Assembly: GCF_006345805.1 (NCBI RefSeq)
Contig: NC_043017.1
Location: 2,666,001 to 2,730,000 of the forward strand
Origin: Octopus sinensis
Lineage: Eukaryota
Length of the DNA: 64,000 nt
Reading direction: 5' to 3'
Shown: piece after piece, positions 1 to 64,000 of the stretch
How positions within the stretch are numbered: position 1 is the first letter of the stretch
Layout of the letters: each line of letters opens with the position of its first letter
Position numbers and translations under genes: made by a program
Notes under the pieces: model-generated
Seen by the model: only the letters and a program-made list of their open reading frames with translations
The model's database searches: none
Told to the model about the DNA's origin: nothing

Positions 1-1415
1 GGTAACGAAAGGGTTAAGAATTGTTTCTCTGTTATATATTTTAACCTTGTCCAATTCACATCAGCTTGGAAAACAGGCATTAAATGATGATGATGATAGT
101 GATGGTGATCTTCATCATGTCCACAGACATTTTGACTCTAAGTTGTACCGAGGAAGCGCATTTTTTTTTTGTTGTTGTTGTTTTTGTTTTGTTTTGTTTT
201 CTGCCAACTGAACAACACTTACCAAATCTGCAAAACAAGAAAAAAAGTAAAAAGGTCCTGGTAAGCAGTGATTCCATAATCATGCGTTCTTTCAGTACGG
301 TTTGGTTCGTAGGAGCTCGGCTCAAGACGGAAGATGGAGCCTGTCTATGTTTGTATTTTATAATAACCATATCAATTAAAATAAAACAAAACACACACAC
401 ACACAAAGACAAAAAAACGAAAACCTATTAATTTATCAACAAGTAGCATCTAACATTAATTTACCATGGGTGTGTGTATGTGTGTGTGTGTGTAGATGGG
501 GGGTGGGATAGGAAAGTAGTGAAGCTTAGACCTGCTGAGATTTGAACACTGTTTATTAGGGTGGTGATGATGATGATAGTGGTGGGGGGTGGGGGTAAAC
601 ACAGAACTGTGTGTGCATTATGGAGAGTCTAAGGTTGTTTACTGTGGAGTATGGGAAAGACAGGACTGCTGTGTGCATTATGAAAACCAACTTTAATAGT
701 GTGCAAATAAGCATTCTCCTTTTCTTTTTTTTTATCATTTGTGTGCATAGTTTGGTGTAGTTTTCTGTATTCGTTTATGGATGTGTATGTGTGTATATTC
801 GTGTATGTATAAATATATATATACACACAAACACACATGCATCTACACAAGTACGTACACACTGTGTGTTTGTGGCCTGGGTGGGTTGTTCGGTAGAGCT
901 ATATGTAATTAGTGGAAAACATTTTCACTCTGCTTTTGTTGGATTTGGCTATGTAGTTAATTAAAAAGTGTATGATATAATGACATAGCTATCTAGCTAT
1001 AACTAGTTAGAAAGAAAGGAAGGAAGGAGAGAAGGAAGGAACAGATAACTAGTTATAATTCTCTCTCTCATTCTCTCTCTCTCTCTGTGCCCCATGCTTC
1101 TTCCTTCGTCGCCTCTCCCTCTTTCTTTCTCTCTCTCTCTCTCTCTAATGTTGTTCCTCAGAAGATTGGTCAAAGACTGCTGGAAAGAAAGAAAGAAAGA
1201 AAGAGGCAGAAAAAGGTAGTGACAGCAGTGTGTGTGTGGGGGGTGGTGGATGTTGGTTGGGGGGGGGGTGAGGTGAAGCGCTGGCGGAGGTAGCGAAACA
1301 GCTCATTAACTATTCTAGATTTGAAATCTATTTCACTCTGAGAGAGAGGGAGAGAGAGAAGATTCCTTCTATCCCCAAGTTATCTTTTAATGAGTTGCTG
1401 TCTCTAGAAACACTG

Positions 1416-1447
<32 letters not shown>

Positions 1448-2402
1448 ATACAATGTAATACACACACACACATTTACATACACACACAGGCATAAAGAAT
1501 AAAGAAAACAAAAGGGAAAAACTAGCCAATTAACTTAAAAATAATAGGTTAGAAGTAAGAGTTCAGACATAGGTCTTTTGGTGCACCATTTGAGGGGGGG
1601 GGCTGGGTCTTAATAACAGCCTCTACCTCTCTTTCTCTCCCCCTCCTCACTCTCTCTCTCTCTCCTTTTTCTGTATCTTTTTTTCTCTTTTCTTTATTTC
1701 TCTCCCTTAATTTCCTTAAGCTTCTCTCTCTGTCTTTCTCTGTTTCTCCTCTCACTCTCTTTCTTTCACTCATTGTCACCCATCACTCGTTCTCTCTCTC
1801 TCTCTCTTACTCCTACTCTCACTCCACTTCTACTCACACTCATAGCCATTCCTTCCCTTTAACTGCATTCATTCCCCCTTTTCTGGCTACAGCTACCCAT
1901 TCTAATCAAAATGTAAGGTGCATCCATACACGTGTGTGTGTGTGTGTGTGTGTTGTTCCAGTCTTTGGACTGTGGCAATGCTGGAGCAATGTCTTGTGGA
2001 ATTTTTCATCAAATGAATTGATCCCAGTACTTTTTATTTAATTTTTTTTTTTAATCTTTAAGCCTGGTATTTATTCTATTCTGTTGGTTCCTTTTGCTGC
2101 ACCGCTAAGTTATGGGGAAGTAAACACACTGGCACCAGATGTCAAGTTGTGGTGGGGACAAACACATACAAAGTCTCTCTCTCATACACACACACATACA
2201 CACACTCACACACATACATATATGACAGGCTTCTTTCAGTTTAACCCGTGCCAGCATGGAAAAAGGTCATTGAATGATGATGATAAGGATGATGGACCTT
2301 TATAGTCATTCGAAGTTTTAAAAAATCATACTTTTATAATTAAATATTATTTGGAATTATTTACATTGGATGACGGATATGTCATCATCTCATTTGTTGT
2401 TA

Positions 2403-2447
2403 CCACAACATTTCGGCTGGTTTACTCTCCAGCCTTCATCAGGTGTC
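2403..2447 (-). ncRNA. Type I minimal hammerhead ribozyme motif (inverted copy)
   Basis: Minus strand: gacac-CTGATGA-a-GGCTG-gagagtaaac-CAGCC-GAAA-tgtt-gtg; stem I CAC/GTG. Confidence 0.65.
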
Positions 2448-2605
2448 CTGATGGAATTTTGAACCCGACCCTGGGTTCTCATTCCGAAGGTATTTTTTGC
2501 TGATATTTATTCAAGGCACTGCCTGAAACTGAACTCGGAATCTTGAGGTTAGTAGCCCGCGCTCTTAACAACTATGCTATATGCCTGTGAGCAAAATTCC
2601 ACCAG

Positions 2606-2650
2606 GACATCTGATGACGGCTGGAGAGTAAATCAGCCGAAACATTGTAA
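2606..2650 (+). ncRNA. Type I minimal hammerhead ribozyme motif (Penelope-like)
   Basis: gacat-CTGATGA(2611-2617)-c-GGCTG-gagagtaaat-CAGCC-GAAAC(2639-2643)-att-gt. Stem III AACATT is probably a CpG-decayed AACGTT palindrome. Confidence 0.65.
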
Positions 2651-2990
2651 TAACAACAAACAAGATGAGGGCACATATCCATCCAATGTAAATAAAGTAT
2701 GGAAGTTCTCATTTTCACATTATAGAACAATATTTGGAATTGTATTTTTAAAAATGTTCGAATATTTTGTGTATTGTAAAAAAAAACCAATTTAATACAG
2801 ATAAATTTATCAACAGAATCTTATATGAACCCTTAAAGGCCATATGGACCCCGGTTGAAAACCACTGCCCTATAGCAATTTGTATGTAGTACACAGTATG
2901 TTGTTATAAAGGGTTATTTCCTCTGTGTGATGCGGGACTGGCGATTGTTTATATGGCTATGAAAATCACCCTGAAACAAAACTTAGATAT

Positions 2991-3168
2991 GTTTCGACCA
3001 AAGATTGGTCCAGGCCATGTCAAACTTAATAGCACCACCTGATAGGATTATCTAAATCCTGTTTAAGTTTTGTTTATGGTCCATTCAAGTTGTGAGTTCC
3101 TGTTGTGTGAGTTGTATCCAGGTATGGGTGGCTTATCTGGTATTCCTTGAAGAAATCTGTCCAGATTC
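2991..3168 (-). mobile_element. 5'-truncated CR1 LINE 3' end
   Basis: Aligns by eye to 25845-26012 (caggccatgt..aacttaatagcaccacctg; ttgaag.aatctgtcca). Minus strand encodes NLDRFLQGIPDKPPIPGY, a CR1 ORF2 C-terminus. Confidence 0.85.
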
Positions 3169-3175
3169 CGTTTAA

Positions 3176-3406
3176 CCCTTTAGCATTTAAACTGGCCATA
3201 TCCGGCCCAAATTTTCTACTCTCTTTCATGTTCAAACCATCCGGATCTGACCTCTCACTCATATCCTACAATGACATCCTCAAAATAAACCATCACTTCA
3301 TCAAATTCTCAGAACTACAAGATAATACAAGATAATCCAGGATTAATTCAAAACAATGTGAATGAAAAAGCATTATATTTGACAGAGTAATCTGAACACC
3401 AAAGGG
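3176..3406. mobile_element. piggyBac-type MITE, same family, opposite orientation
   Basis: TTAA|CCCTTTAGCATT ... AAAGGG. Further copies or fragments at about 5070-5227, 5445-5670, 9450-10015 (split by a SINE), 13310-13490, 49188-49290, 57860-58745 (tandem), 59130-59183 and 61633-61700. Confidence 0.8.
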
Positions 3407-4142
3407 TTTAAGGTAATGGGATCCTTTTCCTCTTTAATCTGTTTTGGGACAATGGTTAAACAGGGCAGGGTCTGTTGAGGAAAAGAAATTAAGTCGCAGT
3501 GTACCTATATGTTGTGGGGTTTTTTTTTAGATTTGGTGCAGCTACAGAGCATTTTGGACCAGTAATGTCTACCTTCTGGTTCTGATGTTTACGGCCCAGT
3601 GGCACTGATGGGTCGCAATGGTTCGTTGTGTATACACATGTCCTCTCTTTCAATAATTAACTTATTCATGTTTGCTGTACAGTGCTGGGAGTTAATTAAT
3701 AACCCTGAGAGAGTTCTGTTTAATTTCTCCTTCTTTCAATGTTATGCTATAGTAGTCTTTGCCGTGTCTGGTGCTTGTGGTGGGGTGGGGTGGTGTGGGG
3801 GTGGGGTTGGAGGTAGACCTGGTGGCGTTTTCAGATCTGGAAGTGGTTGTGTTTTGGGGATGTTAGATATTAAAAAGTGACAATACTTCTGTTACCTGTG
3901 TTTGTTTATGAACAACCTTTTTAATCAAGCTCTCTAATCCTCCCCCCCCCCCCACCATGCCTTCTCATTTAATTCTTCCCTTTCTTTTCACTGTCTCTGC
4001 TCACAGACACCCTCCCCCCCTTTCTCTCAGATGAATCACTTTAACAAACTATACTCTCCCCACTACCACCACTTCCTCTACTCCCCCTCACCACCACCAC
4101 CGCCACCCTTTGGTTCCTATGAACTTATAATAAATATGAACA

Positions 4143-4181
<39 letters not shown>

Positions 4182-6019
4182 CACTCTTCCACCCATCCAA
4201 CTCCCCCCTCCACTCCACCACATCCAGATGAGCTGATCCTTCTCAAATTACCTATTAGGGGAGATTTCCACGTCCTGAATGTCTCTTGGTTCCTTTTACC
4301 CACTTCTTACTTTTCATTGCCACCCTTCTGTTTGGATGAGTCTCTCTCTCTCTCTCTCTACCCCCTCTCTCTCTCTCAGTCTGTGTGTATGTGTCTCTCC
4401 TTCTCTATATGTGTACGTAAGAGAGCAAAGCAGCCTCACTCACTTTGTATGTGCGTGTACTTTTATACATACAACTCTTTCTCTCTCTCTCTCTCTCTGC
4501 AAGACTGGGTGTATATACATACATATATATATATATATGATATACATACATTGTCTCTCTCTCTCTCTCTCTCTCTCTCCTTCATACATGGCCTCCCCCA
4601 CTGTTCATTATCGACAATTTTATCTCTTCCAAGCCATGCTTCTTTATATGAAATACAATATCTTGCTATCTCCATTTTCTTCTACACCCAACAATAAAAA
4701 CTACCAATTTCCTTACTCCATAACACACACACACACACACACACACAACCTCTCTCTCTCACTCTCTCTCTCTCTCTCTCTCCCCCTCTCTCTCGTTCGG
4801 TGTGTATGTAATTTGGTGTAAGTTGCTTGTTTTGTTAGTTTCATCATTGACTTAGTCATGTTTATAATCTTCCTCTTAGTGAAAGACTAGTCTTAGCTGC
4901 TTATTTTGTTGTTTTTAAACACAGAGAAAGACCCCTCTTAGATTCCTATGTTGTTGTTCGACCCCAGACCAGCCCTCTACGAACAAAAAAATCCCATGAT
5001 CAAAAGCCATTCCATTCATGACCATCCTGTATGAAAAGTACTCTTTCAATCTGATGTACTCGCTGTGTTTTGAATTCATCTCGTAGCTTTGAGATTTTGA
5101 TGGTGTGATTTAATTTTAGAATGACATTGTAGTCTAGGTGTGATGGGCCAGATGTGGCCAGTGTGAACTTAAAGAAAAAGAATAGTTGGGTTGCCTGATA
5201 TGGCTGATTTAAATGCTAAAGGATTAATATATCCTTTCTTCTATGAAGATTTTTGTACGGTTACTGGGATACACGGCTATTGTTTCTGGCAACCATGTGA
5301 TTGTAGTGCAGTTGCTGGGATACTTGACTGTTATTTCTAGCAGCTGAGTGACCTTGTAGAAGTTCCCTCCATATGTGTGTTGTATGAGTGTAAAATTCTA
5401 TCGAAGGCATTTTTGCCTTTCCATTCTTCCTATGATCAATTGATCTTTTAGCATTTAAACCAGTTATAACTGGCCCAGATATTCTACCAGTTTTATGTTC
5501 AAGCCGACCAGATCCAGCCTCTCACACCTACCCTACAATGTTATTCTATAAATAAACTGTCACATCATTGAAGTCTTGAAGATAAAAGACAATTCCTGGT
5601 TACTTCAAAACAATGTGCATTAAGGGAACATTACATCTGACGGGGTAATCTGAATGCTGAAGGGGTTTTAGCCTAACTCTGGATCATTAAACGATGATGT
5701 GTGTGAGTAATTACAGGTATGTTTAGACATATAGCTAAGGCATTTCCACATGGGGGGACAATAAGAAAACAAGGGGTACCCAACTTAATCTAAAGACTGT
5801 ATTTATATTTGATACATTTCTCTTCTTTTTATCCAATCTATACCTGTTATTGTTGTTACCTGTCCTCCTCCTACTACCTCTGGCTCTACTTAGAATATCT
5901 ACTTCCACTACCACCCACCCTTTGACTCATACTGCTGCTGTTCCCCTTCTGCTACCCCCTTTTTACCCCCATCAATTCTGATTTGCTTTCCTTCTTCCCC
6001 TTTCCTTTCTCCTTGACTT

Positions 6020-6480
6020 ACCTTGTTTTTTACCACCACTTACTTTACCTTGATCATTACTACTACTTCTACCAGCACCACCACCACTATCAGTTCTACT
6101 ACTACCACCACTGCTACAACTACTGCAACCACTAGCATCACCCTACAACCACCACCACTAACACCCTATTTCCACTACCACCACTACTACTACTGCAACC
6201 ACCATCACCACGCTACCACCACCACAATCACCTTACTACCACTATTACCACCACCACCACCACCACCACAACTAACACAATCCCTGACACCACTGCCACC
6301 ACCCTCACTAACACCTTATTTCCACCACCACTACTACTGCTACTACCACAACTACTACCGCCACCACCACCTCCACCACAACTAAAAGGATCCCTGACAC
6401 CACCGCCACCACCACCTCCACCACAACTAAAAGGATCCCTGACACCACCGCCACCACTACCACCACCACCACCACCGCCA
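6020..6480 (+). repeat. (CCA)n/(CTA)n low-complexity region with a 45-bp tandem duplication
   Basis: ccgccaccaccacctccaccacaactaaaaggatccctgacacca occurs twice at about 6358-6450. Confidence 0.85.
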
Positions 6481-6607
6481 GCACAGGCATTATTTAATTT
6501 CCTGACCAGCTTTCTTAAAAGTGTGTTCAGATTTATTTACTTATTTTTCTAATCTGTTTAATCAAATGATTTCATTTATACCATCTGTGTAGTTTACTGC
6601 TGCTTCT

Positions 6608-6642
<35 letters not shown>

Positions 6643-6830
6643 TAGTAGTATTTTAGTTAAAGTCTGGACAATGTTTAAAACTGTTCTCTCTCTCTTTCTT
6701 TGTCCTTCTTCTCTCCACCACAAACACCTTATGTCTTTTCTTTTCTTTTCTTCCTTTATTCTCTCATTCTTTCTTTCTCTCTTTTTCTTTCCACTGTTTT
6801 TTTTTGGATTACTTTTGCAATTATTTGAAA

Positions 6831-7224
6831 CTAGCAGTATCGCCCGGCGTTGCTCGGGTTTGTTTCGATCCTTTAGAATTAGAATTTTTGAAAAGTAAAA
6901 ATTTTGCATTATGTATCTTGTTATTCTCTTTAAGTGAACATTTTTCTGGTTGAAATACACCGAAAAATGGCGACACAGCAGTAAAAAAATCGTTAAAAAA
7001 TAGGGATTTTCATAGGAAAAAAAGCACCTTTTTGATGTAAATAATTTTTGGTGTTAACATGGTCCGATTTTAATTTTTTCTTCTACGGAAGGAAGAGCAA
7101 GCCTTCTTCTATCATACTCTAAATTTTGGTCAATTTGCGCTGCAGGGTCTCGGAGGAGATAGTGTTAGTTGAAGGCTACCAAACCTGCCATACACAGACA
7201 ACTTCAGCTTTATATAGAGAGAGA
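6831..7224 (-). mobile_element. Non-autonomous Helitron
   Basis: On minus it starts TC (TCTCTCTCTATATAAAG) after A and ends CTAG before T, with a subterminal GC hairpin CCCG-AGCAACGC-CGGG. No TSD. Confidence 0.85.
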
Positions 7225-7675
7225 TTTTTTCTTAAAAAAAATTTATTTTCTTTACTTTTTAACTTTGTTCTGTCAAATCTGCTTCTGTCTCTATCTTTTT
7301 TCCATGGCCCTCACCTCCTACATTTTGTATCGACAACATTACAGTAAGTTTGTGTATACATATACGTTTACTTCTATAAGTAATCTTTTTAATATGTTTA
7401 TATATTTAATAATTTTGTCGACTGGGACTTCGAAGGTTCAATGGTTGTCATCAATGAAATTATTAAAAATATTAGGCTTTACATTTGAACCCTTTTATTC
7501 AATAACTGTACGGGTTTTATACATATAAAACCAGCTTATACATATTATTATCCATATTGTTATGGGCTCAGTTCTACTGCCTGGCACTCTGGGCAGTTAT
7601 ATTCTACTATGGACTTAGGCTGACTGAAGTCTTGTGATTGGATTTGCTAGGCAGAAACTAAAAGGGTCATACATG

Positions 7676-7707
<32 letters not shown>

Positions 7708-9649
7708 CACACATACACACACACATATACATACATACACGTGTGTATGTGTGTGCTTGGGCCTCATCTTGACATCTCATGATAGTTGTAAACGAGTGTC
7801 ACCTTCATACAAGTGGTATCGTTTGTTTCCAGTCGTTCATAAAAGCAAGGATTGGGTCATGGTGAAATATTGACCTCTCCTAGAAACAAATAAAAGTTGA
7901 CCCCAAGAAGGACATCAGATGAAATCTCCATTCACAAACTCTGTGTAACCCATGCAAATATGAAAGCTACATATCATCATTATCATCGTTTAATGTCCGT
8001 TTTTGATGCTAGCATGGGTTGGATGGTTCAACCAGGGTCTGGGAAGCCAGGAGGCTGCACCAAAATCCAGTCTGATCTGGTAGTGTATCTACAGCTGGAT
8101 GCCATTCCTAACACCAACCACTACGTGAGTGTAGTGGGTGCTTTTTACGTGCCACCAGCACAGGGGCCAGAGGAGGCTGGCAATGGCCACGATTGGTTGG
8201 TGCCTTTTACATGCCACCGGCACAGAAGCCAGTCAATGTAGCGCTGGCATCGGCCACATTCAGATGGTGCTTTTTACATACCACCGGTACGGGTATCACA
8301 ACTACAATTTCCATTTGATTTTTATTTTGATGTTGATATACTTGACTCAATAGGTCTCCTCAAGCACAGCAGGTCACCCTAGTGAGAGAGAGAGACAGGT
8401 GTGAGTGGATGCATGTGTGTGTCTCATTATAAGAGATGGTTCCTTTCTTTAGTAAACATTCATACCTTCTAAAAGACCCTCGTTCGGTGATGGTTATTTC
8501 TTGCTTTCATTTCCCCTATCCATGTCGTTCTCCTATTAAACATTTGTCTTTGTGTCAGTTACTTTCTAAATTAGGTTCTCAGTTTGATACAGACTATATT
8601 TCTCCTTGAGGTCATTGCGCTCACTTTGCTAACAACACCCCTGTACCTGAAGTGAGTTAGCTCTATTGTCTCTCCCTAAACCTTTTTTTTCCTCCCTACT
8701 TAGCAGCTGACTATAGAACAAGGTGCCCTGGAAAAGCCCTCAACAAATGCTCTGCTTGGTAATAACTGTTTAGTTTTAGTTAAAAACTTACAGTTCCTTC
8801 ACTAAGAAGGACATTGATGGTTTCATACTTTGGCACCAACCCAAAGAACATCTTAACTAAACTATTTCTCAGATTGTGTCTGTAAACTAGTTCTATAATT
8901 GTTGTGTGTCTGTGTAAGTGCATACATATATATATATATATGCATGCAAGTGTATATACATATTTCCCCTTCTCTCTCACTCTTATACACACAATTAAAA
9001 CCTCATAAACAAAAAGTTATGAGATTTAGCCTAATCAATATCTCTGTATTCCACCCCCAACACCTTCGTCCCCCACCACAACTACAGTCTCCCCCTTCGC
9101 CACCCTGCCACACACATACCAAAACTATATTTACAATGTGGAAATTTATTCCTTTCCCCTCGTACAAAAAAAAAAGAAAAAGAAAGAGAAAAAAAATCAA
9201 TATAATAAAGTTGCAAAACCCATTTTGCTCAACCTAATTAGTAAGCGGTTTAATTGGCCCACTTGTCTTGAATAAACCTTAACAATGGTCTAAGTTAGTT
9301 AACCTGTCGTTTGTTCCCTTCCCCCTGCCCTGCCTCCACCCCCGGCCCCTCTGTGTTAATTAGATGTTAATTAGATACAAATATAAGGCTGCTAGCTGCA
9401 AATATATCTCCTCTCTGGTTACTTTGATGTGTTCTTGTGAATACAGCTTAACTCTGTTGTTTTCCAATTACTCTGTCAAACGAAATGCTTATTTATTCAC
9501 ATCGTTTTGAATTAATCATGTATTATCTCATAGCTTCGAGATTATGATGTTGTGATTGTTTATTTTTAAAGCAACATTTTCGGGTAGATGTAAGAGGTTG
9601 GACCTGGCCAGTTCGAACATAGAACAGGTGAAATGTTTTGGCTTGGATT

Positions 9650-9978
9650 AAGACCACCTCTGGTCATGAATGACCATGGGATTGCACCTAGAAAGTTACT
9701 CTTCGAGGTACAAGTCTGAGCAACATTGTTTTTGTGGAAGATCAGCAGTCGCCCATGCACACCAGCCTCCCTTCTTTGTGCCACCAATGTTATCCAAGGG
9801 AAAGGCAAAGGGGCCGATATAGCTGTGATGTTGCAACTCCTTTCTACAGCTGAGTGAACTGGAGCAATGTGAAATAAAGTGTCTCGCTCAAGAACACAAT
9901 ACACAGCCCGGTCCAGGAATCGAACTCACTACCTCATGATTGTGAGCTCAATGCTCTAACCACTGAGCCATGCGCCTT
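9650..9978 (-). mobile_element. tRNA-derived SINE family D
   Basis: Minus strand: GGCGCATGGCTCAGTGGTTAGAGC...GAGTTCGATTCCTGGACCGGGCTGTGTATTGTGTTCTTGAGC. Copies at about 10930-11150, 50180-50450 and 59645-59988; related head at 63327-63620. Confidence 0.85.
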
Positions 9979-11348
9979 GGGTTGGATAGGGTCAGTTTAA
10001 ATGCTAAACAGTTAAATCACATAAGCTCATGTGTGTGTGAAACTGTCTGAGTATAAAAGCTTTTTTCCTTATTCTAAACGGTTCCTGCAGACTTGAAGAA
10101 TCCTCAGCTGTCCTTCTTTCATTGCTGGCATGAGTTTGATGGGTCTCTGATGGGTCCCTTCATCTCAACGCTTGTTTGGGGCCCCTGATTCCATGTGGCT
10201 CATTCCCAGTGGTAGTGGAAGGGAAAGAAGCATGAAGAGACTTATTTACATAAAGAATTCTGACAGGAAGTGGAATGCAAAGGAAGCTAATGAATGAATA
10301 AACATAATTAAAAGTTAATTAATTACATAATGTTACACACACTACACACACACACACAGCAAAGTAGGGGCTTATGTGTAACAAGACTTCATTTGACTAA
10401 CGAGGAAACACACATTCATACACATATACATGCATACAAACACACACACATATGCGTATACAAGATGTAGATGAAATTTGTGGATTTGTTAACATCTGGA
10501 GGAAGAAATGGTTTTGTCTGAAGTTGTTCCGTGCTGTGAATTTGATGGGAAGAGGTGATGGGCCAGTGTAGGTTGGTGTTTTTGTTGTGGATGAGCCAGA
10601 AGGATTATCAGAAGATACACAGCATGGCTGAATAATTAACAAATTTGCATTGCAAACAGAGCAGTCTGAGTTCGATTCCACTGCATGGCTTCTTGGGGGG
10701 AAATATTTTACCCATAGCCCTTTTTTTTTTTCGGCTTAAGCACTAATCATCATCGTCATTTAACATCTGTTTTCCACACTGGCATGGGTGGATAGGCAGA
10801 TGATTGCACCAGGCTTCACTGTCTGTTTTGACAGGGTTCTTTTCTGTCTGAATGTCCTCCCTAACATCAACCATTTCACTGGCTAAAAACGGTATGGACA
10901 TCTGTTGTCTTGTTCTTATAAGCTGTGAGGATGCCTGGCTTAGTGCTTAGAATGTTGTGCTCACGATTGTTAGATCATGGTTTCAGTTCCTAGACCGGGT
11001 GGTGTGTTCATCTCACATTGCTCTGCTCTGCAATCACTTTGACACCTGACACATGGTACACACGCACATGTTCAAAGTATTTCAATTTGATGAAGGGTGT
11101 GAGCTAATGTACAGCACATCCATTTGATCACTATAAGCAAATTCTTTTTTTACCCATTGCCCTCTGTTGACCCATGGACTGTGATTAAATTTTGATGAAC
11201 AGTATGTCTATTTGCCTAGCTAGGTTCAATTCAATATTTACCTATGAAGTGTGTGTATCTATGTACATACATATATATAAACTCGTTTATGATAGATTGT
11301 TTATGTGAATGTGTATATATATCTGTCTTTCTAATGTCTCTTATTTGC

Positions 11349-11572
11349 TCTTTTACTTGTTTCAGTCATTTGACTGCAGCCATACTGGAGCACTGCCTTT
11401 AGTCGAGCAAATCCACCCCAGGACTTATTCTTCGTAAGCCTAGTGCTTATTCTATCGGTCTCTTTTGCCGAACCACTAAATTACAGGGACGTAGACACGC
11501 CACCATCGTATGTCAAGCGATGGTGGGGGACAAACACATACATATATATACATACACACACACACATATATC

Positions 11573-11610
<38 letters not shown>

Positions 11611-11777
11611 CGATGGGCTTCTTTCAGTTTCCGTCTACCAAATGCACTCACAAGGCTTTGGTCGGCCCGAGGTTATAGTAGAAGACACTTGCCCAAGGTG
11701 CCACACAGTGGGACTGATCCCGGAACCATGTGGCTGGTAAAGAAGCTGCTTACCACACAGCCACTCCTGCACCTATA
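11349..11777 (-). mobile_element. tRNA-derived SINE, family A (internal (TA)n, CR1-like tail), full length
   Basis: Head GGTGCAGGAGTGGCTGTGTGGTAAG...GGCACCTTGGGCAAGTGTCTT; tail GGCAGTGCTCCAGTATGGCTGCAGTCAAATGACTGAAACAAGTAAAAGA. Other copies at about 1955-2240, 15100-15235, 20035-20580, 25505-25785, 54502-54630, 61027-61400, 61707-61820, 62560-62915 and 63782-64000. Confidence 0.9.
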
Positions 11778-13055
11778 TTTACCTGTGTATTTATCTCTCG
11801 ATCTAGCAATATTTCGTCTGTCTTTGCGTTCTGAGGTCAGTGTAATCAACTACACCCCCTCGCCCAAATTTCCAGCCCTTGTGCTTTTAGTAGAAAGGAT
11901 TATCATTATTATTATCGTTGTCTTGAAATGGTGCTTATAATGTCTAATAGAGGAGAAAGATTCGTCCAAAATGACAGTCTTTGTCTTTTAGTCCATTCCA
12001 CCACTTTGCACATTTTGATCAACTCATCAATTTATTTATCACACACACACACACACATATGCATGCATACATACACACAGGCATATACACACACACACAT
12101 GCATGCATGCATACACACACACATATATGATCAATGGGGAGTATAATGAAATGTTGTGTGTTTTGTACCTAAAACGCAAGCTAGACTGCAATGAATGGTG
12201 ATGATGGTAGTGATGATGATGATACTTTTGCTGTGGTTTGCAGTAAAAGACTTTCTTCCATTTCATCTGGCATCTGTCAGGAAATGAAAGTCTGTCTGTC
12301 TAGCAGAATACAGTCCAAAGCTGCCGCCGCCACCGACACCACCACCACCGCCTCATCCTGCGTCTCCCCCTCTTTCTCTCCTTTATCATACCTCCTACTT
12401 TATTCCTCTCTCTCTCTCTCTCTCTCCACTCAAATGTTTACTTCCTTTTAGCACATGCTTCTACCTCTTCTCACTGCTACTACTGCTGTCAGCATCCTCA
12501 TCTTCCTTTTTTCTCTTCTCCCTATTTCCCCACCCTCACCTCTCACCCACCCCACCCCTGCCACTTCTTGTTCTGATTTTAAATATTGATTGCTTAAAGC
12601 ACAAAGTAAACATGTCTGCAATTAAAATGGACCCTGTGTATTACTGGTACTTTATTCAGGACAATGTGGTTGTCTTAACTTGCTAGAAATAACAGTACAT
12701 TAAACCTCACCACTGTTTTTTGTTTTTTTTTGTTTTTAGAAACAAACATTAAACCTTTTGTTGCCAACCCACCCGAAACTACCCCAGGTACTTTGATTTA
12801 GACCTGGGGCAGTTACCAGGTACTTTGATATGGACTTTAAAGTTTTAAAGGGGTCTAAATTGTAATCATTCATCAAAATTTTAGGCTAATTTGCTCCAGA
12901 CCTCAGCTTAATGATCAGAAATTTATTTACTAAATTCTTCATTATAGGCACAAGTGTGGGTGTGTGATAAGAAGCTTGTTTCCCAATCACAGGGTTCCAG
13001 GTTCAGTCCCCAGTCAAACCGTCTAACCCATGCAAGCATGGAAAACGGACGTTAA

Positions 13056-13276
13056 CCTTTTAGTGTTCAGATTACTCTGTTAAATGTAATACTTTTTCAC
13101 TCAAATTGTTATGAATGAATCATGCATTACCTTATAGCTTTGAGGTTTCAATGATGTGATTGTTTATTTTTAGAATGTCAATGTAGGTTAGGTGTGAGAG
13201 GCTAGATATGGCCAGTTTGAATATAAAACATGTAGAATATATTGGGCTGGATGTAGCCGGTTTAAACACTAAAGGG
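13056..13276. mobile_element. piggyBac-type MITE (~230 bp family)
   Basis: TTAA|CCTTTT ... AAAGGG|TTAA; inserted into the TTAA of a SINE tail (ggacg-TTAA-acaatgatgatg), which confirms the TTAA target duplication. Confidence 0.85.
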
Positions 13277-13683
13277 TTAAACAATGATGATGCTATTCTT
13301 AGTTGTTCCCATTGTTTTGAATTGCTCATGATTTATTTCTCGTAGCTTTAAGGTTTTTCTAATATGATTCTTTAATTTTGGAATGAGATTGTAGAACAGG
13401 TGTGTGACTGGCTAGATAGATCTGGCTAATGTGAACATAGAACATTTAGAATCTTTGGACAGGATATGACTGCTTTAAATGCTGAAGCAGTAAAACAGTA
13501 AATTTGTGTCATGGACCTGGCATGGTCCCTGATGGGGGTGGTATGGAATGGGTTTAAAGTGCAAAAAGTCCAAATATCTTGAAACTGTTTCATTTGATTG
13601 GCAAGAAGAAGAGATTGGCAGATTTGTTTGGGTGGGACGCAAAATGTTCCCAAATTGAAAATTAACATGCTGCTCTGCGTATT

Positions 13684-13725
<42 letters not shown>

Positions 13726-13727
13726 TG

Positions 13728-13761
<34 letters not shown>

Positions 13762-13762
13762 T

Positions 13763-14160
13763 TCAAAATAAGCAACAAGGATATCCAAGGTAGAGTAGTA
13801 CAATTGTTTCATGCTACTTCATTTTATTAAACACTGTAAGTATTACATCAGTTTTAAAATGTCGAGCAATCTTCAGCCACTTATAGAATTTTCCAATTAA
13901 ACGGACAATGCACATTCTTATCTCCATTTCATTTGCCAACATTACAAAGAGGGTAGATAGATAGACAGAGAGGTTGATTTCATTCTGAAGAACATGATAG
14001 TAGTATGTTCACTCTCCGTCTGAAACAATTGTACTACTCTACCTCGGATATCTTTGTTGCTTATTTTGATTATAATCACCCCATTTGATTTATATGGATA
14101 ATACCATACCAAATTCTGGTGCCTTTAACTTAAGTACCATATTCATCTGAATCTAAATTT
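13763..14160. mobile_element. Penelope-like pseudo-LTR relic with 49-bp inverted repeat
   Basis: 13763-13811 and 14021-14069 are reverse complements with 2 mismatches. Each arm begins at a GAAACAATTGTA hammerhead half and is preceded by a CTGAAGA. Confidence 0.6.
13794..13881 (-). ncRNA. Type I hammerhead ribozyme motif with extended stem II
   Basis: Minus strand: AGTGG-CTGAAGA-tTGCT..CATTTTA..GTAA-tac-TTAC..TAAAATG..AGCAt-GAAAC-AATT-GTA-CTACT. Stem I AGTGG/CTACT, palindromic stem III ACAATTGT, GUA cleavage triplet. Confidence 0.65.
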
Positions 14161-14167
14161 TGCTGAA

Positions 14168-14198
<31 letters not shown>

Positions 14199-15408
14199 GA
14201 TGTATAATGAAATGTAAGTAGATAATGTTTAGATTTGGGTTTCATAACCAAGCTGTCCGGTTTTATGGATGCAAATAAACAACCATTCTAAAAAAAGAAA
14301 GGAAAAAAAAGATATTTGAAAACACTTCCAATCCTTAGCATTTCTGATAGATAAGATCACCAACTGTCTGTCTGTAATATGTATGCTTACGCACACAGAC
14401 ACACATAAAAGTACATCAATATACATATACACAAGCATATATATATATATATATACACATCTCAACATACCTATATATTTATATAAATGTGTATATGTAT
14501 GTACATAATATATATATATATATATATATAAAAGTACATCGGTGTACATATACACAAATATAATATATATATGTAACCTACATACACATATTTATATAAA
14601 TGTCTTTGTATGTATATGTACACACAGACAGACACACACACGTGACTACCTAAGTATCTGGTCTTTTATTGCAATTGTCTGGCTCCTAATGGAAATGACA
14701 ACCATTAAATAATGACTAAACCATTGAACTCAACTCTTCTAAAGAAACTAAATGTATCTTTACAAATTTCCAGTGAGTAAACAAGAAAACAAAGTCGAAA
14801 AATAAAAGAATTTCTAAATGTTCATAGAGAAAACCAAATAATTTTATATTATTTGATGATGATGATGATGATGATGTTCATAGTAGTGATTAACCAAATC
14901 ATGTTTTGACTGCAACGGCTGTTTTAGTGTTTGCCGTTGTTTAACTCGAACAAGTCTTGATCCAGTAAACCTGCTATCGGAGGTATTCAGGTTGTATTTA
15001 CCCCACCTGCTGTCTTTGTTTGTTTCTTTTTTGTCCTTTTTGCTGTAATGTCTAAGAGTATGGAATCCTATAAAGAGTCTGCAAAGTTTGCTGTAAACAT
15101 CTTTCCCAACCACATGGTTCCAGGTTTGGATCTCACTCCATGGCAACGTACTTGGGCAAGTGTCTTCGGCAGTAGCCTTGGGTCAACCAAAGCCTTGTGA
15201 GTTGATTTGGTAGACAGAAACTGAAAGAAGCCAGCCATGTTTATACATCATCATCGTTTAACGTCTGCTTTCCATGCTAGCATGGGTTGGACGATTTTGA
15301 CTGAGGGCTGGCGAACCAGTTGGCTACACCAGACTCCAATCTTGATCTGGCAGAGTTTCTGCAGCTGGATGCCCTTCCTAACGCCAACCACTCCGGGAGT
15401 ATATATAA

Positions 15409-15461
<53 letters not shown>

Positions 15462-15847
15462 AGCATATATGTGTGTATATATATATATGAGGGGATGTTG
15501 AAAAGTTCCTGGATTTGAGGGTATTGATAAACACTTGGTTTGAGGTCCAACCTTCCTATTTCTTAGGGCTTAGAAAAACTGAAGGAGCATTGCAATAAGT
15601 GTGTGAATCTGAAAGGGGGAATATAAAGTTATGGGGTCGATTTGCTTGACTAAAATATTTCAAGGCAGTGTTCCAGCATGGCCACAGTAAACTGGCTGAA
15701 ACAAGTAAAAGATGGAAAGATTATTTGTCAGTACAGTCATTGGGGGTTCCTTGTTTCATTTTGTGACTGGTCTTCTTTCGAGAATACATAAAATCTTTGG
15801 TACCTTGGTGCCTAAAAATAGAAACAGTTATTATTATTATCATTATT

Positions 15848-16154
15848 GAGTGAGAGAGCAGTGCATGCCATCAAAGGGACACTGGGGTAAAATATATGAA
15901 GCCCAGTATACTCATCATGACTACCCATCTGATAAGGGTACACTAGGCACATGCATTACAACCACATGTGCGCGACATGGTGATCTTATATCAAGATAAA
16001 CAGCACATGACCTTGCAGGTGGAGCCCAGTTAGAACTTTCTTCTGGTCGAGTAACCCATCCTGCTCAAAAGGTCCCTGAATAAGGGTTGTTTAAGGATGT
16101 TGAACGAACCACCCATGTTTCCAAAGGTGAATTATCCAAACCCCAAAGAATTCC

Positions 16155-16155
<1 letters not shown>
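15848..16155 (-). mobile_element. Probable retroposon 3' fragment embedded in (TTA)n
   Basis: About 300 bp of higher-complexity sequence bounded by (TTA)n runs on both sides; no recognisable ORF. Family not assigned. Confidence 0.4.
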
Positions 16156-16200
<45 letters not shown>

Positions 16201-16858
16201 TTTAAACAATATTTGGTGTTCTCTCATAACCCGTCTCCCCTATTTTTTCGACCAGCTTCTGTTGTGTTTGTGTGTGTAATATATTTGTCCTCATCTGTGC
16301 GACACAACTCCCAGTCCCGCCCATCCGCCACCTTTCTACCTGCCCCAGATAGTACATCAGACAGAAAAAATAAAAAACACTTCTGGAAATTGGTATAGTT
16401 TTTCAAGTAGATTCTTTCATTTTCTCTCTTTTCTCTTTCTTTCCTCACCTCCATCTCACCTCCATTCCCCTCTCTCGCTCTCCCTCTCTCATATCACATC
16501 TGTTTGTGTATTTAATTAATAAATTTCGTCAAGGCTTCACTTGTCAGCCACCTGTTGTAGTTAATCGTATCAGCATTGTTGTTACTGGGGCGACGACCGT
16601 GATGATGATGATGATGATGATTATGACGACTAGTGGCGGCAATTACCATTTTAATTTATCGCACGCTCACGCGTTTCTGCATGTATATAGGCTTTGTGTG
16701 TGTGTGTGTGTGTGTGTGTATGAGTGACTCCCCCACCATTAGAATAAAGTGTTACTCTGTGCTCCTGTAGACGTCTGTAGGCGCTTACAACTTGATAAAA
16801 CACGAATTTATATAAATCTATACACACGAACAAACATCGCGTGTGTGTTTGCTTGTGT

Positions 16859-16903
<45 letters not shown>

Positions 16904-18009
16904 CATACGCACACACACGAGTCTGTATATGTATATCTAATCGCTGTATATACATATATATATATGTGTATACATACACTCGCGTGTCTGTATATGTATA
17001 GCTATCTATCTAATCGATACACACACACACACAGACATCCATGCAGACGTGTGTCTGAGTAACGTATGTATATTTATTTAATCGATACACACACACACAT
17101 GTATTTCTTTACAGGTGCGTGTTTATGCAAGCATTTATACGATATGTGTGATGGAAATCTATCTCTGTTGTAAAAGTTGATTGTATGTGTGTGTATATAC
17201 ATACATATTTACACACATATATATATACATATATAGACATACATGCCCATATATTATATACATACATACATATATATATATATGTATATGTATATATATA
17301 TATGCATATATATATATGCATTTACATAGACATATATATATATATATATGCATATATATATATATGCATTTACATAGACATATATATATATATGCATATA
17401 TATATATATGCATTTACATAGACATATCTATATACATATATAGATATACATACATGCACATACATGTACACACATATATATACACATACATATCTATATC
17501 TATATATATGCACGCTGAGAAAAGTTCGCTGCAAACTAATAGCGAAGCATTTATCTGTTTTTACGTCACGATTCATTATCTTAGCGAATTTAATCTTTGA
17601 GAGGAGTAGAACCAAGATGATGGTGAAATATTTAATAATGCTTGAACAGATGGTTATAATCATACTCTGAACGAACACACTTTCTCTCAAAGAAAGCTCG
17701 GGAAATATTTACTGGGTCTTGGATTAGTTAAAGGATTTTGTTTCGTATTTTTCTAATTTGAAAGGGAAATGAGAGAATGAGTATCTTTACAGAATGTTGT
17801 CAAAACGCGAAAGCCACAACAGGGAATCAAAAACTGCGTTGCGTAACTCAATTATCACGCTTGACATATATAGATTCGTATCCATCTCTGCGTAAACCGC
17901 ATTAGTTTGATGCGCACACACTACGTTTACTCACCGTATATAGTTTGTCTGCAGAACAACACTAAGTAACCCAAGCACATGACTTCCTCAAGATAATAAA
18001 GACATTGTG

Positions 18010-19146
18010 ACATTTGTGAAATCGTTGATACCGTCTGGCCATACATTTTCCCAAGCACCATTCAGAATTGGGGATTTCACTTCGTTCCATCACCCACCCA
18101 TGTTATCCACCGCACCCATTATGTCCTGCTTCTTCTTCTGACTGTAAATTACTTTCGTAAGTTGTTCGAAACTTCACTGATAATATTCCTTGAAATTAGC
18201 AATCACATGTTAGTCCTTTGCAGGGATCCTCAACCAGTTTTTATCCATGAACCCCTTTGGTCCCTATTTTATTCTTGTGGATCCCCAATAACCATTTGAT
18301 TTTTAAAAACTAGTTTATTAATACTTCTTTCAAAATTCCTATTTTGCTTTTCACACATCGACTTATAATCGACTGAAAATGTTAGCGAGAAATCTATCTT
18401 TCTTTCTGTTGTGTTCTGGGGAGAGTCATTTTCTTATTTTTATTTTCCTAAAATTTTCGTTGCGTCTTGCAACTTTTTCAAAAGTTTTGACTAAAAAGTG
18501 GAAATTTTACTGGTGTGTGTGTTACATTATAAGGCACAAAAAGAAAATGACTCTCCCCAGACACAACAGAATATGCTTCAACACACGAACTCATATAAAG
18601 AATCTTGCAATCCAAAAACGAAACATCTTTCTTTCAATACATACAATTAAATACATTTAAAGCAAAATTATTTCCGGAATCCTTAAAATACTATTATGAG
18701 TCCTCAATTTACTATTTTATTACGTGGACCCCGGTGGAGAACTACTGATCTATTGGCTGGAGCAAGGTTGTATTCTAAGAAATCTGTTCTACTCTAGAAT
18801 TATCAGAAAGCTCATTTAAGTTCACCAAGTGGCTTGCTGCATTGTCTGAAAGGAACAACGCTTTGCTGTGTATGTTGTGTTTGGTTTACTAACATTTTCA
18901 GTAATGCTCGGAAATGTTTGTAAACCACTCTTTGGTAAAGCTGTTAGGCATCCATGTCTTCTTACTTGAACGTCAAATCAGAGATTAATTCTTACACTTT
19001 GCGTAACCCCCGAAAGCTCTTTGGATATTTAGAAGTAGGTGGAGGCTTTAATTTCATATCACTAACAGCATTTCCTCCCAGAAGAAGCCGCTGGCGATTT
19101 TTTGGAAGCTTTAAATTCTGGTGTTGATTTTTTTTTCTTCTTGAAG
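18010..19146 (-). pseudogene. Decayed Tigger/pogo-family DDE transposase, interrupted by a hAT MITE
   Basis: Manual minus-strand translation gives EEKKSTPEFKASKNRQRLLLGGNAVSDMKLKP...SSKKTWM...EWF...KALFLSDNAASH...NTTLLQPID|...VIANFKEYY...WNEVKSPILNGAWENVWPDGINDF. These match Tigger motifs (PGFKAxKDRLTLLLGGNA, DNAPGH, LIQPMDQGVI, W..V....NG.WK.LWP). Stops and frameshifts are present. Confidence 0.85.
18221..18747. mobile_element. hAT-type non-autonomous element (MITE)
   Basis: Ends CAGGGATCCTCAACC ... GGTGGAGAACTACTG are imperfect Charlie-like TIRs. Degenerate 8-bp TSD GTCCTTTG/ATCTATTG duplicates the transposase QPMD codons. A related end is at about 2800-2867. Confidence 0.75.
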
Positions 19147-19422
19147 AATAAAAATTCTAGTAAGCAAGCAAGCATGTGCTTTCACACGAGTGCGGAGTCA
19201 TCGTCATTTTTTGTCTGCTTTGGTGTTGTAGACTTCTTTTAGCGATCATTTCTTTTCAGCTGCTCACCATAATTAGCACCAGCCGCCATATTCAACACTG
19301 GTGGCCTCATCAATCATTTTTATGCTCTGCAAATTCAAACCTTTTCGAACCCAGCCTCTTACAAGCTTGAAAGGTTTTCATCCAAAGCTTCATATTTCTC
19401 TCTTTCTCTTGCTCTCTCTCTC

Positions 19423-19477
<55 letters not shown>

Positions 19478-21676
19478 CTGCAAGTCTTCATCACACTTGG
19501 CTTTTCTCTCTCTCTTTCTCTCTAATTATCACCCTGCTTATCAACACATTATGTCAAGTCGGATCCTTGATCTTTACACCGAAGAGCTGTCCCATTTAAT
19601 GCATCTCATTAGATCAATGAAAAACAAAAAAGGGTCGGCGGAATTAACGAAACAACTTATTGAGTCCCTCATTTAATGTCCATTCTACAGTTACGTACTG
19701 TTCTCTCAATGTAGACATTTACAAGCTTTCTATGTCTTTCCAATGTGGCTGACTCCTTTTCTCTCCCGCATGAAGCCCTTTTATAGTCCCCTTCTTCGCA
19801 CTACCTCCTTTAGTTCCATTCGGTGGCTTCTTTCCAGACATCCCGGATTGTGGGTTAATCCAACAGCGCTGGTCATCAACAATAGTAATCAGCTACAAAT
19901 ATCGAGTAAACAAATATAACCCAGAGGAAAGAACGGTTTTTCTGTGTGACCCCAAAATTGCCTTATCCCTAATGGAAATGAGATGAAACACAAAAGAGTA
20001 AGGTGACAGGAAGTACTTTAGGAATAAAGAGTCTTTTCTCTTTTACTTGTTTCAGTCATTAGAGTACTGCCATGCTGGGGCACCACCTTGAAGAATCTTT
20101 TACCAAACTGCTAAGTTACGGGAACGCAAATATACCAACATCGGTTGTCAAGCTGTGGTGGGACACACACAGACACACACACAAGAAGCTTGCTTACCGA
20201 CCAGATGTTTCCGGGTTCAGTCCCACTGCGTGGCAACTTGGGCAAGTGTTTTCTGCTAATAGCCTCGGGCCAACCAAAGTCTTATGAGTGGATTTGGTTG
20301 ACGGAAACTGAAAGAAGCCCGTCGTATATATGTATAGAGCCTTGTGAGTGGATTTGCTAGTCGGAAACTGAGAGAAGCCTATCGTATATATCTATATATG
20401 TATATGTTTGTATTCGTCCCCCCAACATTGCTTGACAACCGATGCTGGTGTGTTTACGTACCCATAATTTAGCGGTTCAGTAAAAGAGACCGGTAGAATA
20501 AGTACTAGCCTTACAAAGAATAAGTCCTGGGGTCGATTCGTTCGACTAAAGGCGATACTCCAGCATGGCCGCGGTCAAATTCAAATTACGATGAACGTAA
20601 ACAAACAAACGAAGTTTGCTTTAGAAGAGTTGCGATGTCTTAGAAAGTTAAAGAAGTTGTTTTAAATTCTCAAACGCAGGATAATGCTAATAATATAACC
20701 TGAACAGGATAAGCCACCCCTATTTTGCACGAAAAAAATGTTGACGGCCACACATACGACGGGCTTCTTTCAGTTTCCGTCTACCAAATCCACTCACAAG
20801 GCTTTGGTAGCAGAAGATACTAAGGCCATAGAGCCCCGAACCACACACCCACGCCTAAACACTTCGTTCCTTGTTCCTGTAACTTGAGCCATAATACTCA
20901 ACTCTCTCACACACACATATGTATGTGTGTGTGTGATGACTATAGTTCTTCATATTAACCACTTTGATCTGAGCTAAAATGCTGAGAATCAGCTCCAAGC
21001 TAAGTCAGTGTGGTTCTTAAATGCTTCGCATTTAATCGAGTTCACGTAAGGGCGAAATTAGCGGTCGTATCCCGAAATTAGTGTCATACTTTTACACTTT
21101 CACTACGTGCCAAATCTTGTAACCTCGTAACGAGAGTAATGTATATATGTGTGTGTGTATGTATGTATGTGTGTGTGTGTGTATGTTTGTTTATATGTAT
21201 GTGTATGAGTGTGTAAAATAGACATTTATATAAATGTGTATGTAGGCATGTTAAATATAAGTGTGAGTGTACATGTATATTTACATTTAAGTATGCGTGT
21301 GTGTACATACAAATACATATGTGTACATTTGTATACACATACATATGTACGTCTATATTTGTATGTACATATATGTATATAATATATATATATATATTAT
21401 ATATATATATATATGTATATATATATGTATGTATATATATATGTATGTGATATATATATATATATATATGTATGTATAATATATATATATATGTATGTAT
21501 ATATATATATATATATGTATGTATATATATATATATATGTATGTATATATATATATATATATGTATGTATATATATATATATATAGTATGTATATATATA
21601 TATATATATATGTATGTATATATATATATGTATGTATATATATATATATGTATGTATATATATATATATATGTATG

Positions 21677-21712
<36 letters not shown>

Positions 21713-22569
21713 TGTATATGTATATATATATATATGTATATGTATATATATATATGTATAGTATATATATATATATATGTATACGTATATATATATATAT
21801 ATGTATATATAATATTTAATTACTGCCTTCTTTCGTGTGTGCCACCTTTTCGCTGCTCACTTTCTCTGTCCTGTGTGTGTGTGTGTGTATTGAACAAATC
21901 ATGATAGGCCCGCCCCGCTCCCCCCTCCACCGATGTTCAAATTATATTTCTTCAATCTAATTATCTTCTCAAACATTTAATCCATCTAACTTTTGTGATA
22001 TGTGTGTGCAAACCGTTTGTCTCTCTCTTTCTCTCTCTCTCTCTCTTTCGCCAATCTTCTACTGTGGCATTAATAATGATAACACTATCAGCAACAACCA
22101 CAACAATAACCGCTAACCAACAGCAACAACAACGGTAGCAGAGAGAAACCAAATCCACTCCTTGCCCACCCCACCCGCCGAGCAGCAGGCCTGTTGTTAT
22201 AATTAATTAAACAGTTTGTTGATAACTTGAGCTGCTGTCCGTTCTGAATTCTGTGTTTGTGTAATTATGTATATTTGTGTGTGTGTATGTATATATATAT
22301 ATACACACACACATATATATATACACACACACGCATATATATAATACACACACATATATATATATATTTCTTTACTACCCACAAGGGGCTAAACACAGAG
22401 GGGACAAACAAGGACAGACAAAGGGATTAAGTCGATTACATCGACCCCAGTGCGTAAGTGGTACTTAATTTATTGACCCCGAAAAGATGAATGGCAAAGT
22501 CGACCTCGGCGGAATTTGAACTCGGAACGTAACGACAGACGAAATACGGCTACACATTTCGCCCAGCGT

Positions 22570-22604
<35 letters not shown>

Positions 22605-22623
22605 CACACACACACATACATGC

Positions 22624-22662
<39 letters not shown>

Positions 22663-23129
22663 TATAGATAGATAGATATAGATAGATAGATAGATAGATA
22701 TTACGCACATACACGCATATATGAAACCGTAGGTATGAGAGTGACTAGATTGGCTTTGATAGTAGAGGTAAGGGCAGATAATACAGATTGGTGCGTAAAA
22801 TACATTAAAGGTTGCTGTGACACACACACACACAGATATGTAATCACAACTCCTTCCCCCTTCTTTTTCTTTTTTTTTTTTTCTTTGGTTTCTCGTTCTC
22901 GATATAAATATATTTGCTGCTGCTGTTTTTTAACCTATATTTTTGCTCCTCTCTCACCTTTTTTTTTTATAATTAAACCACACACGCACACACACACACA
23001 CACACACACGTGTGTACGAAACCTTACACACGCTCACGTAAACGAACAAACAAGCTTTTTATATGATTCACTTACACCGATTCTGTTTTTATTTATTCCA
23101 ACTCTCATTCATTCATTCTTTCATTCTTT

Positions 23130-24130
23130 GTACCCCCCCCCCTCGCTTCTCTCTTTATCATCTATTTCTATATACACTCCCTTTCCCCACCTTTCTCTAC
23201 TCTGTCTCTCTCCCTTGCCTATTTGTCTCTTACTCTCTTTTTCCCCGTCCCTCTTTCTTCCGCTCTCTCTCTCTCTCTCACTGCTCTTCACCTTCCCTCT
23301 ACCTTACGCGGTTACCTTGTCTTTCTCTAATTTTTTCTTTCCGTCCATCTTTCTGTCTTTCCTCTTCCTCCTTCCCCTGTCTTTTCGTAGCCTCCTACTT
23401 CCCTCTTCGCTCTTTCAACCTACGCTCTCTCTCTCTCTCCTTTATACCTTTCTCCTCTTCGCTCTCCCCATGTATCTCCTTCCTCACACTCTTTCTTCGC
23501 TCTCTGCCTTCTCCTCCTATCTATCTTTGCTCTGTGCTATCTCTCTCTATTTTCGCTCTCTCCCTCTCTCTGTCTTCGCTCTCTGCCTTCTCCCCCTCTC
23601 TGTCTTCCCTTTCTGCCATCTCACCCCACCTCTATTTTCGCTCTCTGCCTTCTCCCTCTCTCTATCTTCGCTCTCTCCCTCTCTCTATTTTCGCTCTTTG
23701 CCATCTCACTCCCTCTGTCTTCCGCCCTTTCTGCCATCTCACCACCCCCTCTCTCTATCTTCGCTCCCTGTCATCTCCCTCACCCTCTCTTCGCTCTCTC
23801 TCCCTCCCTCTCCCTCTCTCCTCTTGTTCTGTTTCATTTTCAATTACACAAATCCTACGAAATAAACTAATGTCCTGTAAATGACACTCTAACCTTTTAC
23901 AAAGATACAATTAATTCTATTCACCACCACCGCCGCCGCCGCCGCCGCCACTATCCGCCTCTCTCTCTCTCTCTCTTTCTCTCTGCCCCCTCACTATCTC
24001 CTTTCTCCTCCTCCTCTCTCCCACCCATTTATCGTCTGCTCCCTTCAATTCTCTCCCTCTCATTATCTACATCCCCCCCTCTTCTTTCTCACACCTTTCT
24101 TTCTTTCCCTTTTTTTTTCACTCTTTCATT
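23130..24130 (+). repeat. Polypyrimidine (CT-rich) tract with TTCGCTCTCT-based minisatellite
   Basis: Repeated ttcgctctctgccttctccc-like units at about 23495-23810. A comparable tract with ctcactttctcccttctctct units is at 52525-53150. Confidence 0.9.
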
Positions 24131-24301
24131 TATTTTTTTCATTTTTTTTGGTTCCCCCTTCGTTTTTTCCGATTTTTTTTCTTTGTATCTATGGTTCTTT
24201 CTCCATTCTATTTGTATGTGTGTGCCCTTACACACACACACACACAAACACACACATATATATATGTGTGTGTGTGGTGTGTATATATATATATGTGTGT
24301 G

Positions 24302-24344
<43 letters not shown>

Positions 24345-24443
24345 GTGTGTGTGTGTATATATATATGTGTGTGTGTGTGTGTATATATATATGTGTGTGT
24401 GTGTGTGTGTATATATATATGTGTGTGTGTGTATATGTGTGTG

Positions 24444-24492
<49 letters not shown>

Positions 24493-25819
24493 TTATATAT
24501 AATTTCTATTGTATTACTGTTGTATAGAAATAATAATAATACTAATAATAAAAAGGACAACAGTTTTCTGTCTGCTTCGACTGGTGAGGGAAGACGTGAT
24601 GTGAATTGTGTGTGCAATCACAGACACCAACGTATTTCTTTCTCTTCCGTTCATCAACTTCGTGGCCTCCCTACTTCTTCAAGTTACCTTCATCTCATAA
24701 CCACCACCGCCTGACGGGCAAAAAAAAGGGGTCTACACTTTCTTCTACGTGATCTCCGAGTATGCTAGAAATAGCAGTTTAATTTTCTCTCTGAAATTAC
24801 TTTTATTATCCCACCGTATTTCAAATAAAGATAAACTGGTATTGAATGTTACAGTTGTATTCACAATATATCTGAGAAAGAAAGAAAGAAAAATGAAAAC
24901 GAGGGGACAGGGTGATCTCGACCGACGATTTTGATCAACGATCTCTACTCGATCAGAACAGGTTTCTGAAGGGGGGGGGGGGCTGTCCTATATCCCTTTC
25001 ATGACTCACAACTATTAATTCTCAACACTGGTCAGTGAGAGAGTAATTATGTGGTCGCTCGGCCAGCAGAAATAGCAGCCAAGCTGTCCTTTAAAACCAG
25101 GAAGAAAACATCAGATACTGAGGTTCCAGATGCACTGTCTGAGAAAGTATGACATGTCCAGCTGGGTGCCCTTTGATAGCAGCCAAATCGACCTCCAAAC
25201 CTATCACCTCGAAAATGATCCTTTCTCCTATAATAAGCAGAAGGCCTGAAATTTCGCTAGGTGGGGGTAGTAAGCCGATTGCATCGACTCCAGTACGAAA
25301 CTGGTACCTATTTCATCGGCCCCGAAGGGACGAAAAGCTAAGTTGACCTCGGCGGATTTCGAATGCAAAGGCACGCGTTCCTTCTGCCTTACATTTCCCT
25401 TCTTTCGCTACTCTCGCCTTATGACCACCCTTTTATGTCGTTGCTCGACCAACTAGAACTAACAGCCTAATCCCTACTAAATTATATTCTTTTTAAATTT
25501 CTTTCACTTCTTTCAGTCAAATCGACCCCAGCACTTATTCATTGTAAGCCTAGTGCTTATTTTATCGGTCTTTTTTGCCGAACCGCTCTGGTCGGAGGCG
25601 GGGCACAAATACAGACATTCAGATTCATACCTGTATCATATATTATATATATATATATGACGGGCCTTCTTTCAGTTTGGTCGGTCGGAGACTATAGTAG
25701 AAGACACTTGCTCAAGGTGCCACGCAATGGGACTGAACCTGGAACCATGTGGTTGGGAAGCAAGCTTATTACCACACACCCACTCTTTTGTATATAATAT
25801 ATATATATATATATATATA

Positions 25820-28800
25820 CTTTGATACTTTGATACTTTGATAGGTTTCGGCCATTATTGGCCCAGGCCATGTCTAACTTAATAGCACCACCTGGTGAAG
25901 TCTTTCAAGTCAGAATTTGGGCACTATGGCCCACTCAAGTAGAGAGTTGTTTTACAGAGACATATCGGGTGTAGGGGGTTTATCCGGGATTTCTTGAAGG
26001 AATCTGTCCAAAGACTTCTTGAACCCTATAGGGTCAGTTTCTGTTTTAATGCGTTTTGGTGTAATGTTAAAGAGAGCGGGGCCAATTGAGGTGAAATAAT
26101 GTGCCGTTTGTTATGAGATGAGAGTGCGATTTTTGTTTGGGCGGATGGCACGGGGCCCAAGCCTTGGATGTACCTTAAGGTGATGCCAACATCATTTGGG
26201 CAATGCTGATGGAATATTTTCCACATCATGCAGATGATGTAGCGCTCACGACGACGTTGATGGAGAGAATAGAGTTTTAGCTTTTCTAGTCGACCCCAAT
26301 AGTCGAGGCCTGTCATGCCATCTATCTTTTTTGTGATTGCCCTTGAGGTTGCTTCGACTTTTATGATACTTGTATTGTGTGGGGAGACCACAGTGGACAA
26401 CAGTATTCAAGGTGGGGTCGGGCAAAAGTGGAGAAGAGAAGGATAATGGTGTGATATCTCTCGACTGGAAAGTTCTGAGAATCCAGGAACACATTCTGCG
26501 GGCCATGTCAACTTTGGTGTTTATATGAGTGGCCCAGCTTACGTTGTTGTCCACAATTACTCCCAAGTCTCTGATGTTGTTGGACGCCGTGTGAGAGTTT
26601 CACCTGAAGGAAGGGGAGTATGGGAGTTTCAGGGCATCCTCTTTTCCAAAGTGGATTAGCTCAAAATTATCCTCGTTCAGCAGCATATTGTTTTTTCTGC
26701 CCATTGGATAAACAGCCAGTAGATCTGACTGAAGGCATGTCCGGTCACTCGCCTCATTTATGACCTTCTGTAGCTTGGAGTCATCTGCAAAGATTTTTAT
26801 GTTGCTGTGCTTGATGATGTCATTAATGTCATTAATGTAAATGATGAAAAGAAGTGGGCCCAGCACAGTGCCTTGCGGAACGCCACTACTGACTTTGCTG
26901 GGCTTGATTTACCCCTTCAACTACAACATGTTGAGATCTGTCTGTCAGGAAACACTTAATCCATTTCAGTAACTTTCCAGAGACACCAATGTTGGATAGT
27001 TTTTTCAATAGGATCTTTGTATCGACCCTGTCGAAGGCCTTACTGAAATCAAGGTAGATGACATCGGTGTTGGAGCCCTCTCCCAAGCTCTCAAAATGTC
27101 CTCAAAGTGATGCAGGAGCTGCGTTAGGCAGTCCCTTCCATTACGGAACCCATGTTGGTTGGAGATCAGCCGTCTGTTGCTTTCCAGAAATTGGGTTATT
27201 TGAGATCTCACCACCCTCTCAAATACCTTGATGATATGGAGGTGAGTGAGATCGGACGGTAATTCACTGCAAGGGACTTGTTTCCCTTTTTGAAAACTGG
27301 GACAACAGACTGGGACAGAAGGTTTTTTGGAATATAGCCAGCATCCAGTGAGTTTCTCCACAGATTAGAAAGGGGAGATGCAAGTTGGTGTCGACACACC
27401 TTCAGGGACACAAGCGGGAACCTATCGGGGCCTACTGCTGAATGGTGTTTTATTTCGTTTATCGCCGCTAAGACATCAGGGGCACTAAACGTTATGCGAT
27501 ATAGGTGTTGGGGGTTGACATCATGATACAGCCCAGATCGGCCATATCAGGATTGCTGAAAACAGAGCAGTATTGTTTCTGCAGTATCTCGGCCATGGAT
27601 TTGGCATTATCTTGGAGAGTGCCAGTTTCGTCAATTAGAGGGCCTACAGTGGAGACAGTGACCCTGCGTTTCCTCGCAAATGAAAAGAACACTTTGGGGT
27701 TGAGTTTGATTTTTCAATGGCCCACTTCTCCTCAGCTGATCTTTGGTTATTGATGAGGGACTTCATGCATTGTGGAGGTTATATTTTTGGGATTCAAGCA
27801 GTGCGATAGCTGTCGAATGTGTGTGTTGCTGTTGGCAGTACTTTAGTTTGTTAATTTTTTTGTTTTTCTTTTATTTTTCTGATAATGGTTTTTCTGTTTT
27901 GGGGGATTCTGCACTTTTGTTCACAGGTCTTGGTGGGAGTGTTTTGCACATATGTCTGTGACGGTTGTCTACAAAGATCTGCCAAGATGTTTTATGGTTG
28001 GTGGAGATGTGTGTATGTGTAAAGGACCAGTCAACATTTGATAGCTCGTTCCTGATTGCATCCCAGTTGGCTTTATGGAGATCCATGTTGTCAAATGGGT
28101 GGGCTGGAGGAAGGTCACTAGATTAGCTTTCGGCTGGTGGAATTTCATGTTACAGAGAACCATGTCATGGTCTGAAAGAAGGGTTTTTTCCACTGTAACG
28201 TTATGTATAGTGTTAGTGTGGTTACTAAACACTAGGTCCAAAATGTTCTGATGTCTTGTTGGTGAATGCAGGACAAGTTGGGACAAGAAAAACTCATTCG
28301 TAAAGTCGAAAAGTGACTCTGCTGCTTCTTTGTCAGCGGTTGAGGCGGGGAGGGAGTGCTTGGTTTCAAACAGTTTGTAGTCCAGTCAACACAGGGTAGA
28401 TTGAAGTCTCCCATCATGAGTATGTTGCTAGAATGGCACTGTTGAATAAAGCACTTAATGCTGTTGAGGCATTCTTTAAAGCACAGTATGGGTGTTGGGG
28501 GCGGCCTATAGAGTCCAATTACTGTCAGATCATTGGCTTTGTTGTGCACGGTGACTGATTCACAGTAGCCGTTGGAGAATATACTATTTCCATCTGCCGT
28601 AAATGAATCATGCAGGAAAATGGCAGTTCCACCCTTCCTCCTGCCGATACGATCCGCGCGGATGGTTGTGAAATTCTTCACTCTCACTTCGGCTTCCAAG
28701 TGGGAGTTGTCAAGGTGGGTCTCAGTGAGAATGAGAAGAAAGGATGTGGTGTGAATGGTTACCAACCCAGTCTTCAATGAATTGGACCTTCCATTTTTGT

Positions 28801-29440
28801 GCATTGATGGAAGGGCTGACACCTTGTGCATTGAGTAGGAATGTGGAGGTTAGTGTAGTGGCTGGTTTTGACTGTTGCAGGGGGCTTGGATTTTTTGTGT
28901 GTGTTAGTGGCAGCAATGTGGGGAATTGGTTGCACTGGGGGTAATAGCATAGGATGGTGTTGAGTGATGGCTAGAATGTTTTTGTGTATCTCTTTGCCAT
29001 GTTCAACATGGCTAAAAAAGAATTTTCCTGCTTAGGGAGCAGTTTTTGGCTTGGAGGTGTGGTTGCACTGTTGGATAGGGTTGTAGTTTCCACTTTTGTT
29101 GTTGTGTTTTGTGTTCCTGAAAAGACTGGACCAGCATTACTGCAGCATGGTGTGTTTCTATTTTTATTGTTATTCAGGTTTGTGTGTGGCTTGAGGCCCC
29201 GTTTCTGTTTGTGCGTCGGGTCCCTGGAAGATGAGTGAAGGGACAGTCACTCAGTAGACATGTTCTCTCACGTTGGGAATACCGGCAGATTTTGGGACTC
29301 CGAGTTGTGTGTGTTTTGAATTTCGATTTACTATTTGGTGGTGTTGATGTTATTGTGGGATGCGTGTTTTGGCCTGGCCGGTAGTGCGTCTAGTGCCGGG
29401 TAGATGCGTGAAGATGCAGTCACTATTGTGCAGAGTCTCA
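25820..29440 (-). mobile_element. Near full-length CR1-clade LINE (ORF1 remnant + APE/RT ORF2, frameshifted)
   Basis: APE motifs (LILTETHL, IRADRIGRRKGG, IGLYRPP, MGDFNLP, NILDLVF, SDH) at about 28160-28850. RT motifs ([49 protein letters not shown]) at about 26250-27300. 3' tail is three copies of an 8-mer (CTTTGATA on +, 25820-25843). Flanked on both sides by (TA)n. Confidence 0.95.
25950..28850 (-). pseudogene. CR1 ORF2 (AP endonuclease + reverse transcriptase), broken by many single-base frameshifts
   Basis: Consecutive ORF-track fragments 28722-28916, 28232-28831, 27969-28286, 27871-28086, 27492-27692, 27208-27411, 27005-27361, 26886-27086, 26600-26866, 26246-26566 and 26026-26400 chain into one APE-RT polyprotein across frame changes. 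Confidence 0.9.
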
Positions 29441-30762
<1,322 letters not shown>

Positions 30763-32166
30763 AAAAATACCCTACCTTTTAAAAAGAAACAGTATTTTGT
30801 ATAATGCGGTCCGCGTTACGTTAAGACGAGAGGGTCATGGCCGGAATGCATTTGATCATATAACTTGGATTGTTCCGTACTGACTCTCAGTCGGAGCTTA
30901 ACCTAACAGCTCCCTCTTTCGTATTTCAGCTTCGCAGCTTCCTTCTCCTCCTTCGTATCCCCTTCCTTTTATAGTTCAACAACCTCAGCCTCCCACTTCT
31001 TCACTACTCTTACCTATAACTATCACCCTCATCTAATTACAACTAACTCTCTGATATTGATCGCCGCCATCTTGTACCCAGCTCTTTTCTCCTGTTTTAT
31101 TTTCTTTTGCTATTCTCCTCCATTTTTATCTCCGTATTTTGTTTGTTTTCTTTTGTTTCTTTGTCTTACTTATTCCTGTCATGTCTTCTAATTTTCTAAG
31201 GAAAGAGAATTTCCTGTTTCTACGTAAGGCCTTTAACCCCCTCCCCCACACCTTTTTCTTCTCTAATCTCTGTTTCTACTCACTTTCTCCCTCTGTCGTT
31301 TTTTTCTTTTTCTAGTTTAAGGCTTTATTTTAGTTATTTAAAGCAGTTTAGCAGATGGAACAAACCTACAATCTGCCAACGTTTGTGTGTGTATATGTTA
31401 TTCAACTAATAATGGTTCCGTTGATTTTGGCAAGCATCAGACCTTAAGCAAGTTGATTTCAGTCTAATCTGCCCAAGGACAGCAAGACGATACGACACAA
31501 AGCAACACAATGAATGACCCCTTTTTCCCCTACATAATCTAGGCGGAGTCCGCTTTACCTTTTAATTAATATGACACCATTTTTTCTCTCTTTTAATAGT
31601 TGGAAATAATAGGGAGGTCTCGTCAAGATAAGCATTATAAAGTAAACGATATTACGATGCATCTGTTTCCCTTCTGTTTAGTTTCACACCCGTTCCTTGT
31701 CGTATTTTCGAATCCCGACGGAGTTTTTCCCTTGTCGTATTCTTCCTTCTCCACGAATTTCACGGAGTGCTTGCGTTTCAGAGAAATTGCGGTCGATTCT
31801 TTTTTTTTCTATTTTCTTTTTTTTTTTTCCGTGGAGAAGTTCTTAACACCTCATAATACTTTTTCAGTGCCTTAGTGTTCGGACAATTCTTTTTTTTTTT
31901 CTTCTCCTCTCTCTTATTCTGCAAAAGGCTTTTAGCAGCTGTTGTGACATTACTAAATTCAAACACCCAGTCTTCGGCACCAGGTTGTTACAAATAGTTT
32001 ATCCAGTGTCTGTAAGGGAGTTTAAATTCTTTAAGGTGGGACTGAGTGTATTTCTGCATTGTAACAAAATTTGATGCAGAGATGCCATCAAAATAATTTT
32101 CTTTTTACCAACCACTCTGCAAATTATATTTCATTACCATTTTCGGGAAGTGCAACGTAAGTTATG

Positions 32167-32210
32167 CTCAGCTGATGAGGTCATAACATTGCCGAAACAT
32201 GTTCGAAGTT
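32167..32210 (+). ncRNA. Degenerate minimal hammerhead motif (third family)
   Basis: CTGATGA(32172-32178)-GGtCA-taacat-TGCC-GAAAC(32194-32198)-ATGTT with palindromic stem III AACATGTT; stem I pairs poorly. Confidence 0.45.
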
Positions 32211-32989
32211 GTCTGCTGCTTTTACGGAAAATAAATAACAGTAACAACGCTTTTAACGCCTACGTTCTTCTTGGCTCTGACAATAATGTGTTGAAGTTTC
32301 GAACCAGTAATTCTTTCCGATGTCAGTTTTCTCACCTTGAATCGAAAAACCAGCAAAGAAACTGCGTTAAGAACTGCTTGCTGCATTTGTAAAGGTTGTC
32401 CTTTAAATTTATGCAGTGAAGACAGGTCTGTGGTCATTTAGCAGTTCAGCACTTAAATAATATGCATAGATACGCATATTGGTGTGTTTTTGTTTTTAAA
32501 GATGAATACGTTGCCAGTGACTTCGAAGTCCCTGTAAAAATAGTTGTTATATTCAAATAAACTCGCACACAAACATTTATCCATTCCTGTACCCTTTTAT
32601 TTTTATTTTCCTATGAGCAAGGCTCAGAGCCATGAAATAAACCCTACCTTAACGAGTTAAATTGCATCATTTCGTTATTGGGTTACTTTGTGAAGTTAAT
32701 TCCGTTTCGGTTTCTCTGAAATACGAAACAATTTTTATTTAACGCTCTTATATTTGTGAGGCTTGGATATTGTTTGGGGTCCTTTTGGTTCCAAGGCGTT
32801 TTATAGGAATGTGGGTTATCATTGGTTGGATTTCGTAGCCAACCATGCCCGTCGCTCTGGCAGTGCACTGGGCGGCACTACCCCCACTTCTCTATTCAAT
32901 GGTGCACGCTCAGATTTACGGTGATGCACTTATTTCGAAACCCCCCTTTCGTATTATTACATGTTAGTACCCATTCAGAACATTCTAAA

Positions 32990-33335
32990 GCACCCCGGGC
33001 ATCAAAACCTGGCGATGGGTTCCTGTCCAGCCAACGAGTCTACTTCGAAACTGGTATGGTTCAGGATCGCCAGCTCGGACTGTTGGACAGTGTTGCTTGA
33101 TTTTCCGAATTAGACCCTTCTTATCTTGTTCTCTCCATTGAGGACCCAGTTGGGTTGGGGCTCGTGTTGGTCGACCACATACCACATGGTCACTGCAGAT
33201 GAGGAAGTATCTCGCTGGGATGGGGACTGACTAGGACACGAGTCGACGGATCGCCGAGAGGACCTGAAAATATATCGACAAACGGCGAATGCAGGCAACG
33301 CGGTGCATCGGTGCATGCCCCAACATCTGACCTTC
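32990..33335 (+). mobile_element. RTE-clade LINE 3' relic
   Basis: Translation SSQRVYFETGM..DRQLGLLDSVA*FSELDPSYLVLSIEDPVG / GRPHTTWSLQM / ATRCIGAC resembles the RTE ORF2 C-terminus (SN..L.RETG..RQLRLFGHVAR...DP...GRP..TW). Repeated at 34030-34300 by the gap duplication. Confidence 0.75.
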
Positions 33336-33929
33336 TAAATAAATGCTATTACGCCCTTTACTCCTGGAATTGTATTCTCTTCTGACCTTGTGCCTTCCTT
33401 TTAAAAAATTCCCGGGATCGTGCCTACTTTTCAAGAAGATCTACTGCTTAAAAGAATTATCTACCCACGTACCTTGAGGCAAAACCTGTTCTTTAACAAC
33501 CATAATGCTTTCAGAGGATTTTGGCAGTGAAGTTTGTAACTTATACGGTTTTAAGAGCTTAACTTTTGTTTTCTCTTAAGATTATTCGAGGTTTCCGGTT
33601 TCATTGTAAACGCTGGATTCCTCACCAAGGCTTTAAATCAGTACTCAGCGACTGGTGTGCCGCGGCACCCTGGTGTTTCACGAGACGATGCTAAGTGTGC
33701 CTCAGTGTAACCTGAATTTAATTTTTTCCCCTATACTTAGTTATATTTTTCGTTCAGTTGTGCCGCCGAATTTTGAAAAGAATATATAAGTGTACTAGAA
33801 ATATCAGATAAGCTTCCTTTAAAACATATTAATTTCTACTCTAGGCACAAGGCCCGAAGTTTTGGAAGAGGGAGCCAGTCGATTAGATCGACCCTAGTGT
33901 GCGACTGGTACTTAATTTATCGACCCCGA

Positions 33930-34029
33930 NNNNNNNNNNNNNNNNNNNNNNNNNNNNNNNNNNNNNNNNNNNNNNNNNNNNNNNNNNNNNNNNNNNNNNN
34001 NNNNNNNNNNNNNNNNNNNNNNNNNNNNN
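33930..34029. other. Assembly gap (100 N) flanked by a duplicated overlap
   Basis: 33062-33929 is repeated at 34030-34894 with mainly 1-3 nt indels. Confidence 0.95.
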
Positions 34030-34796
34030 CAGGATCGCCAGCTCGGACTGTTGGACAGTGTTGCTTGATTTTCCGAATTAGACCCTTCTTATCTTGTTCT
34101 CTCCATTGAGGACCCAGTTGGGTTGGGGCTCGTGTTGGTCGACCACATACCACATGGTCACTGCAGATGAGGAAGTATCTCGCTGGGATGGGGACTGACT
34201 AGGACACGAGTCGACGGTCGCCGAGAGGACCTGAAAATATATCGACAAACGGCGAATGCAGGCAACGCGGTGCATCGGTGCATGCCCCAACATCTGACCT
34301 TCTAAATAAATGCTATTACGCCCTTTACTACTCCTGGAATTGTATTCTCTTCTGACCTTGTGCCTTCCTTTTAAAAAATTCCCGGATCGTGCCTACTTTT
34401 CAAGAAGATCTACTGCTTAAAAGAATTATCTACCCACGTACCTTGAGGCAAAACCGTTCTTTAACAACCATAATGCTTTCAGAGATTTTGGCAGTGAAGT
34501 TTTTAACTTATACGGTTTTAAGAGCTTAACTTTGTTTTCTCTTTAGATTATTCGAGGTTCCGGTTTCATTGTAAACGCTGGATTCCTCACCAGGCTTTAA
34601 ATCAGTACTCAGCGACTGGTGTGCCGCGGCACCCTGGTGTTTCACGAGACGATGCTAAGTGTGCCCTCAGTGTAACCTGAATTTAATTTTTTCCCCTATA
34701 CTTAGTTATATTTTTCGTTCAGTTGTGCCGCCGAATTTTGAAAAGAATATATAAGTGTACTAGAAATATCAGATAAGCTTCCTTTAAAACATATTA

Positions 34797-35010
34797 ATTT
34801 CTACTCTAGGCACAAGGCCCGAAGTTTTGGAAGAGGGAGCCAGTCGATTAGATCGACCCTAGTGTGCGACTGGTACTTAATTTATCGACCCCGAAAGGAT
34901 GAAAGGCAAAGTCGACCTCGGCGGAATTTGAACTCAGAACGTAACGGCAGACGAAATACCGCTAAGCATTTCGCCCGGCGTGCTAACGTTTCTGCCAGCT
35001 CGCCACCTTT
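34797..35010 (-). mobile_element. tRNA-derived SINE, family B (MetaSINE-like central domain)
   Basis: Minus strand: GAGCTGGCAGAAACGTTAG...GAGTTCAAATTCCGCCGAGGTCGACTTTGCCTTTCATCCTTTCGGGGTCGATAAATTAAGTACCAG; the last part resembles the Meta domain as recalled. Copies at about 22370-22570, 25230-25365, 47640-47907, 55250-55460 and 61822-61935. Confidence 0.85.
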
Positions 35011-36678
35011 CTATTGTATCATATTGCTGTCTTGAAAAAGGACACTTTAAATAATGTGGTTCTGATTTCACTGTGATATGTGAATGACGTGATGGTCACG
35101 GTTTGATCGCCTTTGCTCACTAGCACGCTTGTTAGAATTGAATCTGGGGTAAAACAGCAAAAGTAAGAAAGGAAACTCCCATCAGTTCTCAACAACCAAA
35201 TCTTCAAACCGTCCCCTACTATGCTCCGAACGGGACCAGGAGATATATTTCTCAGTGTACGAGACCAACGAGGTGGTCGTTATTGGATTGTCAGGTCTTC
35301 TTTCATTAGGAATGGCTTGCAGGTAAAGCATAAAACAACATCGACAGACCCCGTCATAAATGTCTAGATTTGGAAAGTACAGACAACCGAGCTAATCCTT
35401 TTTGTGTGGGGTTTATGTCGAATGATATGAATGATATTAAATGGAAACTAACCGCTTACAATCCTAAGTGCAGGCTCGTGTGTTGTGTGTACACATAAAT
35501 GATATGAACATCTGTGTGTGTGTGTATATGTATATATATATATACGCTCGCACATGCACAGGTAATATAATTAATTTTTACACACACACATATTCTCTTG
35601 CGCGCGCTCTTTCTAACACACGTGCGCGCGAGAATCGCTACTTAATCTAATTGTTCGTATCTGAAATATTGCACTGAATAAATGGACATTGGGATTTGAA
35701 TGTATTTGTCTACGCTGCGAGCCTCTCTGTGTGTGTGCGTGTGTGTGTGGTTTAATTAAGGCCAGTCAGACACCGAGTTCAGTTCTAATTCTCAAGAACA
35801 GCTTCGAGCGATGATTATTAAATGAGACTAATTTTACGGAGAAGCGGATAGAGTGAACCATCTTTGTGTCATTGTGTTTATCTTGTGAGAGAGACTGCTT
35901 TATCTTCGTGCAGGTTTCTATCAACCCAAGGAGAGAGAGAGTGAGAGAGGCGATACAAATTAGCTTATGGTCCCCTGATGTAGACATCTATCATTTTACT
36001 TTCGATGTATCAAATCAGCTTCGACTGGACTAACTCTGTGACTTCTTACTTTTTCTCGCTTTTTACTGTGTGTGTGTGTGCTGTTTATTATCCTTTCCAT
36101 TACCAATAACCACTAAATGCTATGTTATACTGCTACTTCTTGTTACACTGCTATTATTTGCTGCTACGACCACCACAGTCACTGTTTATCGATCTTTTAC
36201 TTGGCCGCTGAACACACACACACACACACACACACATTATCCAGTATGAGTGTGTGTGTGTGCATTCAATTTCTGTAAGAGCTTTTTGATTTAACACCTT
36301 TCCCCCGCCGCCTGTGAATACACTTTTCCTCCTCGTCATAAAGGTAATATGTGTGTGTGTGCGCGCGCGTATATATATATGTTTATACACACACACATAC
36401 ATGTGTGTGTGTAGGAGAGAGAGAGAGGGGGGTGCGCATTCCCGCGCCGCGCGCACTCCTGGTTCTGAGACTTGTCAGGTTTACACACGTGTAGTAAACA
36501 CGAGTGCGTCGTCGTCACACACCATGGGCAGATAACTCTTGTGGAGCATTGGATCCCGTTCTCTTGTTTACATTCACTTTCTTTCTTTCGCCCTCACATT
36601 CACTTTCTTTCTCCTCCCTTCCCTGTCTCTCTATCTCACCCTCTTTCTCTCTATCCCTCCCCCTCTCTCTCTCAACAG

Positions 36679-36729
36679 ATGTGATGGAAATAAGCTTCGA
36701 AAACTCATTAATACAAACGACCCAGCCAG
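36679..36729 (+). CDS. Candidate 51-nt in-frame cassette exon of the LMO4-like gene
   Basis: Long CT tract + caacag acceptor at 36678 and CAG|gtaact donor at 36729/36730. Length is a multiple of 3 and open in the same phase-2 frame as the 40075 exon (R-CDGNKLRKLINTNDPA-R). No transcript evidence available. Confidence 0.4.
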
Positions 36730-36772
36730 GTAACTTCTACACGGATAATAACCATTGATAGGTACTACTAGC

Positions 36773-36985
36773 GAACAGTGGTCCCGGTGCGCGCACTCGC
36801 GTAGTCGCGCATCCGCGCTAGCTAGTCGTGACTAGTCTATCCTACAACGACTACCTAGCAAAGTAAATAAAACACAAAATAATTTTTGTTAAACAAAGTT
36901 AATAACCCAAAAACATAAAGTAAGTATCGACTAGTCATGACTAGCTAGCGCGGATGCGCGAGTACACGCACCGGGACCACTGTTC
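36773..36985. repeat. CpG-rich foldback element / MITE with ~57-65 bp arms
   Basis: Left arm 36773-36837 and right arm 36929-36985 are reverse complements apart from three substitutions and an 8-nt insertion. AT-rich spacer; no clear TSD. Confidence 0.85.
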
Positions 36986-39481
36986 TTAAGTAGAATTGTT
37001 TATAGTAACTGAACAAAATATGGAGCAGTGGTCGTTGTTGGAATGTTTTAAAACCCTTTGCCAAATAACGAAAAGAAGTCAATAAAGGATCGGTTATCTA
37101 GTCACTCGGTCTGCTAGATATAGCAGCCAAATCTCCCTCAGATGATCAAACCAGTTTCATCTGGTGGACTTGTGTAAATTCAGGGAAATAAAAAGAAAAA
37201 CCTATTTTGGCTATCTTGGGTTGTATTCAAATCCCTTCGATTTTTACTTTCCTCCATCCTTCTGAGTTCGATTAAATAAAGCACTTGTCACATATTGTGA
37301 TCGATTTATACTAACCATCCCTTTAATGCATAAATCTTTAAGAATTCTGGTCGTAATTATAATAGAAGACATAAAGGACATGATAAATACTTGGGTTGAA
37401 TAAATGTGGGACATCGCTGATCACGGTATGCTTTCTCTGCACTGATTCAATGCTCAATAAGTACCGGCCTGGGACTTAAACCACCCTTACACAACTCTAT
37501 TTATCTATTCCATTTATTTTATTTATCATTGAGTAAAGCTTCGAAAAACTCATCAAACAAATTTCCTTCGTTTCTCTCTTCCTTCCTTTCTGTCACCCAC
37601 GGCCTTCCATAACAACTCTCCCTCCCTTCCTTGCTCTCCGCTTGTCTACATCTCACCTCCGTCGCCTGCATCTCACCTCTTTCTCAATTATTCTTGTAGG
37701 AACACAAACCCGCTCCCTTACTCAACCACACACACACATTCACACACACACACACTCAGTCGCGCGTATATTCTTGCTCTCCTTTCGCTTCCACAGTTGC
37801 GCACATTCGTCTTATCTGTCCCATCCACACGCACAGACTTCGCTTCGCTCACAGTGACATGATGGCAAGAAAATTAACAGGAAATGAGTGTAAAAGGGCT
37901 TATAGTAGAGAGGAGAGGAACGATTGGAGAGAAAGGGGGCTTCGAGAATAGAGAGGGGCGAGCTCCTTCGTTTTTCTTGTCCCCTTTTCTCCTCCTCCTC
38001 TCCGCATTTTCCATCACCACCACTATCTTTCGCCATCAAATGTATTTTCTATTTTCAAATAGGATTTACTTGGAGGATGGGGTCACAAGGAAATATTTAA
38101 TTAAACCTTTATTACTTTGTAGCTCTGTCTAGCTTTTACTTGTCTGTGTGTGTGTGTGTTGTATTCTTTTTTATTGCTATTTGTTTAGCTTTTGCTCTGT
38201 GTGTGTGGTACGCGTGTGTTCGTTGTTGTTGTAGTTGTGGAGGTTTTATTATTGTTAGTGCTGTTTTAATTCGTTTGTATATGTGTAAATGTATAGTCCC
38301 CCCCCCTCGCTTCGTCTCTCCTCCTCCTTCACCGATAACATTTCGGTTCGGATAAGTGGGAGGGGGGGGGGAGTTAATTAAATGAAATGAAGACAAACTT
38401 TTAATACAACCAAGAGTGAAATGAAATCAATATTGACCATACCAACAACAACAACAACTGTAGTAATAGTAATAGTAGTATGTACGTACGTATGTATGTA
38501 TGTATGTACGTATGTATGTATAGTGTATATACAGTAAGGTTGATTTTCCAGAGTATGTGTGTGTGTAAATAAAATATATTGGCCGTTTTCATATGGTCTT
38601 TCTGTCAGATGTAGATAAATTTTCTGATTTCTCTCCCCCGTCTCTCTCTCTCTCTCGGTCTTTTCTCCTCTCGCTTTCTTTGTTTCTCTCTCTCTCCTCT
38701 CTCTCTCACTATAATTCATGTCGTTCTATGTGCTTCCTTTCATGTAATCTTCGCTTATACGATCGTAATTTAAACTATTGTGACCTCAGTCCAGAGCCAG
38801 CCAACTTTTACAAGTCTGTTGTTAACAAATATTCTCTCTTCCCCCCCACCTCTCTCACTCTCTTTCTCACGCGCGTGCACCCGCGCACACACACACACTC
38901 ACCTACACACATGATGTGGGACTAGTGGACAACGACACATTTGGAAGACAGGAAAAATAACACAAACAATGTGGACACGCTCTCCCCTCATCAGTTATTT
39001 GCCAAAAATCACCACAATTTCGACTCTTCTACACACATACACAGCGTATATTCTGTCTCGGGGAAATAATATAAACAGCTTATATTTTTTGCTGCGAAAA
39101 ACAAACTGTATATCGTTTCTAGCTGATCTCTTCACAACCGAAGTGCATTCACTAAGTCAATATAATCTCTCCCCCCCTCTCTCTCCACATTCTTTTGGTA
39201 AACCCAAGATAATCGTTTCAAATCTTATCTGCTTCAACTTTTAAATATTATTTTCCCATTAAACTTGATTACATAAATGTACTTATGGACATGTATCTTT
39301 ATTGCATTTGAACTTTTCCAAATATTCAGCTGGAATGCTATAGAAACCAGTGGATAAGGCCAATAGGATGGTAATCTGGTTCATAGTTATAAAAATTATA
39401 GTGGGGAAACAGTGGGAAGGAATTCATCTCTTTCTCCAGAAAATGAAAGACTAAGGAGGACTTGAAATTCATGAAAATGAA

Positions 39482-39651
39482 ATTATATTAAGGGAGCAAG
39501 GGGCAAAAACAACTTTGAAGTGCCAAGACCTTCAAACAACTACCAAAAATTCCAAATATTTAATTTGGAATTCTTGGTAGATTTTTGAAGGTCTCAGCAC
39601 TTCAAACATGTTGGGGTTAGGTCATTTTCACCTTTGCTCCCTTAATATAAT
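39482..39651. repeat. Palindromic MITE-like hairpin
   Basis: ATTATATTAAGGGAGCAA...TTTGAAGTGC..AGACCTTCAAA..CTACCAA.AATTCCAAAT-loop-ATTTGGAATT.TTGGTAG..TTTGAAGGTCT..GCACTTCAAA...TTGCTCCCTTAATATAAT. Confidence 0.85.
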
Positions 39652-40074
39652 CATATACATATACTCTTTTACTAACGTTGCCTGACTGGCGTCTGTGTCG
39701 GTGACACGTAAAAGCACCAACCGATTGTGGCCGTTTGCCAGCCTGCTCTGGCTCCTGTGCCGGTGGCATGTAAAAAGCACCCACTACACTCATGGAGTGG
39801 TTGGCGTTAGGAAGGGCATCCAGCTGTAGAAACAGTGCCACATCAGACTAGAGCCTGGTGCAGCCTCCATGGCTTACCAGACCCCGGTCGAACTGTCCAA
39901 CCCATGCTAGCATGGAAAACAGACGTTAAACGATGATGATGATGATGATGATGTTTCTATGTTCTCTTAAACTTTAATGAATTCTACATGTTGTTGAAAT
40001 TTCCATGCATTTTATTTATTTATTCATCTTGTTTTCCACCTATTTATATATCTTTTTCTTTTGTTCCTTTCCAG

Positions 40075-40312
40075 AATGTTCGGTCCTGGAGGTTCCTGTG
40101 CATCGTGTGGGCTAAGTATTCCTGCCACAGAACTAGTGATGCGCGTTCAAGGGAATGTATATCATATTAAATGTTTCACCTGCGTCACATGCCACCACCA
40201 ACTCAATCCCGGCGAACGCTTTAGCTTAGTAAACGGAAGCTTGCTCTGTGAACAAGATTATCCAAAAGTTTTGCGTGGACATGTTCAGGTACCTGCCCGG
40301 TCGACTCATAAG
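40075..40312 (+). CDS. LMO4: Internal coding exon of an LMO4-like LIM-domain-only protein (second LIM domain)
   Basis: Polypyrimidine tract and ccag acceptor end at 40074. Translation (R)MFGPGGSCASCGLSIPATELVMRVQGNVYHIKCFTCVTCHHQLNPGERFSLVNGSLLCEQDYPKVLRGHVQVPARSTHK is a full LIM motif C-x2-C-x18-H-x2-C-x2-C-x2-C-x18-C-x2-D, closely resembling vertebrate LMO4 LIM2 as recalled (RLFGNSGACSACGQSIPASELVMRAQGNVYHLKCFTC). Donor AAG|gtatgg at 40312/40313; read-through gives VWTVQQARPICPKN* ending at 40357. Confidence 0.9.
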
Positions 40313-40696
40313 GTATGGACTGTACAGCAAGCTCGACCTATTTGCCCCAAAAATTAGAAATTTAGTCATTGTGTTATGAAAGGAAAACCTTTTTTTTTTT
40401 TATTTTGTATTTTATTTTCATTTTTTTTATATATATATATATTTTTGTTTTTGTTTTTTTAAATTTCTTATCAGGGGAGAAAAAGTACTCGGTGGGGGGG
40501 AAAGAAAAAAAAAAGAATTAAAGTCATTTTAAACATACAGTTTTTTTGGGGTTTTCTTTTTCCATTTTATATACACACATACATACATATATATATATAT
40601 ATATAAATATATCTATTTTTCATTGATTTTTTTTTTTCCTTTTTGTCACATCTAAAATCCTCACTTTTTTCTCTTGTCTATACTTCAGATACACAT

Positions 40697-40729
<33 letters not shown>

Positions 40730-41439
40730 CAATTATGCTTTCATTATAATTTCTTACTGCTTTCATATTCTATCTTTGTATCTCCTCCTACATACTTGTA
40801 CATACATACACACATATATATATATATATATATATGAAATATCTTTAACTCTTTCTCGGGATGAATTACATTTTTTTCTGTATATACAGCCCCATTCAAC
40901 ACTATCTTGCATCCCTTCAGTGCCCTGTACAACCTCTCTTCCATTACAATCAGCACCAAAAATTCTGAAGCCAATGACTGAATTTGTTTGTTGTGTCTCA
41001 TAGCAGCCAAATTTCCCTCCTCTTGGTTTTCTCATGAACATCTCCAAGAATTAACAACATGCTCTGTGCTATTGACTCTCTCATTACATCGAACATCTCC
41101 GCTCATCACACTGCTCACTCAGGACTGACCTAGGGTTGTAATGGCGTGAACTGTAAAGCCAAGATTTCTTGTCTTGTATTTCCAACTGCCTTACTCCCAC
41201 TATAAGACTTCTGAGCCAGCCAGGTACCCCTTGATACCTTCATCTGCTAGAAATAAGTCATGTACCCCTATCACATTTAGAACCATCATTTAAATCTCAC
41301 CTAAAAATACATTTGCTAATATAGTTTTAGATACCTCCAGAAATGTTGGGGTGGTCATAAGTGGATTGCTTCTTTATCCTTTTTGCTGCCATCTGATATC
41401 CTCTTAGGGTAACCAGCATATTTAATACCCGGGTAGCAG

Positions 41440-41600
41440 CTTTTGTATAGACGCCTGTCTGTCTTGAAGTCTTCTATCCCTGTTCCTCCTTATTTCAAAT
41501 TGGAACTGGTTTACCTTGGCCACCCTTTATTTCTTCTGCCTTTGGAAACGGCATCAAAGCTTCATCTTTTACATATCAGACCTAGTAAGATAGGCTATTA
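41440..41600 (-). mobile_element. Possible RTE-like LINE 3' relic
   Basis: Minus strand reads PKGRRNKGWPR...TGIEDFKT, resembling the GRRxxGRP tail of RTE ORF2. Very degraded. Confidence 0.35.
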
Positions 41601-42229
41601 TCTAGATCCGCACCCGGCGGGAAGAAATAGAAACGAAAACGTGTAACCGTAAGATATTAAAGTCTTAACATATTTCTGAGAAGATGTTTTTTAATAAGAG
41701 CTGAGAATGATCACCATAGGAATTCTGTTTATAAAGGTCTGGCTGACTCGGTGTTGACCTGGGGCTAAAGAGTAACAGAAAGCATAAGATTAATAACAGT
41801 GTGATGGCTACAGGGGAGGGTTGGACGGGTTGTGGTGGTGGTCATGGTGGTGTTGGTAGTGATGGCGCTTGTGATTAATTTGGGACATTTTCTTTTACCA
41901 CATTCAAACATGCGAGTGTGTGTGTGTGTATATACATATATGTGTGTGTGTGTGATAATTAATTAGTTGGTAATTAAGCAAATATAGATCAATGAACGTT
42001 TGTGTAATTTAAAACTGTGATGCATGGATACTGATGAAACAAAAAATATATTAAAAATAAAAAAAAGAAAGGGAAACCTTGTTAATTTTCTTTGCTGTAA
42101 TGCCACCCCTCCCCCCTCTATCTTTCTGTCAATATTAATTTTGTATGTACACGTATGTGAACTGTTCACACACACACATGCACACATAAACACACACACA
42201 TATTCATACACATATATAGACTATTCATA

Positions 42230-42447
42230 CAAGGGGGTGCTAAAAAGTTCCTGCCTTCAAGCGTGTCACCAAAAGGCCTGGTTAGAAGGCCAACTTTCCG
42301 AGTTCTTTTACAGAGCTTAGGGTAACCGAGGGACCTCTGCATTTAGTGTGTGAACCTGAGAGCGGAACATGTTGAATAAAATCATAATTAAACAATCCTC
42401 CTGCATTTTCTTCTACCCAAAACCAGGAACTTTCCAGTAGTCCCTCG
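42230..42447. mobile_element. Tc1/mariner-type MITE
   Basis: TA|CAAGGGGGTGCTAAAAAGTTCCTG ... CAGGAACTTTCCAGTAGTCCCTCG imperfect TIRs. Partial copy at about 15487-15625. Confidence 0.7.
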
Positions 42448-42903
42448 TGCGTATATATTTATACGTCCAGTATATATATATATATATATGGATGGTAGAA
42501 GTGATAGAATCATTGGATGACATGGCTTTGTGGCATTTGGTTACATTGTTGAGTTCCGATCCAGTCTGGACCACTTGGCCTTTCTCTCCTTTCAATGTTG
42601 AATACAAAACGTACAAAACCTTGATGCAGTCAACTAAAAGGCAGTGCTAAACACCGTCACACATACACATGATCTGCTTTAGTAAAGGATGAAAAGTGCT
42701 CAATATTATGTTGGACGTAGAGCTGATATAGATGAGTCTTTATATGCTGGCTAAAGAGATTAGTTACCCCTGACCCATGGGTCCTAGCTCAGAGTTCTCG
42801 ATGTTGGATTGAGAGGTTGTTTAAACAAAACAGCATTTGTGTGGGAGTGTGAATTTCTGTTTATACCTCACATACATATATTTACATATAAGTGTCTTCA
42901 CAC

Positions 42904-42956
<53 letters not shown>

Positions 42957-43080
42957 CACACATATATATATATATATAATACACATATAATCATCATCGT
43001 TTGACGTCCGTTTTCCATGCTAGCATGGGTTGGACAGTTCAACTGGAGTCTAGGAAGCCAGGGGGCTGCACCAGGCTCAT

Positions 43081-43144
<64 letters not shown>

Positions 43145-44028
43145 GTTTATATATACATACTCATGTGTTGGGTTCTATCTGCCTGATTTGTTCCCACTAA
43201 TGTGTGTGTGTATATGCACTTATACACCCTTACATACATACATGCATACATTTAAGCAATTTACAACCACACAAGAATATATGAAATAAATATTTTGTAT
43301 TTATGGAGATATTTATGCATTTTATTACCTTTTTTTTTTTCATTAATTCTCCATATTGTGAATTAACTGCCTTTGAAAATCATTTTGTGTGATAGAATTT
43401 TTTTTTTCATTTTTTTAATGTATTTTTGGTTTTTATTTTTTATTTATTTATTTTTTGTGGTGGTTGGCTTGGTTGGTAAGTTTACCAATAGAAAACACTT
43501 GACTAACTTTGGTAAAGTGTCCGTCCTGAGAAAGGCATGAATGTTGCCACTCATTATTACCCTGGCCCTCAAATACTTCACAGAAAGCTTTTACTCAAAC
43601 ACGTTCAGTTTTAAGAACTTCCCAACCCTTTCTTATTTTCAGTGCTGCCTATAATGTTTGACATGTTCTCTTACCACATGATGGACTTTAAGCAGATTCT
43701 GCAGCAAATATTCCAGTCGTTTGTACAAGGAAATTATTTTCTCAGACAGTCCTGAGTTGAGAATAAATGGAAACCTCAGGCAGAATTTATATCACACCCG
43801 ATGTGACAAAACTGGCCTTTTTTTTGGTGCCTACGTAGTTTCCATGTCTCAGACTTCATTTGCAAAATCTTGATCAGAGTTGAGCTGATCATGTGGTTTG
43901 TGGTTGAAGATACATGCTCAAGGTGCTACTCAGATACATCAAGCTCTGTACCCTAATGAGTGTTAAGTGGACTTATTAACAATGTACCATACGTAGATCT
44001 TACACAGACATGCACACCGCACACATGC

Positions 44029-44259
44029 CAGGGCTGGTTTTAGGCCACTTAGGTTTGTTCAGATTGGGCCCTGCGCGCACGTTCGAGTGGAGGACCTTTA
44101 TTACATCATTGTGGCTAATGATGGAGCCTCCAGCCCTCTCTGCTTTTTGGGTGGGACTGGTGTACTCCATGAAGCATAAAATCTCAATCTTCAGCTCTTG
44201 TAGAGTAGTGGGGCCCTCTGACAATTGCCTGGTTGGTCCCACTTTTCCTAGTACCAGCC

Positions 44260-44262
<3 letters not shown>
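44029..44262. mobile_element. hAT-type MITE
   Basis: TIR CAGGGCTGGT ... ACCAGCCCT, internal GGGCCC motifs, approximate 8-bp TSD ACACATGC/ACACACAC. Confidence 0.65.
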
Positions 44263-44303
<41 letters not shown>

Positions 44304-45096
44304 TTGCCTGTATGCATTCACTCCCATATCTGCAACACTCATTCTGTATTCTACTACGAGTCCGTTACCTACCTGTACAAACTCCCTCCTATCTGTGACC
44401 CCTGTATAATCTTCTGGCTTGGCTGACTTCCCCGTGTGTACATATATATATATGCTGGGGTCTGGATAAATAGTGAACTTCAAACTCTGATTTGCGAGAT
44501 CCTGTTGACATGTGACTGAACGAACCCCCACTCCCCATCTCCCCAATGTATATATAACATCAACTACAACTACCCCACCCCATATGAATTCACCCCACCT
44601 CCCTTGTTTTGTTTTTTTGTTATTTGTAAATAAGTCGTGTTTACTGTATGTAGATACTTCAATTTCCATTGCTACTCTTCCCCCCCCCAAAAAAAAAATA
44701 CCTGTTGATTGCTTTAGTGCAGAATCATAAAGTAATCAGTTTTTTTTTTTTCAAGTTTTTTTTTACCTGTTCATCATAGGACTTTCATTCTTTCAACCAT
44801 CCATCTCCGTAGTAACTACATACATACAATTAACTCACGGCAACATCTCACACCACTCATTCCGTCATGTACACCTGCATATACAGCAACGACCTGGTGT
44901 CTATATACATACATTCACACAAACATTCTTTTTTGTGTTTTTTTTTTTTTATAACTTGTTGTGATATGAAACGAGTATTTCATATGTCACCAGAAGCGTA
45001 TGTACCCCTAGTTGTAGCTATACACACTCATAGGCACACATACATACATATACATATATATATATACATATACATACATATATATATATATATATA

Positions 45097-45156
<60 letters not shown>

Positions 45157-45203
45157 ATGTATAATCATATATACATACATATTACATACATATATACATA
45201 TAC

Positions 45204-45234
<31 letters not shown>

Positions 45235-45235
45235 C

Positions 45236-45272
<37 letters not shown>

Positions 45273-45378
45273 GTATATACTATATACATACATATATACT
45301 ATATATATATACATACATATATATATTATATATATACATATACATATATATATATATATATAATACAATATATATATA

Positions 45379-45442
<64 letters not shown>

Positions 45443-45518
45443 TATATATATATATATATCTATACATATAATATATATTATTATTTGTATATACATATAT
45501 ACATACATATATACATAC

Positions 45519-45549
<31 letters not shown>

Positions 45550-45625
45550 CATATATATACATATATATATACTATATAATATATTATATATATATATATA
45601 CATATATATCTACATATATATATAC

Positions 45626-45676
<51 letters not shown>

Positions 45677-45801
45677 CATTATATATATATACATATAATA
45701 TATATATATATACATAGATATATATAATTATACATATATATATATATAATATTACATATTATACATATATATATACATATAATATATATATATATATACA
45801 T

Positions 45802-46000
45802 ATCCTTAAATCCTTAAAATGTTTTAGCCCGAAGGCCGCGCCATGCTGGGGCAACACGCTGAATGAGCTAAACTAGTTTGTGAATCCACCTCTGATACGT
45901 GCTTGCACTGATCAACAAGGGAGTTCTTGCTGCTGCCTGCATCCGTGTCTCCTGTCGTGAGGTAGGTTCATCTGGGACTCCCAACAAGAAGAGATCCAAG
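45802..46000 (-). mobile_element. 5'-truncated CR1 LINE 3' end (second family)
   Basis: Minus strand encodes [12 protein letters not shown]...AA(S)KNSLVDQ, a CR1 ORF2 C-terminus. 3' UTR hairpin GCC-TTCG-GGC and a twice-repeated 8-mer tail (ATCCTTAA on +). Embedded in (TA)n on both sides. Confidence 0.8.
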
Positions 46001-46141
46001 TATACATATATATATATATATACATATATATATACATATATACATATATATATACATATACATATATACATATATATACTATATACATACATATATATAC
46101 ATATATACATACATATATACATATATATAATATATACATAT

Positions 46142-46177
<36 letters not shown>

Positions 46178-46189
46178 CATATATAATAT

Positions 46190-46224
<35 letters not shown>

Positions 46225-46371
46225 GACGTATACATATACACAGCATCTATTTATTATTTTTTATTAACTTTAATTTTTCTACGAATGCCTTATGGACTTG
46301 GTTTTGATTACACCTTTTTTTTTTTATTATTTAGTTTCATTCACCATTTATTATTATTATTATTACCACTA

Positions 46372-47210
46372 AAGCAGCAAACTGGCAGAATCGTTTACAC
46401 ACCGAGCAAAAATGCTTCGAGGTATTTCGTCCGTCGTTACGTTCTGAGTTGAAATTCCACCAAGGTCAACTTTGCCTTTCATCCTTTCGGGGTCGATGAA
46501 ATAAGTACCAGTTACGCTCTGGGGTTAATTTAATCGACTAGCCCCCTTCCTCAAGATTTCAGGCCTTGTGCCTATAGTAGAAAGGATTATTATTATTATC
46601 ATTAAAAAGGTGGCATGCTGAAGAAAATCGTTAGCACACCAGGTGAAATGTTTAGTGGTATTTTATCTGTCTTTATGTTCTGAGTTCAAATTCCGCCGAG
46701 GGTGACTTTGCCTTTCATCCCTTCAGGGTCAATTAAATAAGTACCAGTTATGCACTAGGGTCAATGTAATTGACTGACCCGCTCCCTGCAAATTTCAGGC
46801 CTTTTGCCTATAACAGAAAGGATTATTATAATTATTATTATTTTTTTTTTTTTTTAAGCTTATGAGCTGGCCGAACGATCAGCATCATCTCAGAAGTCTT
46901 CATGTTCTGATTTTAAATTCTACCGAGGTTGAATTTGCCGATCATCATTTCAGGCCTTGTGCCTATAATTGGAAATATTGTCATTGAATGGCAGTGCGCT
47001 GGCAGAAACGTTAGCACGCCGGACGAAATGCTTAGCGGTATTTCGTCTGCCGTTGTGTTCTGAGTTCAAATTCCACCGATGCCAACATTGCCTTTCATCC
47101 TTTCAGGGTTGATAAATTAAGTTCCAATGAAACACTGTGTTCAATGTAATCGAATTAATCCCTTCCCTCAAAATTCTTCGCCTTGTACCTTTTGCAGAAA
47201 GAATTATTAG
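46372..47210 (+). mobile_element. Cluster of family B SINEs in tandem
   Basis: Three near-complete copies (about 46372-46590, 46608-46825, 46990-47205) and a fragment (about 46860-46980), separated by (TTA)n tails. Confidence 0.85.
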
Positions 47211-48235
47211 TATTATTAATGAATGTGTGGTGGATGGTAATATCAGGAGATCAAGTGGCAGAAAATTCTATCATCTGCTGAGTTCAGATTTCTACCAAGA
47301 TCAATCTTAAAATCTCTTCCTTTGGTGAGGCTGATCAAATACAGTCCGAGTACCAGACAAGTTCTAGGATTCATTTACTCAGAGTATCACTAAAATACTA
47401 AGGATATACCAAAGGATTTGTTCTCTGACCTTATTAACTACACTCCATTAATAATAATAATAATGTGTTGTGTCTGGGGAGATTCATTCTGTTGTAATGC
47501 CTTATTGATTAACACTCTCACCGGTTCAATTTCTGCTCATATATTATTTTTCAACACACAAATTCACATTATGAATCTTGCAAACCAAAAACAAAAATGA
47601 AATAATAACAATAATAATAGTATTAATAATAATAATCCTTATATAGGCACAAGGCCTGAAATTTTAGAGGTAGGGTCTAGTCAAATACATCAACACCAAC
47701 GCTGAAGAAGTAGTTATTTTATCAACCCCGAAAGGAGTAGTGGCTTCGACCAAAAGTGGGTCAATCAATTACCTTCACACACACACTCTTTTTATCAACC
47801 CTGAAAGGCAAAGTGAACCTCAGTTTAATCTGAGAAGATAAAGACAGATGAAATACAGCTAAACACTTTGTCCAGTGTGCTAACGCTTCTAACAAGCTTA
47901 CCACTTTGATGATAATAATAATAATAATAATAATAATCTCTATAGAGTTGTTTTTTTTTATTTTGATTTATTTCTATTTTCTAAACTATTTCACTTTTCT
48001 GTTTTCATCTCAAACATAATTTTACCAATTCTTTTTCTCCTTGTTCCTTGTAATAAAACAAAAACAAACCCACCCTGATTGTGTTTCAAACGCCAACAAT
48101 TACTTAATTGCCAATCTCTGTATAAATATTTCCTCAAAGAAAGAATAAAACTAATTGATCTTTGCTTTAAGATCAATGATTGTCTTCAAACTTATTAGTC
48201 CTTACATGTTCATATCTTTTATTTCATTTTCGTTG

Positions 48236-48461
48236 GTGTGTTTAAAATGTCCTCCATGCATTGTATGTGCTTAAAATGCCCATGCATTGTATGTGTCTAA
48301 AAACTTGTCCATGCTTTCTATGTGTTTAAAATGCCCATACATTGTATGTGTCTAAATTGTCATCCACGCATTGTATGTGTCTAAAATGTTGTCCATGCAC
48401 TGTATGTGTCTAAAATGTTGTCCACGCGTTGTATGTGTTTAAAATATTGTCTATGCATTGT
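48236..48461 (+). repeat. Minisatellite, ~28-31 bp unit, about 7 copies
   Basis: Unit ATGCATTGTATGTGTCTAAAATGTTGTCC with variants. Confidence 0.9.
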
Positions 48462-48691
48462 TAAATATTATTTGTGCTATTGCTGTTTGTTTGTTTGTTC
48501 TTTTTTTTTATTTTATTTTCTGTCTTATTTGGAGCTTTGAAATCTCTTCATTAACCAAATATTTGTAAAGGTGGGCATAGGTTTGGGGACAGGGAGTGTG
48601 TAAATGCACTCCCTAATTTTTTTTTTTTTTTTTGTGGTGTGGGGCAAAACTGGGTGTGCAAATTTAGTGGTACCTCTTTTATCAACACAAG

Positions 48692-50614
48692 CACTGCAGA
48701 AGTACCATGCACCTGCTCAACTTGGACACTTAAAAAGATGGAATGGTCATGGCTAGAATGCCTTTGATCAAAGTTTTTGAGCCAATGTTGACACCTCTAT
48801 GTTATTACTTGACATGCATATAAGAGTACCAACCAAATCTTTTTAAACCATAGAGCTCTGCTGTTAAAAGAAAACACATTTGGATAATGTAGTCCTAGAT
48901 GCACCATGGTTATAGTTTTGGTCTGTCAAGGTCATCCTGGTACTAAATATATACTCCTTGTATAGGAGTTCCAGAGTATCATCACAGAGTGAGATATAAG
49001 TCTTATTTCTGCTTTTCTTCGTCTTTATTTCTGAGTGGTTTTAGTCAAGAGCATTGGGCTGTCAGCACTTTGCAGGCTCTCTCCAAGACCTAACCATTTC
49101 CATTTCATTTATGCTACACACCATTATCAAAATGCATGAATGTCACAGTCTTATCACCATCATCTCTAAAGGTATGTCCTTATACCTTAACCCTTTAGTG
49201 TTTGAACCGGCTGTGTCCGGCCCAAATATTCTACACATTTTATGCTCAAACTGGTCAGAACTAGCATCTCACACCTACCCTGCAATGTCATTAATTGCAT
49301 AAATTTTTTTAAATGTGAATAAATGATTCAGAAATACTAAATTTCTAAATCTCTCGTAGAGACATGTACGGTGGTGGGGCGATAGAACAGCAGTGGTGTA
49401 CCCCCTACTGTCACGTTCGTGTTAGATTGACAGTATACAACCATTCGAATAAATGATTATTTTTGCCAAATTAATATGAATGCTAAAGGGTTGATTAAGA
49501 ATCAAAGAAATATATAAGATAAATACATTAATCTCACTAAATACTGCTCCAAGTTCTCTCCATTCTTCATTCCAAAATGGCATCGCTTAGATGATCCTGC
49601 AAGGATTTAACCATGTTAGTATCAAACACCTAATCTATGTCAGACTACGAATTCTTCAAACTGTCAACAGCGCAGTTCTTTAAGCTGTAAATAGATGGTA
49701 GGTATCACAGGATGGGAAAAAGCCTTTTATGCTATGGTGACAGCAATGGCATTTTTCTTGTTGTTCTTAGCTTGCAGTGCTGATTCGAACTCCTGCTCAG
49801 GATGTTGGTCATCTTTCTGCTAAATGACATTCCCAAGGAAAAACACAACAGCAACAGATTAGTTTTAACAATCACAGGTAAAGTATATATATATATACTC
49901 AATCAAGTTTTACATAAGGTTTCTAAACATTTTTTTTTCTCGCCGCCACTCATTTCATAAAAATATATCTTTGTTTGTTTCCTTGTAGCAGTTCTCTAAG
50001 TAGTAGGGTTGGGGGTTTCGACTCAGTTTCCCTTGGTGGAGGGAGGGAAGATTAACAGTTTTCAAGTTGTTCTTTCCATGACCAGAATTGAACCTAACAC
50101 TGCAAGCCAATGAAATACTGATCCAATCCAACCATGTGTGTGTGTGTAATGCTTGCATACATATGTAGTAATGCTTTATGTATGTGAAGGCACATGAGGT
50201 AGCAAGTTCAATTCCCAGTCCAGGTTGTGTTGTGTTCTTGAGCAAAACATGTTATTTCATGTAACTCCAGTTCACTCGGTGCCAAGCTGTATCGGCCATT
50301 GTCTTTCTTTTGGATAACATCAGAAACATGGAGAGGCGGTGGCTAGTATGCATGGACAACTGTTGGTCTTCCATAAACAACATTGCTCAAACTTATGCCT
50401 CGGAGGGGAAGTTTCTTTAGGTACATCTCAAAGGGGGTCTTTACCCTAATTTTTTTGTTTTTTTTTGTTTTGGTTGGTACTCTTATATGCATGTCAAGTA
50501 ATAACATAGAGGTGTCGACATTGGCTCAAAAACTTTGATCAAAGGCATTCTAGCCATGGCCATTCCATCTTTTTAAGTGTCTAAGTTGAGCAGGTACACG
50601 GTACTTCCACAGTG
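48692..50614. repeat. 146-bp inverted duplication (arms 48692-48837 and 50469-50614)
   Basis: Arms are reverse complements with 7 mismatches by manual comparison, all transitions; spacer about 1.6 kb. Confidence 0.9.
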
Positions 50615-52791
50615 TTCGTGTCAAGAGAAAAGCACCCAGTACACTCTGCAAAGTGGTTGCCATTAGGAAGGGCATCTAGCTGTTTGAGCAGAAGATGAAC
50701 TTCAACAATTTCAGGGATGGATTTTTGTTGCCCCTCTTTTGTCTTGCTTGGTACATGGTAACCCTCTTGATGTTGGTGCCACATAAAAAGCATCAATGAT
50801 GAAATCATTAAAAAGCACCTGGTACACTCTGTAAAGTGGTTGCCATATGGAAGGGCATCCAGCTGTAGAAACCATGCCAAAAGAGATGATGGAGCCTGTT
50901 ATGACTCCTGGCCTTAGAAGCTCCAGTCAAGCAGTCCAAGCCATGTCAGCATGGAAAATGGATGCTAAATGATGACGATGACGATGAGGATATTCTACCC
51001 AATTCTCTTTCAGACTTCAGACCATTTCATGTTCAGCATATATTGATCTGCATCGTCTGTTATTGCTTACAAATAGGGATTTAAAAATGGGTAGACGTCA
51101 GCTCAAGAAATGTTTGAACTGAAGATGAGATCATCATCAATCTCACCAGTCTTCAGGGCCTACAACGGGGAAGAGTCCAACCCCTTTGTCTAACTAAACC
51201 TTTAAAAAAAGCGGGAAAAAACCCAATATCCTTGGTTTCCTGGTTACTCTAAAACGGACTCCAGCAAATCTCTTAAGCTCAGTCTGCCTGGCTCTGGCTA
51301 CACTCGAGTTCTGGTGATGGAAAATAGAGACTACACACACCCTTGGATAGTTGTCTGATATTCTATTGATTTATTGATCCAGCTTCCATCCATGTTATTA
51401 GAAAATTTAATCTATTAGGCAAAAAAAAAAAACTTCTTTCAGTAGTTAACTTGCCTCTTCTAAAAACTAATTATTTTTGTTATTTGTTAATTATTTAACA
51501 AAATGAATAGCAAATTTAATATCAGATTTGAGCTTGTTATCCGCAGCTACTTAAACATGTTTAGTAGCAAACCAGCCTAGTGTTCATTTTAAATTAAAAT
51601 CTGAACTAAAATCTCATATGAAAGATATTGTGAGGTTTCATTGACCCAAACCCTGTTGCTTATGTAACACTGTGTAACATGATTTTTGTCCTTGGGTAGC
51701 AACTGTTATTTCCTACTTGCTTACCCTTAGAAGCTATGGAAAATTGCAAATATTTCCTTCGGGCTTTGCTTTTGTTACTTTTATTTAAACCTCCAAAGAA
51801 TCCCTCTTGACACATGACTATGGTGCTCCCCCACTGCTCATGTTCGTGATCAGAGATGCACATATTGTCACCCAGTAAAAGACCTGCTCAGTTGGTTACA
51901 GTCAAGCAAATCTGTGGTATTGAGTAGAATATTTGCTATAACGATATTTCTGCTTCAGCAACACAGCACTGAATCTGTCCGAAATTTAATGGAAAATATA
52001 TCAGTTTCAAAACATTGATGTCCAGGTCACAAAAGCAAAGTTCCAAGGGACCAGTAGTTATTTCCTTTGATTTCCAGACAGAAGCAAATAGAAAATAACT
52101 CTTAGAAAAAAAATTTTGTTACTCAGTGTAATTAAAGTTTCTCTCTGTGGTTACCTAGCCTTCTTAGAAATAGCAACCAAGTTTCCCTCAAATCACAGCC
52201 TATTGTCTTGACCCTTCAGCATTTAAACCAGCCCTATTTCTCCTAAGTATTCTACTAGTTCAAACCAGCCAGATTCAGCCTTCTCCCCTTACTTCCCTAA
52301 AAGACCCTGAATTGGGGGACATTTAACAAAGCAATTCTATCTCCCAGGCGTTAAATATTTCAGAAAATCAAAATACAAAAAAAGAAATGAAATAAAGAAA
52401 AAAGAAACCTTTTATATTTCTTTTTGTTTGTCTTGAATTCTTTCAGTTTATTTCTGTTTTTTAATATTTATTTTAACTGTTTATTTAACCAGAAACTTAA
52501 CAACTAAAGCATGAACCTGGCATTGCCTTTCTCTCTCACCCTTTCTCTTTTCTCCTCTCTCTCTCTCCCTTTCTTTTTTCCATCCTTCCCCTTCTCTCTT
52601 TCTTTCTCTCCTTCCTCCTATTCTCTCTCTCTCTCTCACTTTCTCCTCTCTCTCTCTCTCTCTCTCACTTTCTCCCTTCTCTCTCTCTCTCACTTTCTCC
52701 CTTCTTTCTTTCTCTCTCTCTCTCTCACTTTCTCCCTTCTCTCTCTCTCACTTTCTCCCTTCTCCCTCTCTCTCTCACTTCCTTCTTTCTT

Positions 52792-52859
<68 letters not shown>

Positions 52860-53716
52860 AAACTAGAGACATTAAACGTTTTGTTTGTTCTAAATAGAAT
52901 ACAACCCAACTCCATTCTGTCTTTCTCTCCTCTCCTCTTCTCTTCTCTCCTCCCTCTTCATCAATCTCTCCATCTCTTGCTTCTATACTCCAATCTCTAT
53001 ACCTCCTCCCTCTCATTCTCTTTGACTTTCCTTTTTACTCTCTGCCCCCCCTTTTTATTTCATTCTCTTTTACTCCTTTCATCCTTACCACCCACTTCTC
53101 CTCCTACAATCTTTCCCTCTCTCTTCTTTGCTCTCTTTCTTTCTCTCACTGTGATGCTTTGATATACATATATATATATACATATATATATATATACATA
53201 TATATATATGTATGTATGTATGCATATATATTGTAGATGTTCAAGATTTTGTGTTTTTTGCATGTGTTGTTTCTATTTATGTCATCAGTTCTGCTTTCTT
53301 AACTTTTACAACCAGATAAAGTTAATATTACCTACAGTGTATGTGTGTGTGTCATCATTATCATCGTTTAACGTCCACCTTTTCTGCTGGCATGGGTTGG
53401 ACGGTTTGACTGGAGCTGACCAGGCAGGAGCCAGCACCAGGCTTCTGTGTCTGTTTTGGCATGGTTTTTACGGCTGGATGCCCTTCCTGACACCAACCAC
53501 CCAGCAGTGTGTCAATATAATGTAGGATGAATATAGTAATAATAACAATACTAATAATAATAATAATCCCTGGCTGGAATTTATATCTTAATGCATCATT
53601 TGGTGCATTTCCATATTGTGTTGCAATGCATTAAGTTGTTTATTAATTCCATCCATGGATTTGTTATTAGCATTATTATATATGCATATATACACACATG
53701 TATACACATATGCATA

Positions 53717-53754
<38 letters not shown>

Positions 53755-53910
53755 GATAGTAGATATTTTAACGATAGTAATGATAGACAGATAGTTAGCT
53801 CATGTTCGCTTTATTATCTAAACATTTATAAATTTTTATCCTTAATTAGTTATTTATTAAGGTTAATTCAATTGACTTGAACCAATATAGAGATCGTCGC
53901 CATCATCCGC

Positions 53911-53941
<31 letters not shown>

Positions 53942-54706
53942 CCATCATCATCCCTGGCATCACCACTTGATTCTGTTCTTACTCAAAAACCAACTTAGAT
54001 TCAGAGGTGAAGAGTTTACACAAATTCTCTCCTTATCAAAATTTACCAGACATTTTTCCGTAGAGAAATGCCACTGCAATGAGGTCATGCCCAAAATTCT
54101 TTCTGATAACTTCAACCTCGCTCTAACTAATGCCGTGTCTACCTCCTATGGCCTTCCTTTTCTTATCTGTGTTTCTCTGTCTGTGTGTGTATTTATACTC
54201 TCTGTGTTATGGCTATCGTTTCATATTAACTTGTTAGATTGCTGAAAACTAGGTCTTTTGGATTTCTTTACACCATAGGTGCAGCTTTCATGAAATAACG
54301 TCTGTTCATTTTGTTTCGGTCTTCCTGTGGCTGCAGTTAAGCTTCACTGTGTAAAATTTACATGCACACACCATACACACACACGCCACGCACACACACA
54401 TATGCACACATGCGGATGGATGGATGTAATGTATGGTTTTCCCTCTATGTGTCTGTGTGTGTATGTATATAATGTATTAACTTCCTGAAATTATCCAATT
54501 ATAGGTGCAGACATGGCTGTGTGGTGACAAAATTGTCCCTCAACCACATGGTTCTAGGTTCAGTCCCACAGCATGCCCCCTTGCCAACCAAAGTCTTGTG
54601 AATAAATCCAGTAGGCAAAAACTAAAAGAAAACCACTTGAGGGTTGCTATCAATTACCATTAGGCTTTTGTTTCCTTTCTTTATAAGGATACTCATGTTG
54701 ACAGGC

Positions 54707-55106
54707 ATAGGCGTAGCTGTATGCTAAGATGATTGCTTCCCCATCACATGGTTCCAGGTTCAGTCCCACTGCATGGCACTTGGGCAAGTGTCTTCTTTTA
54801 TAGTCTTGGGCTGACCAAAGCCTTGTGAGCGGATTTTGGTAGATGGAAACTGAAAGAAGCCTATAATATATATATATATATTTGTGTGTTTATGTTCGTC
54901 CCTGCACCATCGTTCGACAACCTGTGTTGGTATGTTTATGTCCCTGTAACTTACCAGTTCAGCAAAAGTTACCTGCAGAATAAGTACTAGACTTACAAAA
55001 GGAATAAGTCCTAGGGTCAGTTTCTTCAACTAGAAGAAAGCCCTTAAAGGCGGTACTCCAGCATGGCCGCAGTCAGATGACTGAAACAAGTAAAAGAATA
55101 AAAGAA
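54707..55106 (+). mobile_element. tRNA-derived SINE, family A, full length
   Basis: Same head, internal (TA)n and tail as 11349-11777; ends in (TAAAAGAA)2. Confidence 0.9.
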
Positions 55107-56204
55107 CGCTCATACGTTCACTCGCAAATTTTGTGTATACCTGTGTGTGTGTGTGTGTGTGTATAGTAGGTATACTGTGTTTTTAAGTTTGTACTATAAG
55201 CTGCCCCCCACTACTCACACACACAATAATAATAATAGTAACAGTTTCAAATTTTGGCACCAGGCCAGTAACTTCTGTGCAGGGCATAAGTGGATTACAT
55301 TGACCCTAGAGCTCAGCTGGTACTTATTTTATCGACCCTGAAAGGATGGAAGCAAAGGTGACTGCAGAGGAATTTGAACTCAGAATGTAAAGATGGAAAA
55401 AAAAATACTGCTAAGCATTTTGTCCGGCATTGCTAATGATTCTGCCATCTTGCAGCTTTAATTAGAATGATTACAACAATAATGATAATGGGGATATTTT
55501 TGGTGACTGTGATGGTGTTGGAGGTGGAGTAATGATGATGATGATGATGATGGAGGTGTTGTTATGAAGTGATGGTGTTGAAGGTGGTGTGGCGATGATG
55601 AAACTGGAGGTGGTGTTGCGGATAGTGACGGCAACGGCGTCGGAGGTGCTAATGATGATAATGGTGACGATGATGATGATGGCTTAAACAAGAGAAACCA
55701 TCACCCAAACATAAACCTTTAATACATAACAAAGCCAAATAAATCCGCAGCTGTTAAAAGCTTGCAGATTGACGCATCTTTCTACCATTTTGAAGAGTGG
55801 TCCATTCCATGTGTGTGTCTGTGTGTCTGCGGTTCTCTAGAACAGTCACTGAAGTCATCTCTTTAGTCCCCTCTCTATTCCTTTCTCATTTATATGATTT
55901 GTATGTGTGCATCTCGGCTTAGTTTCTAAGTATATATATATATATATATATATACACGTGTGTATACATACACACTCATATATACACTATACACACACAC
56001 ACACACACACTCTCATACACACACACATATTTGCAGCACAGTATGTTGTATACCTTTCTCTCTCCCATTTTCATATCCATCTATCCACATATATATATTG
56101 TGTGTGTGTGCGTATAACATAGGCTTGCCACGTTGTTTCTTAACTTACAAACACTTACACACGTGGTAATGTGTGTGAGTAATATACCTACACACACATA
56201 CATA

Positions 56205-56254
<50 letters not shown>

Positions 56255-58150
56255 AATTTTATACATACTTATATATGTATATGTAAATGCATCTGGGTGG
56301 GTCTATGTATGTATGTTAAGTGTATAGTTTCTTGCGTATGTTTGTGTGTATATATGTATGTATGTGTGCATATATAAAAGCACTGCACTATTATCTGGGT
56401 TTAGCGGAGACAGCGACTGACATGAGCGATGCCATTAGCAGAACTGGCACCATTTGCTAATGGAATATTCTTGCAGTGGACTTCTTTCCTTTTATTTTAC
56501 TGGTCATTGTTGACATTGCTGTTGTTGTTAATGATGATGATGATGATGATGATGATGATGGCGATGAGGACGACGATAATGTTGTTGTTGTTGTCGTCAT
56601 TCATTTTTATTTGAACTCTGTTGACAGGTTAATGATATTGTTCCAACCCCTTTCCCTCCGCATCCCTCTCCCCCCTCATTTCTATAATTTCCTTCTTTCC
56701 CTTTTCTCCTGTATGTATGTGTGTGTGTGTGTGTGTGTCACACCATTTTCTCTTTATTCTCTATCCACCCCACCTCTCTCTCTCTCCTTGTTTCACTACG
56801 ATTTCTCTCTTTTCCTTCTCCCACCCTCCCTCTATCGCTTCCTGTCAATCTTTTTCACTCACTCTCTCTCTCTCTCTCTCATCTGTTTCATCTCTCTCCC
56901 AGCTCTGTCACTTTCTCTCTTTCTACTATCTACTTTCACTTTCGCATTTCGCTTCTCACTATATTTTCTCTCTCTCTCTCTCTCTCCCTTTCTCTCCATG
57001 GGTGTGACTGACTGACTGTTTGTGTGTGTGTATCTGTATCTGTGTGAGTGTGTGTGGTGGGGGGGAGACAGAAATTGGTAATTTCCACAAATGGTAGATT
57101 CTCCATAATGTTACTTACTAACAGCCGTTTGTTGCTGTTCTTCTTGTTGTTCTTCTTTTACTGATGATAGATTTAGCTTTTACACTATTTGCTATTTTAG
57201 TTTATCTTCACTAAGTGCACCGCTATTATTGCTTCGTGCTTCCCTAGCACCCAACCCCCCACCCGCATCACGCACCCCCCTCCTAACCTCCCACTCTTCG
57301 CCTCCCCTTCACCATTCCGCCGTTCCACCGTTCCTCTGCCAATACAATCTCTGCTGCATCTCATTAACCAACTTTTGCAGTTATTTGCATCTTTGTATTG
57401 CAGCACCTCACGCTAAAACGACGACAACCTATAAAGCCAGGAAGCGAAGCTATGACGGTTGACGTGAGAAGTGTTAAGCCTTAAGGTCCTAATTTGGGGC
57501 TGGGACACTCGAGCGTAGGCAACCTGTCTTGCCAATCACATATTCATATATGTTAGTAACATAGCTCCATGGATAAGAACTTCTTGTTATGATCTTGTGG
57601 CTTCAGCTTCAATCGCACTGCACAATATTTTGGGATATGTTCTCTTTTAAAATGGCCCCAGGTCAACCAAAGCCCTTGAATAAAATAAAATCCATTGGAG
57701 GGACTCTAACTATTCTTAAATGATAGAGTTAACCTTTTAATCTATTTAACCCCTCACCCTAGTGTTTGGGTACCTTGGTCATAGTACCCTTAGGTGCAAG
57801 AATTCACATCACAGCTTTAGCTTCTTCTTAATGCTACCCTCAGGAACCGGATTAAACCTTAACCTTTTCACATTCAGATTATTCTGTGAAATGTTACGCT
57901 TATTTATGCACCTTGTTTTGGATTAATCGTGCTTTATCACACAGCTTTGAGAAATTCCATGTTGTGACTATTCATTTTTAGAATGATATGTTAAGGCAGC
58001 AGTGAGGGTCTGGATCTGGAAGGTTCAAGCATTGAGACAAGTAGAATATTCAGGCCTGACATGACCAGTTTAATCCTTTAATATTCAAATAATTTTGTCA
58101 AATGTAATATTTATTTATCCACATTGTTTTGAACTAATCGGGCATTATCT

Positions 58151-58455
58151 GAACCACTACGCCATATGCCCGTGAGCATATGGCATAGTGGTTAAGAGCA
58201 TGGGCTACTAACTCTAAGATTCCGAGTTCGATTCCAGGCAGTGACCTGAATAATAATGATAATAATAATAATAAAGATAGCATCAAAAAATACCTTTGGA
58301 ATGAGAACCCAGGTTCGAAATTTCGCCAAGACACCTGACAAAGACTGAAGGGTATATCAGCTGAAATTTTGTGTTAACAACAAACAAGATGCGGACAAAT
58401 ATCTGTCAAATGTAAATAATGTAAATAATTCCTCATCTCTTGAATATAGAACTGT
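58151..58455 (+). mobile_element. Second copy of the tRNA-head + Penelope pLTR element, with TSD
   Basis: A box TGGCATAGTGG (58181) and B box GAGTTCGATTC, then the same downstream sequence as 2357-2520. Decayed hammerhead gacac-CTGACAA-AGACTGA..TCAGCT-GAAAT-ttt-gtgtt (58330-58375). Short inverted 5' duplication at 58152-58193. ATTATCT duplicated at 58144-58150 and 58456-58462 inside a MITE. Confidence 0.75.
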
Positions 58456-58769
58456 ATTATCTTATAGCTTTGAGATTTTTATGAAGTAACTGCTGATTTT
58501 CAGAACGATATTGTAGGGTAGATGTGAAAGGTCAGATCTGGTCTGTTTGAACGTAAAACAGATAGAATATTTTAGCCAGGTATGTCCAGTTTAAATGCTT
58601 TGGCATTCAGGTGTAATGCTTATTTATTCACCTTGCTTTGAATTCACCATGCATCATCTTGTAGCTTTCAGATTTTTATGAGGTTACTGTTAGTTTTTAG
58701 AACGATATTATAGAGTTGTTGCGAGGGAGCATATCTGGCCAGTTATAATAATATAATGGTGATTGATAT

Positions 58770-59130
58770 GAGCGTGATCGTTGCCAGAGCAACAAGCTGG
58801 TCCCCATGCTGGTGGCAGGTGAAAAAACATTCGAGCAAGGTCGTTGCCAGTGCCGCTGGACAGGCTCCTGTGCAGGTGGCATGTAAAAAAACACTATTTG
58901 AGTGTGGCCGTTGCCAGTACTGCCTGACTGGCCCTCATGCCAGTGGCACGTAAAAAGCACCCGCTACACTCTCGGAGTGGTTGGCGTAAGGAAGGGCATC
59001 CAGCTCTAGAAACTCTGCCAGATCAAGATCGGAGCCTGGTGCAGCCATCTGGTTCACCAGTCCTCAGTCAAAATCGTCCAACCCATGCTAGCATGGAAAA
59101 CGGACATTAAATGATGATGATGATGATGAA
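58770..59130 (+). mobile_element. SINE family C (GAT-repeat tail, internal ~50-bp tandem units)
   Basis: GAGTGGTTGGCGT.AGGAAGGGCATCCAGCT...CCAACCCATGCTAGCATGGAAAACGGACATTAAATGATGATG. Copies at about 7985-8300, 15250-15400, 39670-39953, 42995-43078, 50630-50990, 53365-53500 and 60255-60530. Confidence 0.85.
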
Positions 59131-62100
59131 GGCTGGTAGAATATTTTGGCTGGATATGGCTTGTCTAAATGCTAAAGGGTTTAAACAACATGCCCCCTTG
59201 GTCCCTTGGATGTCTTTAGAAAAGTTCTCTGTTTTACAAGTATTCTATCTTTCTCTCTCTCTCTCTATCCCTCTCTCCCTCTTTCTCTCTCGTCATTTTT
59301 CTTTCAAGCAGACATTGATGAGTGTTGTTTAGGACAGAAGCATCAGTATTAATCTCTCCAATTTGGAAGTGTCTGCTGGTTATAGGCACCTCCTCTCATC
59401 TTCTGATTAACTTATTAAACCAAAAAAAGAAAAAAAAGGAAAGCAAAAATCTTCTTAGAGAAGTAATTAAGATTCTAATTATCTCACTTGCATCAGATAA
59501 ATATTGATTGATGCTATTTTCATAAACTTGTTCAGAAGATGCGGGATATGTAGAAAAGTTGTCGTTGCTCTCTGAGTTTGAACATGGCATGGCAGGGGCA
59601 AAGCTGCAAGTCCACCTCAAACCTGCATGGCTTGTCTTTAGTCTAAAATGGTAAAGACCCCTTCGGTTGTGAGTGACCATGACATTGGTCCTAGGAAGCT
59701 CCCCTCCAAAGCACAAGTCCGAGCAAAGTTGTCTATGGAAGACCAGCGGTCACCTTGGCATACCAGCCCCTGCTCTCCATGCCACTGATCTTATCCAAGG
59801 GAAAGGCAAAGGGGCCGATACTGCTTGGCACCAGTGCTGTCACAACTCATTTCTACAGCCGAGTGAACTGGTGCAATGTGAAATGAAGTGTCTTGCTCAA
59901 GAACACAACACACAGCCCATTCCAGGAATTGAACTTGCAACTTCATGATTGGTAGCTTGATGCTCTAACCACTGAGCCATGCCTCTTCACTGTCTTTCAT
60001 CAAAATTCATGATTTACTCAGAGTACATTCCTTTTGGAGAAATTGTCGTTATCTAAATAAGGTCTTAAGCCTTTCATCTTGAAATCTGTGGCTCTGTGCT
60101 GTATTTTAGATCAAATGTTTCCCCAGTCCTTGGTTAATCATAAACAATTGAAAGAGTCTCTTCATAGTTGCTATGTCTGCTAGAAATAGCAAGCAAATTT
60201 GCATCAAATTATAGTCTACTGTCTTAATCTTTTTTATACTAAAAAAAAAGACATTTGAGCGAGGTCATTGCCAGTGCCGCTGGACTGGCTCCTGTGCAGG
60301 TGGCACATAAAAGGCACCATTTGAGCGTGGCCGTTGCCATTACCACCAAACTGGCCCTCGTGTCGGTGGCACGCAAAAGCACCTGCTACACTCTTGGAGT
60401 GGTTGGCATTAAGAAGGGCATCCGGCTGTAGAAACTCTGCCAGATCAGATTGGAGTCTGGTTTGCCAGACCTCGATCAAATCGTCCAGCCCATGCTAGCA
60501 TGGAAAGCGGACATTAAATGATGATGATGTACCTGAAACCACTTCTGGCTCTATGCTTACAATCTTCCAGTTTTAAAATTATCTAAATTCAAACAATCCC
60601 TCAAAATTTCAGGCTGATTTGTGTTGGAGATAACTGCTTAATTATGGTACAGTTATTTTGATAAATTCTTCATTACTTTTGAAAGTTCTTTAACAAATGT
60701 AGTACATTTTGACAGAAATATGGTAACAGGAGGGTTAGAAAACGAAGGACAGATTAGGTGACACAGTTTACTGCTGAAAAGAAAAACAAACTGGGTGATC
60801 AAGGTAGGAATGTCTTTGATTGTGTGGGAGGGAGAAGTACCAACTGACAGAGGCATGTGTTTGACCCAGCCTTTAATATTAAATATTTGGTTTCTGTGAG
60901 TAAAAGAACAGACCAAGAACTGATGGAGTATCCCTACTTTATAGAGTAATTGACGATTTGTTGAGGAATTAACAATTTGTGGGGTTAAGGAAGGGTTTCA
61001 TCTCTAGCAAAGATCAGTCTAAATCCAGGCACAGACATGGGCGTGTGTTAAGAAGCTTTCTTCCCAACCACATGGTCCTGGTTTCAATCCCACTTTACAG
61101 CACCTTGAGCAAGTGTCCTCTATTGAAGCCTTAGGCTGATTAAAGCCCTCTGAATGGATTTGGTTGACGCAAACTGAAATAGAGCCAATCGTGTGTGTGT
61201 CGCTACCACTTGACAACCAGTGTTGGTGTGTTTATGCCCCTGAAACTTAGCAGTTCAGCAACAGAGACAGATCAGTAGAAGTACCAAGAAAAAAAAACGG
61301 AAAATAAGTACTGGAATTGGTTCATTCAACTAAAATTTCTTCAAGGCAGTGCCTCAGTATGGCCACGGACTATTGACTGAATCATGTAAAAGATAAAATA
61401 AGGTAAATTGCTTCACTTAACGAACTACCTTTTTTTTTTACCTTCACATCATTCCTGGTAGTCCCATTTTCTGTGAAAGAATAGGGGTTCGTATGATACT
61501 ACACAGGGATCACAAATTCTTTCCTGTGCAACATGTTGAGATTACAATTTCTAGAATACTCCGGTTATTAGAACACCACCTGCATGTTTATACCTGTTTA
61601 AGCTTCAGGTAAAAGGATTACAGATTAGGATTTAACCCTTTTGAATTCAGATTATTCTGTGATGTTTGTTTGTTTGTTTGTATTGTTTCAAAACTAATCA
61701 TGCCTTAGGTGTAGGAGTGGCTGAGTGGTAAGTAGCTTGCTTACCATCCACATGGTTCTGGGTTCAGTCCCACTGCATGGCACCTTGGGTAAGTGTCTTC
61801 TGCTATAACCTCGGGCTGACCAGAGGATGAAAGGCAAAGTCAACCGCTGCGGAATTTGAACTCAGAACGTAAAGACATCGAAATACCGCTAGGAATTTTA
61901 CCCGGTGTGCTAACGATTTTGCCAGCTCGATGCCTTAATTTACCTGTATTTCTTGTAGATACTACTTCCAGATTGTAGGACATAGGTTAATCACATCCTG
62001 CAACAATTCTTGTTCTTTGTTTTCTATAACAATTCCACTTCCTGTTCTTTAATGCCTCTTTCTTCTGACCTTTTCATCAAGCTCAACATCCATAGCATCC

Positions 62101-64000
62101 GTCTCCTTCATCTGCTTCTTTTTTTCCTTCAACCTTTCCGCTCATCACAATTCTCTGGGCCCTCTTTCCTCAAAGGGCCATCTGGACCGTATTTAAGAAC
62201 CACTGTAAACCAAGCTACAGATCAACCCTTTTGAGACCATCCCGCCTGAAACCACCCCACCTACCCACCCAACTTCCACCCTCGTTCTATGATACAAATT
62301 TCATGTTTTGAAGTGACTTAAATTTAAATTTTCCATCGATTTATTTTGAAACATCAACTTAATAATTATTACAAAATTATTTTACTAATTACTTCATTTT
62401 TTTTTCAAAATTAATTGAAACGTTAGCAAAGAAATGTACTAACAAAATGGTTTAAGTCTGGGACTCAAAATCTCAGAACTGAAATTGTTGGAATAAATAC
62501 CATAAAGTTCTAACAAATCCACCCATCCACCTCCACCACCACCACCCTTTTTTTTTATTTGTTTCAGTCATTAAACTGTGGTCATGCTGGGGCACTGCTT
62601 TGAAAAATGTTTTGTAGTTAAATGAGTTAAACTCCAGTACTTTTATTTTTTTAAGCCTGGTGCTTATTCTCTTTTGCTGAACTGCTAAGTTATGGGGATG
62701 TAAACACACCAACACCGGTTGTGAAGCAATAGTGATGGACAAACACACACACACACACACACACATGTATATACATACACAACAGGCTTCTTTCAGTTTC
62801 TGTCAACCAAATGCACTTGCAAGGCTTTGGTGCCAAGGGTGCCATGCAGTGGGACTGAACCCAGAACCATGAGGTTGGGAAGCAGGCTTCTTACCACACA
62901 GCCACTCCTGCACTTGATATTTCATTCACCCTGGAAAGATGAAAGACAAAATTAACCTCAGCATGATTTGAACCCAGAACCCACTGAACTGGAACAAACC
63001 CACTGGCAGTTCATTGTATTCTCTAATGACCCCTGCCTATTCACTACCTATAAAATGTTACAGCTAACACAAGAACGCTAATTAATATGGAACACTAATT
63101 AATATAGCAGCTTGACAATTAATCAGTCATTAATTTTCCAATAAACAAGTTTCATCTAACTTACCCCCCCACCACCATCAATCTTTACTCAGCTTATTTC
63201 AGAAATTAGATCAATAATTTACCAGTATATTACTGGTATATATTTTATTGGGTCAGCAGGAGAAAGAAAGGCTTAACAGATGTTGAAATTTGGTTGCTAT
63301 TTTTAGTTGATTGTACAACTGCTTGTGGAGGCACATGGCCTAGTGGTTAGAGTAGCGGTCAAGGGATCGCGGGTTCGAATCTCAGACCGGGCGATGTGTG
63401 TGTTTATGAGCGAAAACACCTGAGCCCCACGCGGCTCTGGCAAACTTCTGCTGACTCTTTCGCCACAACTTTCTCTCATTCTTTCCCATTGCATCTTGCA
63501 GCTCACCTGCGACAGACCAGCGTACCGTACAGGTGTGGAACCTATACGCCAAGGAAACCGGGAAACTGGCCCTTATGAGGCAGGTGTGGCTTGAGAAGGA
63601 ACATACAACAAACAATAACTGCTTAGAAGAACTTATGTTTTTGTTGATGGTCTCTCTTGAGCCAACTGACCAATATTCAAAGCCGTTACCATTCCATCTT
63701 CTATTCAGACATTGTGTATCTTGGACTATATTTTTTTAATGTGCCATACATTGTTCGTTGAAGGAAATTTGATGACTTTCATAGGCGTAGGAGTAGCTGT
63801 GTGGTAAGTAGCTTGCTTACGAATCACATAGTTCCGGGTTCATTCCTACTGCGTGACACCTTGGGCAAGTGTATTCTACTATAGCCTTGGTCCGACCAAA
63901 GCTTTGTGAGTGGATTCGGTAGACGGAAACTGAAAGAAGCCTATCATATATATGTATGTATATATATATATATAATGTATGTGTGTGTGATTATGTTTGT

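What the first reader, a model, noticed from the sequence alone, without database searches (positions are those of the whole stretch)
2357..2695. A SINE-like element joining a tRNA-derived Pol III head to a Penelope-type hammerhead ribozyme
Seen: on minus, a tRNA-like A/B-box head is followed about 70 nt later by CTGATGA-a-GGCTG-loop-CAGCC-GAAA, and the ribozyme-bearing ~105 bp is duplicated in inverted orientation on the other side of the head. An independent copy at 58151-58455 has the same head-ribozyme order and a TSD. Established: Penelope-like elements (PLEs) carry minimal type I hammerheads in their pseudo-LTRs, often form inverted repeats, and mobilise non-autonomous retrozymes; typical SINEs instead borrow a LINE 3' end. 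Inference: this is a Pol III-transcribed, ribozyme-processed retroposon family mobilised by a PLE reverse transcriptase. I do not know whether it has been described.
Basis: partly seen in the sequence, partly recalled or inferred. Interest (0 to 1): 0.85.

Follow-up and report, generated by a model that had tools for sequence, protein, structure and literature searches.

The report
Penelope retrotransposon with a tRNA-type promoter
The repeat is not a separate SINE but the terminal repeat of a protein-coding Penelope-type jumping gene, and that repeat begins with a tRNA-like stretch that likely serves as the element's promoter, which would be an unusual way to run such an element.

Summary
Window 2359-2730 is one insertion (11-bp TSD) made of two head-to-head arms, each with a minimal type I hammerhead; one arm starts with a degenerate tRNA-like A/B-box head. 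The same head + hammerhead follows the stop codon of an RT + GIY-YIG ORF in 27 of 29 loci picked only by endonuclease DNA. One copy reads pLTR-ORF-pLTR. So the unit is the pseudo-LTR of an autonomous Penelope/Poseidon element, about 30,000 arms or more. Hammerhead, inverted arm, tail and TSD are known PLE features. New: the tRNA head sits at the pLTR 5' edge, where 26 of 36 copies that reach it begin (4-6% expected), and the sense strand has no shared T4 run in 16 copies (0 of 17 control pLTRs are T4-free). Likely a captured Pol III promoter. Pol III use is untested, and a palindrome at the same edge is a real rival.

The parts
2348..2358 (.). left copy of 11-bp target site duplication
2359..2594 (-). 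arm 1: solo pseudo-LTR of a Penelope/Poseidon element, from just above the tRNA head to the first 3' end site
2514..2586 (-). degenerate tRNA-like head (A box 2579-2569, B box 2534-2525, both with mismatches in this copy)
2480..2482 (-). ATG that, in full-length copies, opens the reading frame running through the hammerhead into the ORF (inferred start)
2402..2447 (-). minimal type I hammerhead: stem I strands 2447-2443 and 2406-2402, core from 2442, stem II, GAAA ending 2411; C15.2 mutated to U
2592..2730 (+). arm 2: inverted, 5'-truncated pseudo-LTR running through the optional tail; overlaps arm 1 by 3 nt at the junction
2606..2651 (+). second minimal hammerhead; G16.2 mutated to A
2731..2741 (.). 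right copy of 11-bp target site duplication
58144..58150 (.). left 7-bp TSD of second insertion (right copy 58456-58462; same letters as the element's tail)
58151..58175 (-). short inverted copy of the head's 5' part, joined at the palindrome
58174..58455 (+). second solo pseudo-LTR: head, (AAT)n tract, hammerhead with broken core (58336-58367), tail

Best explanation
The locus is a double-armed insertion of the pseudo-LTR of an autonomous Penelope/Poseidon retrotransposon whose repeat starts with a tRNA-like A/B-box head that likely acts as an internal RNA polymerase III promoter. Shown: the head and hammerhead follow the RT-endonuclease ORF, a pLTR-ORF-pLTR copy exists, most copies that reach the head begin there, and the insertion has a TSD. 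Inferred steps: (1) a tRNA-derived sequence was captured about 30 nt after the stop codon; (2) transcripts start 7-13 nt above the A box and run uncut through the hammerhead into the ORF start; (3) the element's protein nicks both target strands and begins reverse transcription inside the RNA at two sites near the pLTR-ORF junction, as shown in vitro for the anole element (PMC11167929); (4) each cDNA runs toward the RNA 5' end, many reach it, and the two cDNA ends join head to head. The short copies therefore behave like a SINE but are by-products of the autonomous element, not a separate lineage.
For: ORF link: head downstream in 28 of 30 endonuclease-picked loci and hammerhead region in 24 of 30, above the shuffle maxima (one locus was the query's own, so 27 and 23 of 29; two hammerhead scores borderline). 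Head downstream in 18 of 30 RT-picked loci. RT: Pfam RVT_1, E 3.5e-10. Endonuclease: 37% to a protein with a GIY-YIG hit, E 8e-52. Full-length L209 has a 5' pLTR starting at the head. The frame through the hammerhead aligns with the N-terminus of relative P0004, E 4e-21. 5' ends: 26 of 36 main arms and 12 of 15 partner arms that reach the head edge stop in a 14-nt window, 4-6% expected, p < 1e-23; 21 of 26 in a second sample that shares 21 of its 90 loci with the first. Only 3 of the 26 pair with a partner that ends at the same edge. Genome counts step 3,492 (head) to 976 (ORF end) over about 65 nt. Two 3' end classes, 51 and 38 of 90. Inverted partner in 51 of 90; 8 of 8 close pairs head-to-head. 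No T4 run in the pLTR majority sequence and none shared among 16 ORF copies; synonymous nulls P 0.049 and 0.004; Phe TTT:TTC 5:14 against 89:64 for other two-fold codons, p 0.013; 0 of 17 control pLTRs T4-free.
Against: No direct test of the polymerase. Penelope pLTRs often have palindromes at their 5' ends and fixed lengths without any tRNA part (PMC3846280, passages), and a 12-nt palindrome lies exactly at this edge; several junctions are hairpins there. D. virilis Penelope uses a LINE-like internal promoter (PMC2377424, passages). A weak TATA-like word lies 23-30 nt above the edge. T4 absence per single copy is not significant against dinucleotide shuffles in 15 of 16 copies, and 5 of 40 T-matched control ORF stretches also lack T4, including one family over 1.9-2.1 kb with no tRNA head. 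The head is not called by Rfam or ARAGORN. RNA reads of a related organism show no pile of starts or ends.
Confidence: 0.6

Rival explanations
1. Ordinary Poseidon pLTR with a passenger tRNA-like insert. The element is Pol II-transcribed, and copies start at the head only because a palindrome there stops or folds back the cDNA, or because a Pol II start happens to lie there.
For: Palindromes at pLTR 5' ends and inverted junctions are described for Penelope. Hairpin junctions occur at this edge. A LINE-like internal promoter was mapped in D. virilis Penelope. Kojima argues that autonomous partners of Pol III TRIMs must use Pol II (PMC10886601, section 4). T4-free ORFs occur without a head.
Against: 23 of 26 edge junctions do not pair with a partner ending at the same edge. 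The predicted hairpin has only 3 pairs. The pLTR lacks the TATAAA and T-rich tracts of control pLTRs (12 of 17 and 17 of 17). The boxes of the majority sequence sit at the spacing found in tRNA genes.
Confidence: 0.27
2. One reading: an independent Pol III SINE (head + hammerhead) with its own source genes, processed by its ribozyme and mobilised in trans by a PLE.
For: Head-start copies outnumber ORF-linked ones about 2.6 to 1. Some long arms carry the palindrome's apex in the reversed form, which could come from transcription of short double-armed loci. Precedent: Schistosoma SINE-like repeats and non-autonomous Chlamys elements (PMC8557442, passages).
Against: The head is part of the autonomous element. 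No diagnostic positions and similar non-CpG divergence, 4.9% against 5.5%. Both sub-variants occur linked to the ORF. 1 of 90 5' ends at the cut site. 3' ends lie beyond the cut.
Confidence: 0.08
3. The tRNA-like head is a processing signal. RNase P cuts a long Pol II transcript at tRNA position +1 and so makes the common 5' end.
For: Position +1 is the single commonest start, 7 of 26.
Against: 16 of 26 starts lie 2-7 nt upstream of +1, some without a hairpin partner. The acceptor and T stems pair poorly, and ARAGORN finds no proper cloverleaf even at a lowered threshold.
Confidence: 0.05

Closest known systems
Penelope/Poseidon PLEs and their pLTRs (A. vaga Pen2a, anole Poseidon PAc, D. virilis Penelope; PMC3846280, PMC11167929, PMC2377424)
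   Same: Single RT + C-terminal GIY-YIG ORF, pLTR-ORF-pLTR, pLTR overlapping the ORF start, hammerhead in the pLTR, inverted 5'-truncated arm, optional tail from two RT start sites, TSD of about 10 bp, palindrome at the 5' edge.
   Different: The pLTR starts with a tRNA-like A/B-box head and an (AAT)n tract, is A-rich and has no T4 run; control pLTRs are T-rich, often with TATAAA. No tRNA part is mentioned in the passages or sections I read of these papers.
Minimal PLE hammerheads (Cervera and de la Pena 2014, PMC4209133)
   Same: Core, extra base between 9 and 10.1, G10.1-C11.1, long helix II, short helix I, palindromic 15.2-16.2. The paper already notes pairs of min-HHRs 100-700 bp apart on opposite strands as probable truncated PLEs.
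   Different: Nothing new in the ribozyme itself.
Schistosoma Sm-alpha / Sj-alpha SINE-like repeats (via review PMC6765202)
   Same: Pol III-type promoter followed by a hammerhead.
   Different: Those are non-coding, often tandem, with canonical hammerheads that free monomers; here the unit is part of a coding element, dispersed, head-to-head, and copied uncut.
TRIMp3: Cassandra, Helenus, Ajax (PMC10886601)
   Same: A small-RNA-gene promoter sits inside a terminal repeat, probably by capture of a SINE or tRNA sequence.
   Different: Those are non-autonomous LTR elements of 0.3-1.3 kb; here the repeat belongs to an autonomous PLE of about 3 kb.
Non-LTR retrozymes (bioRxiv 10.64898/2026.07.22.740005)
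   Same: Short hammerhead-bearing units derived from PLE pLTRs.
   Different: Retrozymes are defined as head-to-tail tandem arrays; close pairs here are head-to-head (8 of 8), and that preprint describes no tRNA head in the parts read.

Membership tests
Penelope/Poseidon PLE (pLTR of) | PLE-type reverse transcriptase upstream on the same strand | tested here: met
Penelope/Poseidon PLE (pLTR of) | C-terminal GIY-YIG endonuclease in the same ORF | tested here: met
   37% to P0040 across its PF01541 hit; no direct Pfam hit on the family's own stretch
Penelope/Poseidon PLE (pLTR of) | [quoted passage not shown] | tested here: met
   by eye on translations; criterion from PMC8557442
Penelope/Poseidon PLE (pLTR of) | Partial tandem pLTR-ORF-pLTR with the ORF start inside the pLTR | tested here: met
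   L209 and L211, 2 of 30 RT-picked loci
Penelope/Poseidon PLE (pLTR of) | Inverted 5'-truncated arm, optional 30-40 bp tail, TSD | tested here: met
   51 of 90; 38 of 90 with tail; TSD 11 and 7 bp
Penelope/Poseidon PLE (pLTR of) | RT phylogeny inside the Penelope/Poseidon clade | not tested
   no named reference PLE proteins on hand; hits carry no clade labels
Minimal type I hammerhead | Conserved core, helices I and II, palindromic 15.2-16.2 | tested here: met
   majority intact; 32 of 71 copies keep the core; N7 is the one core position with a common non-CpG variant, T 53 / A 16; 2,405 exact genome matches
Minimal type I hammerhead | Stem covariation | tested here: not met
   none seen among 71 copies of this one family (read from the alignment); expected for neutrally decaying copies
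Minimal type I hammerhead | Self-cleavage | not testable with these tools
   the MFE fold of two copies did not give the dimer form; no assay
tRNA-derived SINE | tRNA-related head with A and B boxes | tested here: met
   49 of 73 identical to the genome's tRNA-Arg(TCT), z 6.6; Ala 47; isotype unresolved among 20 distinct tRNA sequences of 6 isotypes
tRNA-derived SINE | Transcribed by Pol III | not testable with these tools
   indirect only
tRNA-derived SINE | Own lineage, sharing only a 3' end with the autonomous partner | tested here: not met
   whole unit lies in the autonomous element; no diagnostic sites
tRNA-derived SINE | A-rich or simple-repeat 3' tail | tested here: not met
   3' ends fall at two internal PLE sites
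Non-LTR retrozyme | Head-to-tail tandem units each with a hammerhead | tested here: not met
   0 of 8 close pairs among the first 100 hits; a few direct partial tandems exist (L061, L075, L190)
Non-LTR retrozyme | Circular RNA | not testable with these tools
   libraries are not suited

The most novel reading that the evidence does not exclude
An autonomous, protein-coding retrotransposon whose whole transcript of about 2.7-3 kb is made by RNA polymerase III from a captured tRNA promoter in its terminal repeat. Its ORF has been purged of T4 terminators, and it sheds tens of thousands of SINE-like copies of its own promoter.
Probability: 0.3. Interest if true: 0.85.

Novelty: new variant of a known kind. 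Interest (0 to 1): 0.58.

Why it matters
How PLEs are transcribed and why they leave inverted, tailed, solo repeats is still open. Here the 5' ends of many genomic copies mark one start position directly above a tRNA-type promoter, which makes the polymerase question testable with one construct. If Pol III makes the full-length RNA, it contradicts the view that autonomous retrotransposons must use Pol II (stated in PMC10886601 for LTR partners) and implies translation of an uncapped mRNA. It also shows a route to SINE-like families from inside an autonomous element, and warns that annotation tools may file such pLTRs as tRNA SINEs. If the head is only a passenger, the locus is an ordinary truncated Penelope insertion.

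Tried and rejected
Rfam scans and ARAGORN gave no hammerhead or tRNA call on the element. An apparent cluster of 5' ends at the ribozyme cut site in the first sample (7 of 90 at 249-254) sat next to the search word; with a word further downstream it fell to 1 of 90, so I rejected it. A stand-alone head + (AAT)n SINE was not found: the 4 of 27 distinct head-picked loci without a hammerhead are deleted, interrupted or inverted partner arms. The -464 'start' shared by several ORF copies is an artefact of a deletion in my reference copy. No RNA holder was listed for the stretch. Raw RNA reads of related organism B (3 runs of one study, about 6% of each read) gave 7,696-10,969 reads on both orientations about equally, 70-73% running on into unlike sequence, with no piles of starts or ends; this fits passive transcription and says nothing on Pol III. 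The first metagenome scan found no relative. In the second I used 68 of 80 loci for T-run counts (matches of about 1 kb or more) and 46 of those for a motif scan; none showed an A+B box pair after the ORF (strict pattern, many contigs end early). Earlier scan notes held nothing. Literature: nine searches showed no paper on a tRNA head in a PLE pLTR; the library lacks most subscription journals and Repbase or Dfam, where the family may be curated. The 1994 paper on three octopus tRNA SINEs was not held; OR2 is listed as a CORE SINE (PMC4758252, passage), but I could not compare sequences. Supplements of the papers were not read and may hold consensus sequences that bear on novelty.

Full report
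Observation. Both strands of 2100-3000 and 57900-58700 were read. On minus, a tRNA-like head (2586-2514) is followed 72 nt later by a hammerhead core at 2442. A second core lies on plus at 2611. The core pattern is enriched in the window (12 hits, 3.96 expected). The two arms are 85% alike, and the 58 kb copy is 73% alike to arm 1. The family form of the ribozyme is a minimal type I hammerhead: 5-bp stem I, CUGANGA, one extra base, 6-bp stem II, GAAA and a palindromic C-G in place of stem III. This matches the description in PMC4209133 (first part read, plus passages). The window copies have decayed at the CpG of that palindrome, and the 58 kb copy has also lost G8. An 11-bp TSD at 2348 and 2731 shows that both arms are one insertion, 2359-2730. 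Rfam and ARAGORN call nothing here.

Family. The host genome has 2.7 billion bases. I guessed a cephalopod from recalled repeat types and did not test it. A 22-base word of the tail has 9,979 exact matches, control 0. About a third of copies keep that word (23 of 69), which gives about 30,000 arms; this is a lower bound, since only 2 of 19 endonuclease-picked copies keep it. An intact-core pattern has 2,405 matches. Public runs labelled with six organisms hold the stretch.

What it is part of. Four of the first 30 loci shared upstream DNA that translates to the end of a GIY-YIG domain, and a fifth shared its last 70 bases. I then picked 30 loci by endonuclease DNA alone. The head follows the stop codon in 28 of 30 and the hammerhead region in 24 of 30, above shuffle maxima; one locus was the query's own. 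Further upstream lies a Penelope-type RT, with 861 relatives at E 1e-20 or better. The C-terminal part aligns across a GIY-YIG Pfam hit of a relative. Among 30 loci picked by RT DNA, 18 carry the head downstream; most of the rest break off inside the ORF. L209 reads pLTR-ORF-pLTR with the 5' pLTR starting at the head, and L211 has a truncated 5' pLTR. The reading frame runs back through the hammerhead to an ATG in the pLTR and aligns with the N-terminus of an 847-aa relative. The unit is therefore the pseudo-LTR of an autonomous element with the Penelope/Poseidon layout; I built no tree.

How the short copies arise. In 90 arms picked only by the tail word (the first 100 matches on contig C1, less 10: 8 pair partners and the last 2), 5' ends were mapped: 29 in the body, 18 in or ambiguous at the (AAT)n tract (many interrupted by other inserts), 7 inside the head, 26 in a 14-nt window at the head's 5' edge and 10 in the ORF. 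One arm counted inside the head (L085) is really an ORF read-through, and one edge case (L197) is complex; neither changes the result. Background stop rates predict 4-6% for such a window; 72% were seen. Partner arms agree (12 of 15). A second sample picked by a word further downstream gave 21 of 26; 21 of its 90 loci repeat the first sample. An inverted partner was found in 51 of 90, and all 8 close pairs were head-to-head. 3' ends fall into two classes, 51 and 38 of 90, with one running on into the ORF. This is what PMC11167929 (first two parts read) reports for anole Poseidon in vitro: both strands are cut and extended, reverse transcription starts at two internal sites near the pLTR-ORF junction, and uncut RNA is the main template. 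[quoted passage not shown]

Is the head a promoter? It aligns best with the genome's own tRNA-Arg(TCT), 49 of 73, and nearly as well with tRNA-Ala. It does not fold into a good cloverleaf. Non-ORF starts reach up to about 13 nt above the A box, where Pol III type 2 starts are expected (established knowledge, recalled). The pLTR majority sequence has no run of four T. In 16 copies covering up to 2.3 kb of ORF, the 8 T4 runs seen are each present in only one or two copies. Against nulls the evidence is moderate: about 5 expected from base content and 2-3 from dinucleotides; P 0.049 with the element's own codon usage and 0.004 with third-base usage over 2,169 nt; Phe prefers TTC. PLEs from other organisms average 2.4 runs per kb at matched T content, but 5 of 40 such stretches have none, one family over about 2 kb. 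All 17 control pLTRs with a visible hammerhead have T4 runs; several of these are copies of the same family.

Results against my reading. A 12-nt palindrome lies at the same edge, and palindromes at pLTR 5' ends are described for Penelope elements with no tRNA part (PMC3846280, passages). D. virilis Penelope has a LINE-like internal promoter (PMC2377424, passages). RNA reads show no discrete start. No experiment identifies the polymerase.

No position separates 25 head-start copies from 41 ORF-linked ones; the lowest p, 0.003 of 254 tests, is at the junction edge. Only 1 of 90 5' ends lies at the cut site. No compensatory stem changes were seen.

Comparison with the literature. Known: PLE min-hammerheads and opposite-strand pairs; inverted arms, tails and non-autonomous PLE derivatives (PMC8557442, passages); retrozymes from pLTRs (preprint, parts 1-3 of 5); Pol III promoter plus hammerhead in Schistosoma (review passages); tRNA or 5S promoters inside LTRs of non-autonomous TRIMs (PMC10886601, abstract and section 4). 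Two cephalopod repeat surveys (PMC13282606, PMC8967140; passages) and SINEBase (PMC3531059, passages) do not mention such an element in the passages seen. Nine searches found no report of a tRNA head in the pLTR of an autonomous PLE.

Verdict. A real feature and a new variant of a known kind. That it is a Penelope-type pLTR is near certain. That the head works as a Pol III promoter is about 0.6. That the full coding RNA is a Pol III product is about 0.3. Interest 0.58.

Noticed in passing
window 32172-32205 (+): A further hammerhead-like motif (CTGATGA, weak stem II, CGAAAC followed by a short palindrome) unrelated in sequence to this family; possibly the pLTR of another PLE.
   Followed up: partly
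L088, L073, L086, L112, L142, L178, L189, L192: The (AAT)n tract of the pLTR is often interrupted by other retroelements that end in (AAT)n, so it appears to be an insertion target.
   Followed up: no
window arm 1; L002, L005, L030 versus L033-L060: Two sub-variants differ by a 6-nt insertion before stem I, the stem II loop and stem I; the window's arm 1 is of the rarer one, and both occur linked to the ORF.
   Followed up: partly
window about 2740-2870 and L004 flanks: The window insertion and L004 seem to sit in copies of the same host repeat (read by eye).
   Followed up: no
window about 57900-58700: The second insertion interrupts a degenerate tandem repeat, whose units can be followed by eye across the TSD.
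   Followed up: no
L264, L275 (WLWD01 contigs): A PLE family from another organism with no T4 run over 1.9-2.1 kb of ORF but a T-rich pLTR and no tRNA head.
   Followed up: partly
L238, L244, L302, L304: PLE hammerheads with a variant core (CUAUGA form) that the standard pattern misses.
   Followed up: no
L113, L114, L116, L117 (G000:C1 21.69-22.60 Mb); L019, L020; L215, L216: Near-identical duplicated loci, either segmental duplication or assembly redundancy.
   Followed up: no

Follow-up and report, generated by a model that had tools for sequence, protein, structure and literature searches.

An exon-like 51-nt unit in a long LMO4 intron of Octopus sinensis, probably a decoy exon

The LMO4 locus

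The window, by which we mean the whole 64-kb stretch of Octopus sinensis DNA that was analyzed, carries on its plus strand one exon of an LMO4 gene:

40075 to 40312, plus strand: coding exon for LIM2 in an Octopus LMO4 paralogue, with the donor AAG/GTATGG at 40313; a read-through form ends ...CPKN at 40354

The exon begins behind the acceptor TTTCCAG/A at 40075, continues with MFGPGGSC, and encodes a Pfam LIM domain (E = 3.3e-18). It is identical to the O. vulgaris protein CAI9738663 at 80 of 81 residues, and the sole difference falls on the 3' junction residue. The preliminary description of this DNA had named LMO4 as the host gene, and our searches agree: LMO4 chains rank first among solved LIM structures, with CAI9738663 scoring 200 bits against LMO4 and 130 bits against LMO2. 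Two tandem LIM domains without a homeodomain are seen in the near-identical protein P0007; the window itself carries the LIM2 exon alone.

Searches of the 64-kb window by tblastn, with 6 and then with 15 LMO4 proteins, returned the LIM2 exon as the only match and no LIM1 exon. Provided that the assembly is correct, the intron before LIM2 thus exceeds 40 kb. Because the LIM1 exon lies outside the window, the phase of the upstream donor was taken from relatives. The LIM1-only O. bimaculoides model P0009 runs off beyond DYIR, in agreement with an AG/GT donor at that point. We rejected the idea that the LIM1 exon lies inside a 100-N gap (33930 to 34029). This gap is flanked by an 870-nt sequence present twice at 98.5% identity (33062 to 34894), a pattern suggestive of an overlap in the assembly that leaves little sequence out. 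Motif searches of the window found no exon downstream of LIM2. The intron also holds a decayed LINE-type retroelement on the minus strand (26029 to 28849), with pieces of reverse transcriptase and endonuclease.

In a tree of 22 proteins that left 13 of its 19 inner branches open, the two octopod LMO4 paralogues each fell on their own well-supported branch. The LMO4 of the window belongs to paralogue A, whose branch stands apart from paralogue B with support of 100/100; the sister relation of the two paralogues is among the points that this tree leaves open. The pairs P0007/P0020 and P0008/P0003, octopod LMO4 paralogues of O. vulgaris and Argonauta, lie on contigs that are equally long and close in accession number, and the two paralogues are likely linked duplicates.

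Four kinds of C termini follow the LIM2 exon among the relatives of paralogue A. The read-through C terminus (40313 to 40357) is identical in the window and in three Logan proteins whose LIM2 differs. On this evidence the donor at 40313 is alternatively used or read through, and the identical tail points to an alternative end that is conserved.

An exon-like unit behind a microsatellite tract

About 3.3 kb upstream of the LIM2 exon, the intron contains the following features:

36626 to 36673, plus strand: degenerate (TC)24 microsatellite that provides the candidate acceptor with its pyrimidine tract (TRF period 2, 24 copies, 71% matches)
36676 to 36678, plus strand: candidate 3' splice site CAG, the first AG, 3 nt past the pyrimidine tract
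36679 to 36729, plus strand: 51-nt exon-like candidate unit of phase 2-2 with an open frame of 17 residues
36730 to 36735, plus strand: candidate 5' splice site GTAACT, with C at +5 and a donor score of 5.2

The signals on which the preliminary description had based a cassette exon (a pyrimidine tract, AACAG, 51 nt, and CAG/GTAACT) are all present in the sequence. Positions -25 to -6 are pyrimidines in 20 of 20 cases, AACAG ends at 36678, and the GT of the donor stands at 36730. The frame logic put forward there was also borne out. The unit starts with A, like the LIM2 exon, and ends in AG, so that inclusion would add 17 residues. Translated in the same phase as the LIM2 exon, it reads CDGNKLRKLINTNDPA-R with no stop, and the same frame continued past the donor stops immediately.

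On a metazoan matrix not trained on octopus, the donor scores 5.2 versus 4.6 for the donor that follows the LIM2 exon, and overall the splice sites of the unit score at least as high as those of the real LIM2 exon. The unit therefore has what a coding cassette needs, namely, a pyrimidine tract with a YAG acceptor, a GT donor of usable strength, a length divisible by three, no stop, and matching phase, the upstream phase being that of relatives. As a set of exon-like signals within an intron, it equally resembles a pseudoexon. Two smaller observations concern the same stretch. A possible branch point at 36635 to 36639 matches only a very loose consensus and was left uncounted, and the core of the unit has a 27-column near-copy at 37536 to 37561 (89%, E = 0.004, uncorrected).

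How often would such a unit arise by chance? The window has 17 C/T-rich tracts on the plus strand and 1 on the minus strand. Among the 17 listed, the first AG follows within 6 nt in 3, and it is CAG only at 36676 to 36678. The 51-nt unit is the sole stop-free, phase-2 unit with a length divisible by three in positions 1 to 40000, and it remained so at all five settings of our scan. The chance of at least one such unit in 40 kb was 0.02 at the site strengths of the LMO4 gene itself and rose to 0.07, 0.17, and 0.39 at looser cutoffs. A setting fitted to the candidate gave a chance of ∼0 and was excluded from the count. In these figures acceptors were scored by their pyrimidine share and donors by the same metazoan matrix, and the figures apply to one window; a scan of many windows would yield such units regularly. 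Among control regions, the minus strand gave 0 units in five settings and the downstream region gave 1 at the two loosest, while an earlier version of the scan at its loosest setting gave 1 unit in each. The 51-nt unit thus modestly exceeds chance expectation. As a separate matter, the strand bias of the C/T tracts (17 versus 1) agrees with one long transcript on the plus strand.

We consider it probable that the unit is a decoy (pseudo-) exon in the long LMO4 intron and is normally passed over by the spliceosome. Its pyrimidine tract likely arose by chance from a (TC)n microsatellite; an AG that happened to fall 3 nt behind it and a fair donor 51 nt farther on would have completed an exon-like unit. 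In human introns, decoy exons outnumber real ones about tenfold, according to the available text of two reports (PMC3098058, PMC1935003). The uniqueness of the unit speaks against a decoy, with a chance of 0.02 to 0.17 at the stricter thresholds, as do sites that match or beat those of the LIM2 exon and a CAG that stands alone among 17 C/T tracts.

The uniqueness of the unit and a phase that fits on both sides favor a real and regulated in-frame cassette exon, which would place 17 residues before the inter-LIM Phe-Gly hinge and likely uncouple the two LIM domains. The microsatellite nature of the pyrimidine tract counts against this reading, as does the protein record considered below, and we regard it as unlikely.

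The surrounding intron and non-coding alternatives

Two further features lie behind the donor of the unit:

36765 to 36993, plus strand: foldback element with GC-rich arms of ∼70 to 80 nt around an AT-rich loop of ∼80 nt, 35 nt behind the donor
36917 to 36925, plus strand: second donor AAA/GTAAGT, with its GT at 36920 on the loop-arm border of the hairpin, score 5.79

The foldback element folds at -124.3 kcal/mol (z = -15.3), and its arms are full of short palindromes. With its terminal inverted repeats enclosing a short core that does not code, it has the form of a MITE. It is present as a single copy in the 64-kb window, no target-site duplication was seen by eye, and Rfam and ARAGORN returned 0 matches and 0 tRNAs, respectively; we call it MITE-like. 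We saw no sign that the hairpin buries the donors, whose mean unpaired probabilities in a local fold were 0.63 and 0.62. On the cassette reading, the element might tune inclusion of the unit.

Strong hairpins are not rare in this intron, since a second foldback of equal z (-15.1) lies at 39482 to 39651, 420 nt before the LIM2 exon. It has a 5-nt loop and a stem of more than 50 bp, occurs once in the window, and has no Rfam match; it is possibly a MITE, an editing substrate, or a hairpin RNA. The available text of PMC9699675 describes octopus hairpins as commoner in introns and 3' untranslated regions than in coding sequence, with most editing there.

The unit also lies in a CpG-rich part of the intron, a further point against a decoy. 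The observed/expected ratio of CpG is 0.90 at 31 to 39 kb, versus 0.33 at 1 to 15 kb and 0.42 at 39 to 64 kb. Such retention fits an unmethylated regulatory region, but it also fits transposons, in keeping with the accessible part of PMC9476566, where octopus promoters are scantily methylated and transposons are unmethylated too. Because of the transposons, and because the stretch at 15 to 25 kb is CpG rich as well (0.72), CpG content singles out no promoter here.

These data bear on whether the unit could be a real exon that does not code. It could form part of a 5' leader whose transcription starts at an internal promoter (∼31 to 36 kb), spliced to the LIM2 exon and possibly yielding a LIM2-only protein, or as a poison exon. 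Even with the two forms taken jointly, we think this improbable.

For the leader, the first codon of the LIM2 exon is itself Met (A/ATG), so that a LIM2-only protein could result. Met is, however, common at that position (26 of 193 family proteins), and the unit contains two out-of-frame ATGs, one of which opens a 28-codon frame overlapping the LIM2 ATG. The exact LIM2-only read-through protein was absent from the protein collection searched.

For the poison exon, the acceptor at 36678 joined to the donor at 36920 would give a 241-nt, frameshifting exon that stops early, after residue 18, leading to mRNA decay, and this donor scores higher than that at 36730 (5.79 versus 5.2). For any non-coding exon, a length divisible by three and an open frame would be coincidence.

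The heptamer GCTTCGA occurs 5 times in 2.1 kb (35801 to 37945) and 10 times in the window, always on the plus strand (uncorrected counts), and could be a binding-site cluster or chance. The 5 copies beginning in 35801 to 37939, one of them inside the 51-nt unit, would suit a non-coding exon; against this, the cluster ranks only 16th among clustered 7-mers, again uncorrected.

Inter-LIM spacing, the protein record, and closest known systems

Where would the 17 residues fall in the protein? The LIM1-LIM2 junction aligns without gaps to DYLR/LFG of LMO2, in which, according to the available part of PMC3887373, a short helix after LIM1 includes the hinge residue Phe88. A Phe-Gly hinge between LIM domains is also described in PMC3405102, as far as its accessible text goes, and the corresponding F75 and G76 are invariant in 26 aligned proteins. 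Since the AlphaFold model of P0007 has a helix at 68 to 75 with a pLDDT of <50 at 71 to 74, our placement of the helix leans on the LMO2 paper and the alignment.

By this analogy, the insert would likely fall in the conserved helix, one residue before the hinge Phe, and split it. The preliminary description had spoken of a lengthened linker; the alignment suggests instead that a helix would likely be broken rather than a flexible linker extended. Inclusion would then likely uncouple the two LIM modules. High-affinity binding of the LIM-interaction domain (LID) usually needs both LIM domains, as stated in the available text of PMC5496915, and an insert at this site would therefore matter, a point in favor of the cassette reading. 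Because the insert would likely split the inter-LIM helix, inclusion would more likely weaken than retune Ldb1 binding.

The short, fixed spacing between LIM domains that had been assumed for this family is confirmed by our counts. Counted between the final LIM1 ligand and the opening cysteine of LIM2, the spacing is 10 residues in 196 of the 203 proteins in which it could be measured, a count that does not equal independent lineages since the protein set is redundant. The remaining spacings are 7 to 9 in five proteins, 41 in one, and 71 in one; 7 proteins were unmeasurable. Such constancy argues against a cassette exon.

The only insert at the junction itself belongs to P0091 (KAH0618440), a lizard "hypothetical protein" gene model and a singleton with 31 extra residues. 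The insert ends in DFLVF before RLFG and looks like read-through of a pyrimidine tract, probably from a miscalled acceptor. We rejected this singleton gene model as a precedent. We likewise rejected P0115 (spacing 71), also a singleton, which is a partial model with a duplicated N terminus and LIM1. In the Bradysia LMO4 protein P0051, a 22-residue insert lies within LIM2, between zinc ligands, suggesting that insertions are tolerated in LIM loops though not at the hinge.

The 17-residue peptide occurs in 0 of 210 retrieved LMO/LIM proteins, which include the best 150 of 6203 matches, and the sole word match to it among the 210 is one 5-mer in P0128. A search in the peptide frame gave no scoring match among 33 candidates, a result that the search tool itself notes as weak. 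With the full-length protein as query, 31 candidates yielded 17 proteins, and no insert-bearing cluster stood apart from the rest. In the 90% cluster of paralogue A we inspected all 12 members: 11 two-LIM members join DYIR directly to MFG, and the twelfth has LIM1 only. Since four different C termini were captured in this same cluster, the collection does record isoforms of paralogue A. Three octopod-type members of the cluster are genome gene models, nine Logan members differ from the sequence of the window, and transcript-derived octopus proteins are few in the set searched for the insert.

Beyond these proteins, a metagenome scan gave 2 distant loci (43 to 49% identity) among 396 candidate stretches, and a viral collection gave 0 matches to the exon pattern. 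In the readable supplements of PMC9699675, a term search returned one table row for LMO4. The literature searched, with most subscription papers outside its scope, reported neither an LMO4 inter-LIM isoform nor cephalopod LMO4 splicing. The protein record thus leans against inclusion of the 51-nt unit, and its negatives are weak for Octopus itself, which tempers the case for a decoy.

If the unit is a decoy exon, the mature mRNA would run straight from LIM1 into LIM2, the arrangement shared by all retrieved relatives of paralogue A that have both LIM domains. Rare inclusion, if any, would be splicing noise that yields a protein with a split inter-LIM helix. In weighing the readings, we put the chance of a decoy at ∼5% per such intron, versus ∼1% for a coding cassette that sits at an invariant hinge and has escaped annotation, and likewise ∼1% for a non-coding exon in frame by accident; these figures are our own estimates. 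Decoy exons are common in long introns, so that a decoy would be of little consequence.

In its fullest form, the cassette reading describes an octopus-specific exon, born of a microsatellite and tuned by a hairpin, that interrupts the inter-LIM hinge helix in a single LMO4 paralogue. We think this unlikely. Alternative splicing in octopus is highest in neural tissue, according to the available part of PMC9699675, which would suit such an exon. Binding of the isoform to Ldb1 would be weak or confined to one of the LIM domains, making it a built-in damper. In neural tissue, the locus would amount to a natural splice switch, converting a partner of Ldb1 into a weak or one-handed binder. Use of the exon would break naturally a spacing that is otherwise nearly constant in LMO and LIM-homeodomain-type proteins, and it would provide a natural test of LIM1-LIM2 hinge geometry in Ldb1 binding, in a duplicated octopus regulator.

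Frame-preserving cassette exons can alter a protein-binding surface. The unit resembles them in its length divisible by three, its symmetric phase, its lack of a stop, and its place at an exon junction between two domains; it differs in that its tract is a microsatellite and that it is known here from genomic sequence alone. The lizard model KAH0618440 shares an insert at the same junction, but with 31 residues of unrelated sequence it sets no precedent for a real isoform. The closest proteins are cephalopod LMO4 paralogue A (O. vulgaris CAI9738663 and Argonauta GAB1607007); their likeness to the window is that of the LIM2 exon to CAI9738663 given above, and in contrast to a protein with the unit included, no retrieved member has 17 extra junction residues. 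Compared with pseudoexons, the candidate differs in preserving the frame and in being stronger than any other unit in its 40 kb, and its non-use is presumed. It nonetheless has their form, as given in the available text of PMC1935003: an intronic unit of 50 to 200 nt between good acceptor and donor signals.
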